The translations under genes were made by a program, and so were the position numbers. Below are positions 1 to 64,000 of a stretch of DNA of 64,000 nucleotides, one piece after another. The notes beneath the pieces are model-generated. The model was not told where the DNA came from and did not search any database. It saw nothing but the letters and a program-made list of their open reading frames with translations. How positions within the stretch are numbered: the first letter of the stretch is position 1; each line of letters opens with the position of its first letter. The stretch comes from Naegleria gruberi (lineage: Eukaryota). The stretch lies in assembly GCA_000004985.1 (NCBI GenBank), contig GG738872.1; one strand, written 5' to 3'.

Positions 1-2
1 GT

Positions 3-305
3 ATGTTACAACAACAAAGAGAGTCGGATTCAAGAGCCTCTACAGTCACCACTTCATCTTCTAACTATGAATCCGAGCAGAATGATGAACAAGCAACAGA
101 GGAGGAAGAACACCATCAACAAGAAGAGTATCACCACGATGACTCTTTCAATCATCACAACGATGACCACTTACATGCTCACAATGACCACCATTCCGAT
201 GGATGGAACATATCAGATGCTTCTATTAGTGGAGGAGGTTTCGATGATGATGATTTGGATGTTGAGGATGACCTCTTTGGACAGAAGGACTATGATGATT
301 TCTAA
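3..305 (+). CDS. 3' end of a gene running off the window start. It is an acidic, His/Asp-rich C-terminal tail ending in a stop at 303-305.
   Basis: Open frame from the window edge. The composition is low-complexity (HHNDDHLHAHNDHH, DDDDLDVEDD) and no domain is recognisable. Confidence 0.3.
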   Translation: MLQQQRESDSRASTVTTSSSNYESEQNDEQATEEEEHHQQEEYHHDDSFNHHNDDHLHAHNDHHSDGWNISDASISGGGFDDDDLDVEDDLFGQKDYDDF

Positions 306-675
306 TTGTTGTCAATAAAACACAACCTTTGTTGTTAAGAAAATCATGATGACGTAAGCATGCGCTTCTTGAACAAGAAAGGGAATGTATAAATCTTCTT
401 CATATCGAAATTGTGTTAAATTTATGATGAGGATGTTGTTTGGTAAAGAAGTAGAATTTATTAATTACACTTTGTATTAAGTTGGCAACTTTTTGTGAGT
501 GTTCAGAATTGATGCTCAAAGCTGGGAGCGAAATTCACTTCTGACTTTGACCAAGCAAAACGCACTAGAAAAGTTTTTGTTGTAAAGTAGATGCGTCAAC
601 CGTTCATTAATTGTAAGTCCAACGAAAAATAAAAAACTTTGAATTGTTTAAAAAAAATCCCTCACATCATATACA

Positions 676-996
676 ATGAAGGTCGTCGCAGCTTATTTGT
701 TGGCAGTCTTAGGTGGTAACGAACAACCAGCCAAGAAGGATATTGAAAAGATTTTGAGCTCTGTTGGTGCTGAAGTCGATGGTGAACAAATTGATAGACT
801 CTTGAAGGAATTGTCTGGTAAGAACGTTTTCGACGTTATTGCCTCCGGAAAGGAAAAGTTGGCTTCCGTCCCAACTGGTGGTGCTGCTGCCTCTTCCGCT
901 CCAGCTGCTGCTGCCTCAACTGCTGCTGCTGTTGAAGAAAAGAAGCCAGAACCTGAAGAAGAAGAAGAAGAAATGGGTTTCGGTGGTCTCTTCTAA
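676..996 (+). CDS. RPLP2: 60S acidic ribosomal stalk protein P2.
   Basis: The N-terminus MKVVAAYLLAVLGGN, an Ala/Pro-rich hinge and the C-terminal EEEEEEMGFGGLF are the signature of stalk P-proteins. ATG start, 106 aa. Confidence 0.9.
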   Translation: MKVVAAYLLAVLGGNEQPAKKDIEKILSSVGAEVDGEQIDRLLKELSGKNVFDVIASGKEKLASVPTGGAAASSAPAAAASTAAAVEEKKPEPEEEEEEMGFGGLF

Positions 997-1620
997 ATCT
1001 ACTTAAAATAAAAATCCTAAATATTTAAAACTTCTTAATTGCTTGACTAGTATTATTGTTCGTCAATTTCACAACAGCCACTTACTCTTGATCTGTGGAT
1101 TGAATAAAACAAGGTCACAATAACAAGGATTAATAAATTGTCTTAAGTAATATTTTTCATGACACTTTAAAATTCAATTCTATTTGTTCCAAACCTGTAA
1201 AGCAAAAGATTTACGAAGTTTCCTAGAATGAAACGCCTGAAATTGACGAGCCAAAGCTGATACCTCTTAGTATCCATGCATCCGAGCAGATCTGATAAGT
1301 CGTTTTATGCTCATAGCCTTGGTAGGATGCATGTTGAATCATCGAATAATATTTCCTGATGAAATCAGAGAGTTGAATTTATTTTCCAAACCAAATTTAA
1401 AAATTATGGTAATTAAATTCGAATTTTAAATAAAAAAGAAAAACTGTAGATGCTGTCAAGTGAAATTCAATGGAATGTTGATTTAGTTAACAATAATAAA
1501 CAACCATTCCAGTGCATACCACAGCAGCAAAATCCATTCATAAAAAGAGAAGCATATTCAACAGTGTTTTCCATCGATCCTTAATATTAACGTTAGTAAC
1601 TGAATTGTGTTTAATAAGAA

Positions 1621-1681
1621 GCCGACATAGCTCAGTTGGGAGAGCGTAAGACTGAAGATCTTAAGGTCCCTGGTGTCGGCA
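1621..1681 (+). pseudogene. Truncated tRNA-Phe(GAA) copy missing 12 nt of the T-arm (T-stem and TTCGATCC loop).
   Basis: Identical to the intact tRNA-Phe at 60255-60327 over the acceptor, D and anticodon arms. It lacks ttcgatccctgg, so it jumps from ggtccctgg to tgtcggca. Both copies share the flanks agaa|gcc and ca|aattttg. Confidence 0.7.
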
Positions 1682-1752
1682 AATTTTGATTTAGTAAAGT
1701 TTGAGTATTAAGAAGAAAATAAATATATCTTGAAGTTGTGTTGTCAAGGTTG

Positions 1753-2658
1753 TTATTTGTTATTGTTCATTGATAAAGAATAAGATCCACTATTTGGATC
1801 CTTATCAAATTTAAAATTATTAATATTGATACCAAAAGCTCCCAAAAACTTGCCTCCAACATCTTTGAGTTGACCCCACATTTCTTCCAATTGCTTCTTT
1901 TGTTCTTCTTCTGATTTCACACGTAATCTTTCTGCATCCAATAGAATCTTCTTGGCCAACTGGTCTGGAATCATTGTAGGATCTTTCAAAATAATGTCTT
2001 GCAATTTTTTCATATCCGAATAGCTGGCTTGATAATTGTTCAATTGTTCATGACATTGAGATCTCTTGTAAAGTGATTTATAATGTTCCGAATCTAAATG
2101 ATCCAAAATAATTGTACAATACTCCAAACTTCTTTGAAATGAACTCATTTGGAAAAATGTTAAAGCCAAATTCGAATATAACACAATCAGCAATGTCTTC
2201 ACTTGATTATCATTATCTTCTTTAAATAAATCCAAATCTTTTGAAATTAAAGCCAAGGTCTCCTTTTCTGAAAGTAAAACTTCGGAATTTTCTAATAATA
2301 TATCATTATTATTTTCATTATTATTTTCCTCATTAATTTCCTCTTCGGAATTGTTTGTACTAGTAATATTTTCAGAATTATTTACATCATCATCTGCTGT
2401 TGTTGTTGTTTCATTCACTTGACCAATGGTAGACTTATTTGCATCTTTTGATTCATCTTGAACCTCCTTGTTTTTAGAAATATAATCCCTCACAAAAACT
2501 ACCAAATTACTCAAAGACTCTTGATAATACTTCTCAGCAAGTTCCCATTCCCTTGTTTTAAAATGTTGATTTCCCTTTTCCTTGCTTTGATTACATTCCG
2601 ATAAAATGTTTTTCACTAGTTCCGAGTTACAAATGCCTGAGTCATTAGATTGTTTCAT
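1753..2658 (-). CDS. TPR-like repeat protein (co-chaperone-like), 301 aa.
   Basis: Single ATG-initiated ORF. An N-terminal TPR-like helix pair (KGNQHFKTREWELAEKYYQESL) and a second TPR-like unit lie near residues 150-200. The middle is acidic low-complexity. Confidence 0.45.
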   Translation of the reverse strand: MKQSNDSGICNSELVKNILSECNQSKEKGNQHFKTREWELAEKYYQESLSNLVVFVRDYISKNKEVQDESKDANKSTIGQVNETTTTADDDVNNSENITSTNNSEEEINEENNNENNNDILLENSEVLLSEKETLALISKDLDLFKEDNDNQVKTLLIVLYSNLALTFFQMSSFQRSLEYCTIILDHLDSEHYKSLYKRSQCHEQLNNYQASYSDMKKLQDIILKDPTMIPDQLAKKILLDAERLRVKSEEEQKKQLEEMWGQLKDVGGKFLGAFGININNFKFDKDPNSGSYSLSMNNNK

Positions 2659-3493
2659 TTTTTCCTTCTCTTTTTAATTCCTTTTCCTTCTTTTTTATTC
2701 AATTCGTTCTTTTGCTTTTCAAAGTCTACATCAATGTAGATGAAACTTTAGTAATTATTTAAAAATGTAGTTTGTATCAAGTCAACCAATAATATTGATT
2801 ATGATAACATTAGCCGAAGATTATATTATCTCTAATTTGGATTGTGCTGTTGTAAAATTACTTGATTTAAGCAATGGTGAATCAATTATCAATAATAGCG
2901 AGATTCGTGTTGTTGTGATTTCTCAGCAATGCAAGAAGAAGAAACAACATCCAAAGTTTCTAACTCCTTGTCCGTGTCACCAATCGAATTGATGGATCAT
3001 TATAAAAAAAATCCTCACCACTCACTGAACCTCCTGCCAACAAAGATAAACATCTTACAGGGATTCTTTGAAAAACAATCATTTGGTAGAATATATTATC
3101 TGAATCAACAATATTTTACTGTTGTGTTCTTTTTCAGATTGATCTGATAACCAACAAATTGTTGCTAATTGGCTGAAGAAGATAAAAGAAAATTATTCAA
3201 TTTACATTGAATCAAATTGCAACAAACTATCAATTGTTATTTCAACAAACAAAAACGATCTAGAAGGAAATAGAAAATTTTTTCAAATATCTTTTTAGAT
3301 CATCAAAGAAGAAAAATCCAATTAGTAATATCCGATCTTTGAAGATTATCGAGTGATCCACACAATTAATAACAACAACAACAATAATTTTAGTAGAACT
3401 CTATTAGCTTGCTATACACGGGATCACCTTATTATTGGAACTAGAATAACATAATACATTTTGGATCAAACATTATAGAATTGAAACTATTAA

Positions 3494-6400
3494 ATGTCTA
3501 ATTTAAAGGATAGAATAGCAGCCTTTGAAAATAGGAATAATACAGGTAGTGGTGGTGCTAGTACAACAAACAATGCTCCTACCTCAAGTAAACCAACAAG
3601 GATTAACGGATCAGAATTAACATCAACTAGTGGTGGTGGCAGTGGTAGTGGCAATGGTCACCCAAGTGGTCGTCCTCTTCCTCCAACTAAAACTACTTCA
3701 AGCAATCCTGTATCAACAACAACAACAACAAACAATGGTAACAATACCACAACTCCAAGAACTCTGCCACCAACACCAACCGATAGAACCTCACTCAATG
3801 TTGGACTGAATAGAACAAATACCACTACCAATAATAATAACACTACTCCTCCAACTGTTAGTCCAAGAATAATAACAACCACACCTACCAATACTACCAA
3901 TACTACACAAGTTGCTGCAGGTAATTCTCAGAATCATCAGCACCACCACCCAACAACAAGCCAGCATCAACCTTCTCCAACCATAAATACCACCCCAACA
4001 ACGCAACAAGAAAATAGCGCAACATTAACTCCAGTATCACCATCTTCATCTCCAACGCAAACACTCACAAGAGTTAATTCTGCTGGACAACAGGACAATC
4101 TTTATGATATGACAAATAATGAGGACGGAAATATGGAGGACGATCCAAGAAGACCGAATGATGTAAATGCTATTCATCAATTGCCAAAAAACAAACCTGC
4201 TGTACCTAAAAAGTTTAGAAATACTCCAGGTACTACAACTACAAATTCAACTTTGGGTAGACCAACACCAAAAGTTCCACCTTCAATTCCACAAGCCAGA
4301 AGAGCTGTTACTTCTTCAGTCACACAAGTCGATCTACCAACTTCAGAAAATGGTTCTGAACCAAACACAACCACAACAAATGTTGATCCAGGTTCTACAA
4401 TCACCTATTCCGATTCATTCAATTCATCAAGAATATCTATTCGTCCATCAGCCAATGGAATGCCTTATGCTTCAGGAATTGTTGGATTAGGCGATAAGCT
4501 CCCACAAGGAAAATTCATTCCTTATGTTCCACCTGAAGTTGAGGATACTGTTGTTAGTAGCTCTCTCACAAAACAAGTTAAACTTTCTATTACATCTGAA
4601 TCAGATGCTGAAACATTGGAATTCCAGGAAATTTACAAACATCCAACTAAAAAACAACAAGATGCTGCTGTTATTCTTCAAAAGTATATCAGAAGATGGG
4701 ATGCTAAAAAGGCCTACAAAAAGATGCAAAAAGCCAGACTTAACAGAGAAAATTGTGCCAAGGAAATTTTGTCAACAGAAAAGTACTATGTTGAATCACT
4801 TAACATTCTTCAAGAAGTTTATCTTAAACCATTCAAAGCTATGGCTGCAAAGGATAAACCATTGATCACCAAGGAAGAAGTCTCTGCTATTTTCTCGGAT
4901 ATTGATGTTATTTTGAACTTTAACAATACATTTTTGAAAGATTTAGAAGAGAGGCTCCAAAACTATGTATACACTGTTACGATCAGTGATATTTTCCTCC
5001 AAATTGCACCTTTCTTTAAAACTTATTCACGATACTGTAACAATTTTGATAAGGCAAATGAAGTCCTCAGGGAATGCAAAAAGAGGGAAGAATTCAAGGA
5101 ACAAGTTTCCAAGATGGATAAGGATAGTAGAACCTCCAAGTTAGGTCTGCAAAGTTATCTTATTCTCCCAATCCAACGTATTCCAAGATATAGATTGCTT
5201 CTCCAAGATTTGATCAAACATTCAGGACCTTCCCATCCCGATTACAAAGGATTGAAATTGGCTCTCGAAAAGATTTGTGAAGTTGCCGATCACTTGAACA
5301 ATACAATGAAGAGTATTGAAGCAACCAATGAAATTATCAAGATTCAATCCCAATTCTATGGTGAATTGAATTTGGTTGAACCTCATAGAAAATTCTTGAA
5401 AGATGGTGCATTGCAAGAAATTGTTTCCGCTGACTTTACCAAAACAAGAGATATCTATGTTCATCTTTTCAATGATATTATTCTCCTTTCACAAAAATCA
5501 GGGAAAACTTTCACCCTCAAACTTCAACTTCCTCTCAATGATTTGATTATTTTCAGCTACCTAAACCAAGAAGATCAAATTGATGACACAATCTTTAAAT
5601 TACAATCACCAAGTAAGGCAATCATCATCAAGACAGCTACACCAGCCGAAAAAAATAGTTGGACCATCACTTTGCACAATTTGATTAATGAATCTAAAAT
5701 TTCCAAGAAGAATAAGACACTCAATGTGGATGTACATACAATTGCTGACGATTCTTCAACTACATTTGCTTTGGCTATGAGTGACAATGATGGTATTGTC
5801 ATTCCACCTGAAGAGTGTATCAGAAGAATGAAGGCTGGTTCTACTATGCTCAAATATTGTCGTACTGGTAAGCCTCACTTTAGAAGATTTGTATTGAGTT
5901 CTGATGAAACTGAACTTATGTGGGGATCCCCTAATAAGCAATCTAACGAATCTATTGTGTCTCTTACTGATGTCAAGAAGATTTGTTACGGCCAAAACAC
6001 AGCAATTTTCCAAAAGTATAAGAATCCTGATCTTGAAGGTCTTTCATTCTCATTATTGTACAGAGATAGAACTTTGGATATTGTATGTAAGGATAAGCAA
6101 GAGTATCACACATGGGTACAAGGTATCACATACTTGTTGTCACACTTGGATTCCATTTTAAAGAAGAAGACTGTTGTCCCAGTTGTTGGAAACGAACCAA
6201 AATTCGCACCAATCACCATCGTCCACGATATGGAAAATGAGAAACAAAAATTCAAGGAACAATTTGAAAGAATTGGTGATGCTTATACATGGGGTCAAGG
6301 TGCTAGTGGTTCACTTGGACACGGAAATCAAGAAGATAAGAAGGAGCCTCTGGTTATGAAGGACTTTTTATATTTGGATGTTTCTATGGTTGCTTGTGAA

Positions 6401-7270
6401 AATTCTGCTGGTGCTGCTGTCATGTTTACAGGAGAATTGTTTACATGGGGCAAAGGAGAAAAAGGTAGATTGGGTCATGGTGATTCTAACGATAGANNNN
6501 NNNNNNNNNNNNNNNNNNNNNNNNNNNNNNNNNNNNNNNNNNNNNNNNNNNNNNNNNNNNNNNNNNNNNNNNNNNNNNNNNNNNNNNNNNNNNNNNNNNN
6601 NNNNNNNNNNNNNNNNNNNNNNNNTCACAATAATACTGAAGAGTATCTTTTACCAACATTTGTAGAAACATTTAGAAATATGCCAGTTAAACAAATTGCT
6701 GCTGGTAGTGCACACAGTGGTTGTATCACAGAAGGAGATGGAGCTGTTTACATGTGGGGAAGTGGTATTTATGGCCAAATTGGTAACAATACTAATACTC
6801 ACGCTTTAACACCAATGAGAGTCAAGTTTGGTAAACTGAAAGCCAAACAACTTGTATGTGGTGTTAATCACGTACTTGTTCTTATGGAAGATGGATCTGT
6901 TTACGGTTGGGGAGCTGGTACTTATGGTAGACTTGGTAATGGTAATGAATCAGATCAACGTGTTCCTGTAAGAATTAATTTCTTTGACGATAAGAATGTT
7001 CGTGGATTGGGAGCTGGTGGCAGTAGTAGTGCTGCTGTTTGTGCTCACCAATGGGTTCCTGATAAGGATGCTGATGATTGTATGAGTTGCAAGTCAAAGT
7101 TTACATTCCTCAGAAGAAGACACCATTGCAGATATTGTGGTGGTATTTTCTGTGGAAGTTGTACTGGTAAAAGAATTACTCTTCTTCGTTTTGGTTTTGA
7201 TGAACCAGTTAGAGTTTGTGACAATTGTTATCAAATTCTTACAAACGCTGCTCAAACCTACAAGAGGTAA
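3494..7270 (+). CDS. RhoGEF (DH-PH) protein with an IQ motif, RCC1 repeats and a C-terminal FYVE zinc finger. About 1258 aa including an in-frame assembly gap.
   Basis: DH-domain hallmarks EKYYVESLNILQEVYLKPF and LILPIQRIPRYRLLLQDLIKH. IQ-like AAVILQKYIRRWDAKKAYKKMQ. At least four RCC1 blades (YTWGQGASGSLGHG, TWGKGEKGRLGHGD, YMWGSGIYGQIGN, YGWGAGTYGRLGNG). FYVE signature WVPDKDADDCMSCKSKF...RRRHHCRYCGGIFCGSC...RVCDNCY. The N-terminal 300 aa are T/N/P-rich low complexity. Confidence 0.8.
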   Translation: MSNLKDRIAAFENRNNTGSGGASTTNNAPTSSKPTRINGSELTSTSGGGSGSGNGHPSGRPLPPTKTTSSNPVSTTTTTNNGNNTTTPRTLPPTPTDRTSLNVGLNRTNTTTNNNNTTPPTVSPRIITTTPTNTTNTTQVAAGNSQNHQHHHPTTSQHQPSPTINTTPTTQQENSATLTPVSPSSSPTQTLTRVNSAGQQDNLYDMTNNEDGNMEDDPRRPNDVNAIHQLPKNKPAVPKKFRNTPGTTTTNSTLGRPTPKVPPSIPQARRAVTSSVTQVDLPTSENGSEPNTTTTNVDPGSTITYSDSFNSSRISIRPSANGMPYASGIVGLGDKLPQGKFIPYVPPEVEDTVVSSSLTKQVKLSITSESDAETLEFQEIYKHPTKKQQDAAVILQKYIRRWDAKKAYKKMQKARLNRENCAKEILSTEKYYVESLNILQEVYLKPFKAMAAKDKPLITKEEVSAIFSDIDVILNFNNTFLKDLEERLQNYVYTVTISDIFLQIAPFFKTYSRYCNNFDKANEVLRECKKREEFKEQVSKMDKDSRTSKLGLQSYLILPIQRIPRYRLLLQDLIKHSGPSHPDYKGLKLALEKICEVADHLNNTMKSIEATNEIIKIQSQFYGELNLVEPHRKFLKDGALQEIVSADFTKTRDIYVHLFNDIILLSQKSGKTFTLKLQLPLNDLIIFSYLNQEDQIDDTIFKLQSPSKAIIIKTATPAEKNSWTITLHNLINESKISKKNKTLNVDVHTIADDSSTTFALAMSDNDGIVIPPEECIRRMKAGSTMLKYCRTGKPHFRRFVLSSDETELMWGSPNKQSNESIVSLTDVKKICYGQNTAIFQKYKNPDLEGLSFSLLYRDRTLDIVCKDKQEYHTWVQGITYLLSHLDSILKKKTVVPVVGNEPKFAPITIVHDMENEKQKFKEQFERIGDAYTWGQGASGSLGHGNQEDKKEPLVMKDFLYLDVSMVACENSAGAAVMFTGELFTWGKGEKGRLGHGDSNDRXXXXXXXXXXXXXXXXXXXXXXXXXXXXXXXXXXXXXXXXXXXHNNTEEYLLPTFVETFRNMPVKQIAAGSAHSGCITEGDGAVYMWGSGIYGQIGNNTNTHALTPMRVKFGKLKAKQLVCGVNHVLVLMEDGSVYGWGAGTYGRLGNGNESDQRVPVRINFFDDKNVRGLGAGGSSSAAVCAHQWVPDKDADDCMSCKSKFTFLRRRHHCRYCGGIFCGSCTGKRITLLRFGFDEPVRVCDNCYQILTNAAQTYKR
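6497..6624. other. Assembly gap: a 128-nt run of N inside the RCC1 region of the RhoGEF gene.
   Basis: Literal n characters in the sequence. The reading frame is preserved across the gap. Confidence 0.95.
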
Positions 7271-7843
7271 TTTGTAACATATAAAACTATTTATTTAAAA
7301 TTTTTGAAGTCTGGTGTCGTAATTTACTTCTTGTCACTTATCGAATCTTTAGTACTGTATCATAGTTCAAATCAAGATTTTAATCAACTTTTACAAAGAT
7401 TTTCTCCATTTTTGACTTTTATTCCTAAAAATGTGATTATCAAACCCAATAAAAAAAACCTGTAAGCGGATCATTTAAAATATCATTAATAATACGTTAT
7501 TGTTTATTGGAATTACCGAACCAACATTCATTTCCTCAATCACCAACTTATATGATGAAGATTATTGAAAAAGATGCCAAAATTTCAATAGAGAACTGAT
7601 TGTTGAGATTCATGACGAAAATATTTTGATGCTTAATAACAGTACTCTCTTTTCGTCATGCTTATCAACGTTACACTGTATTCGTACCATATCCTTGCCT
7701 TAAATTGAATTGTATTTCCGTGAGTAAGCGAAATGGCTTATCCAAACTAAAGTTCTTTACCTATTCTATACCCTATAAATGCAACTGTTTTAATAACCAA
7801 CTGTTTTTCCAACCAAGAAAAAAACAATTAATAACAAATAACA

Positions 7844-8806
7844 ATGCACTCTATTCAAGCTTTAAAGTTGAACAAACTTAATCTCGATCCTGCAATTTCT
7901 ACATCCAACGATGAATCAGATTCGAATAAGAAGAAATATATCAAGTTCTCTGATAGATTTGGAACCACAGAACCTTTCTACAAATACATGGTCACAAAAT
8001 TCGAGTTGGTACACAACCACCTCTTAAACATTTGTCCAGTCATTCTCATGGTTTTGGTACATAATGACCTTCTGTCACCATTCTGGGCAGTATTAATTCA
8101 ACAATACTTAACAATTATATGGACACTTTCTCTGCATTCCCTTCTCCATGCCAAGACATGTGTCGATTCCAATCAAAACTATGATTTGCTTACTGACATT
8201 CTTATTGGAATTCCATATTTTGGTTTATTCACTCCTTCCATTGCTAAATTTGGTCATGACACACATCACAATTACACTGGAACTGAAAAGGATTTGGATC
8301 ACTTCTTCTTCAAGACTGAAAATCCAATTCTCCTCTTTATTTATTCCTCATTCTTTTCTGAATATTACATTTTCTGCTATTTATGGGAGAAATCTTCAGA
8401 AAAGATGCAAATTTTAAGAAGTGTTTCAATCATGCTCGTTAAATTGGTGATTTTATTGACAATGTACAAGATTTTGGGTAATTCCTTCTTGATTATCTTT
8501 TTGAGTTCAAGATTTGCAAAGAGTTACATTTTTGCTTCCTTTACTCAACTTGTCCACAAGATTGATTTGGAAACAATTTTATTCGATTTGGAAGAAAGAT
8601 TGAATTTGCCAATCACTATTGATACTATTTTGCATTACACTTTCGGATACAATATTCATGTAGTCAAGTATCACGATGATCATCATGCTTACAGAATGAT
8701 TTGTCCATCTGCTTACTATCCAGCTCTTCATAATTATTATAAGAAACATCAAGTGAAGGAAAATAATAATAGAATTGACAGTCCTGGAAGAAATAAAGCA
8801 ATATAA
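7844..8806 (+). CDS. Polytopic membrane protein of the fatty-acid desaturase/hydroxylase family, with three His-box motifs.
   Basis: 320 aa, ATG start, multiple hydrophobic segments. His boxes HSLLH (HxxxH), HDTHH (HxxHH) and HDDHH (HxxHH) fall in the order and spacing typical of di-iron membrane desaturases or sphingolipid desaturases. Confidence 0.45.
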   Translation: MHSIQALKLNKLNLDPAISTSNDESDSNKKKYIKFSDRFGTTEPFYKYMVTKFELVHNHLLNICPVILMVLVHNDLLSPFWAVLIQQYLTIIWTLSLHSLLHAKTCVDSNQNYDLLTDILIGIPYFGLFTPSIAKFGHDTHHNYTGTEKDLDHFFFKTENPILLFIYSSFFSEYYIFCYLWEKSSEKMQILRSVSIMLVKLVILLTMYKILGNSFLIIFLSSRFAKSYIFASFTQLVHKIDLETILFDLEERLNLPITIDTILHYTFGYNIHVVKYHDDHHAYRMICPSAYYPALHNYYKKHQVKENNNRIDSPGRNKAI

Positions 8807-9016
8807 AAAAACTTAATTACTATACATATTTGAAACAATATTATTAAGCAAAAATCCTAAAATTGATAATTTACGTATGAACTTTGTGCCTTTCAATGAA
8901 AATGAATTTATTCGAAATAGTGTGAATTACAAATTTAAAACCATTTTTTAAATTGTTTTGAAATGAGGTTGCTCCTGAAGTTGAGATGTTTATGATTCAC
9001 ATTTTGAGTAAATGAT

Positions 9017-9136
9017 TGGCTACGGCCATATCACGATGCATGCACCTCATCCCGTCCGATTTGAGAAGTTAAGCATCGTCGAGCCACATCAGTACTGAGG
9101 TTGGAGACAACTTGGGAACCTGTGGTGCTGTAGTCT
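9017..9136 (+). rRNA. 5S ribosomal RNA gene, copy 1.
   Basis: GGCTACGGCCATA...CCCGTCCGAT...AGTACTGAGGTTGGAGACAACTTGGGAACCTGTGGTGCTGTAGTC matches the 5S consensus (helix I pairing, box-A/box-C regions) and is followed by a TTTTT Pol III terminator. About 120 nt. Confidence 0.85.
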
Positions 9137-9292
9137 TTTTAATCTTAGATAAATCAACAGGATTACGACTGTGCGTATTGAGCTTGAGAGGTTATAAATA
9201 ACATTATGAACTATTGAAAATAATGTGTGAATGATTTAGGTTTTATTTACAATGATTTGCCTTGGTTTACAAAATTTTGAGTTAAATGGAGA

Positions 9293-9508
9293 TTACCACT
9301 TTTTGAATTGTTTGTTTCTCATTTCTAAGGTGTTATGTGATTGAGATTTGAAAGTTTTGCTTGTTTCACTTCCAATAGAATTCAATGTTTTGTAATCAAT
9401 TAAATTTCTTCTTCTTGTACCACCAACAATGTTATCCAGAGAAATTTCGGAATTAAATTGTGAAGTATTATTGGAGGAATTATACATATTTCTTCTTGTT
9501 GAGACCAT
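9293..9508 (-). CDS. Small ORF (71 aa), paralog A of a divergent head-to-head pair.
   Basis: ATG-initiated, S/N/T/R-rich. It shares the motif ...IVGGTRRRNLIDY... with the plus-strand ORF at 9728-9925. Coding status is unproven. Confidence 0.3.
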   Translation of the reverse strand: MVSTRRNMYNSSNNTSQFNSEISLDNIVGGTRRRNLIDYKTLNSIGSETSKTFKSQSHNTLEMRNKQFKKW

Positions 9509-9727
9509 TTTCTTATTGTTATTTTGTTATTTTCTTTTGTTGATTTTCATTAATTTTCCTTTCATCAAAATATTAATAGAAAAATTCAAATTTCTTGTGA
9601 TGAGTGGAAAATCCACTAAAAATCGGAATCACAAAATTAGTGGAAATCATCACGGAAATAAACAGATCTGGTATCAGATGATATTTCCACAACAAAACAA
9701 AACTAAATAACAAAAACTAAGAGCAAA

Positions 9728-9925
9728 ATGCCAGCTAGAAATACTTCATCAAATTCTTCCGAAGATAGAATTCCAACAAAAACAGAATGGACAAGATCTA
9801 AACCAATTGATTTAACTAAAAGATTACCATTATTTGATATTGATACTTCAAATATAATAAGTGGAACTAGACATCGTAATAATATTGATTATCATCATGC
9901 AAATTTAAATGGTAAACAAATGTGA
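9728..9925 (+). CDS. Small ORF (65 aa), paralog B of the divergent pair.
   Basis: ATG-initiated. It shares M-x-x-(T)-R-N..SSNSS and ...IISGTRHRNNIDYH... with the minus-strand ORF at 9293-9508. Confidence 0.3.
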   Translation: MPARNTSSNSSEDRIPTKTEWTRSKPIDLTKRLPLFDIDTSNIISGTRHRNNIDYHHANLNGKQM

Positions 9926-10832
9926 AAAGATCATCGAAAAATTCAATTGAAAAGAGAGCTAAACAATCAAACACCACAACTAAGAAGATTACTAAATCGA
10001 AAAAGATGTAAAATTGTAACTTGTAAATAATTCAGTAAATTGTAAATATATGAAGTTTCAATTTCGAATTGATCAGAATATGAGAAACCAAAATTTGGAT
10101 CAAGCAATTTACATGGCAAAAGTTCAATAAATAGAAGGGTGATCAACCTTTTCAATTTCTTCAACAACCTGTTATTTGAACACAACAAGATTCGTCCAGA
10201 ACTCTTGCCTTCACTGTTCATACAGTCAAAGACTGTAGCGGGATAGTCGCCATATTCCTGGCAGGCTTCCCGTCCAAAATTAATAATTGAAATTTCTCTA
10301 GAGCTTCCAAAGTATTGATAACTATAAAAATGAAGGAATAAGTTAAAGATTTCAAGTAAATAAGATTTTGTTGTCTTTCAATGGTTAATTCATTTTGTAA
10401 TTTTAGACGATCATATTGGATGAACAATACCTATTTCAATTTATTTATTATTCATTGTATTAAGGCAATAAATGGCTACGGTATATCGTTTCATAGAGTT
10501 AAACATTGATTTTGAGTAATGAATAGCTGTACCCAAACCATTTTACAAGTATTAAATTTTTCCAATAATCACCTTTTAATTCAAAACCATTAAGAGTCAA
10601 ATTGCATTCAATTCACGAACGACAAGTTAAAATTCATTATTGCATGTACAGCTGCAGCACATACTTACTAAACATGAACCAATTTTGTGTCCATAAACAA
10701 AAATCGGTTCATCGAAAGAATTTCTTTGCCGAAGAACTACTTTCTAAAAATATATATAACTATATAGTTTAAAAAGCAGGGAACTGTTTTGAATTCAAGA
10801 AAAACAATAAGAAAAACAAGACAACAAACATA

Positions 10833-11291
10833 ATGCAATTATTTGTCAAGACACTCACTGGAAGAACTATCACTTTGGAGGTTGAATCTAATGATTCAAT
10901 TGAAAATGTGAAAAGAAAAGTACAAGATAAGGAAGGAATTTCACCAGATCAACAAAGACTCATCTTTGCTGGAAAACAATTGGAAGATGGCAGAACTATT
11001 AATGATTACAACATTCAAAAAGATTCAACTCTTCATTTGGTGTTGAGATTAAGAGGAGGAATGCAACTTTTTGTAAAAACTTTAACTGGAAAGACAATCA
11101 CTATTGAAATGGAATCGAATGATACTGTTGAGAATATGAAACAAAAGATATTTGATAAGGAAGGTATTCCTTCAGATCAACAACGATTGATTTATGCCGG
11201 TAAGCAATTGGAAGATGGAAGAACTATTGGTGATTACAATCTTCAAAAGGATTCAACTGTGCATTTAGTATTGAGATTGAGAGGTGGTTAA
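10833..11291 (+). CDS. Divergent di-ubiquitin: two head-to-tail 76-aa ubiquitin-fold repeats ending in RLRGG then a stop.
   Basis: Repeat 1 is [76 protein letters not shown]. Repeat 2 is more diverged. Both keep K48, K63, the I44 patch and the C-terminal GG, but they differ from canonical ubiquitin at about 11 and 16 positions. Confidence 0.85.
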
Positions 11292-11472
11292 GTTAGCAAA
11301 ATATCATAGATTCTCTCAATTATTGTCAATAAATTATTGAATAGTGAACATGAGTAAAATTTATAATCAACATCCAAAAACAAGTCATTTGTAACTTTCT
11401 AATGGAGCTACATACACTCAATTTCAGAGGAGGTTTGAACTGATTCATGTTTCACAATTTAAGATAATGAAT

Positions 11473-11592
11473 GGCTACGGCCATATCATGATGAATGCAC
11501 CTCATCCCGTCCGATTTGAGAAGTTAAGCATCGTCGAGCCACATCAGTACTGAGGTTGGAGACAACTTGGGAACCTGTGGTGCTGTAGTCTT
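11473..11592 (+). rRNA. 5S ribosomal RNA gene, copy 2.
   Basis: Differs from copy 1 at only about 2 positions (atcaTgatgAatg versus atcaCgatgCatg). Followed by TTTTTATTTT. Same orientation as copy 1. Confidence 0.85.
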
Positions 11593-12022
11593 TTTATTTT
11601 TAAAAATTTGTAATATCAAAAAACATTGAGGATTGCCTTTCAACTGTTTAGCTTCATAGGCAGTCTTCATTTCAGATAGAACATATTGAAAGTTCAATAT
11701 TGCTTCAATCTTTTTTAAAAATTTTAACCACAATTATAATAATAGAATTTAAATAAATTGAATACATAGAGATCAGCATTACATGACTCCATAGCAATCA
11801 TACCAATAATCAAAGGACAAAAGGCAACTTATGGGTTTGCGTACTCGATTGCTGTGAAGTGGGTACACAAGCTCAGTTGTCTTTTTTTCCATTCTCTAAT
11901 TTCAATTTCTTTTGCTCCTCCATTCTCATCCCAAATGATGGTAAACTACTACTCGAAAGTGAATAAAAAATTGTAACTTACAAAGATTCCATTCGTTTCC
12001 AAAATGTACAAAACCAAAAAAA

Positions 12023-13379
12023 ATGCTCGAAAAGCCAACCCACACCATTTCACTGATCGGGCAAAAAGGCAGTGGTAAATCAACACTTTTAGGTCAACTA
12101 TTGTATAGGATGGGATATGTTTTCGATGAACAATTAGAAGAAATTTCAAAAACTGCTGATCAATTAGGAAAACCAAATTGTAAATATTCCTTCCTGGTCA
12201 ACACAACCAGAAAGGAGAGGGAATGTGCATCAAGTAGTCAATTATCGTTTAGACAAGTGGAAACTAAAAATTATTTCTGTAATTTAATTGACACACCAGG
12301 TAGGAATTCTTATTTGAATTTATTGAAACATTTTTGGAATATTGAAAGGAATGGCAGTTTATATGAAGAAAACAATTCGTGCATTGGCAATTTCGAATAC
12401 AGTTATTGCAGTAATTGATCCGAGAGAAGTCGAATTCGAAAGGAGCATCAATCGATTTGATGGAATATTGAGACAGTACATGTTTTCTTCCAGAGTTTCC
12501 AATTCACAAATTATTTGTTGTGTCAATTTAATGGATCATCCAGAAGTTAATTATTCAGAGCAAGTCTTTGTGAAAACAGTTAGTGAACTTTCAAACATCT
12601 TGAAAAGAATAGGATGTAGGTCTCCAGTAGATATCATTCCAATTTCTGGTTATTGTGGAGATAATATTGTGGAAATATCTGATAAAACACCATGGTATGA
12701 GGGTAAATGTCTATTGGATGCTTTGAATTCATTGAAACCAACTGCAAATAATCTGGAACAAAGTTTAAGAATTCCAATTTTGGATGTTAAAAAAATAAGT
12801 GGAGTTGGAACAGTTGTTTATGGAAAAGTTGTAGCAGGAATACTAAAAATGGGGTCAAAAATAGTATTGGCTAATTCTAATATTGAAAATGCAAGAATTG
12901 AAGCTATTGAATCATTTGGAAAGCGATTGGAAGAAGCAAAATCTGGTCAACTGGTGGCTATCAACTTGCGTAATGTCTTCCACAGCTCAATCAAATCAGG
13001 AGATGTAATATTAGAGGGGGGGAAATCTACTGGTATTGTAACTCGCTTCTTTGAAGCCTGTATTTTAAATATTGGCCATCCAAACAACATTCATCCAAAT
13101 TACAAGCCTACAATTCAAGTACAGGCTACTCAAGCTACTTGTAAATTGGTTACTATTAAGAAAACCACAACTCCACAAGGGGTTTTGATTGAAAATTCAC
13201 CACGCTTTATTAAGAGAAATGAATTTGGAGTGGTTGAGTGTGAATTAGACAAAGCTTGTTATTTGGATAAGGATGTGTTTTGTAGATTTTATTTCAGAGA
13301 TTTGAGGAAGGTAATAGGATTTGGCTTGATTACTCGTGTTGGAGTTGAACAGCCCGTGGAAAGTGAAAGTAATAAATAA
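12023..13379 (+). CDS. Degenerate EF-1alpha-family (eEF1A/Hbs1-like) GTPase paralog, about 435 aa, with one 49-nt intron at 12300-12348.
   Basis: The N-terminus EKPTHTISLIGQKGSGKSTLLGQLLY aligns to eEF1A EKTHINIVVIGHVDSGKST. DTPG is present, then the intron (GTAGGA...GAAAG, phase 1) joins the two ORF-track frames so the protein reads DTPG-MAVYMKKTIRALAISNTVIAVID. G5 is PISGYCGDN and domain II is GTVVYGKVVAGILKMGSKIV. The catalytic His after DxPG is Met and NKMD is NLMD. Confidence 0.7.
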
Positions 13380-13706
13380 TTAGAACTAATTGTTGGAAAA
13401 AATCATTTCAATAAAACTCTTTCCACCTTATTTACCTGTCGTTATTTGTTTTCCTCACCTCTGAGATTAAATATTGTATTAACGTTAGAAATTTTATTGA
13501 ATACTGAATTAAATTCAATCTGATATCATTCAATGTATGTTATACTTTAAGGAGCTAATTTAAACTGATAAGGATTAAGCTATATTGGCTACTAGTTGTC
13601 TACTTTGAATTTGTTGACAGAGTTGTATAGCTTTGGTTGTGTTCCTTTTTTTGAGGCTTTTTCCAAGTTGTAAAATACTTCTAATTCCTCTAGGTTTTTC
13701 ATGGGG

Positions 13707-14880
13707 TCATTCATAAACGTAAATGAAAGTATCATGAGCAACAAACAATCTTCCAGTAAATCTATCAAGACAAAGACCTGACGAGCCATGGGGTAATTTC
13801 TTTTTCAAAATTAACTTTCCATCTCTATCAATAACAAATGCCTTGAATTTACCAAATGCAGGATTAATAATGAAATATATCAATCCAGATAGTCTATCCA
13901 TATCAATGAAATCCACTAATGATCCAGGTTGTTCAAAAATTATTTCTTGTTTCCATTCTCCATTCACATATTCGAATCGTTCAATATTCCTGTCAATCAT
14001 TACGAAAAATGAATTCTCAGCCAAACGATCCACACATATAGAACCACTCAACCATTGAGGACTCATATCATATTTGGTAAGAGAGCTTCCAGTTGTTGCA
14101 TCATAAAACCTTACGGAATTAGAATCCACTGAAACTACTCTCTTTCCTTCAAGCATTAAAACATTAATTCCCTTATCTGAATGATAACCCTCAACTTTCC
14201 ATAATGGATTGCACTTCCCCTTCGTTTCAATAAATTCCCTTAAATCGTATTTTACAATGTGTTGTGAATGATTGTTTATCAGTGCATCAAATCCTCGTCC
14301 ATTATAATTTTCCTCAATTGTAAAACAAGAAACCTTCTTTCCATGTGAAATGATGTAACTTTTGTAATTTGTTACTTGGTCAATTATCATAAAACTATAT
14401 CTCGTCAATGCTATTAAACAAGAGCATTGCTTTGATAGTTTAACATCATAGAGAGGCTCAAAAGTTTCCTCAAAATATTGCCTACAATCAATTGTAGAAA
14501 TTAAATTAAAATTATTGGAGAATGGTGCTAAATGTTTTTCCCTGAATTTTTGTTGCAGCTTTGGTAAAAAGTTGCTCCGAACCATCATCAACAACAAGAT
14601 TATTCTTTTTGGAACTGTGTGGAACAAAATCAATCAGCTGAATGTGTTGCGGCATTTTTTTAACCAACTTTCCAGTAAGATTGGTTTTTACAATATTGGT
14701 CAACTGAAGATTCTTAGAATCATAAAGATTAATTTGAATATTGAGCTCAGGTTTGATTTCAACAATTCTTGGCGTTTCAAATAAAACACTATCTCTTTTG
14801 TAAACACAAGGAAAATGTTCGAGTTTTACTCGGAGAGAATGGGAACGAATCAAACTCCTAAAACCCTTTTGAACATGCAA
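13707..14880 (-). CDS. Hypothetical protein encoded in two overlapping frame segments (13707-14633 and 14512-14880). The junction and true N-terminus are unresolved (intron or frameshift).
   Basis: Two long minus-strand ORFs overlap by about 120 nt in different frames. Upstream of 14880 the frame hits a stop, with no in-frame ATG until the M in KKMPQHIQL. No confident domain; possibly a beta-propeller-like fold. Confidence 0.3.
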
Positions 14881-15061
14881 CTCTTCAATAACTGAAACAA
14901 ACTTTACAAAAGAGATTGTTGTGGATTGTACGATAACGTTAAAAAATTAAAATCTTTTCATAGGACAAAAAAAATCACAACATTGTTTCTTCCTCATATT
15001 TGAATAGATCACAGTAATAGATAGTTATTGACACTCTCCTTTGATCATCACCAATTCCGAG

Positions 15062-16736
15062 ATGAGACCTCAACAACAAACACTAATTTATTTATTCATG
15101 ATGATGATGATTGGTTTCATCATCATGATGTTACTAAACATTCATCATGTTCAATCAATTTCTATCAAAATTCCAACCAAACAACAACAACACCCATCCA
15201 AAACAATGTTACCAATTCATCATCATCATCATCAAAATTCAAATCCTATCAAGAAGGGAAAAGTAAACAATATTGGAAAAAGTAGTGCAGAGTGGCGTTC
15301 CCGAAGTATTTATCAAATTATTACTGATAGATTTAGTCCTTCTGAGAGTGGAAGTGGAAAATCGTGTCCTCTCCTCTATACTTATTGTGGAGGTACTTTT
15401 CAGGGAATTACTTCACATTTGAACTATGTGAAAAGTTTGGGATTTAATGCTATTTGGATTAGTCCAATTGTGTTGAATTTACCTGGTGGATATCATGGTA
15501 AGTTGTGGAATTATTGACAAGTTGACCAGATGGTTGAAAATTAATTTTGTAAAGGTTATTGGGCTCAGGATTGGTTTGCTGTTAATCCACATTTTGGAAC
15601 TCAAGCTGATTTGATTAATTTGGTTAAAACAGCTCATAGTATGGATATTTGGGTTATGGTAGATGTAGTTTTCAATCATGTTGTAAGTTTTTTCGATGAG
15701 TTTCGTTTACAAATTAAATTAGGGACCTGTTGGTTTTGATTTTTCAGAAATTTCACCATTCAATTCATCAACTCATTATCATCCTTATTGTCAAATTAAT
15801 AACTGGTCTAATCAAACAGAAGTGGAATATTGTAGATTGGCTGATTTACCTGATTTGGATCAAAGTAATAATTTTGTTTACAAGACATTGTCAAATTGGA
15901 TTACTGATTTTGTTTTAAATACTTTTGGATTTGATGGTATTAGAATTGATACAGTACCTGAAATTTCCAAGACTTTCTGGAGTGATTTGAAAACCAACAT
16001 TTTGGCTCCAAAGTATGGAGATATTTACTCAATTGGAGAAGTGTTAAATGGAGATATGAATTATGTAGCTCCATATGCAAATATTTTGGGTGCAACTCTC
16101 CACTATCCAATGTATTTTGTTTTAAAGAGCATCTTTTCACAAGGTGGAAGCATGTATCAAATCAGAAATACCATCAACAGTGCACGATCTCTCGTTAAGG
16201 ATACATCTCTTCTTGGAGTATTTATTGATAATCATGATAATCCAAGATTTTTGAATTATGAAAGTGATTACAAATTATATCAAAATGCATTGACCTATGT
16301 ATTGACCTCAGAGGGAATTCCAATCTTTTACTATGGTACAGAACAAGGGTTCAATGGTGGTGCAGATCCTTTCAATAGAGAACCATTATGGCCAACCAGC
16401 TTTAACCAAAATTCCTATCTCTTCACTTTCGTCCAAAAGATTATGAATTTTAGAAATACTCACTTCCAAGAATTTTTAAATAATCCATTACAAGTTGAGA
16501 GATATGTGGCTAATAACTTTTATGCATTCTCAAGAGGAAATGTCTTTGTTGCCACAACAAATGTTGGTTCCAGTTATGGTCGATTGCAATATACCATTAC
16601 TTATCATCCCTATTCTGATGGAACAGTATTGTGTGATATTTTCTGGGGTAACAATGATTGTGAAACAGTAACTAATGGCCAATTTACTGTAGTCTTACTC
16701 AACGGAGAATCAAAAATCTATTATCCACAACAATAA
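15062..16736 (+). CDS. Secreted alpha-amylase (glycoside hydrolase family 13, fungal TAKA-like) with an N-terminal signal peptide and two short introns (15498-15554 and 15683-15722).
   Basis: ATG at 15062 gives MRPQQQTLIYLFMMMMIGFIIMMLL (signal peptide). Exon 2 encodes GYWAQDWFAVNPHFGTQADLINLVKTAHSMDIWVMVDVVFNHV (GH13 region I). Exon 3 encodes GFDGIRIDTVPEI (region II), IGEVLNG (region III) and FIDNHDNPRF (region IV). The spliced frame gives a contiguous alignment to Aspergillus TAKA amylase. Donors are GTAAGT. Confidence 0.8.
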
Positions 16737-17641
16737 AAGAGATTCTCAAATTTTCCTTAGACCTTTTTTACAGGCATTCCGAAATTAGGCAAGCTTTACA
16801 AATTAATTTTGGAAAGGAAATTGTTGTAAAATGTGCAAACGAACAACTTTGAATTGATTTCAAAAAGATATAATTCCAACGAAGGTCAATTGAAGACAAG
16901 TATTCGTTGCGTTGGATATTGAGAGGATCGATCTTCTTTGAAAGCAATACCTAGAAAAACAAACATAACAACCAGAAAAGATCATCGCTCATTCAAAACT
17001 ATATTGAATGAATTTCGAGAATTTCAGCTGTCTTTTTGTTGGGTCGTTACTTTTTCTTCCTGCATTGACGTTGACGTTTTTTCGCAACAAGTCCTGTCAA
17101 TAATCAAAAAAAAGTTTTCAACAGCATAACCCAGCCACTCGTGGAAACCATTCCATCCTACCCAAAAACCACTTTCATTTGTGTCCTAGGATACGTTTCC
17201 ATTCTTGCTGTCCACAAAACAACCAAAGGTTCACTTTGAAAATACATTCTTTTCGCGCCAATTTCGTAAAACTCCAAACAAGTCCACCGTATTCGTTGGT
17301 CCAATTTTAATTAGAAAAGCAACTTGCAGATTTTCTTCTTTGTTTTTTGGTTGTTGTGGAAGAAAATATTTATACATTCTCTCATCAAATATTGTATCAT
17401 CACCCAAGAGTTAACTCCGCTTTTTTCTCAACCACCTCCAACATCATCATCAAACAAAATTCCCCTCCCTCTCTCTTTCCGTTGTATATTTATTCATCAT
17501 CATTTTGGCAAATTTTGAATATTACTCTATATTTGTAACAATATATTAGCTATATATTGTTATTATTGAAGATATTAGATTGTATATTATCGCCCTTTTT
17601 TTGATTAGGCAATTCATATTTATTTAAATTATTAAAACACA

Positions 17642-19020
17642 ATGAAAATACTAAGAAGATTAGTTTCAAAGAAGAAGAAAAGATATGAAGATCCAGAGAA
17701 TGGATTTGATTTAGATCTTGCTTGTAAGTGTTTATCATAATATCAAAATATCATTAATTGCTGCTGCTACTTCTATTGTTGTTCAATTAACATCAATTGT
17801 CAAAAAATTCAGACATAACTCCGAATATTATTGCCATGGGATATCCATCTCCTAATTTTGAAAAGATTTATCGTAATCCAATGGAGGAAGTTCAACGATT
17901 TTTGGAAACTAAACACAAAGACAAGTACAAGTTGTGGAATTTGTGTGCTGAAAGATCCTACGATAAGACATGTTTCCATGGTCGTGTTGAAGATAGTTAT
18001 CAATTCTATGATCATGAAGCTCCAAAGTTTGAAATTTTAATTCCATTTTGTAAAAATGTTCATGAATGGTTGAGTCAAGATCCAGAAAATGTTGCTGTCA
18101 TTCACTGTAAAGCAGGAAAAGGAAGAACAGGTGTTTGTATCAGTTGTTATCTCATGTATGCTCAACTTCAACCAAGTGCTAAAGCAAGTTTAGATTTTTA
18201 TGGTAAAGCAAGAACAAAAAATCACAAAGGTGTCACAATTCCAAGTCAAAGAAGATATGTACATTATTTGGAGACAGCATTCGTAGAAAATACAAAGAGA
18301 CGTCTCAGTTCAATTGAAGTAGTTGAAACTAAAAGCAGTGATAGTATACAGAGCAATAATGGTGATAATGTAGTTGAGAGTAGCTCTGTGAAAAAACCAC
18401 ACTCTGCTGAGCCATCATCATCCGATATTGACTCTCCTGTCAGTACACCAACACCAACACCTACAACAGAAGAACCAAAGAAGAAATCATACATTGATGT
18501 CATGTCCAAACTAGACGATTCTGATATTGTATTCCCAAATGCTACTCCTTCTCTAAGACTCAAAACTATTTCGATAACACCAGCCCCTGTAATTGGTGGT
18601 ATTCTTAATTTTGAAGTACTTGACGGAGATTTTGCAGTTTTGTAAGTATTCTTGTTTTTCAATTTTATAATTGACCTAAATTATCTTAATAGATACGACC
18701 ATAAGGATTACGAGAGAAATGGTGTCACTTACAAAACATCTGACAACTCTTTGACTGTAAATATTAATGTACCAGTCAATGGTGATGCTAAAATTGTTGT
18801 GAAAAAGAAAAAGAGAGGAAAATTCGTGAAATTCTTCCATTTTTGGATCAATACTCATTTCGTAGAAAAGGACTCTGAGGATGATAATTTATTCAGGGTT
18901 TCGTTTGAAAAACACGAATTGGACAAAATTTACCGAGACACCAAACACAAAAAGCTGCCAGAAGGTTGTAAGGTCGAATTGACTTTTAATCGTAATACTG
19001 ATACTCGTACTTCAGAATAA
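17642..19020 (+). CDS. PTEN: PTEN-like phosphoinositide 3-phosphatase (phosphatase plus C2 domain). Three exons: 17642-17723, 17813-18641, 18693-19020.
   Basis: Exon 1 MKILRRLVSKKKKRYEDPENGFDLDLA, spliced in phase 1, continues as YITPNIIAMGYP, matching PTEN DLDLTYIYPNIIAMGFP. The active-site P-loop HCKAGKGRTGV is exact. The C2 region FFHFWINTHFV matches PTEN MFHFWVNTFFI. Introns are 89 and 51 nt with GTAAGT donors. Confidence 0.85.
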
Positions 19021-19298
19021 ATCTCCCTAGTTCTTTAAAATAGCTCCCTATTAATCAAACTTAATTTATTGGACGTACTCGAATTAAGAGAATGTAATTA
19101 TATTAAAAAATTCTGGACTAGATTCAGAAAATATTTACTATGTGTTTCCATCCAACAGTTTGATATCAATGCAATTCATCATATTTGCCAATGGTTCCTT
19201 TGAAAACTCACTTAGCCACAGTAAAACCACAGTAATACACAGTATTGGTATGGAGTTTTTATAATAATAACAAAATTTACTAAAAAAAAAGATTCATC

Positions 19299-20819
19299 AT
19301 GGCTTTAAGGCGACGCAACCATAAGGCAAATTTGTTGTCGTTTTTAATGGCTTGCGTGATGATGGCTCTAATGATGCTGTCTATTGGAATCAATGCATCT
19401 AAGTTATATATGAAGGGATCGGAACGCTTTTCTGCAACTCCAATGATGAAACTTGATGTAGCCATTGATCAAGTTGTCTCAAAGAGCTGTTTGGCTGGTT
19501 TGAAAGGAGTTCAATGTCCTGAAAATATTGGCAAGAAGAGATTTACACCATCATCAACTTTGGATTTGTTGTTTGCTGGAATGGGTTATGACTCTTATGC
19601 ACACACTGTTAAACCTCAGATTTTGAATTCCAATACTGTCAATGTCTTGTCTAGCCCAAGTGTGAACTCAATTTCAGTAACAATGACTGATGCTCGTCAA
19701 TTCTATTCACAAGTTTATCCAATTTCTGGTCAGCAATCAACATTTTACAATGGGTTGTATACACATAATGGTGGAGCTGATGAAATATTTACAAAATTCT
19801 TTGAAGGAAAATTGAATGTATTGAATGCTCAACAACAATACACAACTCATCAAACATCTGTTACTAATGCAATGGATATTACGAGTGGATTTTCCAGAAT
19901 TGTGGAAATTTTGCCAAATGAAATGAACCAAGAAATGTATGAGAAAATTATTGAATTCTTTGGAGATTCTGTCATGACTCTTGTTAATTTTGGTGGAGTT
20001 GTGGATTCAACTGTTTCTGTTCGTGGTTGCTATTCTGATCCAAATATGGAAAACTATGTTAAAACTCAATTATCTGGAATCATTCAGGGATATGATGCTG
20101 ATGTTCCTGTTGGTTGGGTAAAATACCACAAAATATCTGAATTAGACATTGCAGGTGGTAATCCAGAAATTGATAATATTCCAAGAAGAGTTGAAACCTT
20201 CCACCTAAATCCAGTACCAATTAGATTTGATACAATTCCAATTTGGCAAGTTTTTCCAGAAGGTCCAAAACGAAACAATATGAAAGCAGTTTATGATTCC
20301 TATGTTCAAGCCCAAGGTTCTATGGTTGAGAATAAGATTAATCGCATTCAACAACTCAAATTGCAAGAACTTCAAAAGCCCCAACCATTCGTTGCCTACG
20401 CAAGAAGAAAGTCCAATAACTTTATCTATGGCATTGCAGAAGGATTAATGGCTATTGGACAACCAATAGATATTAGTGCTTTAAGCTACAAATTCTTCAC
20501 CAACCAATTGGCAGTATTGAATGGTAAGACAACAGTTAGATTAATTAGACATAATGAAAATGTATTTCACATGGAGGCCATTCAAAGTTGTCCTAATATG
20601 GGTGCTTATGCTGCTAAAACTCCAACACTTATTTCGAATGTTGTTGGCAACAGTTGTGCTTTCATTCGTCTGGAGAATGCTCCAGTAGGGGGAGGTTTTA
20701 AAAACATGGTGGAAAGGGTGAACTATGATGAGGCTAATGAATTGTTTGTTTGCAGTGGATGTCATGCTTACATTCTTAATTGGACTGATTTGAGATGTGA
20801 TTGTCCAGCAATTAATTAA
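19299..20819 (+). CDS. Secreted or membrane-anchored protein (506 aa) with a degenerate MACPF-type signature. Putative pore-forming-like protein.
   Basis: N-terminal hydrophobic signal/anchor (LLSFLMACVMMALMMLSIGINA). The internal motif FGDSV-MTLVNF-GGVVDSTVSV fits the MACPF pattern (Y/F)G(T/S)H(F/Y)-x6-GG only loosely. No other domain recognised. Confidence 0.3.
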   Translation: MALRRRNHKANLLSFLMACVMMALMMLSIGINASKLYMKGSERFSATPMMKLDVAIDQVVSKSCLAGLKGVQCPENIGKKRFTPSSTLDLLFAGMGYDSYAHTVKPQILNSNTVNVLSSPSVNSISVTMTDARQFYSQVYPISGQQSTFYNGLYTHNGGADEIFTKFFEGKLNVLNAQQQYTTHQTSVTNAMDITSGFSRIVEILPNEMNQEMYEKIIEFFGDSVMTLVNFGGVVDSTVSVRGCYSDPNMENYVKTQLSGIIQGYDADVPVGWVKYHKISELDIAGGNPEIDNIPRRVETFHLNPVPIRFDTIPIWQVFPEGPKRNNMKAVYDSYVQAQGSMVENKINRIQQLKLQELQKPQPFVAYARRKSNNFIYGIAEGLMAIGQPIDISALSYKFFTNQLAVLNGKTTVRLIRHNENVFHMEAIQSCPNMGAYAAKTPTLISNVVGNSCAFIRLENAPVGGGFKNMVERVNYDEANELFVCSGCHAYILNWTDLRCDCPAIN

Positions 20820-20913
20820 TGATAAACATCTAATAACCTCAGTTAACAAAGGTCAATAATTTGATGGAGCATTGATCCAATCAGATATAATAATTTAATT
20901 CAAACAATAAAAA

Positions 20914-22785
20914 ATGGCTGAACATGAAAATGATTGGAATGGGAAATTTGTTCTCTCATGTGATGTAGGAACAAATTCAGTGAGAACGGCTCTCATTAGT
21001 CTGGAAAATGGATCCATGAAGGAAAATTCTCTCATCACTCAATTTCAAATTAATATTTGGAGTTATCATACAAAGAAAAAGTGTAATCTCTCCGATGAGG
21101 TATTTATGGAACAATCATCAATGAATATTTGGAATCAGATTTGTGAATCGAGTAGAAAATCAATGATGGCCTCAAAAACTAGCCCTGAACAAGTAGTTGG
21201 AGTTTGCTTTGATGCTACTTGTTCACTGGTTGTTTGGGATGTTGATTTGAATAAGCCAGTTTCTGTTGTCCTTTCTGAAGATCGTCAGCATCAAGATGAA
21301 TTCAATCAGAGAAATGTAATCCTATGGGCTGATCATAGATCAAAACACTTTGCATCTCAAATTAATGACACTAAATTTGAGAAAGTGTTAAAATATGTTG
21401 GAGGAAAGATTTCTCCTGAGATGGAGTTGCCAAAAATTAAATTCCTATTAGAGAATGGAGTTTTTGATTTGGAAGAAAATAAGGGAATACAATTCTTTGA
21501 TTTGGCAGATTGGCTCACCTTCATGTGTACTGGAAATTCACAATTCAGATCACAATGCACAACAACTTGCAAGTGGGGATATGTTTTTGACCAAACAAGT
21601 GCTGATTCCGATATTATTTGTGGAGGATGGAATGTAAAGTTTTTGGAAAATGTGAAATTGGATGGAATTCTAACTCCTATCAATCTAATTGGATCAAGCA
21701 TATGTAAAATTGGATCCAATGTACAATTTAAAATAGCACCATCAGCAGCTGCTCAGCTAGGATTATCTGAGAATGTTTTAGTGGGTGTACCAGTTATTGA
21801 TGCCCATGCAGGAGGATTAGGAATGGTTGGTGCTGTTTTGAATATGGATGAAAAGCATACCAAACAGGATATTACAAAAACCTTGGTGTTGATAGCTGGA
21901 ACATCAAGTTGTCACATGATTGTGTCTGAAGAACCTGTATTTATTGAAGGAGTGTGGGGACCATTTTATAACAGCATGACCTTGGATATGCATTTGAGTG
22001 AAGGAGGCCAGACATTTTGTGGAGCTGCTTTGGATTATATTGTTGAATCTCATCCACAATACTTTAATCTTATTCAAAGTGTATCAAATCAACACAAAAT
22101 TGATAGCACTACTTCAGTATCAGCACTCAAATTAATGGCCATCAAAAAATTAGAATCAATTCTGGAACAAATGAAAGAGCAGAGACAGCTCGAACACATT
22201 GACATGCTCACTTCAGATGTTCACATTTGTCCATATTGGAATGGATGCAGATCACCACTTGCAGATCCTGAATTTAGAGGAGTAATTACTGGCCTCTCAG
22301 TAACCCCTCTAAATACCAACAAGAAAATTGAAAACCTATTGACACAACATTCTTCTCCAATTACTTCAGACGATAGTGATTTTGAACAATTGGCTGTGTT
22401 GTATTTGGCCATGATTCAAGCTTTAGCGTACGGAACCAAACATATTATGCAAGAAATGATAAAGAGTGGCCATACCATTGATAGAATTTTCATGTGTGGT
22501 GGCCTTTCCAATAATGAACTATTCGTAAAACAACATGCAAATATTACTGAAAAACCAATTTATAGAATGGATCAAGATTCCATGCTGTTGGGGTGTGGTG
22601 TACTTTCTTCTGTGGCTTGTGGAGCTTACAGTGACATGTATCATGCAATGAGAAGTATGTGTCATCTAAACAGGGAAAGAGATGTCATGCCAGAAAATGA
22701 ATTACAATTGTATCATCAAAAGAAATTCAATGTATTCATGGAGATTATTAGAGACTTTATCAAATACAGAGAAATGATGAAGTAA
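20914..22785 (+). CDS. FGGY-family carbohydrate kinase (FGGY/ribulokinase-like), 623 aa.
   Basis: N-terminal FVLSCDVGTNSVRTALIS (FGGY_N ATPase fold). Central GVPVIDAHAGGLGMVGAV. C-terminal CGGLSNNELFVKQHANITEKPI. Single exon. Confidence 0.75.
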   Translation: MAEHENDWNGKFVLSCDVGTNSVRTALISLENGSMKENSLITQFQINIWSYHTKKKCNLSDEVFMEQSSMNIWNQICESSRKSMMASKTSPEQVVGVCFDATCSLVVWDVDLNKPVSVVLSEDRQHQDEFNQRNVILWADHRSKHFASQINDTKFEKVLKYVGGKISPEMELPKIKFLLENGVFDLEENKGIQFFDLADWLTFMCTGNSQFRSQCTTTCKWGYVFDQTSADSDIICGGWNVKFLENVKLDGILTPINLIGSSICKIGSNVQFKIAPSAAAQLGLSENVLVGVPVIDAHAGGLGMVGAVLNMDEKHTKQDITKTLVLIAGTSSCHMIVSEEPVFIEGVWGPFYNSMTLDMHLSEGGQTFCGAALDYIVESHPQYFNLIQSVSNQHKIDSTTSVSALKLMAIKKLESILEQMKEQRQLEHIDMLTSDVHICPYWNGCRSPLADPEFRGVITGLSVTPLNTNKKIENLLTQHSSPITSDDSDFEQLAVLYLAMIQALAYGTKHIMQEMIKSGHTIDRIFMCGGLSNNELFVKQHANITEKPIYRMDQDSMLLGCGVLSSVACGAYSDMYHAMRSMCHLNRERDVMPENELQLYHQKKFNVFMEIIRDFIKYREMMK

Positions 22786-23133
22786 TATTATTACAAGTTT
22801 GTATGGGATGAAACTAGGTGGAAAGTAAATTTACAATAGTAGATAATTGAAGTCTTAACAAAATCTAAAACACAGCCATTTGGAGAGCACTTTTGTAACC
22901 ACTTCAAACTCAAGAAGCACTTCAAATTCAAGAACCACCAATAATACTAATCATTATAAAACTATTTCCAGTAACATATCCTTAAACATTGTGTCCGACT
23001 TCTCTAAAATCGAATTTTCTGCAGGTCCTCACTTGAAACTCCACACAACCTAAAAAAATACCTCAAACAACAACTGCCTAGGCGGATCCTCAAGAAAGAT
23101 TTTGCAATTTTTAAAGAACACATTTTCAAAATC

Positions 23134-24825
23134 ATGATGAATGGAAAGGATGACGACCATGTGGAGGATCGGAATGGACTAGAAAACCACGAATTAATGA
23201 CCATGCAACATTATACATCGTCGAATTCTCTCGAGGAGGACGTTCAATTAGAAAAGAATGAAGAATTGCTGTTGAATAATGATGAGGAAGGCAATAATAA
23301 TGGAGGCAGTGATGATTCTCCTATACAAGAAAGAGACTATAATCAATTGACGAGATGGGAAAAATTTAAACATTTACTTGTGAATATGAGAGGACAATTT
23401 AAGAACATGGTGGAAATTGCTTTTCCAACAATTTTGATGAATATTTCTAATAAGATTTTGGGAGTGGAAGATATGGCATTTATTGGAAGATTGGGCAGTG
23501 AGGAATATATGGCATCTGCTGCCTTGGCTAATGCTATTTTCTTTTGTTTGAGTTTTATTTCAGTTGGTCTTATTAATGGACAAGATACATTTGTTGCACA
23601 AGCTTTTGGTGCTAAGAATAAGCCACTTGTTGGAGTTTGGATGCTGAGAAGTATTACCTTGTTGGTGACATTTTTGATACCTGTATTTATTGTGCTCTTC
23701 TTTTTGGAATTTTGCTTAACAACGATAGGTGTTGAGGAGAGTATTGCTCATTTATCTGGTCAATTTGTTAGATATTTATTACCTGGACTTTTACCATTTG
23801 CTTTGAATAGATCGGTGGCCAGATTTTTAGTTTCTGTTGATGTGAGACTGCCCAATACTATTATTCCAATTGCTGCTATTTTTGTAAACTTTGGATTGAA
23901 TTGGTTGTTTGTATTTGGAATTGGATTTAAAGGAATTGGATTTTTAGGAGCAGCCATTGCTACATCCCTTTCAAGACTTTTCAGTTTAATGTGTTATGTC
24001 TATGTGCTATATCACCATCGTGAAAAGTTTAAGGAATGTATTTATGGAGCTATGCAATGGAAGGAAGTATTTCAAATTTCTGGTTTTGTTGAATATTTGA
24101 AACAAGCAATTCCAGGTACAATCGCAACATGTTGTGAGGTGTGGGCCTTTGAAATGACAACTTTGATTGCTGCTTACATGTCACCTACTCATGTGGCTGC
24201 TCACTCAATTGTGTTAAATGTCACTTCATTATCATTCATGGTTCCTTTGGCCTTGTCTAGTGCTGCTGCTGTCATGGTAGGCCAAAGACTTGGTGCCAGA
24301 AATCCTCAAGAAGCCAAATACTCTGCCTACCTGTGCCTGACTAGCTCTGGATTGTTCATGATTATCAATGCTATTGTCATTGGAGCCTTCTCTACATTGA
24401 TTCCTAGAATTTACACAAATGAACAACCAGTCATTGATATGGCAGCTTCTATTTTCCCTCTGGTTTCTCTATTTGCTGTAACAGATGGTATTCAAGGTAC
24501 TGCTTCTGGTGTATTGCGTGGAGCATCTTGTCAAATGGTATCAATGGTTGCCAATATTATTGCCTATTACGTTATTAGCATTCCAATTGGAATGGTTTTG
24601 GCTTTTATTGCTGATTGGCAACTATTTGGTTTGTGGACTGGTTTGACAATTAGTTTAATTCTCGTTGCAGGTTCATTACTGCTCTATATCATATTCAGAA
24701 TTAATTGGGAAAAGGAATCTCAAGTTGCATACGAAAGGGCCAGTAAAATGGTAAAAAGCAACAGTACAGATTCATCACTCGATTCAATTAATAATGAGAA
24801 TAATGATGAATCAAATAATCAATAA
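23134..24825 (+). CDS. MATE (multidrug and toxic compound extrusion) family transporter, 563 aa.
   Basis: Twelve predicted TM segments. MatE hallmarks AFPTILMNISNKILGVEDMAFIGRLG and AQAFGAKN. An acidic N-terminal extension and a short C-terminal tail. Confidence 0.8.
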   Translation: MMNGKDDDHVEDRNGLENHELMTMQHYTSSNSLEEDVQLEKNEELLLNNDEEGNNNGGSDDSPIQERDYNQLTRWEKFKHLLVNMRGQFKNMVEIAFPTILMNISNKILGVEDMAFIGRLGSEEYMASAALANAIFFCLSFISVGLINGQDTFVAQAFGAKNKPLVGVWMLRSITLLVTFLIPVFIVLFFLEFCLTTIGVEESIAHLSGQFVRYLLPGLLPFALNRSVARFLVSVDVRLPNTIIPIAAIFVNFGLNWLFVFGIGFKGIGFLGAAIATSLSRLFSLMCYVYVLYHHREKFKECIYGAMQWKEVFQISGFVEYLKQAIPGTIATCCEVWAFEMTTLIAAYMSPTHVAAHSIVLNVTSLSFMVPLALSSAAAVMVGQRLGARNPQEAKYSAYLCLTSSGLFMIINAIVIGAFSTLIPRIYTNEQPVIDMAASIFPLVSLFAVTDGIQGTASGVLRGASCQMVSMVANIIAYYVISIPIGMVLAFIADWQLFGLWTGLTISLILVAGSLLLYIIFRINWEKESQVAYERASKMVKSNSTDSSLDSINNENNDESNNQ

Positions 24826-25013
24826 ATATTTATTGAGGATTAATGAATATTGTGACAAATGCATTGTTTATAAAACAAGTGTACACTGACCATTCTTAAA
24901 TATGTTGAGTGGAACAATATCTGAACAGAAGATAACAAGGAAAAAGCCTTTAAATCATACTTTGGTGTGTCCTATTGACAGACTGTCAACTTTTAATGTT
25001 TAATAATGAGATG

Positions 25014-26977
25014 TTAGCAATAGTGTTCTTTTGCTATTTTGATAATGCTCTCGTAGTCTGGTCTATTGTTTGGATCTTTTTCTAGCATGGACAAAACAAG
25101 ATCAACACATGCAGTGCTATACTCTGAGAAATTTTTGTGAATTCTTTCCTTGATGAAGAGTTTTGCTTTGATTTCATCTTGTTCGATAACTTTCCATAGC
25201 ATGGTATTAAAATCAAAAGACATCATTTCAAACAATGTACATCCCAATGAGAAAACATCTCCCTTAAATGTACTCATTTCTGTTTCAATTAGTTCTGGAG
25301 AAGCATATTTCATTGTACATGAGCTATCATCAATTACCATTTGAATATTAGAAACTGAGGTAGCAAATCCAAAATCGGATAAAACACAATCCAATTCATC
25401 ATGGGTGTGCTTGGTTACTAGAAAATTCGAGCTTTTCACATCTCTGTGAACAATATTGTTGGAAAGTAAATAGCTGAGAGCAAGACTGGCCTTTGTTAGG
25501 AATTGGATAACCATTCTTTCAGAAAAAGGTTGATTTTTCATAAAGTTATTATATATAGTTCCACTCAAATCCCCAAGAGCAAAGTAAGGCATGACGAGAT
25601 AGATTTTGCTCTCTGTTATATCAATTTCAATTGCAAGTAATGGTACTATTAACTCATCATTCTTGATAATGTTTTGATGAGATATTTCCTTGATTTGACT
25701 TTCAAGCTCAATAACATTGTAAAATCTAACCATCTTGAGAGCTAATTGTCTTGGTGAATCAGCTTGATCAAAAGTATCTGTGCACAAATAGACCTTTCCA
25801 CAGCCACCACTTTTGATGAACTTTTCAATACGATATCTTCCTTTGATCAGATCAGTGCTCGTTGAATTGGGATTGATTGCTTGACGTTTAGGTTTGATTT
25901 GATGGTATCCTCAATTCTGTTAAATGAAAACTATTTGATTCGATATCTCTATAGAGTTGAATCAACTTATCAATAAATAAAATTTCTAAATTACATGCTG
26001 AAAAATCCAAAATTTCAATACTCGATTCTGGTATGAATGAAATAAGTGAAATACCTGTACTAGTGTCAATGTTACATCCGCTGAGTACCAATTTCTTGAC
26101 ATTGTTATCTCTGAATCCCATTTGTGTGATACCTTGATTTCCATTCAAATAAATTTCTTCTATATTATTCATATGATGAATGGCAGTACAAAATTCTTTT
26201 ACATCTCGACCTGTCAAGTTATTATACCCTAAATCAATAATTTTCAATGAATAAATCCATATTATAGAATTAAATATTGATCATCTCTGTAAGAAATCAA
26301 AATGAAATATTGTTTCTCTTAAATTCAAAGAATCATTGCCCTCATCAATCATTTCAAATATAGACACAAGACGGATATCAGGTTTAATCTTTAAATTTAG
26401 ACAAACCTTCTTATAGATCGATGAGGGATCAACAATTTTGTAATCATTCTCTTTAAACCATGAATTCGAATATATTTGTTTGCAATCACCAATGAATCCA
26501 TTCATTGCACTTTCTCCACCATTAAAATAAAATTCCAACTGCTTACTTGCCCCAATATTGTCAATTATTATGAAATTATTCTTCCTATAAATCTTGAAAC
26601 TTGTTGAATTATCAATTGGGTTTGGGGTTGTCCAGCTGTATTCATCTTGATAATTACATTATCACCCTATTCATCTAAACTAATTGTAAACAATTTTTTT
26701 CGGAAATCAAACCATAGTTGACAAAGAACCCATAAAAAATTGACCACTTGCGCAACAATACGGTTTTTCCAACACCAATACAACCTAAGAGCACGATATT
26801 TATAAAATAGTCACAATCCTTGCTTTTTGTTAATTGTGTTTGTTGAGAAAGGGGATCAAAGTTTGATGGTGTTGAGTTTCTAGTAATTGAGATTGGGTGT
26901 GTTCTATCGGAAGAGCTGCTACGTCCCATTTTTATGATTCTTGCATCTTGTCCCGTTTGTGAACAGTTTGGTGGCAA
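25014..26977 (-). CDS. Multi-exon gene encoding a degenerate Ras/Roc-like P-loop GTPase region, leucine-rich repeats and a C-terminal Ser/Thr protein kinase (Roco-like architecture). Exon junctions are not fully resolved.
   Basis: 5' segment 26675-26977 has G1 VLLGCIGVGKTVLL. Segment 26281-26655 has a possible G3 IIIDNIGASKQ. Segment 25888-26247 is LRR (LDFSACNLE, LVLSGCNIDTSTG, IIDLGYNNLTG). 25014-25905 is a kinase with G-loop FIKSGGCGKVY, HRDVKSSNF, SDFGFA and ASPE. The segments lie in different frames, which implies short introns. Confidence 0.45.
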
Positions 26978-27011
26978 ACTGAGAAAATTGGAGCTTAAAA
27001 GCTCACTCGTA

Positions 27012-27084
27012 GCCCGTCTAGCTCAGTCGGTAGAGCGCAAGGCTCTTAACCTTGTGGTCGTGGGTTCGACCCCCACGGTGGGCG
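27012..27084 (+). tRNA. tRNA-Lys (anticodon CTT).
   Basis: 73-nt cloverleaf GCCCGTCTAGCTCAGTCGGTAGAGCGCAAGGCTCTTAACCTTGTGGTCGTGGGTTCGACCCCCACGGTGGGCG. Anticodon loop CTCTTAA. A T-run lies just downstream. Confidence 0.9.
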
Positions 27085-27169
27085 ATTCATATTTTTGAAA
27101 AGTTCAACATATTTTCAACATTGTACTTCCCTCCAAAATCTGTTTCATCATTTCAACAATAAAAAAAGA

Positions 27170-27742
27170 ATGGCTTCAAATCTTCTTCGACTGGCCGATA
27201 GATGTGGATGCTATAATGAGGATGAATTCAATTCTCAACAACAAGACAATGAAATGGATTTAACTAACCTATTATCGGAATCTATGAATATTCAAGATAG
27301 AATTTTTCAACTCCATGAAAAGTACGAATTAATGATGGAATATAACAAGACGTACGATTTGCTCAATGATGAAAGATTGTCGGAGCGATTGATGTTATTG
27401 AATGAATTGTGTGATAATTTGGAAAGGTTCTCAGTTAACAAGTCAAAGATTTTGAACAAGATTCAAGCTCCAACTCTTGACACCTCACAAAAGCTTGTCA
27501 AAATTAATCGTGAATATCAACCACATTTTGCCAATTTGTTGAAGAGTATTGCCAGAACGATGGATATTGTACATCAATCGATCAATAATATTGAGTGGGC
27601 CTCTGTGAAAAAGAAGAACATTGAAAAGAGTAAATTAGAAGATGTGTTTAAATCAATTCCACAAATGCTTTCAAAATATCAAAGATTTGTCTCTACCATT
27701 GACTCCCAAACACTGGCTCTAAATAGTGCTGCAAATATTTGA
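27170..27742 (+). CDS. Hypothetical helical/coiled-coil protein, about 190 aa.
   Basis: ATG at 27170 (MASNLLRLADR...). The ORF-track start at 27095 is a TTG that overlaps the tRNA flank. No domain recognised. Confidence 0.4.
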   Translation: MASNLLRLADRCGCYNEDEFNSQQQDNEMDLTNLLSESMNIQDRIFQLHEKYELMMEYNKTYDLLNDERLSERLMLLNELCDNLERFSVNKSKILNKIQAPTLDTSQKLVKINREYQPHFANLLKSIARTMDIVHQSINNIEWASVKKKNIEKSKLEDVFKSIPQMLSKYQRFVSTIDSQTLALNSAANI

Positions 27743-28052
27743 GAGAATTATCCCTTTGAAGATGTTGTGATGATGATTATCCAAGTATGCACAAATGATG
27801 AAAGAATTCTTTCCTGTGCTCTATATTTTCTGTTAAATATCAACAAGAATTATCTAATAGACTTCTTTTCCAATTCCTCAATTTCTTCGATAGTGAGACT
27901 CCCCTTTGGCATGTGATAATAGTGATGACCAAAGAAGTCTACACAATCAATATGATTTTCTTCAAGTTTTACGAACGGAGATGGTAAAACTATTAATTGT
28001 ATAAATAAAGAATATGTAAATAAATCCAATTAAATAAGATGAATATATATCC

Positions 28053-28448
28053 TCAAGAATGGATGAAAAACATACATCTAATTTGCTTTTGCAAATAGGT
28101 ATCATAAACTCTGTAAATAGTAAATAAGAGAGAAACAAAGAAAAGAGCAAAAGTGAGAATAGCACCCGAGACTACAATTTCCTTCTCCCTCCTGTTGGTG
28201 ATTAAAACTCCAGCCTTTCCTTTCAACAAACGTTCTTCCAATTCCTTCATACGTTTATCTTGTTTGGATTCAAAGGCTGTTTTTGGTTTGTTTTGTTCTG
28301 TTGGTACATCATTTCGGAGGAGGGATTGAGTTGAGAAATTTCTTCTATTCATTGTACCAATGAAGGATTTTAAGAGTTGAGAAGATGATCCTGTATTGCT
28401 GATAGGAAGAGCTTTGAGTCTATTCAGCAATGTCATGTTGTTGAGCAT
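28053..28448 (-). CDS. Small protein with an N-terminal mitochondrial-presequence-like region and one C-terminal TM helix, 131 aa.
   Basis: MLNNMTLLNRLKALPISNTGSSSQLLKSFIGTMNRRNFSTQSLLR is basic and hydroxylated with no acidic residues. The hydrophobic stretch AILTFALFFVSLLFTIY follows. ATG start. Confidence 0.35.
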   Translation of the reverse strand: MLNNMTLLNRLKALPISNTGSSSQLLKSFIGTMNRRNFSTQSLLRNDVPTEQNKPKTAFESKQDKRMKELEERLLKGKAGVLITNRREKEIVVSGAILTFALFFVSLLFTIYRVYDTYLQKQIRCMFFIHS

Positions 28449-28606
28449 TTTCTTCTTTGTGTTGCTTTGTTAAAAATGCCTGCCAAAATTTTCATTGTAA
28501 AAACTAATAGGCAACGAAAAAATTAAAAACTGTTTCCAAAAAAAATTCAAAATGTAAGTTGCTGCACGAACTATCGTTTATTCATCCAACAAATTTTAAA
28601 GACAGA

Positions 28607-29056
28607 ATGGTCAATAGACAAGCCACTTTGAAGGACGTTAACCCACAACAATGGGTCGTTGCTTACGCTGAACACTTGAAGAAGCAAGGTAAGATTGTTT
28701 TGCCAAAATGGGTCGATATTGCTAAGACTGCCGTCCACAAGGAATTGCCACCAATGAATCCAGATTGGTTCTACGTTCACTGCGCTGCTGTTGCCAGAAA
28801 CATTTACTTGAGACCTGGAACTGGTGTCCAAGGTTTGAGAAAGAGATACGGTATGGCCAAGAATGGTGGTTATGCTCCATATCATCACGAAAGAGCCTCT
28901 AGAACTGTCCAAAGAAAGTGTATGCAAGAATTGGAAAGAATCGGTGTTTTGGCTTCTGAAGAACAAGCTAAGAATCCACACTCTGGTAGAAGAGTCACCT
29001 CCCAAGGAAGACAAGACATGGACAGAATTGCTCAAAGCCTCAAGTTGAAGAAGTAA
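28607..29056 (+). CDS. RPS19: 40S ribosomal protein eS19.
   Basis: MVNRQATLKDVNPQQWVVAYAEHLKKQGKIVLPKWVDIAKTA...PDWFYVHCAAVARNIYLRPGTGVQGLRKRYG aligns with eS19 over its whole length. ATG at 28607 and 149 aa. A possible 5'UTR intron sits upstream (GTAAGT...TTTTAAAG, 28555-28602). Confidence 0.85.
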   Translation: MVNRQATLKDVNPQQWVVAYAEHLKKQGKIVLPKWVDIAKTAVHKELPPMNPDWFYVHCAAVARNIYLRPGTGVQGLRKRYGMAKNGGYAPYHHERASRTVQRKCMQELERIGVLASEEQAKNPHSGRRVTSQGRQDMDRIAQSLKLKK

Positions 29057-29216
29057 ATTACCATCATAAAACCAAAAAAATTAATTTCAAGATTTGGTTA
29101 TTTTTTTATTGACTTTGTTAAATTTCTGACCTGTCATCAAATTATATCTCTGGCAAGCAGTTCAGTTTCTGTTAAATAATTATTTGGATAATGATTCAAT
29201 ACTTTAAACTGGTTTA

Positions 29217-30695
29217 TTAATTTACTACAAGATTATCTGAATCAAACTTGCTTAGGGCGGAAATAAGGTTGACACATCTCTCACCACAACCATCCATTTG
29301 TTCACTTCCATTTCCGAAACGTATTGGTCTCTTTTTTCTCACAACTACCACATGAATTTCTCGAGCTTGTAAAGATGACGAAACTGTAAAGTCCAAATCA
29401 ATTCTTCTCCACTTGATATCCTGAAGATTTTTCAAAATGGTTTCCTCAAATTCCACTTCACAATTATTGTCTCTATAGAGTTTTTTGCACTTGTCGTTCA
29501 AGTCTCCCACAAATGGTTCATGTTCGGTACCTTTCCAGCTAGCTTTCAAAAGATGGTCAATTCTCTCTGTTGATACAGTCTCCTTCCCGTAAGGTGTAAA
29601 GAATTCATTCAACAAGTTAACATATGCATTTGAGGTGAGAAATTCACTGCTAGCTCCTCCAATTTTAACTGATGGTTCTGCATGTTCATTGAGTGGATAC
29701 GGATTAAATGAACGAATTGATGAAGATGGAAAAGGAACAGTTGAATCCAAATTACATGATGATATTAAGGTTCTTTGTGGAAACTTTTTCAAAACTTTTA
29801 CAAAATCTGATTCTGGCAAACTCATTCTGTACAATAATGATTCTTCAATGGAATTGCCATCATCCAATTTCAACTCTTTTCCTGTCAATCCAAGAAGTGA
29901 AATAAATGTATGCGCTGCAAATCTGTAAATTGATTTGAAATAGGTACCACCAGGTCTTCTCGATCCTAAATGTGGAGTTGATATTGTTGTAAAATTCTAA
30001 TACAGATTAAAATAATTATTGATATTAAAAATCCCACTTACACATGGAACCAAATGTGGAAATACATTATCTACAAAATATTTTCGATGTTCTTGGAATT
30101 CTTCATCTTTGGAAATTTCAATATCACCACTTGGTAAGTCATATACTAGTTTAACGAAATATCTGGCAATTAATCCTCCTAATGAATGCCCAATGACACT
30201 TAATTTCAATTTCTTACCATTCGAAAGTGAAACCTTTCTTTCATAAATAATTTTCAACACTTCTTTCAATACATTGGTTCCCAATGATTCAATACCATCA
30301 TGTGTTTTACCTTCATTACAAGCACAATCAATAATCTGAAATAATTTCAATTATCAAGTTAGTGACAAGTTACTTACAATGGCATGTTCTGGTGTTTCAT
30401 CGGAATTATACAACTCTTTTAATTTTTCTGCAATAAACTGAAAATCCTTCTGATTACCATGCAGTCCATGAATTAAAACATATAGATCATTATGTTTTGA
30501 TTGAGTATTTTTCTCACTTGTTTCCGTTGCTTTATATTCAATCGAAGGAGTCATCTCTTCCACCATTGTTGAATTGTTTTTTTCTATTGTATCAATTTGT
30601 TCCTCCACCATTGTCTCTTTTAAATTATCCATTGCAGATGATGATTGTGATGATTCTACTTGATCATCTGTTACAGAAGAAGGTTGTTGGGACAT
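29217..30695 (-). CDS. DUF676-type putative serine esterase/lipase (alpha/beta hydrolase). Three exons: 30695-30378, 30335-30042, 29996-29217.
   Basis: LYVLIHGLHGNQKDFQFIAEKL (DUF676 start). Nucleophile elbow VIGHSLGGLIARY. The downstream TPHLGS motif appears only after splicing exons 2 and 3. Introns are 42 and 45 nt, both GTAAGT...AG, both phase 0. Confidence 0.7.
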
Positions 30696-30853
30696 TTTTT
30701 ATGTATTTTGTGCTTCCGATTATTATTCTTAAAATAACTCCACCTCAACTTTTCGAGTATGATACGAATACTGCGAGGACATTTAAAGAATTGGACTATG
30801 AAGAAAGAAATAATAGTAAGGAAAAGAGTTTTAAAGGAGATTGTTTTATAATT

Positions 30854-33800
30854 TTACATGTAGAATTGTTGAGCACTGAGAGAATCGATACCACCACTTG
30901 GAACTCTAATGTGAGTGGTTGGGGAGTTACCTGATCGGCAGTACATCTTGCTGAGATACTTATTTCTGACATAGGTTTGTAAGGCTGGTTGATTGATATT
31001 ACTGTTTGGTTTAGTGTTTGGAGGAAGGCTCAATTCGAAATGTTCATTGGCAGTCTTGTTGCCAATAGCGTACAGGAATGTGAGTTGTTCTTTAGAAAGT
31101 TTAGCACCACCAACTGTCAAGCTTTCGAGTCTACCAGTCTTTAAGGTAAAGTGAGCCAATCTACATTGAGTACACAAAACTGTACCATAACCTAAGTGAG
31201 CCCATTGGACTTGGGTTGAGGAACAATCAGCACAACAATTGTTACCATCTTTTTTGAGAACATCTTCATTATTTGAAATTGGAGTGGATGGAATGCTCAA
31301 ACTTCTGTAGGTAAAAGCTTCATCAGGTTCAACATATTCGAAATTAGGATTAATCAAAACAGGAGCAGTTGGAGAAGATGGTGGTTGAACATAAGACTTT
31401 TGGAGTCCAAAGAATGATGGTGGAGTGGATTGAAGAGTAGGGATTGACCTCACATTACCAGCTTGGAGCTTGAATTGACCAACTTGAGAAACAAATCTGG
31501 ACAAGTTTGTGTAAACTTGATTGTACTTCAAGCTAATCTTCTTAATGTCATCAGAGAATTTGTTGGCTTCACTACACTTTTGAAGGCTGTGGGTTGCTGA
31601 CAAATACAAATCATAGGCATCACAAGTTACAGGAATGATGGAGCCCATCTTTGCAGATGGAGTCTTTTCAATCAAGATTGACTTTTGCAATTGCATTAAA
31701 CCGTCCAAAAGATCAATCAATTCAGAAACATCTTGCGATTCAATATTTGCTTTAAGAGCAAAGTTACTGCTAACGCTATTCTTGAGATTTTGCAAAATGT
31801 CACATCTCTTTTCCAACCAGGTACCATATTCAACAACGAATTTGGCAATCAATTGATTCTTTGGTTTCCATACTTCTTTCAGATCTTGAACAAGGCTCTT
31901 AATTTCGATAGGATCAACCTTATCTGGTAATGATTGAGCAATATGATGAAGTAAGATCATGGCCTTAACAGCAATATTTGGATCAACAAAGATTGGTCTT
32001 TCTCTAATGTATACCAAGTATTCAATCAAGGTGTTTTCATCACCTCTATTGAAAATTTCGTTACAAATCATTGAAATTTGACTTGGTCTAGATTGTCTTG
32101 GAGCAATAGTGGTCGATCTCATTACTACCATTCTACGTCCTTCACTATTCAAAGAAGATTGAGGTAAAAGAGGAGAAGTTGTGGCTGGTCTTTGAGGAGT
32201 TTGAGTGGTTGGAGAAAGTGCCAAATCAGAGAAGTTTTCACTCAAGCTACGTTTGTGAATATTGGCATTTTGAAGTTGGAGAACTTTTTGTGGTTGAGGA
32301 GTCATCAAAGTAGGAGGCTTGGCTTGTGGTACAGGTGAGCTGGCTTCTTGCCAATCAAGTTGAGAGAATAAATCTCCACCTCCAGAAGGTTGTGGTGGTT
32401 TTTGAGAAACTGGTTGAGTTTGAATTGGTGTTAATAACTTTTGGACTTTTTGTGGTTGAACCTTTGGGGTAGATGGTTGTTGGACAGGCGGAGTGCTCGA
32501 TGGAGCCTCAAAATCAGAGAAATCAGCATCCCAATTGTCATCTCCAAATGAATTTTGGAAACTTTCAGGTTGTTGGAAAACTGGTTTCTTGACAACAGCA
32601 GGTGATTGTGGAGTAGTGGTCTTTCTTGCAATGAATTGAGATTTTGGTTGTTGTTGAATTTGTTGAGTAACAACAGGTTGAGTTGGTTGTTGGGAAGGAG
32701 CATGTCCATCATTACTGAACCAGTCGAGTTGGGAGAACAAATCACCACCACCAGCACCTCCAGATTGAGGTTTTGGAGTGGTTGGCTTTGTCAAAACTGG
32801 TGAGCTCTTTGATTGAGTGTTTTGAGTCAAAATTGGTCTTTGTGTTGGTCTTGGCATTGAAATTTCTTTTCCGAGCAATTTACCAACTTTTTCAGTGATA
32901 TCAAAAACAGATGGTCTATCCTTAACAGCTGGAACAAGCATACTCTTAATTAAATCAATAATTGGTTGTGAGTAAACAGGAGATGGTGGAATTTTGTACT
33001 TGGCATTAATGACAGAAATTGAACTTTCGGCATCTTCGAAAGGTCCCTTGAAGAAACACAACTTGAACAAGACACAACCCAAGGCCCAGACGTCAGCCTT
33101 TTCAGTGATTGGATCACCACTATAAAGATCAGCCATTTCTGGAGCTCTGTAGGCCAAAGTTGTATTCTTTTGAATGTCCTCTTCAGCTTCTTGTTTTTCA
33201 GCTCTTGATGAGAGTGTATAAATTCTTGTGGTTGTTGATCCAAAGTCGCAAATCTTGTAGGTTCCGTTTGTACACAAAATATTTTCAACTTTCTAACAAT
33301 TACTATTAGAAATTGCAACAGTAAAATATAATTACTTACCAAGTCTCTGTGAATCATTGGTGGATTTTGGGAGTGCATGTGAGCAACACCTTTACAAACA
33401 TCAAAGAAGATGTTCAAAATTTCTTGTTCCGAGAATTTGGATCTTTGGTTAAGTCTTTCTTCCATCATACCGACAACTTCGGAATCAGCAAGTTCCATAA
33501 GAATATAAATTTCGTTAGTTCTATTGTTTTGAATTTCCTTGACGCCAATGAGTTTGACAACATTTTCGTGATTGTTCAATTTCTTCATTACGTCAATTTC
33601 CTTCTTTGCTTGTACACTTTGTGAAGAATCTTGGATTAATAAACGCTTGAGAGCATAGTCAACTCCGGTTTGAATATTCTTCACTATAAAAACAAAGGAA
33701 AAACCACCTTCTCCCAATAATTTGGTAATTTTATAGGTTTCTCCGTTAATTTCAATTGTCTTTGGAACATCAACAGGCAAATTAGAAAAAACTCCACTAT

Positions 33801-33942
33801 CTTCAACTAAATCCTCTCCAAAATTTAATGCTGATGTTGGTAAATTGGAAACAGCGTGATGACGAACTTTTTCTACAGCATCTTCCATTCTATTCAGACC
33901 AGCATTAGCAAGCTGCTTGGTCTTGTTCAAAAATCCTTGCAT
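30854..33942 (-). CDS. NAK-family (AAK1/GAK/Ark-Prk-like) Ser/Thr kinase fused to a Q/P-rich linker, an ANTH/ENTH-like helical region and a C-terminal ArfGAP zinc finger. Two exons with intron 33293-33339. About 1013 aa.
   Basis: Exon 1 has LGEGGFSFVFIV...YALKRL...HRDL. A 47-nt GTAAGT intron in phase 0 continues as KVENILCTNGTYKICDFGSTT (HRDLKxEN and CDFGS are NAK hallmarks). The C-terminus NNCCADCSSTQVQWAHLGYGTVLCTQCRLAHFTL...GNKTANEHFE is an ArfGAP CxxC-x16-CxxC finger. GGGDLFSQLDW occurs twice in the linker. Confidence 0.75.
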
Positions 33943-34276
33943 GGTGTGATGATGAAGGTTTAGATGTATTTTTTTAAAAATAAAATTGTTGGGTGATTTT
34001 TAAATGATCCACGTAACGTTTTTGTTCTCTTGCTCCGTATTTGTTTCACTCTCATCAAAAAGCTGTCCGTACAGGAAATTCGACAACGGCTAATTGAGAG
34101 ATTGAACAATAAGGGTTTTTGAGACCTTTGAGGAATGGGTAATAGTCTAGAGTAAGGAAAACTTTCAATTTTTTCTTAAGTTTAATCGAAAAAAATCATC
34201 TAAGAAGGGTGTTGAATAACATCATCACAACTAGTTAAAAATCAAATTGTATATTATTTAAAGAGAGGAATCGGAA

Positions 34277-35245
34277 ATGGGAAATCATGTTTCAATAGAT
34301 GAGAAACCACAAACAATAGAGGACTTGTTTAAGGACTATCCCTACAGGGAACAAAACTTCTTCTCTTCTAATATCAAAATTTGGAAGTTTGAGGAATCAT
34401 CATCTGATCAGTGTGTTGTGAGTCCTCTCAATTTTACTATGGAATTTTCATCTTTCAATCCTCATCATTGCTATGTTGTTTTACATACATTTAATAAGGG
34501 TGAAGAATTTCAGAATCAGGATAATCAAAGAAAGGCCATCAAATTAACAAGTCATTCACTTCTTCAGTTAGCAGCATCCACAGTTAATTTGACTCTCCCT
34601 GGATTGGAAAATAGGTTTTGTGTGAATGATTTGCAGAATTTCTTCTTTTCGAAATGTTCTAATATTGGATTTAGAGAAAAACTTACACTTCTTGGGGAGA
34701 GCTTGAACGGATTTTCATATTGTGTCTATGTGTGGCATGGTAAGAATGCTTCAACCTTCCTTCAATCTTCATCGACCACAGCAGGATTGGACCTGGATAG
34801 AAAGCTCTTACTCAATGAAAAGGTTGTGAGAAGGGCATTCAGTTGTGGAGAGCCGTCATCCATTTGTAATTACTATCACAATGATATACCTTCCTTTACT
34901 TCTGAGAGCATTCTAGAAATCAAGAAAACAAGCTCAAGCTCGTTAGCCATTTGTATGACACTGTTTCAGTATTGCCATTTATTTAGACAGTTGATTCATA
35001 ATCCAGAGACTATTTCACAATTGCCAGATAATGTTGGAAGTAAGGATGTTGCATTCAGAGCTCTTCTCCAACTTCCACCAACTGTAGAAATCACTTCTAG
35101 TTTTCAACCAGCTGAGCAAGAGAACCAGATTCACGATAATGACATTCCAGAATATATGGCATCTCCAGCAGCTTCTCCTATTGGTTCAGAGGAGAGTGAT
35201 TCCTACCATACATCGGATGAAAGTACAGAATATTTTGATGAATAA
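34277..35245 (+). CDS. Hypothetical protein with a predicted N-myristoylation site (MGNHVS), 322 aa.
   Basis: ATG-Gly start with Ser at position 6. Acidic C-terminus. No recognisable domain. Confidence 0.4.
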   Translation: MGNHVSIDEKPQTIEDLFKDYPYREQNFFSSNIKIWKFEESSSDQCVVSPLNFTMEFSSFNPHHCYVVLHTFNKGEEFQNQDNQRKAIKLTSHSLLQLAASTVNLTLPGLENRFCVNDLQNFFFSKCSNIGFREKLTLLGESLNGFSYCVYVWHGKNASTFLQSSSTTAGLDLDRKLLLNEKVVRRAFSCGEPSSICNYYHNDIPSFTSESILEIKKTSSSSLAICMTLFQYCHLFRQLIHNPETISQLPDNVGSKDVAFRALLQLPPTVEITSSFQPAEQENQIHDNDIPEYMASPAASPIGSEESDSYHTSDESTEYFDE

Positions 35246-35531
35246 ACAATGAAATTCGTTACCCAAACTCCAAATAATGAAAAAAGTTTGTGAGGGACTC
35301 GTTCAGGTAGTAGTATCGTCAACTTTGATACCCTACCGCTTAAATCCTTCAAATGATTAAGAAGATTTCTAAAGGCTACATAGACAGGTTATCAGAGTAC
35401 ACTTACTTCTACGTGCTCTCTGATTTAAGCAAGCTGTCCAGCCATTTACCATATAACTGTGCCTATAGTTTAAGCAAAAAATCATATTATCTAAACAAAA
35501 AATCTTTTTGAATTTATGGTTTGAAATTTAT

Positions 35532-36695
35532 TTACACAGACAACTTGATGAGTTTACCAGATGTTTTGAAACGAAGTTTCAAAAGACGAGAGTAAGAATT
35601 AGATTCATCACCAATGTAACCAGCATAGGTTGGTGTAAATATTTCAGCAGCATCTCCACCAAATGAGGTTGGATAATTCTTTCTAGAAGTGAGTGAAGAA
35701 TATTGGGTAACAGTGTGATATGTTTGACTGATGGCACTGGTATCCAAGTTTGGTGATTGAATTTGAAGTTCTCCTACAAAATCATCCTTTCCTAATGTAA
35801 CATCAATATCTGATTCCACAGTACCAACTTCAAGAACCTTAGCACCCTTGATACCATTGTGAACTTGCTTCTTCTTGTTAGCAATAAGTGTGACATTTCC
35901 TGAAGAGCCCAACATTTGAATATTTGAACCTTCCAAAGCTCCCTTAGAAGTATATAATTTCAAAGAAACAGCAGAGCTCAAATCCTTGTAATAAATATCA
36001 CCTGTTGTTGAAGTGACAAAGATAGCAGCAAAGATATTTGATAAGTAAATTTGACCTTTTCTTCCACTGACAACAAATTGACCTGCTTGGATTTGTGTCA
36101 TATTCAAGAGATTAGTTCCTCCCATAATAGTCAATGCCTTAATTGATAACATTGTAGAATTTGTTAAGCTTGGATCTGGACCGATATAAAAATTGTTGGC
36201 ATAAACGCTAGCTTGCATACTAATTGTTGTCAAAGTAGCTGGAATTCTAATAATTCTCGAAACAAAGTAACAATTTGTAAAATCAGTAGATGGAATCTTT
36301 GATGAGATTGTAATATAATCGGAACCATTTGTTGTAAGATACACTGAATTATTAATATTAGTATAGGTCTTATCTAAAAGTGAGGTTCTTTCAAAGGTGA
36401 CTTCAATTTTGTTCTTTAAAGATGGATCAAAGTAGATTGATGTCTTGGTGTCACCAGTTATATAAATTGTACTCAGTGTACTAGTATTGTATTGGAGAGT
36501 AAAACTCTGAGTGTCTCCGTATGGAAGAGTTTTCGAGCAAGAGTCATTATTCTTTGCTGAGAATGAACCAACAATGATACCTGCTACAGTAAATAGGAAA
36601 AGAATGCTCAATATGCAAATAACTGCAAGAACATCCGAAAAGGAACAATCAATTGTTTTTGTGGGTATAAAAGCTTGTGTTTCTTCCTTAGCCAT
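35532..36695 (-). CDS. Type II (signal-anchor) membrane protein with an S/T/N-rich, probably glycosylated extracytoplasmic domain.
   Basis: ATG at 36695 (MAKEETQAFIPTK...) followed by the TM helix VLAVICILSILFLFTVAGIIVGSF. Many N-x-S/T sequons. The ORF-track start at 36776 is a TTG. Confidence 0.4.
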   Translation of the reverse strand: MAKEETQAFIPTKTIDCSFSDVLAVICILSILFLFTVAGIIVGSFSAKNNDSCSKTLPYGDTQSFTLQYNTSTLSTIYITGDTKTSIYFDPSLKNKIEVTFERTSLLDKTYTNINNSVYLTTNGSDYITISSKIPSTDFTNCYFVSRIIRIPATLTTISMQASVYANNFYIGPDPSLTNSTMLSIKALTIMGGTNLLNMTQIQAGQFVVSGRKGQIYLSNIFAAIFVTSTTGDIYYKDLSSAVSLKLYTSKGALEGSNIQMLGSSGNVTLIANKKKQVHNGIKGAKVLEVGTVESDIDVTLGKDDFVGELQIQSPNLDTSAISQTYHTVTQYSSLTSRKNYPTSFGGDAAEIFTPTYAGYIGDESNSYSRLLKLRFKTSGKLIKLSV

Positions 36696-37223
36696 TCTTG
36701 TTATTCTTGTTGTATATACAATTTTAGTTATTGATGAAGATGAATTTAAAAGCAATAAAAATAGGAGATGAAACAATGTGTATTGATGGTAGTGTCTCTA
36801 TGCAAAATACCAAGTGTATTGTTTCCGATTGAATTGATGTTGTTATTCTTTTTTTAAAGAAGTTGTTGGAGTTTTATGATTTAATTGTCCACCTTTTTCA
36901 AGGCTCATCAAATGAGCGCCAAGAGATTGAAGCATTAATTGTAGCGTCCTTTTAACGCACATTTCAACAACTATATTTAAGCGCTTGGGCCAAGTTGAAC
37001 AAATCTCAACTGTGACTGCCACAAGCGGAGAGTGGTGTTTTTAATATTCTGATTAACTGCGTCTGGAATTGATTATCGAGTAAGGAATATTTTATGAGCT
37101 TCCAATAAGTCTTATGAAAATTCTTTCCAACTTGTAAAAATCAAGGAATAAAATATCATTGAAACAATCTTTCTTCAAATTAGCTAATAATGTTACGTAT
37201 TCCAAAGAAAACAACAAAACAAT

Positions 37224-37297
37224 TACCGACAATGGGGCTCGAACCCACGACCCCAGGATTAGAAGTCCTGTGCTCTATCCAACTGAGCTATGACGGC
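37224..37297 (-). tRNA. tRNA-Arg (anticodon TCT).
   Basis: Minus-strand sequence GCCGTCATAGCTCAGTTGGATAGAGCACAGGACTTCTAATCCTGGGGTCGTGGGTTCGAGCCCCATTGTCGGTA with anticodon loop CTTCTAA. There is one T-T mismatch in the acceptor stem. A T-run lies downstream on the minus strand. Confidence 0.8.
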
Positions 37298-37411
37298 TTA
37301 CATTCACTTTGAAATTCTTCTTAATATCCATTTCCAACAATCACTGGCTTTAATTAAAATACTGTTTCAATGTTGTCGAAATGAAATAATCGCTTACGTA
37401 CAAAAATTCTT

Positions 37412-39730
37412 CTATTTATTTGTTGACTGTGGTCTAGAAGAAGATGATGTTTGTGGTCTAACTGGAGCTGATGCCTGCCTTGGTCTTGTTGAGGTTGTTG
37501 AATTTACGCTAGGCCTTCTTGTGGTTCTTGTTGAGGATGGTGCTCCTGTTGACGTTGAATTACTTCTTGCAGTGCTTGGTTCAGGATTCAATTCTTCAGT
37601 TAATCGTTGGATTCTTCTTACTAGAGAGTATAACTCCTTTTCTGAGGAAGCACTTTTTTGTTTTTCCTTATTATAGTTATTCTCCTCTTGTTGTAATTGT
37701 TCTAAAAGTGGTGCGGTTTCGTTAGACAATAATTTCAATTGATCGGTCACTTCCTTATCAAGAGCAATTTTTGTTCTTCTCAAATCTTCCACCTTTCTTC
37801 TTTCTGATTCTGTTTTCTCGTCCATTTCTCTAAGTTGTTCGACAAACAAGTCTTCTTCGTCTCCAAATCGTTCAACTAGGAAACGGTACTTTTTTTCTGT
37901 TTCAAAGGTTTCTGCTTTTTTGGATTCTAGCTCATCTTGCAAGCTTTCTAAATGTGCTTGACTGTTATGTCTTACCCTGGAAAGAGACGTCTCAGACTCT
38001 TCCAATTCTTTGTACAATACAACTTCCTCCTCTTTTTCTTGAGTGAGGCTGTCATTTACCTCGATTAATCTTTGTTCTGTATCTTGAAGCTCCTCAATCT
38101 TTTTCTTTAGTCTGTCAACCTCAGATGATTTTAGGAGCTTGTCATTTCTCTTTAGTGCCTCTGAAATGAAACTAAAGCTCTTGTAACTAAAGTCATTGAA
38201 AGAAAAGTCCATTGAGGTCAAACTAAAATTCTTTCTCATTGCTTCTGCAATTTGCTCTCCAGATTCCTTCAACTCATTTTGTTTCAAATTCAAGGTTTTT
38301 AGTGATCGGTTTGTTGCCAACACTCTTGCAATTTCTACTCCTGCCCTATCTCCAATACGATTGAATGACAAATCCAAGTGTTTCAGTTTTGTTCCATCAG
38401 TGAGACCTATCATAATTCTCTTTGTACCAGAGTCTTTGATAAGGTTATTGTTCAGGAAAAGAGTTTTAAGAGTTTTGTTTAAAGCCATAACCTTTCCGAT
38501 TTCTTTTGCTCCTTCATCTCCAATAGCATTCTCTCCTAGGAAGAGCTTCTTCAAAGTTTTGTTAATTTCCAATAATTGTGCAAACTCTTCGGCTCCCTTA
38601 TCACCAAACTCATTGCACTCAATTTTTAAAGTTTTCAAGCATTTGTCAATTTTTAACATTTCACATATCGAAAGAACACCTTCATGAGAAATCTTATTTT
38701 CTGTCAAATCCCAATAGGTAAGCGTGGGGGTTAACATGTTTTTCATCTTATCACACATTATGGAAACACCCTTGTCACCAATTTGATTCCTCTCCATAAT
38801 CAACTTTTGCAGGTTGGTGCTATCAAGAACTTTTGCCAAAAATTCACAACCAGCACTTCCAATATTGTTGGAGGAGATATCTAATTCAGTTAAAGAAAAA
38901 TTATCCACTAATCCTCTACAAAGAATTCTTATACCATCGCTTCCCATACCATTACTTGCCAAATTAAGTTGGCACAATGTTTGATTTTGTTGAAGTAACT
39001 CGCTTAAGTGCTTAGCACCTTTGGTGCTGATGTGATTTCTGTTGATACCACTCAAGCCAGATAAATCCAGACTTGTTAATGTTTGATTGAATAAAAGAGC
39101 ATTGAATAAGGCCTTTGCTCCTTTTCCTCCAACATCATTAGATCTTAAATCTAATCTAACAATGGATGTATTATTTTCCAGAAGGGGTGCAAGTTCAATA
39201 CATCCAGTATCTCTCAATCTATTACCACATAAATCCACAATTGTGTAGGTGTTGTTTTTGGACAGAATTTTTGTGAGTGATTTTGCTGCCTCGTCACCCA
39301 GTCCATGCTCCTTCAAGGAGAATAGTAATCCACTACAATTCTTTTGAATCAAATCAACAAATCTATCCTCTCTTTCTTGAATATACTGTAAATTTTGGTC
39401 TGCACACTTTGCTCTAAACAGATCCTTAATATCCTCATATGTCAAGGATATTTTCTGTTCTTCATCCACCTCAAGTAAGTTTTTTTCAATTAGCTCTTCT
39501 GCTGAAGTATAACTTGCAGCTAATATCAATCCCGAAGGAATATTTTTTTGTACCTTAATTTTTTGAACAGCTTCTTTATCTTTAGGCGTTAAGGGAGTAT
39601 TCTTTGTTTTTGTTGGTGTATGATCCGAGGAGACAAAAGTAGAAGCAACACCTCTTCTAGAAGATGGTGTGCTTGGAGATTTTGGTGAAGGAGAGTTAGG
39701 TGATACACCTCTCGAAGTACTTTGGCTCAT
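37412..39730 (-). CDS. RNI-type (ribonuclease-inhibitor-like) leucine-rich repeat protein with a C-terminal coiled coil and S/T/P-rich termini (LRRC45-like architecture), 772 aa.
   Basis: Roughly 12 tandem 28-29-residue LRRs (LDLSGN.IGD.GA..LA..L..N..L) between residues 150 and 520. Then a heptad-rich region (EELQDTEQRLIEVNDSLTQEKEE...). ATG start. Confidence 0.55.
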   Translation of the reverse strand: MSQSTSRGVSPNSPSPKSPSTPSSRRGVASTFVSSDHTPTKTKNTPLTPKDKEAVQKIKVQKNIPSGLILAASYTSAEELIEKNLLEVDEEQKISLTYEDIKDLFRAKCADQNLQYIQEREDRFVDLIQKNCSGLLFSLKEHGLGDEAAKSLTKILSKNNTYTIVDLCGNRLRDTGCIELAPLLENNTSIVRLDLRSNDVGGKGAKALFNALLFNQTLTSLDLSGLSGINRNHISTKGAKHLSELLQQNQTLCQLNLASNGMGSDGIRILCRGLVDNFSLTELDISSNNIGSAGCEFLAKVLDSTNLQKLIMERNQIGDKGVSIMCDKMKNMLTPTLTYWDLTENKISHEGVLSICEMLKIDKCLKTLKIECNEFGDKGAEEFAQLLEINKTLKKLFLGENAIGDEGAKEIGKVMALNKTLKTLFLNNNLIKDSGTKRIMIGLTDGTKLKHLDLSFNRIGDRAGVEIARVLATNRSLKTLNLKQNELKESGEQIAEAMRKNFSLTSMDFSFNDFSYKSFSFISEALKRNDKLLKSSEVDRLKKKIEELQDTEQRLIEVNDSLTQEKEEEVVLYKELEESETSLSRVRHNSQAHLESLQDELESKKAETFETEKKYRFLVERFGDEEDLFVEQLREMDEKTESERRKVEDLRRTKIALDKEVTDQLKLLSNETAPLLEQLQQEENNYNKEKQKSASSEKELYSLVRRIQRLTEELNPEPSTARSNSTSTGAPSSTRTTRRPSVNSTTSTRPRQASAPVRPQTSSSSRPQSTNK

Positions 39731-39969
39731 TTTTTTTGTTATTGGCCGAACTGTAAATTATTATGCGGGAATGTTGGTGTTGAAAGAAGAATAAAAAATG
39801 TCTGATGAAGAGGTGGAGATACAAGTTGTTGACTACGACGAAACCCTGAAGGAAAAAATTGCGGAAGAACAATTGATCAATGAAAGATTAAAGGAAGCTT
39901 CAACAAAATTAGAAGTTGTGAAGAAAGTTTGGGGCACTTGTAAGTTGTTTACTTGATTATCTTGTTCCG

Positions 39970-40647
39970 ATGGTAATAATGATGATAGTCAACACTGATC
40001 AAATGATTTTATTTTCTAATTTTCTAAATTCAAAATTAATTTACAAGGAGGCTAATTATGTTCGTAAGAGGATTGTCATTGGAAATACATCTCAATTTAT
40101 TCCACAAAAATTTAGAGGTGATGATTATACACACAAATGGACAGTTTATGTGAGAGGTTCGAAAGAAGAACCAGATATTAGTAGTTTCGTAAAAAAGGCT
40201 AGAATAACTATTGACCCTTCATTTGCTCCAAATGATGTAATTGATGTACATCATCCTCCTTTTCACTTGTCAAGAAGAGGTTATGGAGAGTTTCAAGTTA
40301 TTATTCAACTTCATTTTAAAGGAAATACTGATATTAACAAACCTTTGGAAATTGTACATAACTTACGTTTAGATAAAGCCAAGACTGGTAAAATTGTGAA
40401 TGCTACTGAAACTATTGCTGATATTGAATTGGATAAACAAGCTTTAGCCGAAACAGACACTTTCACTGAGGCTCAAGAAAAAAAAGTTAAACAAAGGCTT
40501 ACTATCAACTCTGATGATGAATTTGCTGATGATGAAGTTGTTCATGTCAAAGCCAAAACAAAACCACCTTCAAAAAAGAAGAAACGATCAACTGGAGCAG
40601 AGGCAGTTGATGAAAATTCTGTAAGTAGTAATTCAAGGTTTATTTGA
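39970..40647 (+). CDS. YEATS-domain protein (Yaf9/GAS41-like). The start is probably ATG at 39970 followed at once by a 75-nt intron (39973-40047). The 3' end may continue through further short introns.
   Basis: Exon 2 encodes RKRIVIGNTSQFIPQKFRGDDYTHKWTVYVRGSKEEPDISSFVKKARITIDPSF...GYGEFQVIIQLHFKGN, which aligns closely with the GAS41 YEATS domain. GTAATA donor after the ATG, acceptor ...TTTACAAG. GTAAGT motifs at 40621 and about 40751 suggest extra 3' exons. Confidence 0.6.
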   Translation: MVIMMIVNTDQMILFSNFLNSKLIYKEANYVRKRIVIGNTSQFIPQKFRGDDYTHKWTVYVRGSKEEPDISSFVKKARITIDPSFAPNDVIDVHHPPFHLSRRGYGEFQVIIQLHFKGNTDINKPLEIVHNLRLDKAKTGKIVNATETIADIELDKQALAETDTFTEAQEKKVKQRLTINSDDEFADDEVVHVKAKTKPPSKKKKRSTGAEAVDENSVSSNSRFI

Positions 40648-40809
40648 TATATTTGTGTAGAACTAGATCAATAATGAAATATTATCATCTTATAATTTCT
40701 TTATACCAGATACACCCTTTCCTCCAATTAGTTCTGATCCTGATGTACTCAGTAAGTTTTCGCCATCATCAATAGTAATATTTATAAATGTTAAGCCTAT
40801 CCAACGACA

Positions 40810-41628
40810 TTGTTTAAGAGTTTGACAATAGAGGAAATTCAAGTCAGAGAGACCTGCCAAATGTTTCCGATCATCAAAGAGTCGAATATGGAACTTCCTT
40901 ATTTATCAGCAACCGAATCAACATTTACCAAATGGACCTTAGGGAAAAGGTTAGCAGCTGAAAAATTACGAGCTCTACATGTTAAACGATACCTTTTGGA
41001 AAAAGATTCGAATTTCTCCTTGACAACCTCCAATATTTTTAAATTATGTAGATGTACTGGTCTATCACCAATTGTAAATAATCAAACCGAAATAGATTTA
41101 AATGAAAAGGATCAAGTGATTGAGAGCCCTAGGTTTTGTAAATATTGTGGCTCTCATCATCAACAAAATGATTTCGATCATCTTCAAGACAGATGTAGAA
41201 AGAGAATGAAAATACCTTCATCTACAAACCATTTAGCCAACTCGTGTACTCACTCGCTAGAGGAAATCCTAAGTAGAGAAGATTCTCATACACCATGTAA
41301 TATTTGCTTATCCTCACAAAGTGGTCAACAAGTGGATTTTAGCGAAGATATTGGAATAACTTCAATTTTAGATGAATGTGGATTTAAACTTCAGGATAAG
41401 GATTGTGAAAATCTATTTAATGGATTGTTTAAAAAGTTTGCTTCCAACCTACTTTCTCACTCCGTCTCAATTTATAAGGAACAATCAACACATGAAACAT
41501 TTAAAGAAAAGGAGGGCAAAGTTCTAGTTCCCTATCATATCTATCAAGCTATCATTGATTGTGACCAGTTTGATTTTCTAAGAAATAACCTTAAAACTGA
41601 TCAGAACAATAAAAGAAAGAGGCCATAA
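40810..41628 (+). CDS. Hypothetical Cys/His-containing protein. It may be a separate gene or the 3' exons of the YEATS gene.
   Basis: Long ORF with a TTG at its 5' end (first in-frame ATG near 40858). Contains CKYCGSHHQQNDFDHLQDRCRKR and TPCNICLSSQSG and ends in a basic KRKRP tail (NLS-like). Confidence 0.3.
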   Translation: MFKSLTIEEIQVRETCQMFPIIKESNMELPYLSATESTFTKWTLGKRLAAEKLRALHVKRYLLEKDSNFSLTTSNIFKLCRCTGLSPIVNNQTEIDLNEKDQVIESPRFCKYCGSHHQQNDFDHLQDRCRKRMKIPSSTNHLANSCTHSLEEILSREDSHTPCNICLSSQSGQQVDFSEDIGITSILDECGFKLQDKDCENLFNGLFKKFASNLLSHSVSIYKEQSTHETFKEKEGKVLVPYHIYQAIIDCDQFDFLRNNLKTDQNNKRKRP

Positions 41629-41799
41629 GGTCTGTTATATGGATAACAAGTGTTTTGATGTTGTATTTTTAGAATTTCTGTATTCAATTGACTAAAATGA
41701 TTGTCAGCAAAGCTGTATGTCACAATCCAGTGAATTGGTGCTGTGAGGATTGTTGTACAATTATACGGTAAGATAATAGCGCCACACAATCCAAAAAAA

Positions 41800-42978
41800 A
41801 TGCAACAAGAGAGCCGAACCCTTACATCACCTGAAAAGTTTCAAATTGCAAGATTAAGGGTAATCAAAGGTATGAAAGATGGAGGATTCTTATCAGAAGA
41901 AGACTTCAACAAGGAGAGGATGAAAATCATTGATAATATGGTTGGACTATCGCCAAGAAAACAATCAAATCCTAACACCCCCATAAAACCAAATACTGTA
42001 CTATCGCCTCCTTCCACTCCTCGTCTACCAACTCCATCACCTAGTACAATAACACCCCCAAGACAAAATGAACAATCGGATCCAATTCTATCACAAAATA
42101 TTAGATTAACAGAGGACTCTGCCGAAGATATTGAAAGAATAAGGGAACAATTTAGGGATTTTAAGATTATGATCATGGCCAAATTACAAATCCTTGAAGA
42201 GGGTTATTTACTTCATTTCAAATCAATGAAAACTCTTCCATCATCATCAGAATTAGGGGATTTAAATAAGAATTTAAATAAGAGAATGGATCAAATTATT
42301 CAACAATTTTCTGAAAAAGTGGCAACCCTGTCTTTAGAGCTTAAAGACATTAGAAGCGATTTGGAGAAGAGAAATCAAAGCGATTATGACACCAAGTTAA
42401 TTGAAATAGAGGAAGAGATTTCAAATATAGCTTTCCAAACACATGAAAGACTCGATGATATGGATCACAAAGTGTCTGAGATGGAAATCTCAAATGTAGA
42501 TATTTACAAAAAACTAGGAGAAACTGTAACATTATTCACTAATCAAAATGAACTCTCAATGAAGAAAGTTGGAGAGACGGAGAAGAAGATTTTGGAAGAG
42601 TTTGAAAATTTCATTAATCAAGCAAAGATAAATAAGGAGAAGGATTTTGCAAACTTGGAATCGAAAATGAAGATATCATTGGCAAAGATGCAAGAACATC
42701 TCGAAAGCTCGCAGGAGGAAGCCTTATCGAACATGGATTCAGAACTGTTTGTCATCAAACAGAGAATGGGAATGGAAGAGATAGACGAAGAAGAGAAAGA
42801 CCCAGTACAAATATTAAACAAACTCAAAGAAGGAGTGGGTGACCAAATGAAATCATTCGAGAAGAAGCTGGAAGAAATATCAAAACCACCACCAGTTGAT
42901 TATGCATCCTTAATACCAACTCTCTTATCAAGAATAGACTCTTTAGAAGAAAAAGTTATATTATTAGAAAAACAATAA
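41800..42978 (+). CDS. Coiled-coil protein, about 392 aa.
   Basis: ATG at 41800 (the ORF-track start at 41743 is GTG). A proline-rich segment (PSTPRLPTPSPSTITPP) is followed by extended heptad-repeat sequence rich in E/K/L. Confidence 0.45.
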   Translation: MQQESRTLTSPEKFQIARLRVIKGMKDGGFLSEEDFNKERMKIIDNMVGLSPRKQSNPNTPIKPNTVLSPPSTPRLPTPSPSTITPPRQNEQSDPILSQNIRLTEDSAEDIERIREQFRDFKIMIMAKLQILEEGYLLHFKSMKTLPSSSELGDLNKNLNKRMDQIIQQFSEKVATLSLELKDIRSDLEKRNQSDYDTKLIEIEEEISNIAFQTHERLDDMDHKVSEMEISNVDIYKKLGETVTLFTNQNELSMKKVGETEKKILEEFENFINQAKINKEKDFANLESKMKISLAKMQEHLESSQEEALSNMDSELFVIKQRMGMEEIDEEEKDPVQILNKLKEGVGDQMKSFEKKLEEISKPPPVDYASLIPTLLSRIDSLEEKVILLEKQ

Positions 42979-42979
42979 G

Positions 42980-45004
42980 TTATTTATCATAAACATTATG
43001 TGAACCAATATTCATGTTGCCTGATATTTCCATAAGAATATTTTCTCTTCTATTTCCACTAAAAGTACATCTATCAATACTACCACGTGAATCATCCTTC
43101 ACCCAAATACCACTTTGTCTTCCTGAGCTGATTTTACAACCAAAAATGGTAGCTGTTGAACTACCTCCCAGTTTGATGTTTGTAAATTGATTGCTGTAAA
43201 TTTCAGTGTCTTGTAATTTAAGAGTACCATTACCTTTGGCTGAAATGCCAGTTTGCTTTCCATTATATACTTTACAATTCTCTATTTTTGCTTCGGATGT
43301 GTCAACTGATAAAATATTTGGATTATTGTTTTGGTAAATTGAACAATCTTTGACTGTAGCACTTGCATAACCTCTAACAAGAATTCCATTCTTTGTATTG
43401 TCATGAATGTCACATGAACACAAAATTGGTCCTGCTCTTCCTCCAACATCAACCCCAGATGATGTGTGTCCATAAATGTGATCGTACTCGAATATTGGTT
43501 TACAAAGATCCTTAAGCACAATACCTCGTAATTCTTCATTTTGTTTCTTTGTGCCTGTAAAATAAATAGTGTTAGAATGGAAGCTTGGCTTGGCAAACTC
43601 AGATACCAAAACATTCTTTCCAAAGTTATCATAAATAGAATTATTCTTAATTTCTGATGAGCATTTTCCTTTGGCCCAAATTCCAAAAGAAAGACCATCC
43701 CTAATCTTGTTATTAACAATTTCAGCATCAGAATCCTCGGTAATATATACATTTGGATAGGCATTTTGATAAATGTCGTTTTCCTCTATCTTTCCACCAG
43801 CATCCATTTTGAGAACTATACCATTCTCCTTGCAGTTGTGGATTTCATTTCTCGAAATAAATGGTTTGGCCTTATGTGATACAAATATGCCAGATCTTTT
43901 GTTGTTAGAAATAATATTCGAAATAATATGTGGATGAGAGTTATCACGAATGAATATTCCTCCAGATTTGCCATCAGAAATATCATTATTCTTAAGTATT
44001 GGATGAGACTTTCCTCTACAAGTAACACCCTCATAATTGTTTCTTAATATTTTGTTGTTTTTGATAATACCACTAGCATTCTTGCAAAATAAAATACCAA
44101 TCTTTGTACAATCCATAATGGAACAATTAGCAATAATTGGCTCTGCAAAGCCAGTCAAGTATAAACCATGTTCTACACTTGACATTATGTAACAATTAAG
44201 GATCTGGGTCTGGAATGAATTTTCAACTCTAGGACCGTCTACTTCTAACAATCCAGTATTTCTACTGCTTGTTGCTGGATCAATCTCTGAGCTACAGTCA
44301 TGATAAAAGGCCAAGTTAGAAAGTGTCACGTAATTTTCCACTACAGACATTAGGGGAACAGGTTGTGTACAAATAATTTTCACATTTGCTGGATTTTCTC
44401 CTGTAATATGTACACCTTCGACATTTACTGTTATGGTACTAGATACCTTATGTATGCCCGGACTTACTTGAATAGTATCATAAGGTAAAGCATTGGCTAA
44501 TGCTGCCTCAATAGAATGATAATGAGAAGGCTCATTGGAAACGTATAAAGTTCTTTTTCCTGCTCTCCTATCATCCAAATCTATTGCTACAATTTTCTTC
44601 TTTTTAGTTTTTGGAGCCATATCACATGATGATGAAGATGAATAATTGTTAGAAATATTTCTAAGTGGTTCTCTATCATCATTAGCAAAATTTCTCTTTC
44701 TCTTTTGCATGTTGGATTTTGGAATTTCATTTTCATCGGTCAATGAACATTTTGTCTTAAGCTCGGAAGTAATACCAAATGTTGAATCATTCAGAGAATT
44801 ACTAGATAAAATCATATTGTGAGGAGTTATTGTTGTTTGTTTAATACCAAACCAGCCTGACTCGAGATCAAGTCGGGTTTTGCTATCCTCCTCTACAATA
44901 ACTTCTTCATCGTCAATACCAAACAAATCCATATTGATTGCACGTGTTGGTGTTGGGGTTACTAGTTTGTCATTATCAAAATCTAACGAAAAGGACGGAA
45001 ACAT
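42980..45004 (-). CDS. Right-handed parallel beta-helix repeat (PbH1/CASH-type) protein, 674 aa.
   Basis: More than 12 tandem ~22-residue PbH1 units (e.g. NNKILRNNYEGVTCRGKSHPILKNNDISDGKSGGIFIRDNSHPHIISNIISNNKRSGIFV). ATG start. The N-terminal ~150 aa are non-repetitive. Confidence 0.7.
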   Translation of the reverse strand: MFPSFSLDFDNDKLVTPTPTRAINMDLFGIDDEEVIVEEDSKTRLDLESGWFGIKQTTITPHNMILSSNSLNDSTFGITSELKTKCSLTDENEIPKSNMQKRKRNFANDDREPLRNISNNYSSSSSCDMAPKTKKKKIVAIDLDDRRAGKRTLYVSNEPSHYHSIEAALANALPYDTIQVSPGIHKVSSTITVNVEGVHITGENPANVKIICTQPVPLMSVVENYVTLSNLAFYHDCSSEIDPATSSRNTGLLEVDGPRVENSFQTQILNCYIMSSVEHGLYLTGFAEPIIANCSIMDCTKIGILFCKNASGIIKNNKILRNNYEGVTCRGKSHPILKNNDISDGKSGGIFIRDNSHPHIISNIISNNKRSGIFVSHKAKPFISRNEIHNCKENGIVLKMDAGGKIEENDIYQNAYPNVYITEDSDAEIVNNKIRDGLSFGIWAKGKCSSEIKNNSIYDNFGKNVLVSEFAKPSFHSNTIYFTGTKKQNEELRGIVLKDLCKPIFEYDHIYGHTSSGVDVGGRAGPILCSCDIHDNTKNGILVRGYASATVKDCSIYQNNNPNILSVDTSEAKIENCKVYNGKQTGISAKGNGTLKLQDTEIYSNQFTNIKLGGSSTATIFGCKISSGRQSGIWVKDDSRGSIDRCTFSGNRRENILMEISGNMNIGSHNVYDK

Positions 45005-45346
45005 TTTGTTGACTCGTGTTTAATATAGAGCGCTACAATGAAATATTATTCCTTGTTGTGATGAGAGAAAAAGAAGAAGGCTTGTTGTTCTTGTGTTCTG
45101 AGCGGCAGAGTGTTTTTTGATCACAACAAGTGGCGCGCTTTTTTTTGATGAATTTTTAAATTGAAACGGTTCGATTTTTAAAATATTGTGAAAATTGGCT
45201 CGGTTCGAGTGTTGGCAAGAATTGCAAAAAGTGTGGCGCCGATTCATGGCTACAGAAAAATATCAATTTGGCTATTCGCAAAAGAAAAAGTATTCTCAAT
45301 GTGTTGTGGTGCAATTTCGAAATGATTAAAAGATGAAGAGAAAAAA

Positions 45347-47779
45347 ATGTTGCCAACTCTACAATCATTGTTTGATCCGATTGTCGGATCGGTGGAGAAG
45401 GCACTAGAAGGATTTGAAGAAGAAAATCAAGTGATATTCAATAGAGAATTGATAAGAGGTATTTATTTGTTCGGCTCACAGGTTTACTTTTGTAGGAAAC
45501 ATGGAGTATTAGATGAAACTTATTCCAAGTTAAAGTTTCAAACAAAAGATGATGAAATATTGGAATATTTGGATGATTCCGATTTTGATTTAATAATAGT
45601 GTGTGATGAGATGGTTTCTAGGAATTTTAGTGAAGGTGGATTGGCTGCTGATTTGCAATTTAAATTATATTTTGATTTACCAATTAAAACTTTTGATGGA
45701 AAAGAGTTGGAAGTGGAATTTGAAGTGTCTTTGGTTAATACTAAATACTTTATTTCATTTGTGAACTATCATCAACCTGTGCTGTTGCAACTTATTTGTG
45801 AGGAGAAATTAGACGAAAGATTTGTCATTTACGAAGAGGATTCAATGAGAAGGTGGAGAAGAGAATTTGGAAATTATTTTCTAAGAATTCCAAGGCTGAA
45901 ATATGCCTTCATTCACGAGTTAAATTATTCCATGAACAAATCTTTTAGATTTTGGAATTCATACATTGAGAGCTCACAAACGGATGAGACTTCATTGAAA
46001 AAAGTCAAGAAGAATATCTGTCACGGTTACAGATTGTTGAGGGTATGTTTCATTGAAGATAGTCATATTTAAACTTTATAGTTTGCTCACCAAATCCTGA
46101 TTCATGGAAGTGTATCTGACTTTTCAGAAACCAATGACTTTTACCAGCAAGTGTTTGTCAAGACGCAAAATTATACCTCTTGGAAGGAATATGAACAAGA
46201 ATATCAGAAATTTTATGATGACCTTGAAGAAAAATTTGAATCTCTTTGTAATTTTATTTTGGATAAGGCTGAGTCCTTACTTGTTGGAAATAGCTCAGAA
46301 CTAGCTATACTATCCTTTTTAAGGGAATCAAAACAAATCACCGATGAGTTTTTACATATATCCAACACGGATAATAGAAGTGTTGCTGTAAACTCTTTAG
46401 ATTTTCTGTACAGAGGAACAAGTAGCTCTTCAAGATTATTCTCATTAAGGGTTCACCCATTTGACTCACTTAAAACCACATTCGAGTTTTCACTAGATCC
46501 TCGCATTCATAGATCTGAAAATCCTCTCCTATATTTCAAAAGAGAAGATATTCGACAATGTAACGGATTGGTTGTGGAACAAATGGAAGGAACGAACAGA
46601 GCTATTTGCCTTCCGAGACCTCAATTACTTGATGTGAGAGAGTTTGAAAAGAGGGTTGGATCTGTAGAGCAAGAAAAGATCAACGCATTCTTATTCAATT
46701 CGGTCAAATACTACAGATGCTTCAAAAAACCATTTGGAAAGAATGTAAATATGTTTTTTGCATCTGATAACTGGGTACTAGCTTCCCCAGATTTGGATTT
46801 TAATGACTGGAAAGATACAATCTATTTGAGGAGGAAAGATACATGTTGGAGGAAAGATTTTTGGGACTGCTTTAATGATCTAGGAATGAAAAATCCTACC
46901 GATAGAACCAGTACTTTTATGTTTTGTTGGAATACGACCAGAAATAGCATTATGTTTGTTGGTAGCATTAAAAATGAGACCTATGTAGAGAATGTATTTG
47001 AATATGAAGAAACTGGAAAGAATTTGAATTGGGAGGTGATAGAAAGAGTTGCATCCTTGGATTTGGAAAAATGTTCACTCCTATCAATGAAAGAACAAAA
47101 TGAATGGATGTCCTCTCTTTCTCAAACTGTAATAGAGCTTAATCCTGAAATTTATGAGGGATTGCTATTTATTTCTCTTGAAAATCATTCAACAATTAAT
47201 TATCATGAATATAGAGCTTTTGAAATGAAGTGCCCTGTTCATCACCATATCAAAATACTCAATCTAACAAATAAGAATTATCCTAGCAGTGAGGTTCTTG
47301 ATTCTGTTGTAATTGAAAATCCACCTAGATCACTTATTAATTCTGACAAGATTGACCAACACCTTCTTGAGTGTGCGGTTCTTTCCAATTTTGATATCAC
47401 CCAAACAATTAGAGAAATTAATCCACTCTTCCAAGCCCCTTATAAGACTGTGCTAGAGAAATACGAAAGACTATGTCTTGATATTGACTCATTCTACCAT
47501 GAACAAATCCAGCAACACCCACTTTCAAAAATCAGCTCACTTTCCCTTCGCCTTTGCTTGAATCAACAAAAAATCCCTCAAAAACAACTCAAAGACCTTG
47601 TATTCAGACTCAAAACTTTTGAGGAATCTAGAAGTGATCCATTACTCAAATCTCACACTTTCTTTCAACATTTCATTTCACTATTACAGGTCCAACCGAA
47701 TCAGAAAAAGGCACGAGTTGAATTACAAACATTAATCAAACTTATCAAAATCTATGATTCCTCAAATACTCTGTACTAA
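45347..47779 (+). CDS. Hypothetical protein, about 798 aa, in two exons (45347-46042 and 46082-47779) joined by a 39-nt GTATGT...TTTATAG intron.
   Basis: The two ORF-track ORFs (45347-46072 and 46151-47779) are in the same frame. They are separated only by stops that lie inside a sequence with a canonical GTATGT donor and a TAG acceptor. The second frame is open from 46082. No confident domain. Confidence 0.5.
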
Positions 47780-48141
47780 TGACCCATATCCAATTCATGT
47801 AATGAGTAATATTATCTTACAGTCCACAGTATTGTTAGATTTCAAGAAAATTAACACGACAAAGTGTGGTAAATCCATAATCCAGACAATGCTAAATACC
47901 ATCAGTTCAAAATTGAAAGTGAGTAATAATTCCAAGAAACTCAAGTTGTTTGTAAAATGATTGTATTTGTTCAATTCTCTAAATCGTGCGACCAGTTTTG
48001 AAAAAATCCAGGTACCGCTTCCATTAGGAGTTTAAAAAAAATCGGAGAACAGGCTGTGCTAGGATTCTTGTTGTTAGAGTGTTTTTCAGTTAAATTAAAT
48101 AATCATTATTATAAATTTTGTACAAAGCCAACAGAGTCACA

Positions 48142-48879
48142 ATGTCTTTAGAACAACAACAAAACGTCGCCGAACAAGATCCTTTGGAAGGATGCCAATT
48201 AACAAATAGTGGAAAACATTTATCCCTTGTAGGAAAGGACATTTCGATAATTCCTTCGGCCTTGTTTAGTAGATTTGGTGCTTCTATTGAATCATTGGAT
48301 TTTAGTTTTAATAATTTGAAGAGAGTGGAAAATTTAAATAGATTTACAGCCTTGAAATCTCTCGTACTTGATAATAATTCTATTGATGATGTTAAACATT
48401 TCCCAAGTTTGTCAAATCTGGAAACATTATGGATGAATAACAATAGTATTTATGATTTGGATGCTACTATTGAAGCTTGTCTTCAAAAATTCCCTAAACT
48501 TATTTACTTGAGTTTACTGAAAAACCCAGCTTGTCCAAATGAATTTACTGGAAATGATACTGATGACTATCAACATTACAGACTTTATGTACTTTATAGA
48601 ATGCCAAATTTGAAGTTTTTGGATTCCCGACAAGTAACAGATGAAGAAAGAAAAGAAGCAGCTAGAAGAGGTAAATTCTGTAAAGTAGTCACTCCAGATT
48701 ATTCTCAATTGCAACAACAATCGGATGATACTGCTGACGATAGTCCTAAAGTTGATTATCTTGCTGCAAAGGATTATTATGATAAGGAAAAAACACACTC
48801 ATATTTTGGATATACTAGACATGTGTATACTGGTAAACACAGTGAAGGAAATAGATTTATCAAGAATAACGACTTATAA
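48142..48879 (+). CDS. Small leucine-rich repeat protein with an LRRcap-like C-terminus (SDS22/U2A'/ANP32-like class), 245 aa.
   Basis: ATG at 48142 (MSLEQQQ...). LRRs LDFSFNNLKRVENLNRFTALKSLVLDNNSIDDVKHFPSLSNLETLWMNNNSI followed by KFPKLIYLSLLKNP...YRLYVLYRMPNLKFLDSRQVTDEER (LRRcap). Acidic tail. Confidence 0.55.
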   Translation: MSLEQQQNVAEQDPLEGCQLTNSGKHLSLVGKDISIIPSALFSRFGASIESLDFSFNNLKRVENLNRFTALKSLVLDNNSIDDVKHFPSLSNLETLWMNNNSIYDLDATIEACLQKFPKLIYLSLLKNPACPNEFTGNDTDDYQHYRLYVLYRMPNLKFLDSRQVTDEERKEAARRGKFCKVVTPDYSQLQQQSDDTADDSPKVDYLAAKDYYDKEKTHSYFGYTRHVYTGKHSEGNRFIKNNDL

Positions 48880-48906
48880 GTCTACCAAAGTTTTGTGTAC
48901 AGCTGC

Positions 48907-50154
48907 TTAGTTATTTATTGAATAATCATTTTCCAATTCTGTTATTTGTATTATTCGTTCCACTATTTCTTGTTGTTCTGTGGTGAGAGGGATTGTCGAG
49001 CTTTTCAATTTTGGCACAATGCTCTGTTTGATATGAAATAGATATTTTAGTGATTTCTTATCGTATTGAGCTATTTTTTCTTCTGTAGAAGAATTGTTAG
49101 AGATTGGTGTTGTCGTTGTTTCATCTATTTCTGAATCGAAATCTTTTGGTTGCTCCTGTTGTCTATATGTCATCAATTCTTGTTGTTGTAACAAGTGACA
49201 TTGCCAAAAAGCAATAATCGCCTTGTGGTAATATCCTGCTTTTTCAAGACATTCTCCACAGATAGCATAGCTCTCGATACTATTGTTTCCTGTCAGATAC
49301 ATGAAATGAGAATAGCTCTTGAAGGCATTCAAATAGTCATCAAATTTCAAATATAAATCATACTGGCTCAAGAATAATTGCGGATCTAGTGATGGAGCCA
49401 ACTTGATAACAAGTCTATTCAACTCCAAAGCGTACCTTTCCAATTTGTTTTGTTGTAACATCTCGATTATCATTTTAAATTCTTGAACTTGTTCCATATT
49501 TAGCATGGAATAATTTGCTTGAATATTTACAATTTTTGAAATGTATTTTCTATTGAAATAGTCCAACACAAATTTGTATATTTGGGACTCTAATTCTCTC
49601 TTTTCATCTCTTTTAGTGGCTCCTAAATATTTGTCAATTAATTTCCTCAAAAAGAATACCCTCAATTCAAAATCTGATGGATTAACCATCAATTGTCTTA
49701 ATTGTAATTCCTTTAGTGACCTATTTTCCTCAATATTTGTCTTTCTAGCCAATTGTCCACTCTCAAAATCTCTCACTTGACTTCCTTCAATAATACAACT
49801 CTGCAATGATTGAATATTATTCAAATTTGTCGGATACAAGTGTGAATTAAGAACAAAACATCGAAAGGCTTGTTCATATTGTCCCATCCTCTCAAAACAC
49901 TTTCCATAATACCAGAAAATATTCATCAATTCGGTTGGTAATTTTCTCATCAGGAAATTAATTCTCCCTATCAGAGTTAAGCATTCCCGATCATCTTCGT
50001 GGAAATGTTGTTCAATTCTTTTAAATTCATCCTTTAAATATTCAATAGTGTATTTAATATTGTTATTTTCCAATGTAGGATCGGAAGAAGATGATTTCCT
50101 TCGTCGTGCAAAGTATTTTACTTGATGTTGTTGTGGCTTGTTTGCATTTTGCAT
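48907..50154 (-). CDS. Hypothetical helical repeat (TPR-like) protein, 415 aa.
   Basis: ATG start (MQNANKPQQHQ). Repeated amphipathic helix pairs with Y/F/W-rich packing (WYYGKCFERMGQYEQAFRCF, AICGECLEKAGYYHKAIIAFWQCH). Confidence 0.4.
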   Translation of the reverse strand: MQNANKPQQHQVKYFARRRKSSSSDPTLENNNIKYTIEYLKDEFKRIEQHFHEDDRECLTLIGRINFLMRKLPTELMNIFWYYGKCFERMGQYEQAFRCFVLNSHLYPTNLNNIQSLQSCIIEGSQVRDFESGQLARKTNIEENRSLKELQLRQLMVNPSDFELRVFFLRKLIDKYLGATKRDEKRELESQIYKFVLDYFNRKYISKIVNIQANYSMLNMEQVQEFKMIIEMLQQNKLERYALELNRLVIKLAPSLDPQLFLSQYDLYLKFDDYLNAFKSYSHFMYLTGNNSIESYAICGECLEKAGYYHKAIIAFWQCHLLQQQELMTYRQQEQPKDFDSEIDETTTTPISNNSSTEEKIAQYDKKSLKYLFHIKQSIVPKLKSSTIPLTTEQQEIVERIIQITELENDYSINN

Positions 50155-50262
50155 ATTTTTTTAATATATTAATTTAAATAATTATAATATTATATTATTT
50201 AATCTTTAATATTATAATAATATTAATTTTTTAAGGAATAATAATAATAATTTTTTTAAATA

Positions 50263-51780
50263 TTAAAACCCATCATTCATTAATGAAACATTCATTTCCC
50301 TATTTCCAAAAGTTGGTTTTTCTTCTTTTTTATCCGATTCCAAATTAGTTCCTCCAAGACAATCATTTAAAGATCCCATAACCTTATTGACCTTTCGAAT
50401 ATTGGCAGTCTTTCTAAACACTTTAATGAAAATCATCTCAAAGAACAAAACCAACCAAGCCAACACAAAGAAAATAATCAATAATAAGAAAATTCCCCAA
50501 AAATCATGAATTGTAATTCCAGACGAAATTGTGACTTCTTCCTCTCCAGAATGACAACTTCCCTTATCAACCCACCACGATTGAAACAATCGATTCACAA
50601 CTCCACTCTCCCTTAATTCCAATAAAATTACAGAAATATCTTCCATTAATTTCTGATCTGGACTAGCTGTCATATTTCTAGAAATTGCCAAAGCCATATT
50701 CTTTTGATCGAATAGCTCACCAACTTTGAGTGTATCACAAGGAGCCTGATTGGCCACATACTCCACGATTGTATTATCCCAAATAATTGCCTCAATCTCA
50801 TTCTTCCTCAATGCATTCACACAACCATCCAAATCAGGATAAAGAATCATATTCTTTCTAATATCTGCCATTTCATTCGATGTTTTAATATACTCAGCAG
50901 GGTCAGAATTAGCTGGAACTCCAAATTTAAATCCATACTTTCTCAAATCGGAGAGTGAAGTAATTTTTGTTACCTGAATTTTGGTTGTTAAAAAAGCTGC
51001 CAAATTTGCAGTGTAAGTTGCCAAGCAAATCATGGCAAAGATAAAGTAACCAATCATCATGATACGCGTGCTCCAACTTCTGCCAGTTTCACCTCCTGAA
51101 ATTCCTGTGATTGTTGACATGGAATTGAGAAAACTTGAAGATATGGTCAAGTTACTCTTGTCATTATCTTCAGATTCAAGTTTAGAATAACCAAATGGTG
51201 ATAATCTATCAAAAATCCATGAAAATATGCCAATGAGAAAGACTGAAACCAATATTAGAATCCAAACTTCATACGAAAATGGTTTCAGAAATGAGAATGG
51301 ATTATCAGATTCGTCAGCTTTAGGTACCAAAATTGATAAACCAGTATCCAGATAACTTGGTGTGAATTGTATCACAGGATATCTCACAGATGAAACTGAA
51401 AGTGGTCCAACAGCAACATGTGCCTTTCCACTTATCAAATCTCCAATCATTCCATTCCAAACATATTGTAAAGTGCCATCAGAAGTTTTGACTTGTTGTC
51501 TACTTCCGAATAAACCATCTTCTACTTCATAGAGCTCGAGTGATACGTTGTGTAATCGTGATGTAATTTCTCTGAATATATCAATGAGAAATCCATAATA
51601 TCTTCCATCTTGAGAAGTTTCGTTTCTGTTAATAAATACGAAAGGTGGTTGATGAATGGCTACTCCACGAATTGTCATGTCCTTGGTTGCGTAGGCAGAA
51701 ATAACTTGTAATTTAGCATGAAGAAACAATACAAGTAAAAGGAAGGATAAATGCAGCAAACGAGACTTTCGAATAATCAT
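50263..51780 (-). CDS. Ionotropic glutamate receptor-type ligand-gated channel lacking an amino-terminal domain (S1-M1-P-M3-S2-M4 topology), 505 aa.
   Basis: Signal peptide, then a periplasmic-binding-protein-like S1 lobe. TM and pore region VWILILVSVFLIGIFSWIF ... RIMMIGYFIFAMICLATYTANLAAFLT carries the YTANLAAF signature that marks iGluR M3. Then the S2 lobe and the final TM FWGIFLLLIIFFVLAWLVLFF. Confidence 0.8.
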   Translation of the reverse strand: MIIRKSRLLHLSFLLLVLFLHAKLQVISAYATKDMTIRGVAIHQPPFVFINRNETSQDGRYYGFLIDIFREITSRLHNVSLELYEVEDGLFGSRQQVKTSDGTLQYVWNGMIGDLISGKAHVAVGPLSVSSVRYPVIQFTPSYLDTGLSILVPKADESDNPFSFLKPFSYEVWILILVSVFLIGIFSWIFDRLSPFGYSKLESEDNDKSNLTISSSFLNSMSTITGISGGETGRSWSTRIMMIGYFIFAMICLATYTANLAAFLTTKIQVTKITSLSDLRKYGFKFGVPANSDPAEYIKTSNEMADIRKNMILYPDLDGCVNALRKNEIEAIIWDNTIVEYVANQAPCDTLKVGELFDQKNMALAISRNMTASPDQKLMEDISVILLELRESGVVNRLFQSWWVDKGSCHSGEEEVTISSGITIHDFWGIFLLLIIFFVLAWLVLFFEMIFIKVFRKTANIRKVNKVMGSLNDCLGGTNLESDKKEEKPTFGNREMNVSLMNDGF

Positions 51781-52189
51781 GTGATTGATTAGGATAGGTG
51801 ATGTGAAGCTTTTTTTCTGTTTGATTTGCAGGAGTGTGAAACCAAAATGTTCCTCTGGTATTTGCTATCGTGCCAATTTTGGTGGAGTTTGTTGTTTTCA
51901 GTCAACTTGGCAACACGGACCAATACCAATTCTTCCACTCGCATTGTAAACATCACACTATTCGAAAGTGGCAGAAAAGTCTCCCAATTGTTTTCTTAAT
52001 AGATTAATCCAATAACATGTGTTGTTATTCCTCAATAGAAGTAACATTTAGATTTTTGAACATTTACAGTTTTTGGAATGAAAACTAAAATTTTCGTTCT
52101 TTCGTATTCACAAACTTCACGTTCATTCTAAGATCTATTTTTGTAACCTGGAAAAAAACAAAATATTTCGATCAAATAATAGAAAAAAA

Positions 52190-52945
52190 ATGAAACGAGG
52201 CTTTTCGCAATTTTATGAAAGTTTTGAAACTCTGAATGAATATGAAGAATATGAGCATGGGAATTTGATGTATCAATGCTGCACTAATAACAATACCTGC
52301 AATAATAATTATTCATCATCATCGGAAGAAGGAAATGCTTTTGAATATTCTCCATCCAATAAGAAGAAAAAGACAACAACACAACAGACAATAATACTGG
52401 ATAATAATGGTACTCCTACTACGATGTATTATAATAGTGATAGCAGTAACAATGATAGTAGTAATATTATGGATAATGTGATAATTACTGCAACCAATAA
52501 TAAGAGCCGATCATTGTCCATGCAATCAATTTTGCAAGGACAATATTTAGTGCAATATGGTGGTAATAGTGATAGTGTAAATAAGAACAATCATGATATG
52601 AATTCAAGGGGAGAGAGAAGAATTGCTCTATCGATAGTTAGCTCTGAACTACATGGTGGGTTGTTTAATTTTGAGATTGTAGAGTGGAGCTTATTGAAGG
52701 AAGAAGGAAGATCGAAACTTGATGTGTTATCAGGAATAATTCAGTTGAATGGAGATAATAGAATTGGTATGGTGTGCCATAAGAAATCTGTGTTTAAATC
52801 TCTAATATCAGGACCTGAACAGTATTGGAAATGTGAGGAGATTCCACTTGACGAATATCAATCAGTGGTTGCCTTGAGGAAGGGTAATCAATTGGAATTG
52901 AAAATTGTTGTAAGAGGAATCGAATATACCTTCTCTAAACGATAG
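52190..52945 (+). CDS. Hypothetical protein, 251 aa, with an N/S-rich N-terminal half.
   Basis: ATG-initiated ORF. No domain recognised. Confidence 0.35.
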   Translation: MKRGFSQFYESFETLNEYEEYEHGNLMYQCCTNNNTCNNNYSSSSEEGNAFEYSPSNKKKKTTTQQTIILDNNGTPTTMYYNSDSSNNDSSNIMDNVIITATNNKSRSLSMQSILQGQYLVQYGGNSDSVNKNNHDMNSRGERRIALSIVSSELHGGLFNFEIVEWSLLKEEGRSKLDVLSGIIQLNGDNRIGMVCHKKSVFKSLISGPEQYWKCEEIPLDEYQSVVALRKGNQLELKIVVRGIEYTFSKR

Positions 52946-53119
52946 AATATAGTTTCACATTTGAATTTACCCTTTCCCAAAGAAATGGAATGTTATTTAT
53001 GTAAATATCTTGAAAATTAAATTATTCCAATACAAATCATTAGCTCTTTAAAAATTGGTTAAGTGAGGAAATTCGGAAAGAAAATTATTGAAATAATAAT
53101 AATTTATAATCTACAAATT

Positions 53120-55316
53120 TTAAAGATCTGAATTGTTAGGATTTGAATCTATAACACTCGACAAGTAACCAGCATCACCTGGATCATTATAAGAGAATCC
53201 AGAAAATGATGGAGATTGAGATGCTTTGAAAGGAGTTTTTGGCATAATCATTCCTTGTTCCTTAGCATTAAGTAAATTATCAGCTACGAGTGTTCCATTT
53301 TCAGAAATGTTATTACCCAAAATCTTTTGAAGATTTTCATTTGGATTATCAGAAAGTGGTGGTTTAAATGGAGGAGGAATTTGTTTTTGTAACATTAAAT
53401 CCCAATCAATATCATCAAAGAATGGATGTGATTTGATTTCTTCAATTCCATTAGCACCTAATCTTTCTTCTGGTTTCTTTACAAGTAATCTGTCCAATAA
53501 ATCAACCACAACACTTCTTTCAACTGGTTGAGCATATTTTACACCCTTGATTGGATCATCATAAACAGTGATAGTCCTCGAAGTGGCTTCTGTAATTTCC
53601 TTTGGATAAACTGGATGTGTATGAATAATTTGTTCGTACAATTCTTTTCTATTGCTACCACGGAATGGTGATCTACCTGTCAAAAATTCAAATAACAAAA
53701 CACCCATTGACCAATAATCAACTGCTTTACCATGTGGCATTCCTTTGATAATTTCAGGCTGTTTCAAAATATATTATTAAATTCAAAAAAAACAGTTATA
53801 TTTAAAAATATATAAATATATATTAATAATATTTAAATAATAAATAAATAATAAATACATGAGAAAAGATAATAACTACTTACACTAAGATAATCAGGAG
53901 TACCACAGAAAGTTCTAGTTTTTGTACCTGAAGAATTACCACCAACACTGGTAATTCCTTCTTTAGCAAGACCAAAATCTGTCAATTTGATGTGACCGTC
54001 AGAATTCAACAAAATATTCTCAGGTTTCAAATCTCTGTATATAATATCATTACTATGAAGATATTCAATAGCAAGAATAACTTCACACAAGTAAAATTTG
54101 GTCAATTCCAATGGGAAACGATGAACTCTTCTCAAATGGCCGAACAATTCACCTCCAGGAATAAATTGTAAACACACTATTGTTATCAATATTAAAATTT
54201 CAACATGAATGGGAAAGAAGTTCAAGTTTCAAATCACACTAAAAATCTCAATATCTACTTACTGTACAATTTGTCTTCAGCTTGGAATGAATGATACATT
54301 TTGATAATGAAAGGATGTCTATGATTTGATAAAACTCTCTTCTCTGTAATTGTGTGTTCAACTTGATTTCTTCGTTTAATTTCAGATTTATCCAAAACTT
54401 TGAGTGCATAAATTTGACGAGTGTCCTTCTTTCTCACAAGACAAACCTTTGAAAAACTTCCTTCACCAATAACTTTTAACAATTCAAAACTGTGAATTCC
54501 AATCTTTTTACCCATAAAAGCAGCCAATTGTTGTTGTTGATGCAAAGTTGGAGCTTCATGATCTTGACCACCAAATTGACCAGTAGAAGAAGAGGAAGTA
54601 GAAGAATTACCACCACTACTGACATTTGTAGTACTACTACTACTATTACCAATAGTAGTAGAAGTAGAGGTACTAGTATATTGTTGATCGATTCCTTTTG
54701 TTGTTATTGTGGAAATGGCTGTGGCTGTAGGAGTAATGTGACCTGAAGGAGAAGAATTGGATGGTGGATTGAAAGTAGAAGCCATATTCATTTGTGAAAC
54801 ATAATCACCAATATATGCTCCATATCCATTGTATTGTTGTGCATTATTAATTGGTAATCTATCACTGTACAATTGATAAAATACCTTTGTAATCCTATCC
54901 AATTGTTCATCAGATTCACATTCAAATTGATATTTCTTAATAACTTTTAAAAACAGAGTTGGTTTACCACCACCATTATTATTAGAATTGGTATTTGATA
55001 AAGATTGACTTGATGACAAATTTGTTGTTGGTGTTGAAACTTGAGAAGATGAATTGGAAGCATTATTTAGTGGTCCTGGTTCAATTCCAAATAAATCTGT
55101 TATATGAAAATACCACTGTCTTGATTTACCCTTCATATTTGAAATACCATCATCAGAAAAAACTAATTCTCTCTTTTGACGAGCTCCTCTACGGTTGATC
55201 TTGACTAATTCAAAGGAAATACGTGGAGTTTGTTTAGAGAGGATATCTTGTTGAATTTCACTCCCTTTTCCTTCTTTACCACCCCAAACTTTTTCAAATT
55301 TTCTTCTTACGGACAT
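53120..55316 (-). CDS. AGC-family Ser/Thr kinase (Akt/PKB- or SGK-like) with an N-terminal PH-like region. Three exons: 55316-54263, 54176-53884, 53758-53120. About 661 aa.
   Basis: Exon 1 has a PH-like N-terminus, then [21 protein letters not shown]...YALKVL. Exon 2, after an 86-nt GTAAGT intron in phase 1, has [11 protein letters not shown]...[13 protein letters not shown]...KLTDFGLAK...GTPDYLS. Exon 3, after a 125-nt GTAAGT intron, has [21 protein letters not shown]... and the AGC hydrophobic motif FSGFSY. Confidence 0.8.
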
Positions 55317-55912
55317 TCGTTAACTTTCTAATTTTCTTCTCCTCAAAGTAAAAAATTAATTTACCTACTAGTATGGATGATGAGTTATTTATACAGAAGA
55401 AACACACAGGATGGTCCAATTAACAAAACAAAGTAGTAGTTGTTTTGATCCAAGAAGACAATCGTGTATTTTTTTTTGAAAATGGTGATTGACATTGACG
55501 ACTGTCATTTGTTGTGTTTGGAATATGTTGTCATAGAGTGGTCAGGTAGAACTCAGGCAAAACAAGTTTTGAGGAACGAAATTGGATTTGGATAGGAGAA
55601 TGACATTTGTAAGAATCATGATAATTGACTCAAATGTTGAGAGTGAAATTTTTCACTTTATTTCCAATCAAAGAAAATTTACAGAAACAACAAGGAAAAT
55701 TGTTCAACTTGTTTGTTCAATTTCTCTATCATTTCAATAAGAAAGTGTTTAATTTTTTTACATAAAATTCATACTCCTAACGATACATTACCATTCTGTA
55801 TCATTTCATTGCACTTTCAATGCAAATTATCAAGCTAATAGTCAACTAGTATCGTCTTCCATTTCCCAATTCAAAATAGAAATTTAAAAAATTAAAAAAA
55901 TATTAAAAAAAA

Positions 55913-57472
55913 ATGTTGGCAACTCCATCAACACCACCTCAGCAACAACAACAAGCCAATACTACTACCACCACAACTACAACAACATCCTCCTCAACAT
56001 CGGCTGTTTCTGGTGGTGAAGATCAATTGTTGAAATTTTTTGCTAGCAAATTATCGAGTCTCAATGTACCTACATCATTAGAAGCATCATCATCGGAGGA
56101 TAAAGCAAATAATCCAATTAATAAGATTGTGTTTGCTGATTTGGAGAAGGAATTTTCAGATATTGTTGGTAAATTATTATCGAATGAGGATGTTTGTAAA
56201 AAAGTTGATTTGTTCTTGTTAGATTTATTCACAAGTGAAAAGAGTACACAATCAACAAATTCTGATTACGAATTGTATGAAAATTATATTAGAGTTGCCT
56301 ATTATTTATACTTGTTGAGTAGTAGAGAAAGCACAAAGAATAATTTTGATTTAATATTATTACAACATGTTCCTATTTGTCTCTATGTTTATTTCCAAAC
56401 TAAAAACAATTCCAAACTTGATGAAACTCAACAATTATTCCTCTCTAAAATTGAATCTGTACTCTTACTGATCTACAATAATGAAGGTGTTAAGAGACGT
56501 GAAACACCTGATAATGAAAAGACCTTGACTTTTATTGCAAGTCAAATTAATGGTATTAAAACAAGATATAATAATACTGAAAAGATTAATGCAACTATAA
56601 CACCATCAAAGTCGGATCCAACTCTTTCCACAAGTTTATTATTGGGTTCGTCTCATGCCAATGAAGATTTTTACACTGGTATTTCATCTAAAACACTCTA
56701 TGTTAGAAGTGAACTCATGAAAAATCAAGAATCTCTCTATCCATTATTTTTCAGAGATCACGAAAGTTCTCTCCCACTTGCAACTGAAATTAATGATAAG
56801 GTTTTAGGAGTTGTTTGCCAAACATTTTCAAAGAGATTGGATGTTTTGTCATTAGGGTCAATTTTCACATTTATGAGAGTTGTTCAAAAATTAGTTTCAC
56901 AAAAAGTACCATACAGAATTCCTACAATGGAACAAGTTGAAATTATTAGAACTAGAAATGAACAAGCCAAGAAAATTATGGAAGAAAGTTTGAAAGTTAT
57001 CAGAGAAGATACTACTCATGAATCTCAATCAGCTGGTACATCAGAATTCACTAGTTCAATTAGTGAAACTGAAATTCAACTTGATATTGAAACTCCAACA
57101 CCAAAGAAAGATAAGAAGAAGAAAATGTACTATCACGAATATCTCACTCAACTTGATTTAATAACAATGTATTCTGAACATTATGGAGATGTGGAATCTA
57201 ACGAATCCACAAATGAGCCAGTCAATGCAAGAAGAATTCCTCTCTCTGAGAGCTTTATCAATGAAACACTTGCCGTTCTCAAACATACCTCCCAAAGTTT
57301 GGACAAGTTATCCCAACAATATGCTCCACAAGATTTATTTGGTTCAAAACAAACTTCATCTAAGGCAGTTATTGTTGAAGTATTGTATGCTGTTTATTTG
57401 CGATTAATTTATGATTTTGTAGATTCTAGATCACTGTTACAAGTTCAGTCAATGCTAAAAATGTTAGATTAA
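55913..57472 (+). CDS. Hypothetical protein, 519 aa.
   Basis: ATG start. Poly-Q and poly-T N-terminus. No domain recognised. Confidence 0.35.
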   Translation: MLATPSTPPQQQQQANTTTTTTTTTSSSTSAVSGGEDQLLKFFASKLSSLNVPTSLEASSSEDKANNPINKIVFADLEKEFSDIVGKLLSNEDVCKKVDLFLLDLFTSEKSTQSTNSDYELYENYIRVAYYLYLLSSRESTKNNFDLILLQHVPICLYVYFQTKNNSKLDETQQLFLSKIESVLLLIYNNEGVKRRETPDNEKTLTFIASQINGIKTRYNNTEKINATITPSKSDPTLSTSLLLGSSHANEDFYTGISSKTLYVRSELMKNQESLYPLFFRDHESSLPLATEINDKVLGVVCQTFSKRLDVLSLGSIFTFMRVVQKLVSQKVPYRIPTMEQVEIIRTRNEQAKKIMEESLKVIREDTTHESQSAGTSEFTSSISETEIQLDIETPTPKKDKKKKMYYHEYLTQLDLITMYSEHYGDVESNESTNEPVNARRIPLSESFINETLAVLKHTSQSLDKLSQQYAPQDLFGSKQTSSKAVIVEVLYAVYLRLIYDFVDSRSLLQVQSMLKMLD

Positions 57473-57527
57473 ATATAAATTTGTAGATTCACGTAATTTA
57501 TTGTTTGTACAAATAACAACACTATTC

Positions 57528-59579
57528 TCAAACACGGTTAAGGGATCTGTTAAAAAGCACTTGTCTATCTTGATCTTCATCTAATAATCTTTGCAAATGA
57601 GGTTGAATATCTCTAATGTCTGTATTCATGTTAAAATGTAAACCTTCTGACATTACAAAGAATTCTGTTTGAACAACCTTCTTTCTTCCTACCTCAAATA
57701 CACTTTCAATTTCGTCAAGGAAATCAGAAATCATCTCTTTTCTTTGCTCATGAGTACTTTCCAGAGTCATTTTGAAAGCTAAGAATAAACAAGCAGCTGC
57801 AATTCTCTTTCTATTTGTTTTGTGAACTAAATTCTTAAGAATCATTTTTTCTAAATAAACATAAGCTAATGCTGCAATGGTCAATTCGTCAGGTTTTTGT
57901 TTCAAAATGACCTTAAGTATCCTTCTTTTAAGTTTTCTAATTTTTGAAAGACTTAGCAAGCAATGTTCATGTTGTTGTCTAAATTGTTCATTCAAATCCT
58001 TCTTTAAAGCTTTTGATTTAAGGAAAGGAATGGTAGAAGTCATAAGACCAGGGAAAGTCATAACTTTTCTCTTACTTGCAGTTCTAATATTTGGATCATC
58101 TAAGAAGAGTGGATCATAGGCTTCACACTTCAAAGGTTCCAAAATATATGATCTATAACTTGTTGGTTTTTTGCTAACAGTAATTGCCTCTAATTCCATT
58201 TGCTTACTAATCAATTCCTCACTGGTTAATGTGACATCAACCAATGTATGATCCACTACAGGAGAACAAAGAGTTGGAATACTTGTAGCAGAAGTTGGAA
58301 GTGGAGTACTACCTGTAGATGAATTTGGAAAAGTACTTGGATTTTTCTTTGGTTTAATGAAAGAACAAACCAAAAATGGAATGGATGAATTCTTTTGCAT
58401 CAAGTGTAAACGACGTATATAATCATCTTCATTTGATTCATCAACTTCTTTTTGGTTTTCAATATCTGGAGATTCATTGGTTGAATCAAATACTTCATCC
58501 ATTGTGTTAATTTGCTTCAAGAACTTTGGCAGAGTTTTTGGTATGGTGCTTGTATTACCATTACTTGTTTTCAAAGTAAACTGAGTTACATTCTTTTGTT
58601 GACTTTCTTGAACATTCTCTAAACTTTCTACTTTCTTCATTGGAATATTAGAAAGGAAATCAAGAGCTTTTGTTTTTGTTTTGTGTGCATGATGATGGTG
58701 TTTGGGATGAGGATGATGCAACTGATTATAACGATGATGATGGTGATGATCCGGGAGTTTTTTGTCATTGTTGTTATTGTGAAGTTTAGTTTTTGAAGTT
58801 AGTTGATCATTTTGTTCAATTGGTTTTTGTTCAGAACCATCAACAATCGGATTTGCAATTGTTTTTGGTTCAGGATTTGGAATATTTACAGTAAGTTTTG
58901 AAGAATGCTGTTTTGTTGCATTGCTGGATGAATTTTCCAATATTGTGGTTGTGGTGGCAGTAGTAGATGACACCACAATAGTATAGGCACCGTTTGATTT
59001 GTCTTCTGTTGGAGACTCTAATCTACTACTAGCTGTGTATCCTCGTGGTCTTGGACTCACATTTGTGATTGCACTTTTAGTTGTTGTTGTAATCAAATTT
59101 GGTGGTGAGGAACTTATTGCATGGCTTCTACTACCGCCACCACCACTGCTGCTATCAGTAATGGTTGGTTTTAAAATAGTACCAGATGATTGTGTATGGG
59201 CATGGGAATCTCTATTTACGTGTTCGGTTGGAATGTTATTCAAAAAGTTGAGAGCTCTCCTCTTCTTCTTATCGTTATGAGATTTGTGATGATGGTGGGA
59301 GTGATGTGGTTGTTTATGACTGGTATTTGTTGTAGTGGATTGTTTGCTATGGGAATGAACCATGTGTGATGATGAAGGTGAAGTTGAAGGTACGCTTCGA
59401 TCACTTGAAGAAGATGAATTGGAGTGAGTACTTCCACTCCTATTCTTGGACGGGTTAGGGGGTTCAGCTTCATTAGAACCCAACGTCGATGAATCTTCTA
59501 GCAGATCAGCTCCTGATCCAGCACCATTCTTTGAATGTTTAAACGCTGATGAGTTTGAATTTCGGAAGACTAAATTCAT
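57528..59579 (-). CDS. Protein with a long S/T/H-rich disordered N-terminal region and a C-terminal cyclin-box-like domain (CABLES/cyclin-like), 683 aa.
   Basis: The C-terminal ~150 aa (LTIAALAYVYLEKMILKNLVHKTNRKRIAAACLFLAFKMTLES...) show a cyclin-fold helix pattern. Multiple His runs (HHSHHHHKSH, HHHHHRYNQLHHPHPKHHHHAH). Confidence 0.35.
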   Translation of the reverse strand: MNLVFRNSNSSAFKHSKNGAGSGADLLEDSSTLGSNEAEPPNPSKNRSGSTHSNSSSSSDRSVPSTSPSSSHMVHSHSKQSTTTNTSHKQPHHSHHHHKSHNDKKKRRALNFLNNIPTEHVNRDSHAHTQSSGTILKPTITDSSSGGGGSRSHAISSSPPNLITTTTKSAITNVSPRPRGYTASSRLESPTEDKSNGAYTIVVSSTTATTTTILENSSSNATKQHSSKLTVNIPNPEPKTIANPIVDGSEQKPIEQNDQLTSKTKLHNNNNDKKLPDHHHHHRYNQLHHPHPKHHHHAHKTKTKALDFLSNIPMKKVESLENVQESQQKNVTQFTLKTSNGNTSTIPKTLPKFLKQINTMDEVFDSTNESPDIENQKEVDESNEDDYIRRLHLMQKNSSIPFLVCSFIKPKKNPSTFPNSSTGSTPLPTSATSIPTLCSPVVDHTLVDVTLTSEELISKQMELEAITVSKKPTSYRSYILEPLKCEAYDPLFLDDPNIRTASKRKVMTFPGLMTSTIPFLKSKALKKDLNEQFRQQHEHCLLSLSKIRKLKRRILKVILKQKPDELTIAALAYVYLEKMILKNLVHKTNRKRIAAACLFLAFKMTLESTHEQRKEMISDFLDEIESVFEVGRKKVVQTEFFVMSEGLHFNMNTDIRDIQPHLQRLLDEDQDRQVLFNRSLNRV

Positions 59580-60254
59580 AATACAATTTTTTTAATCAAT
59601 AAATATAATTATAATAATCAATATAACAATAATAATAGATTTTCAACACAGCGATATTTGATGATACTATGTGTGATATTCAATAATAAAATCTTCTTCT
59701 ATATGAAGAGGGTTTGATGATGATTTTCTTTTTGAGGTAGCGACAAATCCGCAGTCAATAATAAACACTATTCAATATAAAAACAATAATTGCGTTGCGC
59801 AGCGTGATGTTGTTTTTTTGAGGGACTTTTCTTGCTCTAATAAAAGATTTCCCAAAGAACCACGCACTCAAGCAAAAAAATAACACCGCCACCAAATGTT
59901 TTATCAATTCCAATCAAAACTGGATTTGTTGATTCGAATGGCATGTACTTGAAGTGGTTGAATGTGTTAAAATGTTGAATGAACATTTTGAGAAGTTATT
60001 AAATATTGTGTGGAATGCTTATTATCGTTGTGAACCACATGAATTTGATTCATATGGAAAATAGTTTAATTTAGTAAAAGGTATGTTTCATTCAAATAGA
60101 ATAACTTCATATTAATGAGCTGTAAGATCTATTTGTAAAAAATAAAACTTTCAATATGTACATATAAACAGTGGGATTCATATTAAGAAAGTTTGGTGTT
60201 GTTAGATAATGAATTCAACAACAAAATGTTCAAACGTTATGAAACATATGAGAA

Positions 60255-60327
60255 GCCGACATAGCTCAGTTGGGAGAGCGTAAGACTGAAGATCTTAAGG
60301 TCCCTGGTTCGATCCCTGGTGTCGGCA
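60255..60327 (+). tRNA. tRNA-Phe (anticodon GAA), intact.
   Basis: 73-nt cloverleaf GCCGACATAGCTCAGTTGGGAGAGCGTAAGACTGAAGATCTTAAGGTCCCTGGTTCGATCCCTGGTGTCGGCA. Anticodon loop ACTGAAGAT. A TTTT tract lies downstream. Confidence 0.9.
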
Positions 60328-60531
60328 AATTTTGGGTTGACCAGCAAAAAGTTTTAAGGTGTTGTCTTATAATAGTAATTAGGATGTTCTATTATCCTGC
60401 ATTTACTAAATAATTTCAAAATACAAATACCTTTAGAGATAATTGGGATAAAATATAAGAACCATTGAGAGGTGATTTAATGTTTAGATACTTTAACCAA
60501 ACTCAACCTAAAAACTAATAAATTGTGTTTA

Positions 60532-63500
60532 TTAGAAAGTTCTTGTTGTATCATTATCAAGTGGAACAATCTTATTCATCAAGTTACGAATAGGGAAGAA
60601 TTTTTCACTTCTTCCAGTGAGTGAACTAACAATCACATGTGTAGCATATGCTCTGTAACCGTTATCCTTATCGCACAATAAATTGAAAGTAACCTTAAAG
60701 GTAGGTAAAATCTCCTCAGAATGAATCAAAACACTTTCCTGTTGTTGAACTTCGTAATTGTACTTGATTTCTTGCATAGTAATTCTCTTTGGTGGTAAGA
60801 ATCCCTTTGGGCCTGCCATTCCCAAAGATAGGAATTTTCTCTGATTATTCATGCATTGATAGGCAAAAGCTTGAACCCTATTGACTGTGTCATAGACCAT
60901 ACAAACAGATCTATCATTCAAACCATTCAATTCCACATTATTAAATGATTCTTCAGTGTGTAGAGGCAAATCATTGGAGTAAGGAACAACATAGGTCATT
61001 TCCAATTCTCTCTTCTTTCCCTTCGAGTCTTCAATGCTTAAACGAACTTGGAGAGGATTAGGATAACATGTTGGAAGATATCTATCAGCTGGTTTCATAC
61101 GAGCGGAAAGTCCTTTGCATGGCAATTCAGAAGTCACAAAGTACTCCAAAGTGGCACCTGCACCAATATTGAAAGTGTCCAAGAACACTTCATTAACTTG
61201 ATTATAGTCTTTCACGGCAATGATTTTGAATGAAAATGGATCTTCCTTTAAAACTAAAACACCATCATTGTAACCTGCTTGTGTACCATCCATGGCTACC
61301 CAATTTCCGTTGGAGTCCTTATACTCAACCATAATTTTGGTTACAGAGAGAGGTGTGCTTGAAGAATTAACAAAGTAAACTTTTGTTAGAGTAAAGTTAC
61401 ATTCGAAAGATGGTTCATTTCCAACCGTACGTTGACTGTGAATGTTTTGGAGGAGGCAAAAGAATTCATGTCTATCAGAAAGACGTGCCAAACTTGGAAT
61501 TCTCAAACGAATATCACTATCACCAGAATCTGAATAAACTTTCAATGTGGATGGATCAATTGGTTTTGGAGTTTGAATTGGCTTATCAATCACTTCCTTA
61601 TGATTTTGCTCAATAAACTTGTTATAATAATCAATTAGACTCTTTTCGTCTCCTAGAATTGATTGCTCATCTAGTTTTTCATTTTCTTGAATGATGGTCT
61701 TATACTTGGTCTCTATTGGAGTGTATGGAGCTAGAGCATACAATCTAAACATACCAAGGACAATATTTTGTCCATTTCCTCTTTCTAATTTCCAATATCT
61801 TGCTTTAACCCCATCATTTATAGTTCCATCATATTCTTCAGTTTGTGGAAATTGTAAAACATTCAATTTAGGATGAGTTTTGACATTATTAAGGGTGGTC
61901 AATAAAATCCAAGGATCTTCTTTTCTGACTTTGTAGTAGAGTGTGACATTGTTGACATTCAAAGCTTGATAGGACTTTTCATAAAGGGAATGAGTTAAAA
62001 ATTCTACACGTTTAAAGAGGTGAGCTTGTTCATATTCAATTTCAATTGAAGATTTGTGTATATACAAATCATTAATTGCACAGACTCCAAATGAGCAAGA
62101 GCTATCAAGCATACCGCTAATACAATTGTCAGCATATCCAATTTGAGGATTAGAGCTGCTCAATAACTTAACTGGAACTACATTTACTTCAGTACCTTGA
62201 TAGGTGGAGAGGTATGAAGCTCCGATTTCTTTCTTTGGTGGAATGACACCAATCAGATTTTGTATTGGTGTGTATGGAGCATAAGCAAACATTTTCAACA
62301 TTCCAAAGCACACATCACCTGAATGAGGACGATCGAATTTCCAGTATCTGGCCTTGGTTCCATTCAACTTGACAAAGGTATGTTCACCATTCTCCCCAAC
62401 ATTTTGAATGGTTGTAAACAATGTCCATGGTTCTGATTCTTTCAACTTGTAGGAAACGTTGACATCTTTCAAGAATTCACTTCCTCTATTAAAGCCAAAG
62501 TTTTGATGAGCAAACAATTCCATATATCTGAACTTGAAAACTTGCCCAAAATCAAATGAAAATCGAGGCTGAACTGTATTTGTTGTACCCATTCCAAACA
62601 TTCCCGATTCATCTAATAATCCAGGAATGGTATTATTGAAATAGTCATCCAACATGGTTGAAGTAAAGCTGACAGGGGCAACAAGATTAATCTCATTGCC
62701 AGTATATTGAGGTTCATACTTTGCGAGCTCTGCCTCTCTAGTCAAAACCTCACCAGTTTTGGTCTTGTATGCAATGTATGGAGCAAGGGCATACATACGT
62801 AACATTCCAAATGAAATACGTTCTATTGTACCTCTTGGTCTGGAGAATTTCCAATATTTGGCAGTAACTCCATCCCCTGCAAGTTGAATGGTATTCTTGA
62901 CTCGATTGATCTTGACATTTTCAAGTGTGAGAGCTGGAATCCATGGTTCAAATTCTCTGACCTTGTAGTGAACTTCAACTTTGTTTAAATAATCTCTTTG
63001 AGGAGAATCTCCGTACATTGGACATGCAATAAATTCAAAATGTTTGAATACATATACAGCATCAAAATTAAGAATCATATGACTTCCATATACTCTTTCG
63101 GTGGTGTAACCATAATCAGCAGTGTCATCTAAAAGACCCTCAATGGTATTATCATTTCTGTCAGTTTTAGATCCTGTAATTCTTAATGGAGCCACAACAT
63201 TGATTTCATTTCCTGTATAGGAAGGTTTCATTAATGCTAATTCCTCTTCCTTTCTTAAAATAGTTCCATTCATTGTCTTGATTGGAATATATGGAGAAAG
63301 TCCATAGAATCTCACCATTCCCAAAACAACATTATCCATTCCACCCTTGGAGAATCTCCAAAATTGTGCCTTTAAATCATTTAACTGAATAGTATTGGTA
63401 TGGAGGTCTCCATTCAATCCGTTTAAGGTTGTTACATTTGTCCATTGATCGCCTGAGTTTAGCTTGCATGAAATTTTAACATTGTTAAGCTTAAGGTCAG

Positions 63501-64000
63501 AATCAGATGCCTTAGAGTGAGCTTTAATTTCAATATATTTGAAAATGTGAGGCTTATCAAAGTTGACATCAATGTAGGAATCCATTCCAAAATAGGTACG
63601 AGCTCCATAACCTGCTGATTCATCCAAGAGACCTTGAACAGTGTTGTCATCAGAATAGGAAGTAGAACTGAATTTGAGGCTTGCTGGTTCAATAACGTTG
63701 ACTTCTGTTGTTGTGACAACAGCTTCCTCAATCATTGGTTGAGCTACTGGAGTTGAAACAGGAGTTGACTGAGCAGCGACAACAGGTTGGATTACTGGCG
63801 AAGATGTAACTGAAACAGTTGGTTGCGAAACAACATTTGAAACTGGAGGAGTTGATGGTACATTTGGCTGGATAACAACTTGTTGAACAACAGTTTCAAC
63901 AACTGGAGAAGACACAACTGGAGGTTTAATCTCGCTCTCTACAGGTTTAACTAGTGGTGGAATAATTCCAGTCTTGGTCTTAATTTCTCGATAAGGAGCT
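60532..64000 (-). CDS. Large protein (5'-partial; the ORF runs off the window end) with four tandem ~170-aa repeats of a galactose-binding-domain-like (DOC/APC10- or discoidin-like) module.
   Basis: The frame is open to position 64000, and the apparent M at 63915 is a GTG. Repeat units each contain YTGNEINVVAP, GLLD(D/E)(S/T), a central hydrophobic core, (K/A)(A/R)(R/K)YWKF.RP and FGMLRMYALAPY. The N-terminus is V/P/S/T-rich. Confidence 0.45.
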   Translation of the reverse strand, partial: APYREIKTKTGIIPPLVKPVESEIKPPVVSSPVVETVVQQVVIQPNVPSTPPVSNVVSQPTVSVTSSPVIQPVVAAQSTPVSTPVAQPMIEEAVVTTTEVNVIEPASLKFSSTSYSDDNTVQGLLDESAGYGARTYFGMDSYIDVNFDKPHIFKYIEIKAHSKASDSDLKLNNVKISCKLNSGDQWTNVTTLNGLNGDLHTNTIQLNDLKAQFWRFSKGGMDNVVLGMVRFYGLSPYIPIKTMNGTILRKEEELALMKPSYTGNEINVVAPLRITGSKTDRNDNTIEGLLDDTADYGYTTERVYGSHMILNFDAVYVFKHFEFIACPMYGDSPQRDYLNKVEVHYKVREFEPWIPALTLENVKINRVKNTIQLAGDGVTAKYWKFSRPRGTIERISFGMLRMYALAPYIAYKTKTGEVLTREAELAKYEPQYTGNEINLVAPVSFTSTMLDDYFNNTIPGLLDESGMFGMGTTNTVQPRFSFDFGQVFKFRYMELFAHQNFGFNRGSEFLKDVNVSYKLKESEPWTLFTTIQNVGENGEHTFVKLNGTKARYWKFDRPHSGDVCFGMLKMFAYAPYTPIQNLIGVIPPKKEIGASYLSTYQGTEVNVVPVKLLSSSNPQIGYADNCISGMLDSSCSFGVCAINDLYIHKSSIEIEYEQAHLFKRVEFLTHSLYEKSYQALNVNNVTLYYKVRKEDPWILLTTLNNVKTHPKLNVLQFPQTEEYDGTINDGVKARYWKLERGNGQNIVLGMFRLYALAPYTPIETKYKTIIQENEKLDEQSILGDEKSLIDYYNKFIEQNHKEVIDKPIQTPKPIDPSTLKVYSDSGDSDIRLRIPSLARLSDRHEFFCLLQNIHSQRTVGNEPSFECNFTLTKVYFVNSSSTPLSVTKIMVEYKDSNGNWVAMDGTQAGYNDGVLVLKEDPFSFKIIAVKDYNQVNEVFLDTFNIGAGATLEYFVTSELPCKGLSARMKPADRYLPTCYPNPLQVRLSIEDSKGKKRELEMTYVVPYSNDLPLHTEESFNNVELNGLNDRSVCMVYDTVNRVQAFAYQCMNNQRKFLSLGMAGPKGFLPPKRITMQEIKYNYEVQQQESVLIHSEEILPTFKVTFNLLCDKDNGYRAYATHVIVSSLTGRSEKFFPIRNLMNKIVPLDNDTTRTF

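What the first reader, a model, noticed from the sequence alone, without database searches (positions are those of the whole stretch)
12023..13379. EF-1alpha-family paralog that has lost its catalytic residues (candidate pseudo-GTPase; Ski7/Hbs1-like or novel)
Once spliced across the 49-nt intron at 12300-12348, the protein aligns end to end with eEF1A (P-loop GSGKST, DTPG, G5 PISGYCGDN, beta-barrel domain II). The His after DxPG, which positions the hydrolytic water in every translational GTPase, is Met here (DTPGM). Switch I RGITID is replaced by RECASSSQ. NKMD is NLMD, losing the Lys that contacts guanine. It is short at the N-terminus like eEF1A, not Hbs1/eRF3. A translational-GTPase fold kept but probably unable to hydrolyse GTP is the Ski7 situation in yeast. 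Such paralogs are sparsely described outside fungi.
Basis: partly seen in the sequence, partly recalled or inferred. Interest (0 to 1): 0.62.

Follow-up and report, generated by a model that had tools for sequence, protein, structure and literature searches.

The report
Catalytically degenerate EF-1alpha paralog in Naegleria
This is a real, spliced and evolutionarily maintained gene of a Naegleria amoeba, one of that genus's many divergent copies of translation factor EF-1alpha; it keeps the residues that hold GTP but has lost those that cleave it, so it probably no longer works as an elongation factor.

Summary
The window is from a Naegleria of the gruberi group. Orthologs in three other lineages keep the ORF, the intron position and the degenerate motifs, with dN/dS 0.26-0.32 (p about 1e-12), so it is not a decaying pseudogene. 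Residues that bind Mg-GTP survive: GxxxxGKST, the switch-I Thr/Ser, DxxG, and the N and D of NKxD. The catalytic set is gone: His is Met or Ser, and the P-loop H-V-D and most of switch II are replaced. Sequence, profile and fold comparisons place it with a/eEF1A, not Hbs1, eRF3, Ski7 or EFL. It has no N-terminal extension, and N. gruberi has separate Hbs1 and eRF3. Its nearest relative is a second, differently degenerate N. gruberi paralog. The expansion of highly divergent eEF1A copies in N. gruberi is already catalogued (Atkinson 2015). Similar His-less paralogs occur in Anaeramoeba, Tetrahymena and Stentor. Most likely it is a GTP-binding, hydrolysis-dead EF1A-fold protein with a non-elongation role. 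That role is unknown.

The parts
12023..12299 (+). Exon 1 (residues 1-92 plus the first base of Gly93): N-terminus MLEKPT, P-loop, switch I, and the start of G3
   Evidence: the start aligns with residue 1 of aEF1A; no upstream coding extension, since a 5S rRNA gene ends at 11591
12300..12348 (+). 49-nt GT..AG spliceosomal intron, phase 1, inside the Gly codon of DxxG
   Evidence: same position and GTAGGAAT...AAAG ends in L001 and L002, where it is 52 nt; read-through meets a stop at 12418
12349..13379 (+). Exon 2 (residues 93-435 plus the stop codon): rest of the G domain, domain II and domain III
12059..12085 (+). G1 P-loop GQKGSGKST. The GxxxxGK[ST] pattern is kept, but the canonical H-V-D (hydrophobic-gate Val, monovalent-cation Asp) is replaced by Q-K-G
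   Evidence: it is GQ[KT]GSGKST in all four orthologs
12215..12244 (+). Degenerate switch I, ERECASSSQL, in place of ERERGITID(I/L). The Thr position is Ser here and Thr in the orthologs
12290..12353 (+). G3 DTPG-M, interrupted by the intron. DxxG is kept; the catalytic His is Met (Ser in L001)
12525..12536 (+). G4 NLMD. The Asn and the guanine-specifying Asp are kept; the Lys is Leu
   Evidence: conserved in window, L001 and L002
12645..12653 (+). G5 S-G-Y (S-A-Y in the orthologs)
12750..13025 (+). Domain II beta-barrel (about residues 227-318). It has the lowest dN/dS of the five segments in the window-L002 comparison (0.19), though not in L001-L002. Aminoacyl-pocket equivalents are altered (QDVY to LDVK, GDNVGF to GQLVAI)
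13026..13343 (+). Domain III (about residues 319-424)

Best explanation
The gene encodes a member of the Naegleria-lineage expansion of EF-1alpha paralogs. The protein keeps the three-domain EF1A fold and the residues that bind Mg-GTP. It has lost the machinery that translational GTPases use to hydrolyse GTP on the ribosome: the catalytic His, the P-loop Asp and Val, the switch-I Ile, most of switch II, and the QTREH motif. Several residues equivalent to the aminoacyl-tRNA pocket are also changed. It therefore most likely acts as a stable GTP binder held in the closed, 'active-like' conformation, or as a very slow switch. It would then serve as a binding or adaptor protein, not as the elongation factor, which one of the canonical eEF1A copies must be. 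Shown here: gene structure, fold, motif states, conservation under purifying selection, and family placement. Inferred: GTP binding without hydrolysis, loss of aa-tRNA delivery, and a non-elongation role. The partner and the cellular process are unknown.
For: Gene model and motifs. The organism is Naegleria: the closest hit with an organism name is a N. gruberi predicted protein, and the two closer hits are unnamed metagenome sequences. Four lineages (window, L001, L002, N. gruberi P0002) share the exon-1 P-loop, switch-I and DTP states; the three with DNA also share an intact ORF, the intron position and NLMD. dN/dS is 0.26 (window-L002) and 0.32 (L001-L002) at dS about 0.25. The Fisher test of non-synonymous against synonymous changes gives p=1.7e-12 and 6.9e-10. 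The flanks of window and L002 are unalignable at 43-49% identity. Of 83 positions near-invariant in 16 canonical a/eEF1A sequences, only 44 are kept. The losses cluster in the P-loop H-V-D, switch I, His94, switch II, QTREH, Lys153 and Tyr240, while G13, G18, K19, S20, T21, D90, G93 and N152 are kept. The Asp of NKxD (D155) is seen directly in the sequence and alignments. The AF2 model (pLDDT 82, pTM 0.82) superposes on GTP-form aEF1A (3VMF, 3WXM; TM 0.86-0.87) and on ribosome-bound eEF1A (TM 0.85), but poorly on GDP forms (TM about 0.45). Family placement: PDB phmmer gives aEF1A 174-256 bits (A. pernix highest), eEF1A 193-203, eRF3 123-134, Hbs1 83-132. HMMs built here give aEF1A 301, eEF1A 291, EFL 251, eRF3/Hbs1 244. 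It is sister to a second degenerate N. gruberi paralog, P0172, in 198 of 200 NJ bootstraps, and the two share MLEKPT and CLLDA[LI]NSLK. Precedent: Ski7 has Ser for the catalytic His and Thr for the gate Val, and the authors' data favour a stable GTP binder (PMC4509514). The Naegleria orthologs have Met or Ser, and Lys or Thr, at the same two positions. N. gruberi is listed with 12 eEF1A plus 1 'aEF1A' and no EFL, so a canonical factor is available (PMC4342817).
Against: There are no expression, splicing or biochemical data. Leu for Lys in NKxD, and Gly for the P-loop Asp, could weaken nucleotide binding enough to give a nucleotide-free scaffold. Kowalinski et al. could not exclude cofactor-dependent hydrolysis for Ski7, and the same caveat applies here. 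AF2 tends to return the closed state whatever the nucleotide, so the conformational match is weak evidence. dN/dS of about 0.3 shows constraint but does not say on what. The L001 lineage has near-neutral change in residues 93-223 relative to the window (omega 0.8-1.0). L002 may be a paralog and not an ortholog, because its flanks do not align. The NJ sister relation of two long branches may be partly long-branch attraction.
Confidence: 0.6

Rival explanations
1. It is an untranscribed, decaying duplicate (pseudogene) of eEF1A.
For: It is only 29-34% identical to any a/eEF1A. It keeps 44 of 83 near-invariant positions. The catalytic residues are gone. The N. gruberi GenBank model skips residues 93-162. 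Residues 93-160 have omega 0.7-0.8 on the L001 lineage.
Against: The 435-aa ORF is intact in three independent assemblies, and the N. gruberi model matches it over the parts it covers. Splice sites are conserved, and the intron length changes by 3 nt without breaking the frame. dN/dS is 0.26-0.32 with p about 1e-12, while the flanks are scrambled. The nucleotide-binding residues are selectively retained.
Confidence: 0.05
2. It is still a working GTPase switch, possibly a specialised elongation or rescue factor, that uses non-canonical active-site residues or a cofactor supplied in trans. This is the first of the two Ski7 scenarios.
For: G1, DxxG, the N and D of G4, G5 and the switch-I Thr/Ser are all conserved, which is what a cycling G protein needs. 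The whole three-domain ribosome-factor architecture is kept. Kowalinski et al. leave this option open for Ski7.
Against: The residue at the His position is Met in two lineages and Ser in one, so it is not conserved, and Met cannot position a water. The monovalent-cation Asp is Gly, and both hydrophobic-gate residues are replaced. Switch II, QTREH and the aminoacyl-pocket equivalents are altered.
Confidence: 0.15
3. It is a nucleotide-free scaffold: the G domain no longer binds guanine nucleotide and the protein works only through the surfaces of domains II and III.
For: K153L removes the NKxD lysine. The P-loop is altered at 3 of 9 positions. In the window-L002 comparison domain II has the lowest dN/dS of the five segments (0.19).
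Against: Conservation of GxxxxGKST, DxxG, N..D, the G5 Ser and the switch-I Thr/Ser across four lineages is hard to explain if nothing is bound. Exon 1, which carries the P-loop and switch I, has omega 0.19-0.26.
Confidence: 0.15
4. It is of archaeal origin, either a horizontally acquired or an anciently retained aEF1A, and not a Naegleria duplicate of eEF1A.
For: The best PDB match is A. pernix aEF1A (256 bits, 34% identity) against 203 bits and 29% for mammalian eEF1A. A Hodarchaeota aEF1A is among the top library hits. The aEF1A HMM scores 10 bits above the eEF1A HMM. Atkinson's table lists one 'aEF1A' in N. gruberi.
Against: NJ bootstraps group it with A. pernix to the exclusion of eEF1A in only 5 of 200, against 117 of 200 for a eukaryote-side placement. 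It is sister to another N. gruberi paralog that shows no archaeal lean. It has the eukaryote-type Ser in GxxxSGKST. It carries a spliceosomal intron and sits among ordinary eukaryotic genes. Absence of the 12-aa insertion is uninformative, because plant eEF1A lacks it too.
Confidence: 0.05

Closest known systems
Canonical eEF1A / archaeal aEF1A (EF1 subfamily of translational GTPases)
   Same: The length is similar (435 aa). There is no N-terminal extension. It has the G domain plus domains II and III. The alignment is end to end, and these are the best sequence, profile and fold matches.
   Different: Identity is only 29-34%. The catalytic His, the P-loop H-V-D, most of switch I and II, QTREH, the NKxD Lys and the pocket Tyr are replaced, and 39 of 83 near-invariant positions are lost. 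dN/dS is about 0.3.
The N. gruberi expansion of divergent eEF1A copies (Atkinson 2015, BMC Genomics 16:78; also bioRxiv 10.64898/2026.02.23.705090)
   Same: The N. gruberi ortholog (P0002) and the sister paralog NAEGRDRAFT_60950 (P0172) are N. gruberi proteins. The paper lists 12 eEF1A plus 1 'aEF1A' and calls them highly divergent.
   Different: Those surveys count copies. They do not describe motif states, selection or orthology across Naegleria lineages, and the GenBank model of the ortholog looks mis-spliced.
S. cerevisiae Ski7 C-terminal GTPase-like region
   Same: It is a translational-GTPase fold in which the catalytic His is replaced (Ser in Ski7; Met or Ser here) and the gate Val is replaced (Thr in Ski7; Lys or Thr here), while the nucleotide-binding motifs are kept. 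The Ski7 authors' data favour a stable GTP binder in the active-like conformation.
   Different: Ski7 descends from Hbs1 and has a long N-terminal region that binds the exosome and the Ski complex. This protein is nearer to a/eEF1A than to Hbs1 and has no such region.
Divergent EF-1alpha that co-occurs with EFL (Kamikawa et al. 2013, BMC Evol Biol 13:131)
   Same: These are fast-evolving EF-1alpha copies thought to have given up elongation and kept auxiliary roles.
   Different: In those cases the working factor is EFL. No EFL is listed for N. gruberi, so here the backup is other eEF1A copies.
His-less EF1A-like paralogs of Anaeramoeba flamelloides, Tetrahymena thermophila and Stentor coeruleus
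   Same: They are about 430-450 aa, have no N-terminal extension, and show DTPG followed by R, D or N in place of His, with altered P-loops.
   Different: They are 28-32% identical to the query and lean to eEF1A in pairwise scores. No specific relationship to the Naegleria proteins was shown. They are probably independent losses.

Membership tests
EF1 (a/eEF1A-type) translational GTPase family | Three-domain architecture: GTP_EFTU, domain 2 and domain 3 | tested here: met
   Pfam PF00009, PF03144, PF03143 and PF22594 are all above their cut-offs. The AF2 model has TM 0.85-0.87 to aEF1A and eEF1A.
EF1 (a/eEF1A-type) translational GTPase family | Closer to a/eEF1A than to the sister subfamilies eRF3, Hbs1 and EFL | tested here: met
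   PDB phmmer gives 174-256 bits against 83-134. HMMs built here give 291-301 against 244-251.
EF1 (a/eEF1A-type) translational GTPase family | Canonical catalytic set: GHVDxGKST, RGITI, DxPGH, NKxD | tested here: not met
   The motifs are GQKGSGKST, CASSS, DTPGM and NLMD. It is therefore a family member by descent and fold, but not a canonical enzyme.
EF1 (a/eEF1A-type) translational GTPase family | GTP-dependent delivery of aminoacyl-tRNA to the ribosome | not testable with these tools
   Only indirect evidence exists: pocket and switch-II equivalents are altered.
Ski7 | Descent from Hbs1, with Hbs1 as the closest relative | tested here: not met
   Hbs1 scores 83-132 bits against 203-256 for a/eEF1A. 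NJ places the protein away from the cluster I provisionally labelled eRF3/Hbs1.
Ski7 | N-terminal region that binds the exosome and the Ski complex | tested here: not met
   The P-loop starts at residue 13. A 5S rRNA gene lies about 430 bp upstream, and the start aligns with residue 1 of aEF1A.
Ski7 | Catalytic His replaced while the GTP-binding motifs are retained | tested here: met
   The residue is Met or Ser at the His position, and G1, DxxG, N..D and G5 are kept. This is a functional resemblance only.
Hbs1 / eRF3 | N-terminal extension plus intact GTPase motifs; partner of Pelota or eRF1 | tested here: not met
   There is no extension and the motifs are degenerate. N. gruberi is listed with separate Hbs1 and eRF3. 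Partner binding is not testable here.
EFL | Best match to EFL sequences | tested here: not met
   An HMM built from the cluster I provisionally labelled EFL (identity not checked) scores 251 bits against 291-301 for a/eEF1A.
Pseudo-GTPase (GTPase fold without catalytic competence) | The fold is retained, the catalytic residues are lost, and the gene is under selection | tested here: met
Pseudo-GTPase (GTPase fold without catalytic competence) | Demonstrated lack of GTP hydrolysis, and known nucleotide-binding status | not testable with these tools
   This needs recombinant protein.
Archaeal aEF1A acquired by horizontal transfer | Nests within archaeal sequences in a phylogeny | tested here: not met
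   Only 5 of 200 NJ bootstraps group it with A. pernix to the exclusion of eEF1A.
Giant-virus translational GTPase (endogenised viral gene) | Closest relatives are viral | tested here: not met
   No relative was found in IMG/VR. The best BFVD matches are 13-18% identical GTPBP1-like proteins.

The most novel reading that the evidence does not exclude
EF1A-fold proteins that bind GTP but cannot hydrolyse it may have arisen repeatedly in free-living protists, with at least two in Naegleria and others in Anaeramoeba, Tetrahymena and Stentor. They would then form an unrecognised functional class of trGTPase-derived pseudoenzymes. Possible roles are non-cycling ribosome or tRNA/tRNA-mimic binders that regulate or protect translation, as opposed to cytoskeletal moonlighters or evolutionary debris.
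Probability: 0.15. Interest if true: 0.7.

Novelty: new member of a known kind. Interest (0 to 1): 0.4.

Why it matters
Translational GTPases are among the most conserved proteins, and Ski7 is one of the few studied cases in which one has lost its catalytic His and still has a cellular role. Here an eEF1A-type copy, not an Hbs1-type one, has lost the whole catalytic set while keeping the nucleotide-binding set, and it is held under purifying selection. A sister paralog is degenerate in a different way, and there are look-alikes in other protists. This gives a concrete, clonable candidate for asking what an EF1A fold does when it can no longer hydrolyse GTP. It also points to a probably wrong gene model in the N. 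gruberi reference. The value is limited: the gene family expansion is already catalogued and no function can be assigned from sequence.

Tried and rejected
1. I first took the 12-aa insertion missing after PWY.G as a sign of pre-eukaryotic or archaeal origin. I rejected this because plant eEF1A and most other hits also lack it. From my own recollection it is an opisthokont signature.

2. Sites that discriminate eEF1A from aEF1A gave only 4 usable positions (2 eukaryote-like, 1 archaeal-like), which is too few.

3. I searched for more orthologs. JGI metagenomes gave nothing above 32% identity and IMG/VR gave nothing. The 1.84-billion-protein representative library had only the Naegleria cluster above about 35%. 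No protein named as N. fowleri or N. lovaniensis appeared among the close hits.

4. The word-index searches returned mostly bacterial CysN/CysC at 24-31% identity. This reflects how candidates are picked, not a relationship.

5. The look-up of the N. gruberi locus for P0002 failed because it is not on record, so the skipped segment in that model could not be checked on DNA.

7. Giant-virus origin was rejected.

8. Cluster look-ups of 30 divergent hits, made to find more Naegleria paralogs, found only P0172. The others were Anaeramoeba, ciliate, plant, nematode or unnamed environmental sequences.

9. I could not retrieve the canonical N. gruberi eEF1A sequence. The test 'recent duplicate of the resident eEF1A' therefore rests on NJ with foreign eEF1As only.
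Full report
**Observation**

The region 11500-14000 holds two adjacent + strand ORFs, 12023-12418 and 12342-13379. Removing 12300-12348 (49 nt, GTAGG...GAAAG) joins them in frame. The result is a 1308-nt CDS and a 435-aa protein. Without splicing, translation ends at 12418.

Pfam finds GTP_EFTU, GTP_EFTU_D2 and GTP_EFTU_D3/GTP-eEF1A_C, all above their curated cut-offs. phmmer against PDB sequences aligns residues 1-423 with archaeal and eukaryotic EF-1alpha.

- GHVD(H/S)GKST becomes GQKGSGKST.
- ERERGITID becomes ERECASSSQ.
- DAPGH becomes DTPGM.
- NKMD becomes NLMD.
- The G5 serine is kept (PISGY).

**Organism and context**

The window is 66% A+T. The closest hit that carries an organism name is a Naegleria gruberi 'predicted protein' (P0002, 82% identity over the part it covers). 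Two unnamed sequences from one ENA metagenome are closer (P0001 at 93%, P0003 at 86%).

The neighbourhood looks like ordinary eukaryotic chromosome:

- two 5S rRNA genes and a di-ubiquitin ORF lie upstream;
- a RhoGEF-RCC1-FYVE protein, an alpha-amylase, a MACPF protein, an FGGY kinase, a MatE transporter and a protein kinase lie nearby.

The metagenome contig L001 shares the downstream order: EF1A-like gene, an unannotated gene of about 310 aa on the opposite strand, then alpha-amylase.

**Is the gene alive?**

I rebuilt the spliced CDS in L001 and L002. Both have the same start (ATGCTCGA) and the same intron position inside the Gly codon of DxxG. Both keep the GTAGGAAT...AAAG ends, with an intron of 52 nt instead of 49, and both have intact ORFs of 434-435 codons.

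Nei-Gojobori estimates are:

| Pair | dN/dS | dS |
|---|---|---|
| window-L002 | 0.26 | 0.26 |
| L001-L002 | 0.32 | 0.25 |
| window-L001 | 0.55 | 0.055 (few changes) |

Non-synonymous changes are depleted relative to synonymous ones, with Fisher p=1.7e-12 and 6.9e-10 for the two diverged pairs. The 5' and 3' flanks of window and L002 are only 43-49% identical, which is effectively unalignable. All five segments of the protein have omega 0.19-0.30 in the window-L002 comparison.

With N. gruberi P0002 there are four distinct lineages, 85-96% identical over the shared parts. All four carry GQ[KT]GSGKST, ERE[CF]AS[ST]SQ and DTP. NLMD is seen in the three with complete data.

The residue after DTPG is Met (window, L002) or Ser (L001). 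That position has no conserved identity, and it is never His. No nearby alternative acceptor restores a His (sequence). A decaying pseudogene is therefore very unlikely.

**What is kept and what is lost**

I compared the protein with 16 canonical eEF1A and aEF1A sequences. Of 83 positions near-invariant in them, 44 are retained.

Retained:
- G13, G18, K19, S20 and T21 of the P-loop;
- D90, P92 and G93 of G3;
- N152 of G4, together with D155 of G4 (D155 is read directly from the sequence and alignments);
- the G5 serine.

At the position of the Mg-coordinating switch-I Thr, the window has Ser and the three other lineages have Thr.

Lost:
- H14, V15 and D16 of the P-loop. From established knowledge of EF-Tu and eIF5B, the Val is half of the hydrophobic gate and the Asp holds the monovalent cation needed for catalysis;
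- G69 and I72 of switch I;
- the catalytic H94;
- most of switch II (D96, N100, M101, T103, G104);
- the QTREH motif;
- K153;
- Y240, and the Asn of GDNVGF in domain II.

From what I recall of EF-Tu ternary-complex structures, the last two line the aminoacyl-end pocket. I recalled that mapping and did not compute it.

The pattern is therefore 'binding set kept, catalytic set gone'.

**Fold**

AlphaFold2, run with a shallow 9-sequence alignment, gives pLDDT 82 and pTM 0.82 and all three domains. Foldseek against the PDB ranks the matches as follows:

| Target | TM-score |
|---|---|
| GTP-form A. pernix aEF1A, in complex with aRF1 or aPelota (3VMF, 3WXM) | 0.86-0.87 |
| Ribosome-bound eEF1A | 0.85 |
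| GDP-form structures | about 0.45 |

The model is thus in the closed, active-like arrangement. I give this little weight, because AF2 often returns that state.

**Which subfamily?**

PDB phmmer bit scores:

| Target | Bits |
|---|---|
| A. pernix aEF1A | 256 |
| S. solfataricus aEF1A | 218 |
| Mammalian eEF1A | 203 |
| Yeast eEF1A | 193 |
| Pyrococcus aEF1A | 174 |
| eRF3 | 123-134 |
| Hbs1 | 83-132 |
| CysN | 91 |
| EF-Tu | about 56 |

I built HMMs from reference clusters taken from the 150 best representative hits. The aEF1A and eEF1A sets were checked by identity to PDB sequences. The 'eRF3/Hbs1' and 'EFL' labels are provisional, from motifs, N-terminal extensions and NJ clustering. The scores were aEF1A 301, eEF1A 291, EFL 251 and eRF3/Hbs1 244.

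The protein starts 12 residues before the P-loop and aligns from residue 1 of aEF1A, so it has no N-terminal extension. Atkinson's survey lists separate Hbs1 and eRF3 genes in N. gruberi. It is therefore an a/eEF1A-type protein, not an Hbs1-, eRF3- or Ski7-type one. The Ski7 comparison is about mechanism only.

**Archaeal lean**

The highest score is to a crenarchaeal aEF1A, and an Asgard aEF1A is among the top library hits. I checked whether this reflects origin.

- The missing 12-aa insertion is uninformative, because plant eEF1A lacks it too.
- Discriminating sites are too few to decide.
- In 200 NJ bootstraps the Naegleria clade groups with A. pernix to the exclusion of eEF1A 5 times. It falls on the eukaryotic side, excluding all aEF1A, 117 times.
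- The HMM difference is only 10 bits.
- The gene has a spliceosomal intron.
- Its sister is another N. gruberi protein with no archaeal lean.

I treat the origin as most likely a Naegleria-lineage duplicate of eEF1A, but not settled. The single 'aEF1A' that Atkinson's HMMs call in N. gruberi may be this gene's ortholog. That is an inference, because the supplement gives no accession map.

**Relatives**

In the 1.84-billion-protein representative library, only the Naegleria cluster is above about 35% identity. Everything else is 25-36%. No close relative appears in JGI metagenomes or in IMG/VR. The best giant-virus structural matches are 13-18% identical.

The NJ sister, in 198 of 200 bootstraps, is N. 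gruberi NAEGRDRAFT_60950 (P0172). It is 29% identical and shares the MLEKPT start and CLLDA[LI]NSLK. It is degenerate in other ways: GQANSGKTT, DAPAN and NKME.

Many of the other best hits are also EF1A-like proteins of about 430 aa that lack the His. Examples are:
- Tetrahymena thermophila, DTPGD;
- Stentor coeruleus, DTPGN;
- Anaeramoeba flamelloides, DTPGR in two proteins and VPGL in one.

These lean toward eEF1A in pairwise scores. I found no evidence that they form one family with the Naegleria proteins.

**Literature**

- Atkinson 2015 (PMC4342817) states that N. gruberi has 'several versions of eEF1A and eEF2' that are 'often highly divergent'. Additional file 2 lists 37 trGTPases for it, including 12 eEF1A, 1 aEF1A, 9 eEF2, eRF3 and Hbs1, and no EFL.
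- A 2026 preprint also flags the EF-1alpha orthogroup as expanded in N. gruberi.
- Kamikawa 2013 argues that divergent EF-1alpha copies co-occurring with EFL keep only auxiliary roles.
- Kowalinski 2015 shows that Ski7 has Ser for the catalytic His and Thr for the gate Val. It binds GTP in the active-like conformation, and the authors' data favour a stable GTP binder.
- A search for 'pseudoGTPase' together with 'eEF1A' found nothing.

**Mechanism, with the level of support for each step**

- Shown: a spliced, conserved, three-domain EF1A-fold protein under purifying selection, with the binding motifs kept and the catalytic motifs lost.
- Inferred, moderate confidence: it binds Mg-GTP and cannot hydrolyse it at a useful rate, so it stays in the closed conformation, by analogy with Ski7.
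- Inferred, moderate confidence: it does not deliver aa-tRNA, because switch II, QTREH and the pocket equivalents are altered. A canonical eEF1A copy does that job.
- Speculative: it acts as a non-cycling binder of a ribosomal, tRNA-like or cytoskeletal partner.

The rivals are a pseudogene, a still-active non-canonical switch, a nucleotide-free scaffold, and archaeal origin. They are scored in their own section of this report.

**Verdict**

The finding is real and correctly read at the sequence level. It is one member of an already catalogued Naegleria expansion, and it is not Ski7- or Hbs1-like by descent. What this analysis adds:
- evidence for purifying selection on the gene;
- the 'binding set kept, catalytic set lost' pattern;
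- the retained switch-I Thr/Ser;
- the sister paralog;
- the likely mis-modelled N. gruberi ortholog.

Interest is moderate.

Noticed in passing
window 9018-9136 and 11473-11591 (+); ORF 10833-11291 (+): Two 5S rRNA genes, 117 of 119 bases identical, sit in a 153-bp block of 94% identity and flank a di-ubiquitin ORF of 152 aa. The second 5S gene ends about 430 bp upstream of the EF1A-like start codon.
   Followed up: partly
N. gruberi protein P0002 compared with window residues 93-162 and the C-terminus: The GenBank/JGI model of the N. gruberi ortholog jumps from DTP straight to EQVFVK, skipping about 70 residues that include switch II and G4. It also reads past the stop seen in the window, L001 and L002 into an unrelated tail of about 100 aa. 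This is probably a mis-spliced model, but decay of that segment in strain NEG-M cannot be excluded without the DNA.
   Followed up: partly
L001 codons 93-223, compared with window 12349-12740: Between the two closest lineages (window and L001), changes pile up in residues 93-223. There are 22 non-synonymous against 7 synonymous changes (omega 0.8-1.0), while domains II and III hardly change. The segment overlaps the part skipped in the N. gruberi model.
   Followed up: no
protein P0172 (N. gruberi NAEGRDRAFT_60950): A second N. gruberi EF1A-like paralog of 445 aa is the NJ sister of the query. It is degenerate in different ways: GQANSGKTT, DAPAN (both the DxxG Gly and the His lost) and NKME (guanine-specifying Asp replaced by Glu).
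   Followed up: partly
proteins P0119, P0122, P0124, P0126, P0156 and unnamed environmental hits: EF1A-like proteins of about 430-450 aa without the catalytic His occur in Anaeramoeba flamelloides (several), Tetrahymena thermophila and Stentor coeruleus, and in many unnamed metagenome or Logan sequences. This hints at recurrent loss of catalysis in protist eEF1A paralogs.
   Followed up: partly
window 13707-14633 (-) and L001 2090-3037 (-): An ORF of 308 aa with no Pfam match lies tail to tail with the EF1A-like gene. L001 has a 315-aa gene with no Pfam hit on record in the same position, followed in both by an alpha-amylase gene.
   Followed up: no
window 6497-6624: A run of 128 N (an assembly gap) lies inside the long RhoGEF-PH-RCC1-FYVE ORF at 3494-7270.
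   Followed up: no
window 1621-1681 (+): Rfam reports a short tRNA match (61 nt, 48 bits) that ARAGORN does not call. The other three tRNAs (Lys-CTT at 27012, Arg-TCT at 37224, Phe-GAA at 60255) are found by both tools.
   Followed up: no
protein P0256 (467 aa; JGI, Logan and ENA, 22 member sequences): The profile search pulled in a canonical-looking eEF1A with all motifs intact, of unknown organism. It has an unusually long insertion after the PWYKG position (GWEAVEAKPKSEKKNSGK).
   Followed up: no

What the first reader, a model, noticed from the sequence alone, without database searches (positions are those of the whole stretch)
30854..33942. NAK-family kinase fused to an ArfGAP zinc finger with duplicated GGGDLFSQLDW motifs
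NAK kinases (AAK1, GAK, yeast Ark1/Prk1) regulate clathrin-adaptor function. ArfGAPs of the SMAP/AGFG type also act in clathrin-dependent traffic but are normally separate proteins. Here one polypeptide carries the NAK kinase domain (HRDLKVEN, CDFGS) at the N-terminus and a C4 ArfGAP finger at the C-terminus. Between them sit a Q/P-rich linker, an ANTH/ENTH-like helical region, and two copies of GGGDLFSQLDW(F/Q) that look like adaptor-appendage or clathrin-binding peptides. I do not recognise this fusion architecture from characterised model-organism proteins.
Basis: partly seen in the sequence, partly recalled or inferred. Interest (0 to 1): 0.55.

Follow-up and report, generated by a model that had tools for sequence, protein, structure and literature searches.

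The report
Clathrin-traffic kinase fused to dead ArfGAP
This is a real single gene of a Naegleria-like amoeba that joins an AAK1/GAK-type kinase, a membrane-adaptor (ANTH) domain and an ArfGAP zinc-finger domain; the same uncharacterised fusion occurs in many amoebae, but here the ArfGAP has lost its catalytic arginine.

Summary
A two-exon gene on the minus strand (33942..33340, 47-nt intron, 33292..30854) encodes 1013 aa. It has a NAK-family kinase domain (Pfam 164 bits; best solved relatives AAK1/GAK/BIKE, E about 1e-64), a disordered linker, an ANTH domain (Pfam above threshold; predicted fold matches HIP1R/Sla2) and a C-terminal ArfGap domain (70 bits). The linker carries two identical GGGDLFSQLDW peptides.

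The fusion is not peculiar to this genome. The same architecture occurs in N. fowleri (65% identity, same intron position), Willaertia, the jakobid Andalucia and transcript assemblies of at least five amoebozoans. I found no paper describing it.

- In the Naegleria/Willaertia clade the ArfGAP arginine finger is Phe (CTQCRLAHF versus C-x2-C-x4-R) and the ANTH PI(4,5)P2 signature is degenerate. Both domains still stay 71-75% identical between species, against 38% for the linker.
- [LF]Fxx[LV]DW is a conserved short motif of this family, also found in 13 of 17 metazoan GAK-type hits.

Most likely it is a clathrin-coat-associated kinase scaffold whose ArfGAP-like domain no longer stimulates GTP hydrolysis. 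I class it as a new variant of known kinds, of moderate interest.

The parts
33340..33942 (-). Exon 1: start codon, N-terminal helix (aa 4-35) and kinase N-lobe up to HRDL (aa 1-201)
   Evidence: ORF and sequence reading. The spliced translation is continuous with N. fowleri and Willaertia orthologues.
33293..33339 (-). 47-nt intron (GTAAGT...TTAG) between HRDL and KVEN, phase 0
   Evidence: The N. fowleri orthologue has its single 155-nt intron at the same position.
30854..33292 (-). Exon 2: rest of the kinase, disordered linker, ANTH, ArfGAP-like domain and TAA stop (aa 202-1013)
   Evidence: Single uninterrupted 812-codon frame.
32891..33735 (-). NAK-family protein kinase domain, aa 70-335 (spans the intron). 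Catalytic motifs are intact: GEGGFSFV, K99, HRD198-200, DFG217-219, APE251-253.
   Evidence: Pfam Pkinase 164 bits. PDB best hits are AAK1 4e-64, GAK 1.9e-63 and BIKE 3.8e-62, against STK16 1.5e-35. Motif coordinates.
32720..32752 (-). Motif copy 1, GGGDLFSQLDW (aa 382-392), in the disordered linker
   Evidence: The linker has pLDDT of about 30 in the full-length model of the N. fowleri orthologue.
32507..32533 (-). WDADFSDFE (aa 455-463): acidic Trp/Phe motif (W-x3-F, DFxDF-like) between the two LFSQLDW copies
   Evidence: Conserved as W[AE]xDFSDF in N. fowleri, Willaertia, P0003 and P0124, and as WxxF-like in Andalucia, P0008, P0055 and P0065.
32351..32383 (-). Motif copy 2, GGGDLFSQLDW (aa 505-515)
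31406..32140 (-). ANTH domain (aa 586-830), HIP1R/Sla2-like helical solenoid
   Evidence: Pfam ANTH 27.9 bits, above the 21.5 cut-off. AlphaFold2 pLDDT is 80-97. Foldseek: HIP1R ANTH 7ost, E 6.8e-6, TM 0.70; Sla2 ANTH 5oo7_A, TM 0.75.
32087..32119 (-). Degenerate PI(4,5)P2-binding signature, RSTTIAPRQSR (aa 593-603), in place of KATSxxxxAPKxK[HY]
   Evidence: Alignment A2 and regex scan. The canonical signature is kept in Andalucia, Filamoeba, P0008, P0023, P0123 and P0124.
30935..31267 (-). ArfGAP-like domain (aa 877-987) with C4 zinc finger C888/C891/C908/C911 (31163-31234)
   Evidence: Pfam ArfGap 70.3 bits. PDB sequence hits: SMAP2 6.8e-11, PAP-beta 2.5e-10, SMAP1 1.5e-9. Fold matches ADAP1, SMAP1 and SMAP2.
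31148..31150 (-). Phe916 at the position of the catalytic arginine finger (C-x2-C-x4-R)
   Evidence: HMMER alignments to SMAP2, PAP-beta, SMAP1 and ASAP put query CRLAHF against C[AS]GIHR. Orthologue alignments agree.
31160..31162 (-). Arg912, directly after the last zinc-ligand Cys. It is conserved only in the Arg-finger-less clade and lies one helical turn before F916.
   Evidence: Alignments. Predicted helix aa 909-918. Any functional meaning is speculative.

Best explanation
Shown:
- The locus is one two-exon gene of a Naegleria-like heterolobosean.
- Its 1013-aa product consists of an N-terminal helix, a catalytically intact NAK-family (AAK1/GAK-like) Ser/Thr kinase domain, a disordered linker of about 245 aa, a HIP1R/Sla2-type ANTH domain and a C-terminal SMAP-like ArfGAP-fold zinc-finger domain.
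- The linker's only conserved elements are two DLFSQLDW peptides flanking a WDADFSDFE peptide.
- The architecture is an old, conserved one found in Heterolobosea, Jakobida and many Amoebozoa.
- In the Naegleria/Willaertia clade the ArfGAP arginine finger is Phe. The following conserved stretch (canonical V[RK]S, then LDxW) and the ANTH PI(4,5)P2 signature are also changed.
- Both domains nevertheless remain strongly conserved within the clade.

Inferred:
- The protein is a clathrin-coat-associated regulatory scaffold.
- The linear motifs in the flexible linker recruit it in trans to coat hubs (AP-1/AP-2 appendages and/or clathrin).
- The kinase phosphorylates coat components, such as adaptor mu subunits, as AAK1 and GAK do.
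- The ANTH plus ArfGAP-like module positions it on membranes or on Arf-GTP or other coat partners.
- In canonical orthologues the module would also switch Arf off, coupling adaptor phosphorylation to Arf-GTP hydrolysis.
- In this lineage the domain is most likely a non-catalytic binding module (a pseudo-GAP).
For: Gene model:
-. Intron position and microsynteny with N. fowleri.

Domains:
- Pfam.
- Kinase nearest to AAK1/GAK/BIKE, with all catalytic motifs present.
- ANTH fold: AlphaFold2 pLDDT 80-97, with Foldseek matches to HIP1R and Sla2 ANTH.
- ArfGAP fold and zinc finger.

Loss of catalytic and lipid-binding features:
- Arg-finger replacement: F916 aligns to the catalytic Arg of SMAP2, SMAP1, PAP-beta and ASAP.
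- All 12 orthologues outside the clade keep C[AS]GxHR, while P0001, P0002, P0003 and P0121 share CRLAHF and P0122 has Lys.
- Mutation of the ArfGAP arginine finger abolishes GAP activity (PMC6724607).

Selection on the changed domains:
- Identity to N. fowleri is kinase 86%, linker 38%, ANTH 71% and ArfGAP 75%.
- The ArfGAP domain sits on a long branch before the clade and short branches within it.

Linear motifs:
- Motif copies are identical in peptide but differ at 6 synonymous sites.
- The motif is conserved across the family, 40 hits against 1.3 expected.
- It lies in a region with pLDDT about 30, with no predicted intramolecular docking.
- A related motif occurs in 13 of 17 GAK-type metazoan hits, and in none of the nine AAK1/BIKE-type and fungal NAK hits checked.

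Functional logic from known families:
- SMAP2 binds clathrin and the ANTH protein CALM at AP-1-positive TGN/endosomes (PMC3756916, PMC6724607).
- AAK1 and GAK phosphorylate AP mu subunits (as summarised in PMC5399782).
- An AAK-like kinase and SMAP both co-purify with clathrin in the discoban T. brucei (PMC5399782).
Against: - No expression, localisation, binding or enzymatic data exist for this protein or any orthologue, so every functional step is inferred from domain homology.
- The linker has no canonical clathrin box, DPF/DPW, NPF or FxDxF motif.
- The partner of LFxxLDW is unknown.
- An Arg conserved at +1 after the last Cys (R912) might substitute for the lost finger.
- The ANTH signature keeps three Arg residues, so some lipid binding may persist.
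- Deep phylogeny of the ArfGAP domain is unresolved, so the SMAP affinity rests on best-hit similarity only.
Confidence: 0.6

Rival explanations
1. The ArfGAP domain is still an active GAP. The arginine finger has been relocated to R912, one helical turn upstream on the same face of the helix, or is supplied in trans by a partner. The protein would then couple Arf-GTP hydrolysis to adaptor phosphorylation, as its canonical orthologues presumably do.
For: - R912 is conserved in every Arg-finger-less sequence (CRLAHF in the window, P0001, P0002, P0003 and P0121), while canonical domains have Ala or Ser there.
- R912 and F916 lie in one predicted helix, aa 909-918.
- The domain is under strong purifying selection.
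- P0122 has Lys at the finger position, which suggests gradual change.
Against: - Further conserved ArfGAP positions are also changed: V[RK]S to ESL, LDxW to GAKL, and Gly at +2 to Leu.
- The domain sits on a long branch.
- No precedent for a relocated finger in ArfGAPs was found.
Confidence: 0.15
2. The protein works like yeast Ark1/Prk1 together with Sla2/HIP1R. It would be an endocytic uncoating and actin-coupling kinase that phosphorylates coat scaffold proteins rather than adaptor mu subunits. The HIP1R/Sla2-type ANTH domain would tie it to endocytic sites, and the ArfGAP-like domain would be a secondary interaction module.
For: - The ANTH fold is closest to HIP1R and Sla2, not CALM/AP180 (the weak sequence hit is also Sla2).
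- Fungal Ark/Prk/Akl kinases are among the strong kinase-domain hits.
Against: - The kinase domain is equally close to AAK1 and GAK.
- The LFxxLDW motif is shared with GAK-type proteins but not with fungal Ark/Prk.
- There is no talin-like/THATCH actin-binding module or proline-rich SH3 ligand pattern typical of Ark/Prk.
Confidence: 0.2
3. The fusion is an artefact of reading the genome. Two independent products (a kinase and an ANTH-ArfGAP protein) would be made from the locus by an internal promoter, or the ORF continuity would have no functional meaning.
For: - There is no transcript evidence for this species.
- One metagenomic fragment (P0123) contains only ANTH plus ArfGAP, but it is N-terminally truncated.
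Against: - An 812-codon frame crosses all domain boundaries.
- The identical arrangement occurs in three heterolobosean genomes and in Andalucia.
- Single complete ORFs from de novo transcript assemblies of four amoebozoans span kinase to ArfGap, and a fifth (Protostelium) is truncated inside the ArfGap domain.
- The N. fowleri annotation has one gene.
Confidence: 0.04

Closest known systems
NAK-family kinases AAK1, BIKE/BMP2K and GAK (animals); Ark1/Prk1/Akl1 (yeast); TbAAKL (trypanosomes)
   Same: - The kinase domain is the closest solved relative (E about 1e-64) and all catalytic motifs are present.
- It is followed by a long disordered tail carrying short aromatic/acidic motifs, as in AAK1 and GAK.
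- The ΦFxxΦ[DE]W motif is shared with GAK-type proteins.
   Different: - None of the characterised NAKs carries an ANTH or an ArfGAP domain.
- GAK instead has PTEN-C2 and a J domain. AAK1 has only a disordered tail.
- There are no canonical clathrin box, DPF or NPF motifs here.
SMAP1/SMAP2 (small ArfGAPs of clathrin-dependent traffic)
   Same: - They are the closest ArfGAP domains by sequence (canonical orthologue 45-59% identical) and among the best fold matches.
- SMAP2 binds clathrin and the ANTH protein CALM (PMC3756916, PMC6724607). The ANTH plus SMAP-like ArfGAP pairing here mirrors a known interaction, in the manner of a 'Rosetta stone' fusion.
   Different: - The ArfGAP domain is C-terminal here, not N-terminal.
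- There is no LLGLD clathrin box.
- The catalytic Arg is replaced by Phe in this lineage.
- It is fused to a kinase and an ANTH domain.
- Subfamily membership is not resolved by the tree.
HIP1R/Sla2 and CALM/AP180 ANTH-domain adaptors
   Same: - The fold is an ANTH helical solenoid (TM 0.70-0.75 to HIP1R and Sla2).
- Orthologues outside the Naegleria clade keep the KATSx(4-5)PKxK[HY] PI(4,5)P2 signature.
   Different: - The ANTH domain is internal here, not N-terminal.
- The lipid-binding signature is degenerate (RSTTIAPRQSR).
- There is no coiled coil or THATCH domain (HIP1R/Sla2) and no long clathrin-assembly tail (CALM/AP180).
Uncharacterised NAK-ANTH(-ArfGAP) proteins of other protists
   Same: - These are orthologous proteins with the same domain order and the same linear motif.
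- Examples with ArfGap: N. fowleri FDP41_002427, Willaertia ABK040_015657, Andalucia ANDGO_05749, and Vermamoeba, Filamoeba, Phalansterium and Echinamoeba transcripts.
- Dictyostelid and Anaeramoeba NAK-ANTH proteins lack the ArfGAP domain.
   Different: - Proteins outside the Naegleria/Willaertia clade keep the Arg finger and the PI(4,5)P2 signature.
- Some lineages lack the ArfGAP domain (dictyostelids, Anaeramoeba).
- P0023 and P0028 replace it with a second kinase domain.

Membership tests
NAK family of protein kinases | Kinase domain most similar to AAK1/BIKE/GAK rather than to other kinase families | tested here: met
   phmmer against PDB: AAK1 4e-64, GAK 1.9e-63, BIKE 3.8e-62; next come STK16 (also NAK) at 1.5e-35 and NEK1 at 2.7e-26.
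NAK family of protein kinases | Intact catalytic residues (Gly loop, VAIK Lys, HRD, DFG, APE) | tested here: met
   GEGGFSFV, K99, HRD198-200, DFG217-219 and APE251-253 are present. The same columns are near-invariant in the family alignment.
NAK family of protein kinases | Phosphorylation of adaptor mu subunits or other coat proteins | not testable with these tools
   Needs a kinase assay.
ArfGAP domain family (PF01412) | C-x2-C-x16-C-x2-C zinc finger and profile match above the curated threshold | tested here: met
   C888/C891/C908/C911; Pfam 70.3 bits against 28.7.
ArfGAP domain family (PF01412) | ArfGAP fold | tested here: met
   AlphaFold2 model segment matches ADAP1, SMAP1, SMAP2, PAP-beta and ASAP3, with target TM 0.63-0.77 for the isolated domains. 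pLDDT is 60-85 in the window model and about 90 in the N. fowleri model.
ArfGAP domain family (PF01412) | Catalytic arginine finger five residues after the last Cys (C-x2-C-x4-R) | tested here: not met
   F916 aligns with the Arg of SMAP2, SMAP1, PAP-beta and ASAP. Orthologues outside the clade all have Arg. It therefore belongs to the fold family but is not predicted to be an active GAP.
SMAP subfamily of ArfGAPs | ArfGAP domain groups with SMAP1/2 | tested here: inconclusive
   SMAP2 is the best and SMAP1 the third PDB sequence hit. The canonical orthologue P0123 hits SMAP1/2 at 45-59% identity. A neighbour-joining tree of 116 columns does not resolve deep nodes.
SMAP subfamily of ArfGAPs | N-terminal ArfGAP domain followed by a clathrin box and a CALM-binding region | tested here: not met
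   The ArfGAP domain is C-terminal, and no L[FILMV]x[FILMV][DE] motif occurs in the disordered regions.
ANTH domain family (PF07651) | Profile match above threshold and ANTH helical-solenoid fold | tested here: met
   Pfam 27.9 bits against 21.5, covering profile positions 54-268. Foldseek: HIP1R ANTH E 6.8e-6, TM 0.70; Sla2 ANTH TM 0.75.
ANTH domain family (PF07651) | N-terminal PI(4,5)P2-binding signature K-A-T-x(4-9)-P-K-x-K-[HY] | tested here: not met
   The window has RSTTIAPRQSR. The signature is present in Andalucia, Filamoeba, P0008, P0023, P0123 and P0124.
Clathrin/adaptor accessory proteins carrying linear motifs | Known clathrin-box, DPF/DPW, NPF, FxDxF or strict WxxF motifs in disordered regions | tested here: not met
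   The regex scan found none. Only DLFSQLDW (twice) and WDADFSDFE (DFxDF-like, W-x3-F) are present. Their binding partners are not testable here.

The most novel reading that the evidence does not exclude
NAK-ANTH-ArfGAP is an ancient, still undescribed coat regulator. In effect it would be a twelfth ArfGAP architecture, and the protist counterpart of GAK. It would have been present before Discoba and Amoebozoa diverged and lost in animals, fungi and plants. It physically unites three activities that model organisms keep on separate proteins: mu-adaptin kinase, ANTH adaptor and SMAP-type ArfGAP. Its conserved ΦFxxΦDW peptide, shared with GAK, would mark a docking site on the clathrin/adaptor machinery that has not yet been recognised. 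In the Naegleria clade the GAP module has been converted into a non-catalytic Arf-GTP or coat sensor.
Probability: 0.3. Interest if true: 0.65.

Novelty: new variant of a known kind. Interest (0 to 1): 0.45.

Why it matters
- In animals and yeast, adaptor phosphorylation (AAK1/GAK), ANTH adaptors (CALM, HIP1R) and clathrin-linked ArfGAPs (SMAP1/2) are studied as separate proteins that meet at the coat. A conserved single polypeptide carrying all three is independent evolutionary evidence that these activities act together.
- It offers a simple system for testing how Arf inactivation and adaptor phosphorylation are coordinated.
- Loss of the arginine finger under continued purifying selection is a clean natural example of a GAP turning into a pseudo-GAP.
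- The ΦFxxΦDW peptide, shared with GAK, is a candidate new coat-binding motif that could be tested directly.
- Naegleria includes the lethal pathogen N. fowleri, which has the same protein with no human equivalent in architecture. Nothing here shows that the protein is essential.

Tried and rejected
1. The search for homologous proteins with the C-terminal half given as a DNA reference returned no hit at all, although the translation was correct. I treated this as a tool limitation and used the exhaustive representative search instead.
It found no record for the 807-aa exon-2 ORF. The window's own species is apparently not in the protein collection (best hit 65%; one 191-aa fragment at 86%).
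I modelled aa 585-1013 of the window and the full-length N. fowleri orthologue instead.
4. A neighbour-joining tree of ArfGAP domains timed out on the first attempt and had a distance-cap bug on the second. The corrected run does not resolve deep nodes, so SMAP membership and a single origin of the fusion are not proven.
5. Searching with canonical orthologue P0123 retrieved mostly SMAP proteins and not further fused proteins. The taxonomic range beyond Amoebozoa and Discoba (plus Anaeramoeba without ArfGAP) is therefore unknown.
6. Literature searches for the fusion, for a Naegleria kinome with NAK, and for the LDWQ motif in GAK found nothing relevant. The key ArfGAP evolution paper (Schlacht et al. 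2013) is not held, so I cannot exclude that it mentions such proteins.
7. Intramolecular docking of the motifs is not supported. Both lie in a region of pLDDT about 30 in the full-length model.
8. Recent tandem DNA duplication as the origin of the two motif copies is rejected. They differ at six synonymous sites, and both copies are present in Willaertia, Acrasis and Andalucia.
Full report
**1. What is in the sequence**

The window is AT-rich (about 33-37% G+C) eukaryotic DNA with short introns. On the minus strand an ATG at 33942 opens a frame that reads through the kinase N-lobe to ...MIHRDL. The frame then runs into GTAAGT.

Removing 47 nt (33339..33293, GTAAGT...TTAG) joins it in frame to KVENILCTNGTYKICDFGS... 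The reading frame then stays open for 812 codons to a TAA at 30856-30854. The product is 1013 aa.

The junction is confirmed by homology. N. fowleri and Willaertia proteins read HRDLKVENIL without interruption. The N. fowleri gene has its single intron (155 nt) at exactly this position. The divergently transcribed upstream neighbour (34277..35245) is also conserved next to the N. fowleri gene, at 42% identity.

A separate gene starts 158 bp downstream of the stop, at 30695 on the same strand.

**2. Domains**

| Domain | Residues | Pfam score (cut-off), | Other evidence |
|---|---|---|---|
| Pkinase | 70-335 | 164 bits | Best solved relatives AAK1, GAK, BIKE (E 4e-64 to 4e-62), far ahead of non-NAK kinases |
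| ANTH | 641-830 | 27.9 bits (21.5) | See fold results below |
| ArfGap | 877-987 | 70.3 bits (28.7) | See fold results below |

- All kinase catalytic motifs are present.
- An AlphaFold2 model of aa 585-1013 gives a nine-helix solenoid with pLDDT 80-97. This is followed by a disordered spacer and a zinc-finger alpha/beta domain.
- Foldseek against the PDB matches the first domain to the ANTH domains of HIP1R (E 6.8e-6, TM 0.70) and Sla2 (TM 0.75).
- The second domain matches the ArfGAP domains of ADAP1, SMAP1, SMAP2, PAP-beta and ASAP3.
- A full-length model of the N. fowleri orthologue shows three well-folded domains (pLDDT above 90). They are separated by a linker of about 200 residues with pLDDT about 30, and there is no confident inter-domain packing (pTM 0.43).

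**3. The repeated peptide**

GGGDLFSQLDW occurs at aa 382-392 and 505-515. The coding DNA differs at six synonymous positions and at no non-synonymous one.

Both copies are present in N. fowleri, Willaertia, a metagenomic relative and Acrasis. They are present in looser form in the jakobid Andalucia. A single copy sits 20-50 residues after the kinase domain in amoebozoan orthologues.

The relaxed pattern occurs 40 times in 32 of the 120 best NAK homologues, against 1.3 +/- 1.0 after shuffling. The consensus is [GS][DN]-L-F-[SD]-[QM]-L-D-W-[QE]-[DE].

Unexpectedly, 13 of 17 metazoan GAK-type hits (kinase plus PTEN-C2 plus J domain) carry one FFxx[LI]xW[QE][DE] at about aa 780-806. None of the nine AAK1/BIKE-type and fungal Ark/Prk-type hits I checked has it.

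Between the two copies lies WDADFSDFE, likewise conserved. The linker has no canonical clathrin box, DPF/DPW, NPF or FxDxF. Both motifs fall in the low-confidence linker of the full-length model. They behave as short linear motifs for partners in trans. From general knowledge of endocytic motifs, DLF/DLL, DxW, WxxF and DFxDF-type peptides bind clathrin or adaptor ears. That is a lead, not a test.

**4. Distribution of the architecture**

The best homologues have the same kinase-ANTH-ArfGap order:
- N. fowleri FDP41_002427: 65% identity, 100% coverage.
- Willaertia magna: 55% identity.
- A JGI metagenome fragment: 62% identity.

Kinase plus ArfGap, in most cases with an ANTH call as well:
- Andalucia godoyi.
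- Transcript assemblies of Vermamoeba, Filamoeba, Phalansterium and Echinamoeba (single complete ORFs).
- A Protostelium transcript contig, which is truncated inside the ArfGap domain.
- Several unassigned environmental contigs.

Kinase plus ANTH without ArfGap:
- Dictyostelids, Clastostelium, Soliformovum and Anaeramoeba.
- Two sequences (P0023, P0028) end in a second kinase domain instead.

The fusion is therefore transcribed as one unit in other species and spans at least Discoba and Amoebozoa.

I found no paper describing it. It is not among the ArfGAP subfamilies listed in a 2019 review, which gives SMAP, AGFG, ArfGAP1, ArfGAP2, ACAP and ArfGAP_C2 as ancestral (PMC6724607). The primary ArfGAP evolution paper could not be read.

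**5.

HMMER alignments to SMAP2, SMAP1, PAP-beta and ASAP place the query's C-T-Q-C-R-L-A-H-F against C-x-x-C-[AS]-G-I-H-R. Phe916 therefore occupies the position of the arginine finger. The review cited above states that mutation of this arginine abolishes GAP activity (PMC6724607).

- The same CRLAHF is found in N. fowleri, Willaertia, P0003 and the 86%-identical fragment P0121.
- A more distant relative (P0122) has Lys.
- All twelve orthologues outside this clade keep C[AS]GxHR and the following V[RK]S...LDxW.
- The ANTH PI(4,5)P2 signature W[VI]IKATSxxxxAPKxK[HY] is kept in Andalucia, Filamoeba, P0008, P0023, P0123 and P0124. In the window it reads VVMRSTTIAPRQSR.

These domains are nevertheless not decaying.
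- Identity to N. fowleri is 75% in the ArfGAP-like domain and 71% in ANTH, against 38% in the linker and 86% in the kinase.
- In a distance analysis the clade sits on a long branch (at least 1.3 substitutions per site to any other ArfGAP). That compares with 0.7-0.9 between canonical fused domains and SMAPs. Within the clade the distances are only 0.29-0.35.

This is the pattern expected for a change of function followed by renewed constraint.

One alternative is that Arg912 acts as a relocated finger. It is conserved only in this clade and lies one helical turn before F916 in the predicted helix 909-918. I could not test this because model coordinates are not exposed.

**6. Most likely mechanism**

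*Shown:*
- One polypeptide carries an intact NAK kinase and a flexible linker with three conserved peptides.
- It also carries a HIP1R/Sla2-like ANTH domain and a SMAP-like ArfGAP fold without the catalytic Arg.

*Inferred from the biology of the component families:*
- AAK1 and GAK phosphorylate AP mu subunits.
- SMAP2 binds clathrin and the ANTH protein CALM at AP-1-positive membranes (PMC3756916, PMC6724607).
- AAK-like kinase and SMAP co-purify with clathrin in T. brucei (PMC5399782).

From these I infer that the protein is recruited to clathrin/adaptor coats through its linear motifs. It would phosphorylate coat components, and it would use the ANTH and ArfGAP-like domains for positioning on membrane, Arf-GTP or coat partners.

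In canonical orthologues the same protein would also terminate Arf signalling. In the Naegleria clade that step is probably lost and the domain acts as a binding module.

Rivals are listed with their tests: an active GAP with a relocated finger, an Ark1/Prk1-plus-Sla2-like actin-coupled uncoating kinase, and separate transcripts.

**7. Verdict**

The gene is an orthologue of uncharacterised proteins already sitting in databases as 'hypothetical protein' or 'AP2-associated kinase'. The sequence family is therefore not new.

The architecture, however, is undescribed in the literature I could search. It is conserved across two eukaryotic supergroups, carries a conserved motif shared with GAK, and shows a clean pseudo-GAP transition in this lineage.

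I rate it a new variant of known kinds. Interest is moderate (0.45): attractive for evolutionary cell biology of membrane traffic, but built entirely from familiar parts and without any functional data.

Noticed in passing
window 9018-9136 and 11473-11591 (+): Two full-length 5S rRNA genes (Rfam 103 bits each), about 2.4 kb apart in the same orientation among protein-coding genes.
   Followed up: no
window 27012-27084 (+), 37224-37297 (-), 60255-60327 (+), 1621-1681 (+): Dispersed tRNA genes Lys(CTT), Arg(TCT) and Phe(GAA). There is also a short 61-nt Rfam tRNA match at 1621-1681 (48 bits) that ARAGORN did not call.
   Followed up: no
window 29997-30695 (-): The gene immediately downstream on the same strand starts at 30695 (MSQQPSS...). 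It continues in a second ORF containing a GHSLGG serine-hydrolase/lipase-type motif, apparently split by a short intron or frame change near 30350. It was not searched against any library.
   Followed up: no
window 34277-35245 (+); L001 3855-4772: The divergently transcribed upstream neighbour (322 aa, no domain searched) is conserved in the same relative position in N. fowleri at 42% identity. Local gene order is therefore preserved on that side, while the downstream neighbour differs (an MFS transporter in N. fowleri).
   Followed up: partly
window 33838-33933 (-), aa 4-35: A predicted N-terminal helix lies before the kinase domain (helix 6-38, pLDDT about 75, in the N. fowleri model). Amoebozoan orthologues have Lys-rich N-termini beginning M-x-G-[FW] that may correspond to it, but I did not model or align them for this feature. 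It could be an amphipathic membrane-binding or regulatory helix. There is no Gly at position 2, so it is not a myristoylation site.
   Followed up: partly
homologues P0066-P0112 (metazoan GAK-type proteins), aa ~780-806: 13 of 17 GAK-type hits carry one FFxx[LI]xW[QE][DE] peptide about 780-806 residues in. It resembles the LFSQLDW motif of the protist NAK-ANTH-ArfGAP family. AAK1/BIKE-type and fungal NAKs lack it. I found no literature on it.
   Followed up: partly
homologues P0023 (1280 aa) and P0028 (1673 aa): These are NAK kinase plus canonical ANTH proteins whose C-terminus is a second, TKL-like kinase domain (HRDLKSLNL...) instead of an ArfGAP domain. The C-terminal module of this family has therefore been exchanged in some lineages.
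   Followed up: no
protein collection versus the window: No protein more than 65% identical over full length is in the 5.8-billion-protein collection; the only closer match is a 191-aa fragment at 86%. The window comes from a Naegleria-like species whose proteome is not represented there.
   Followed up: partly
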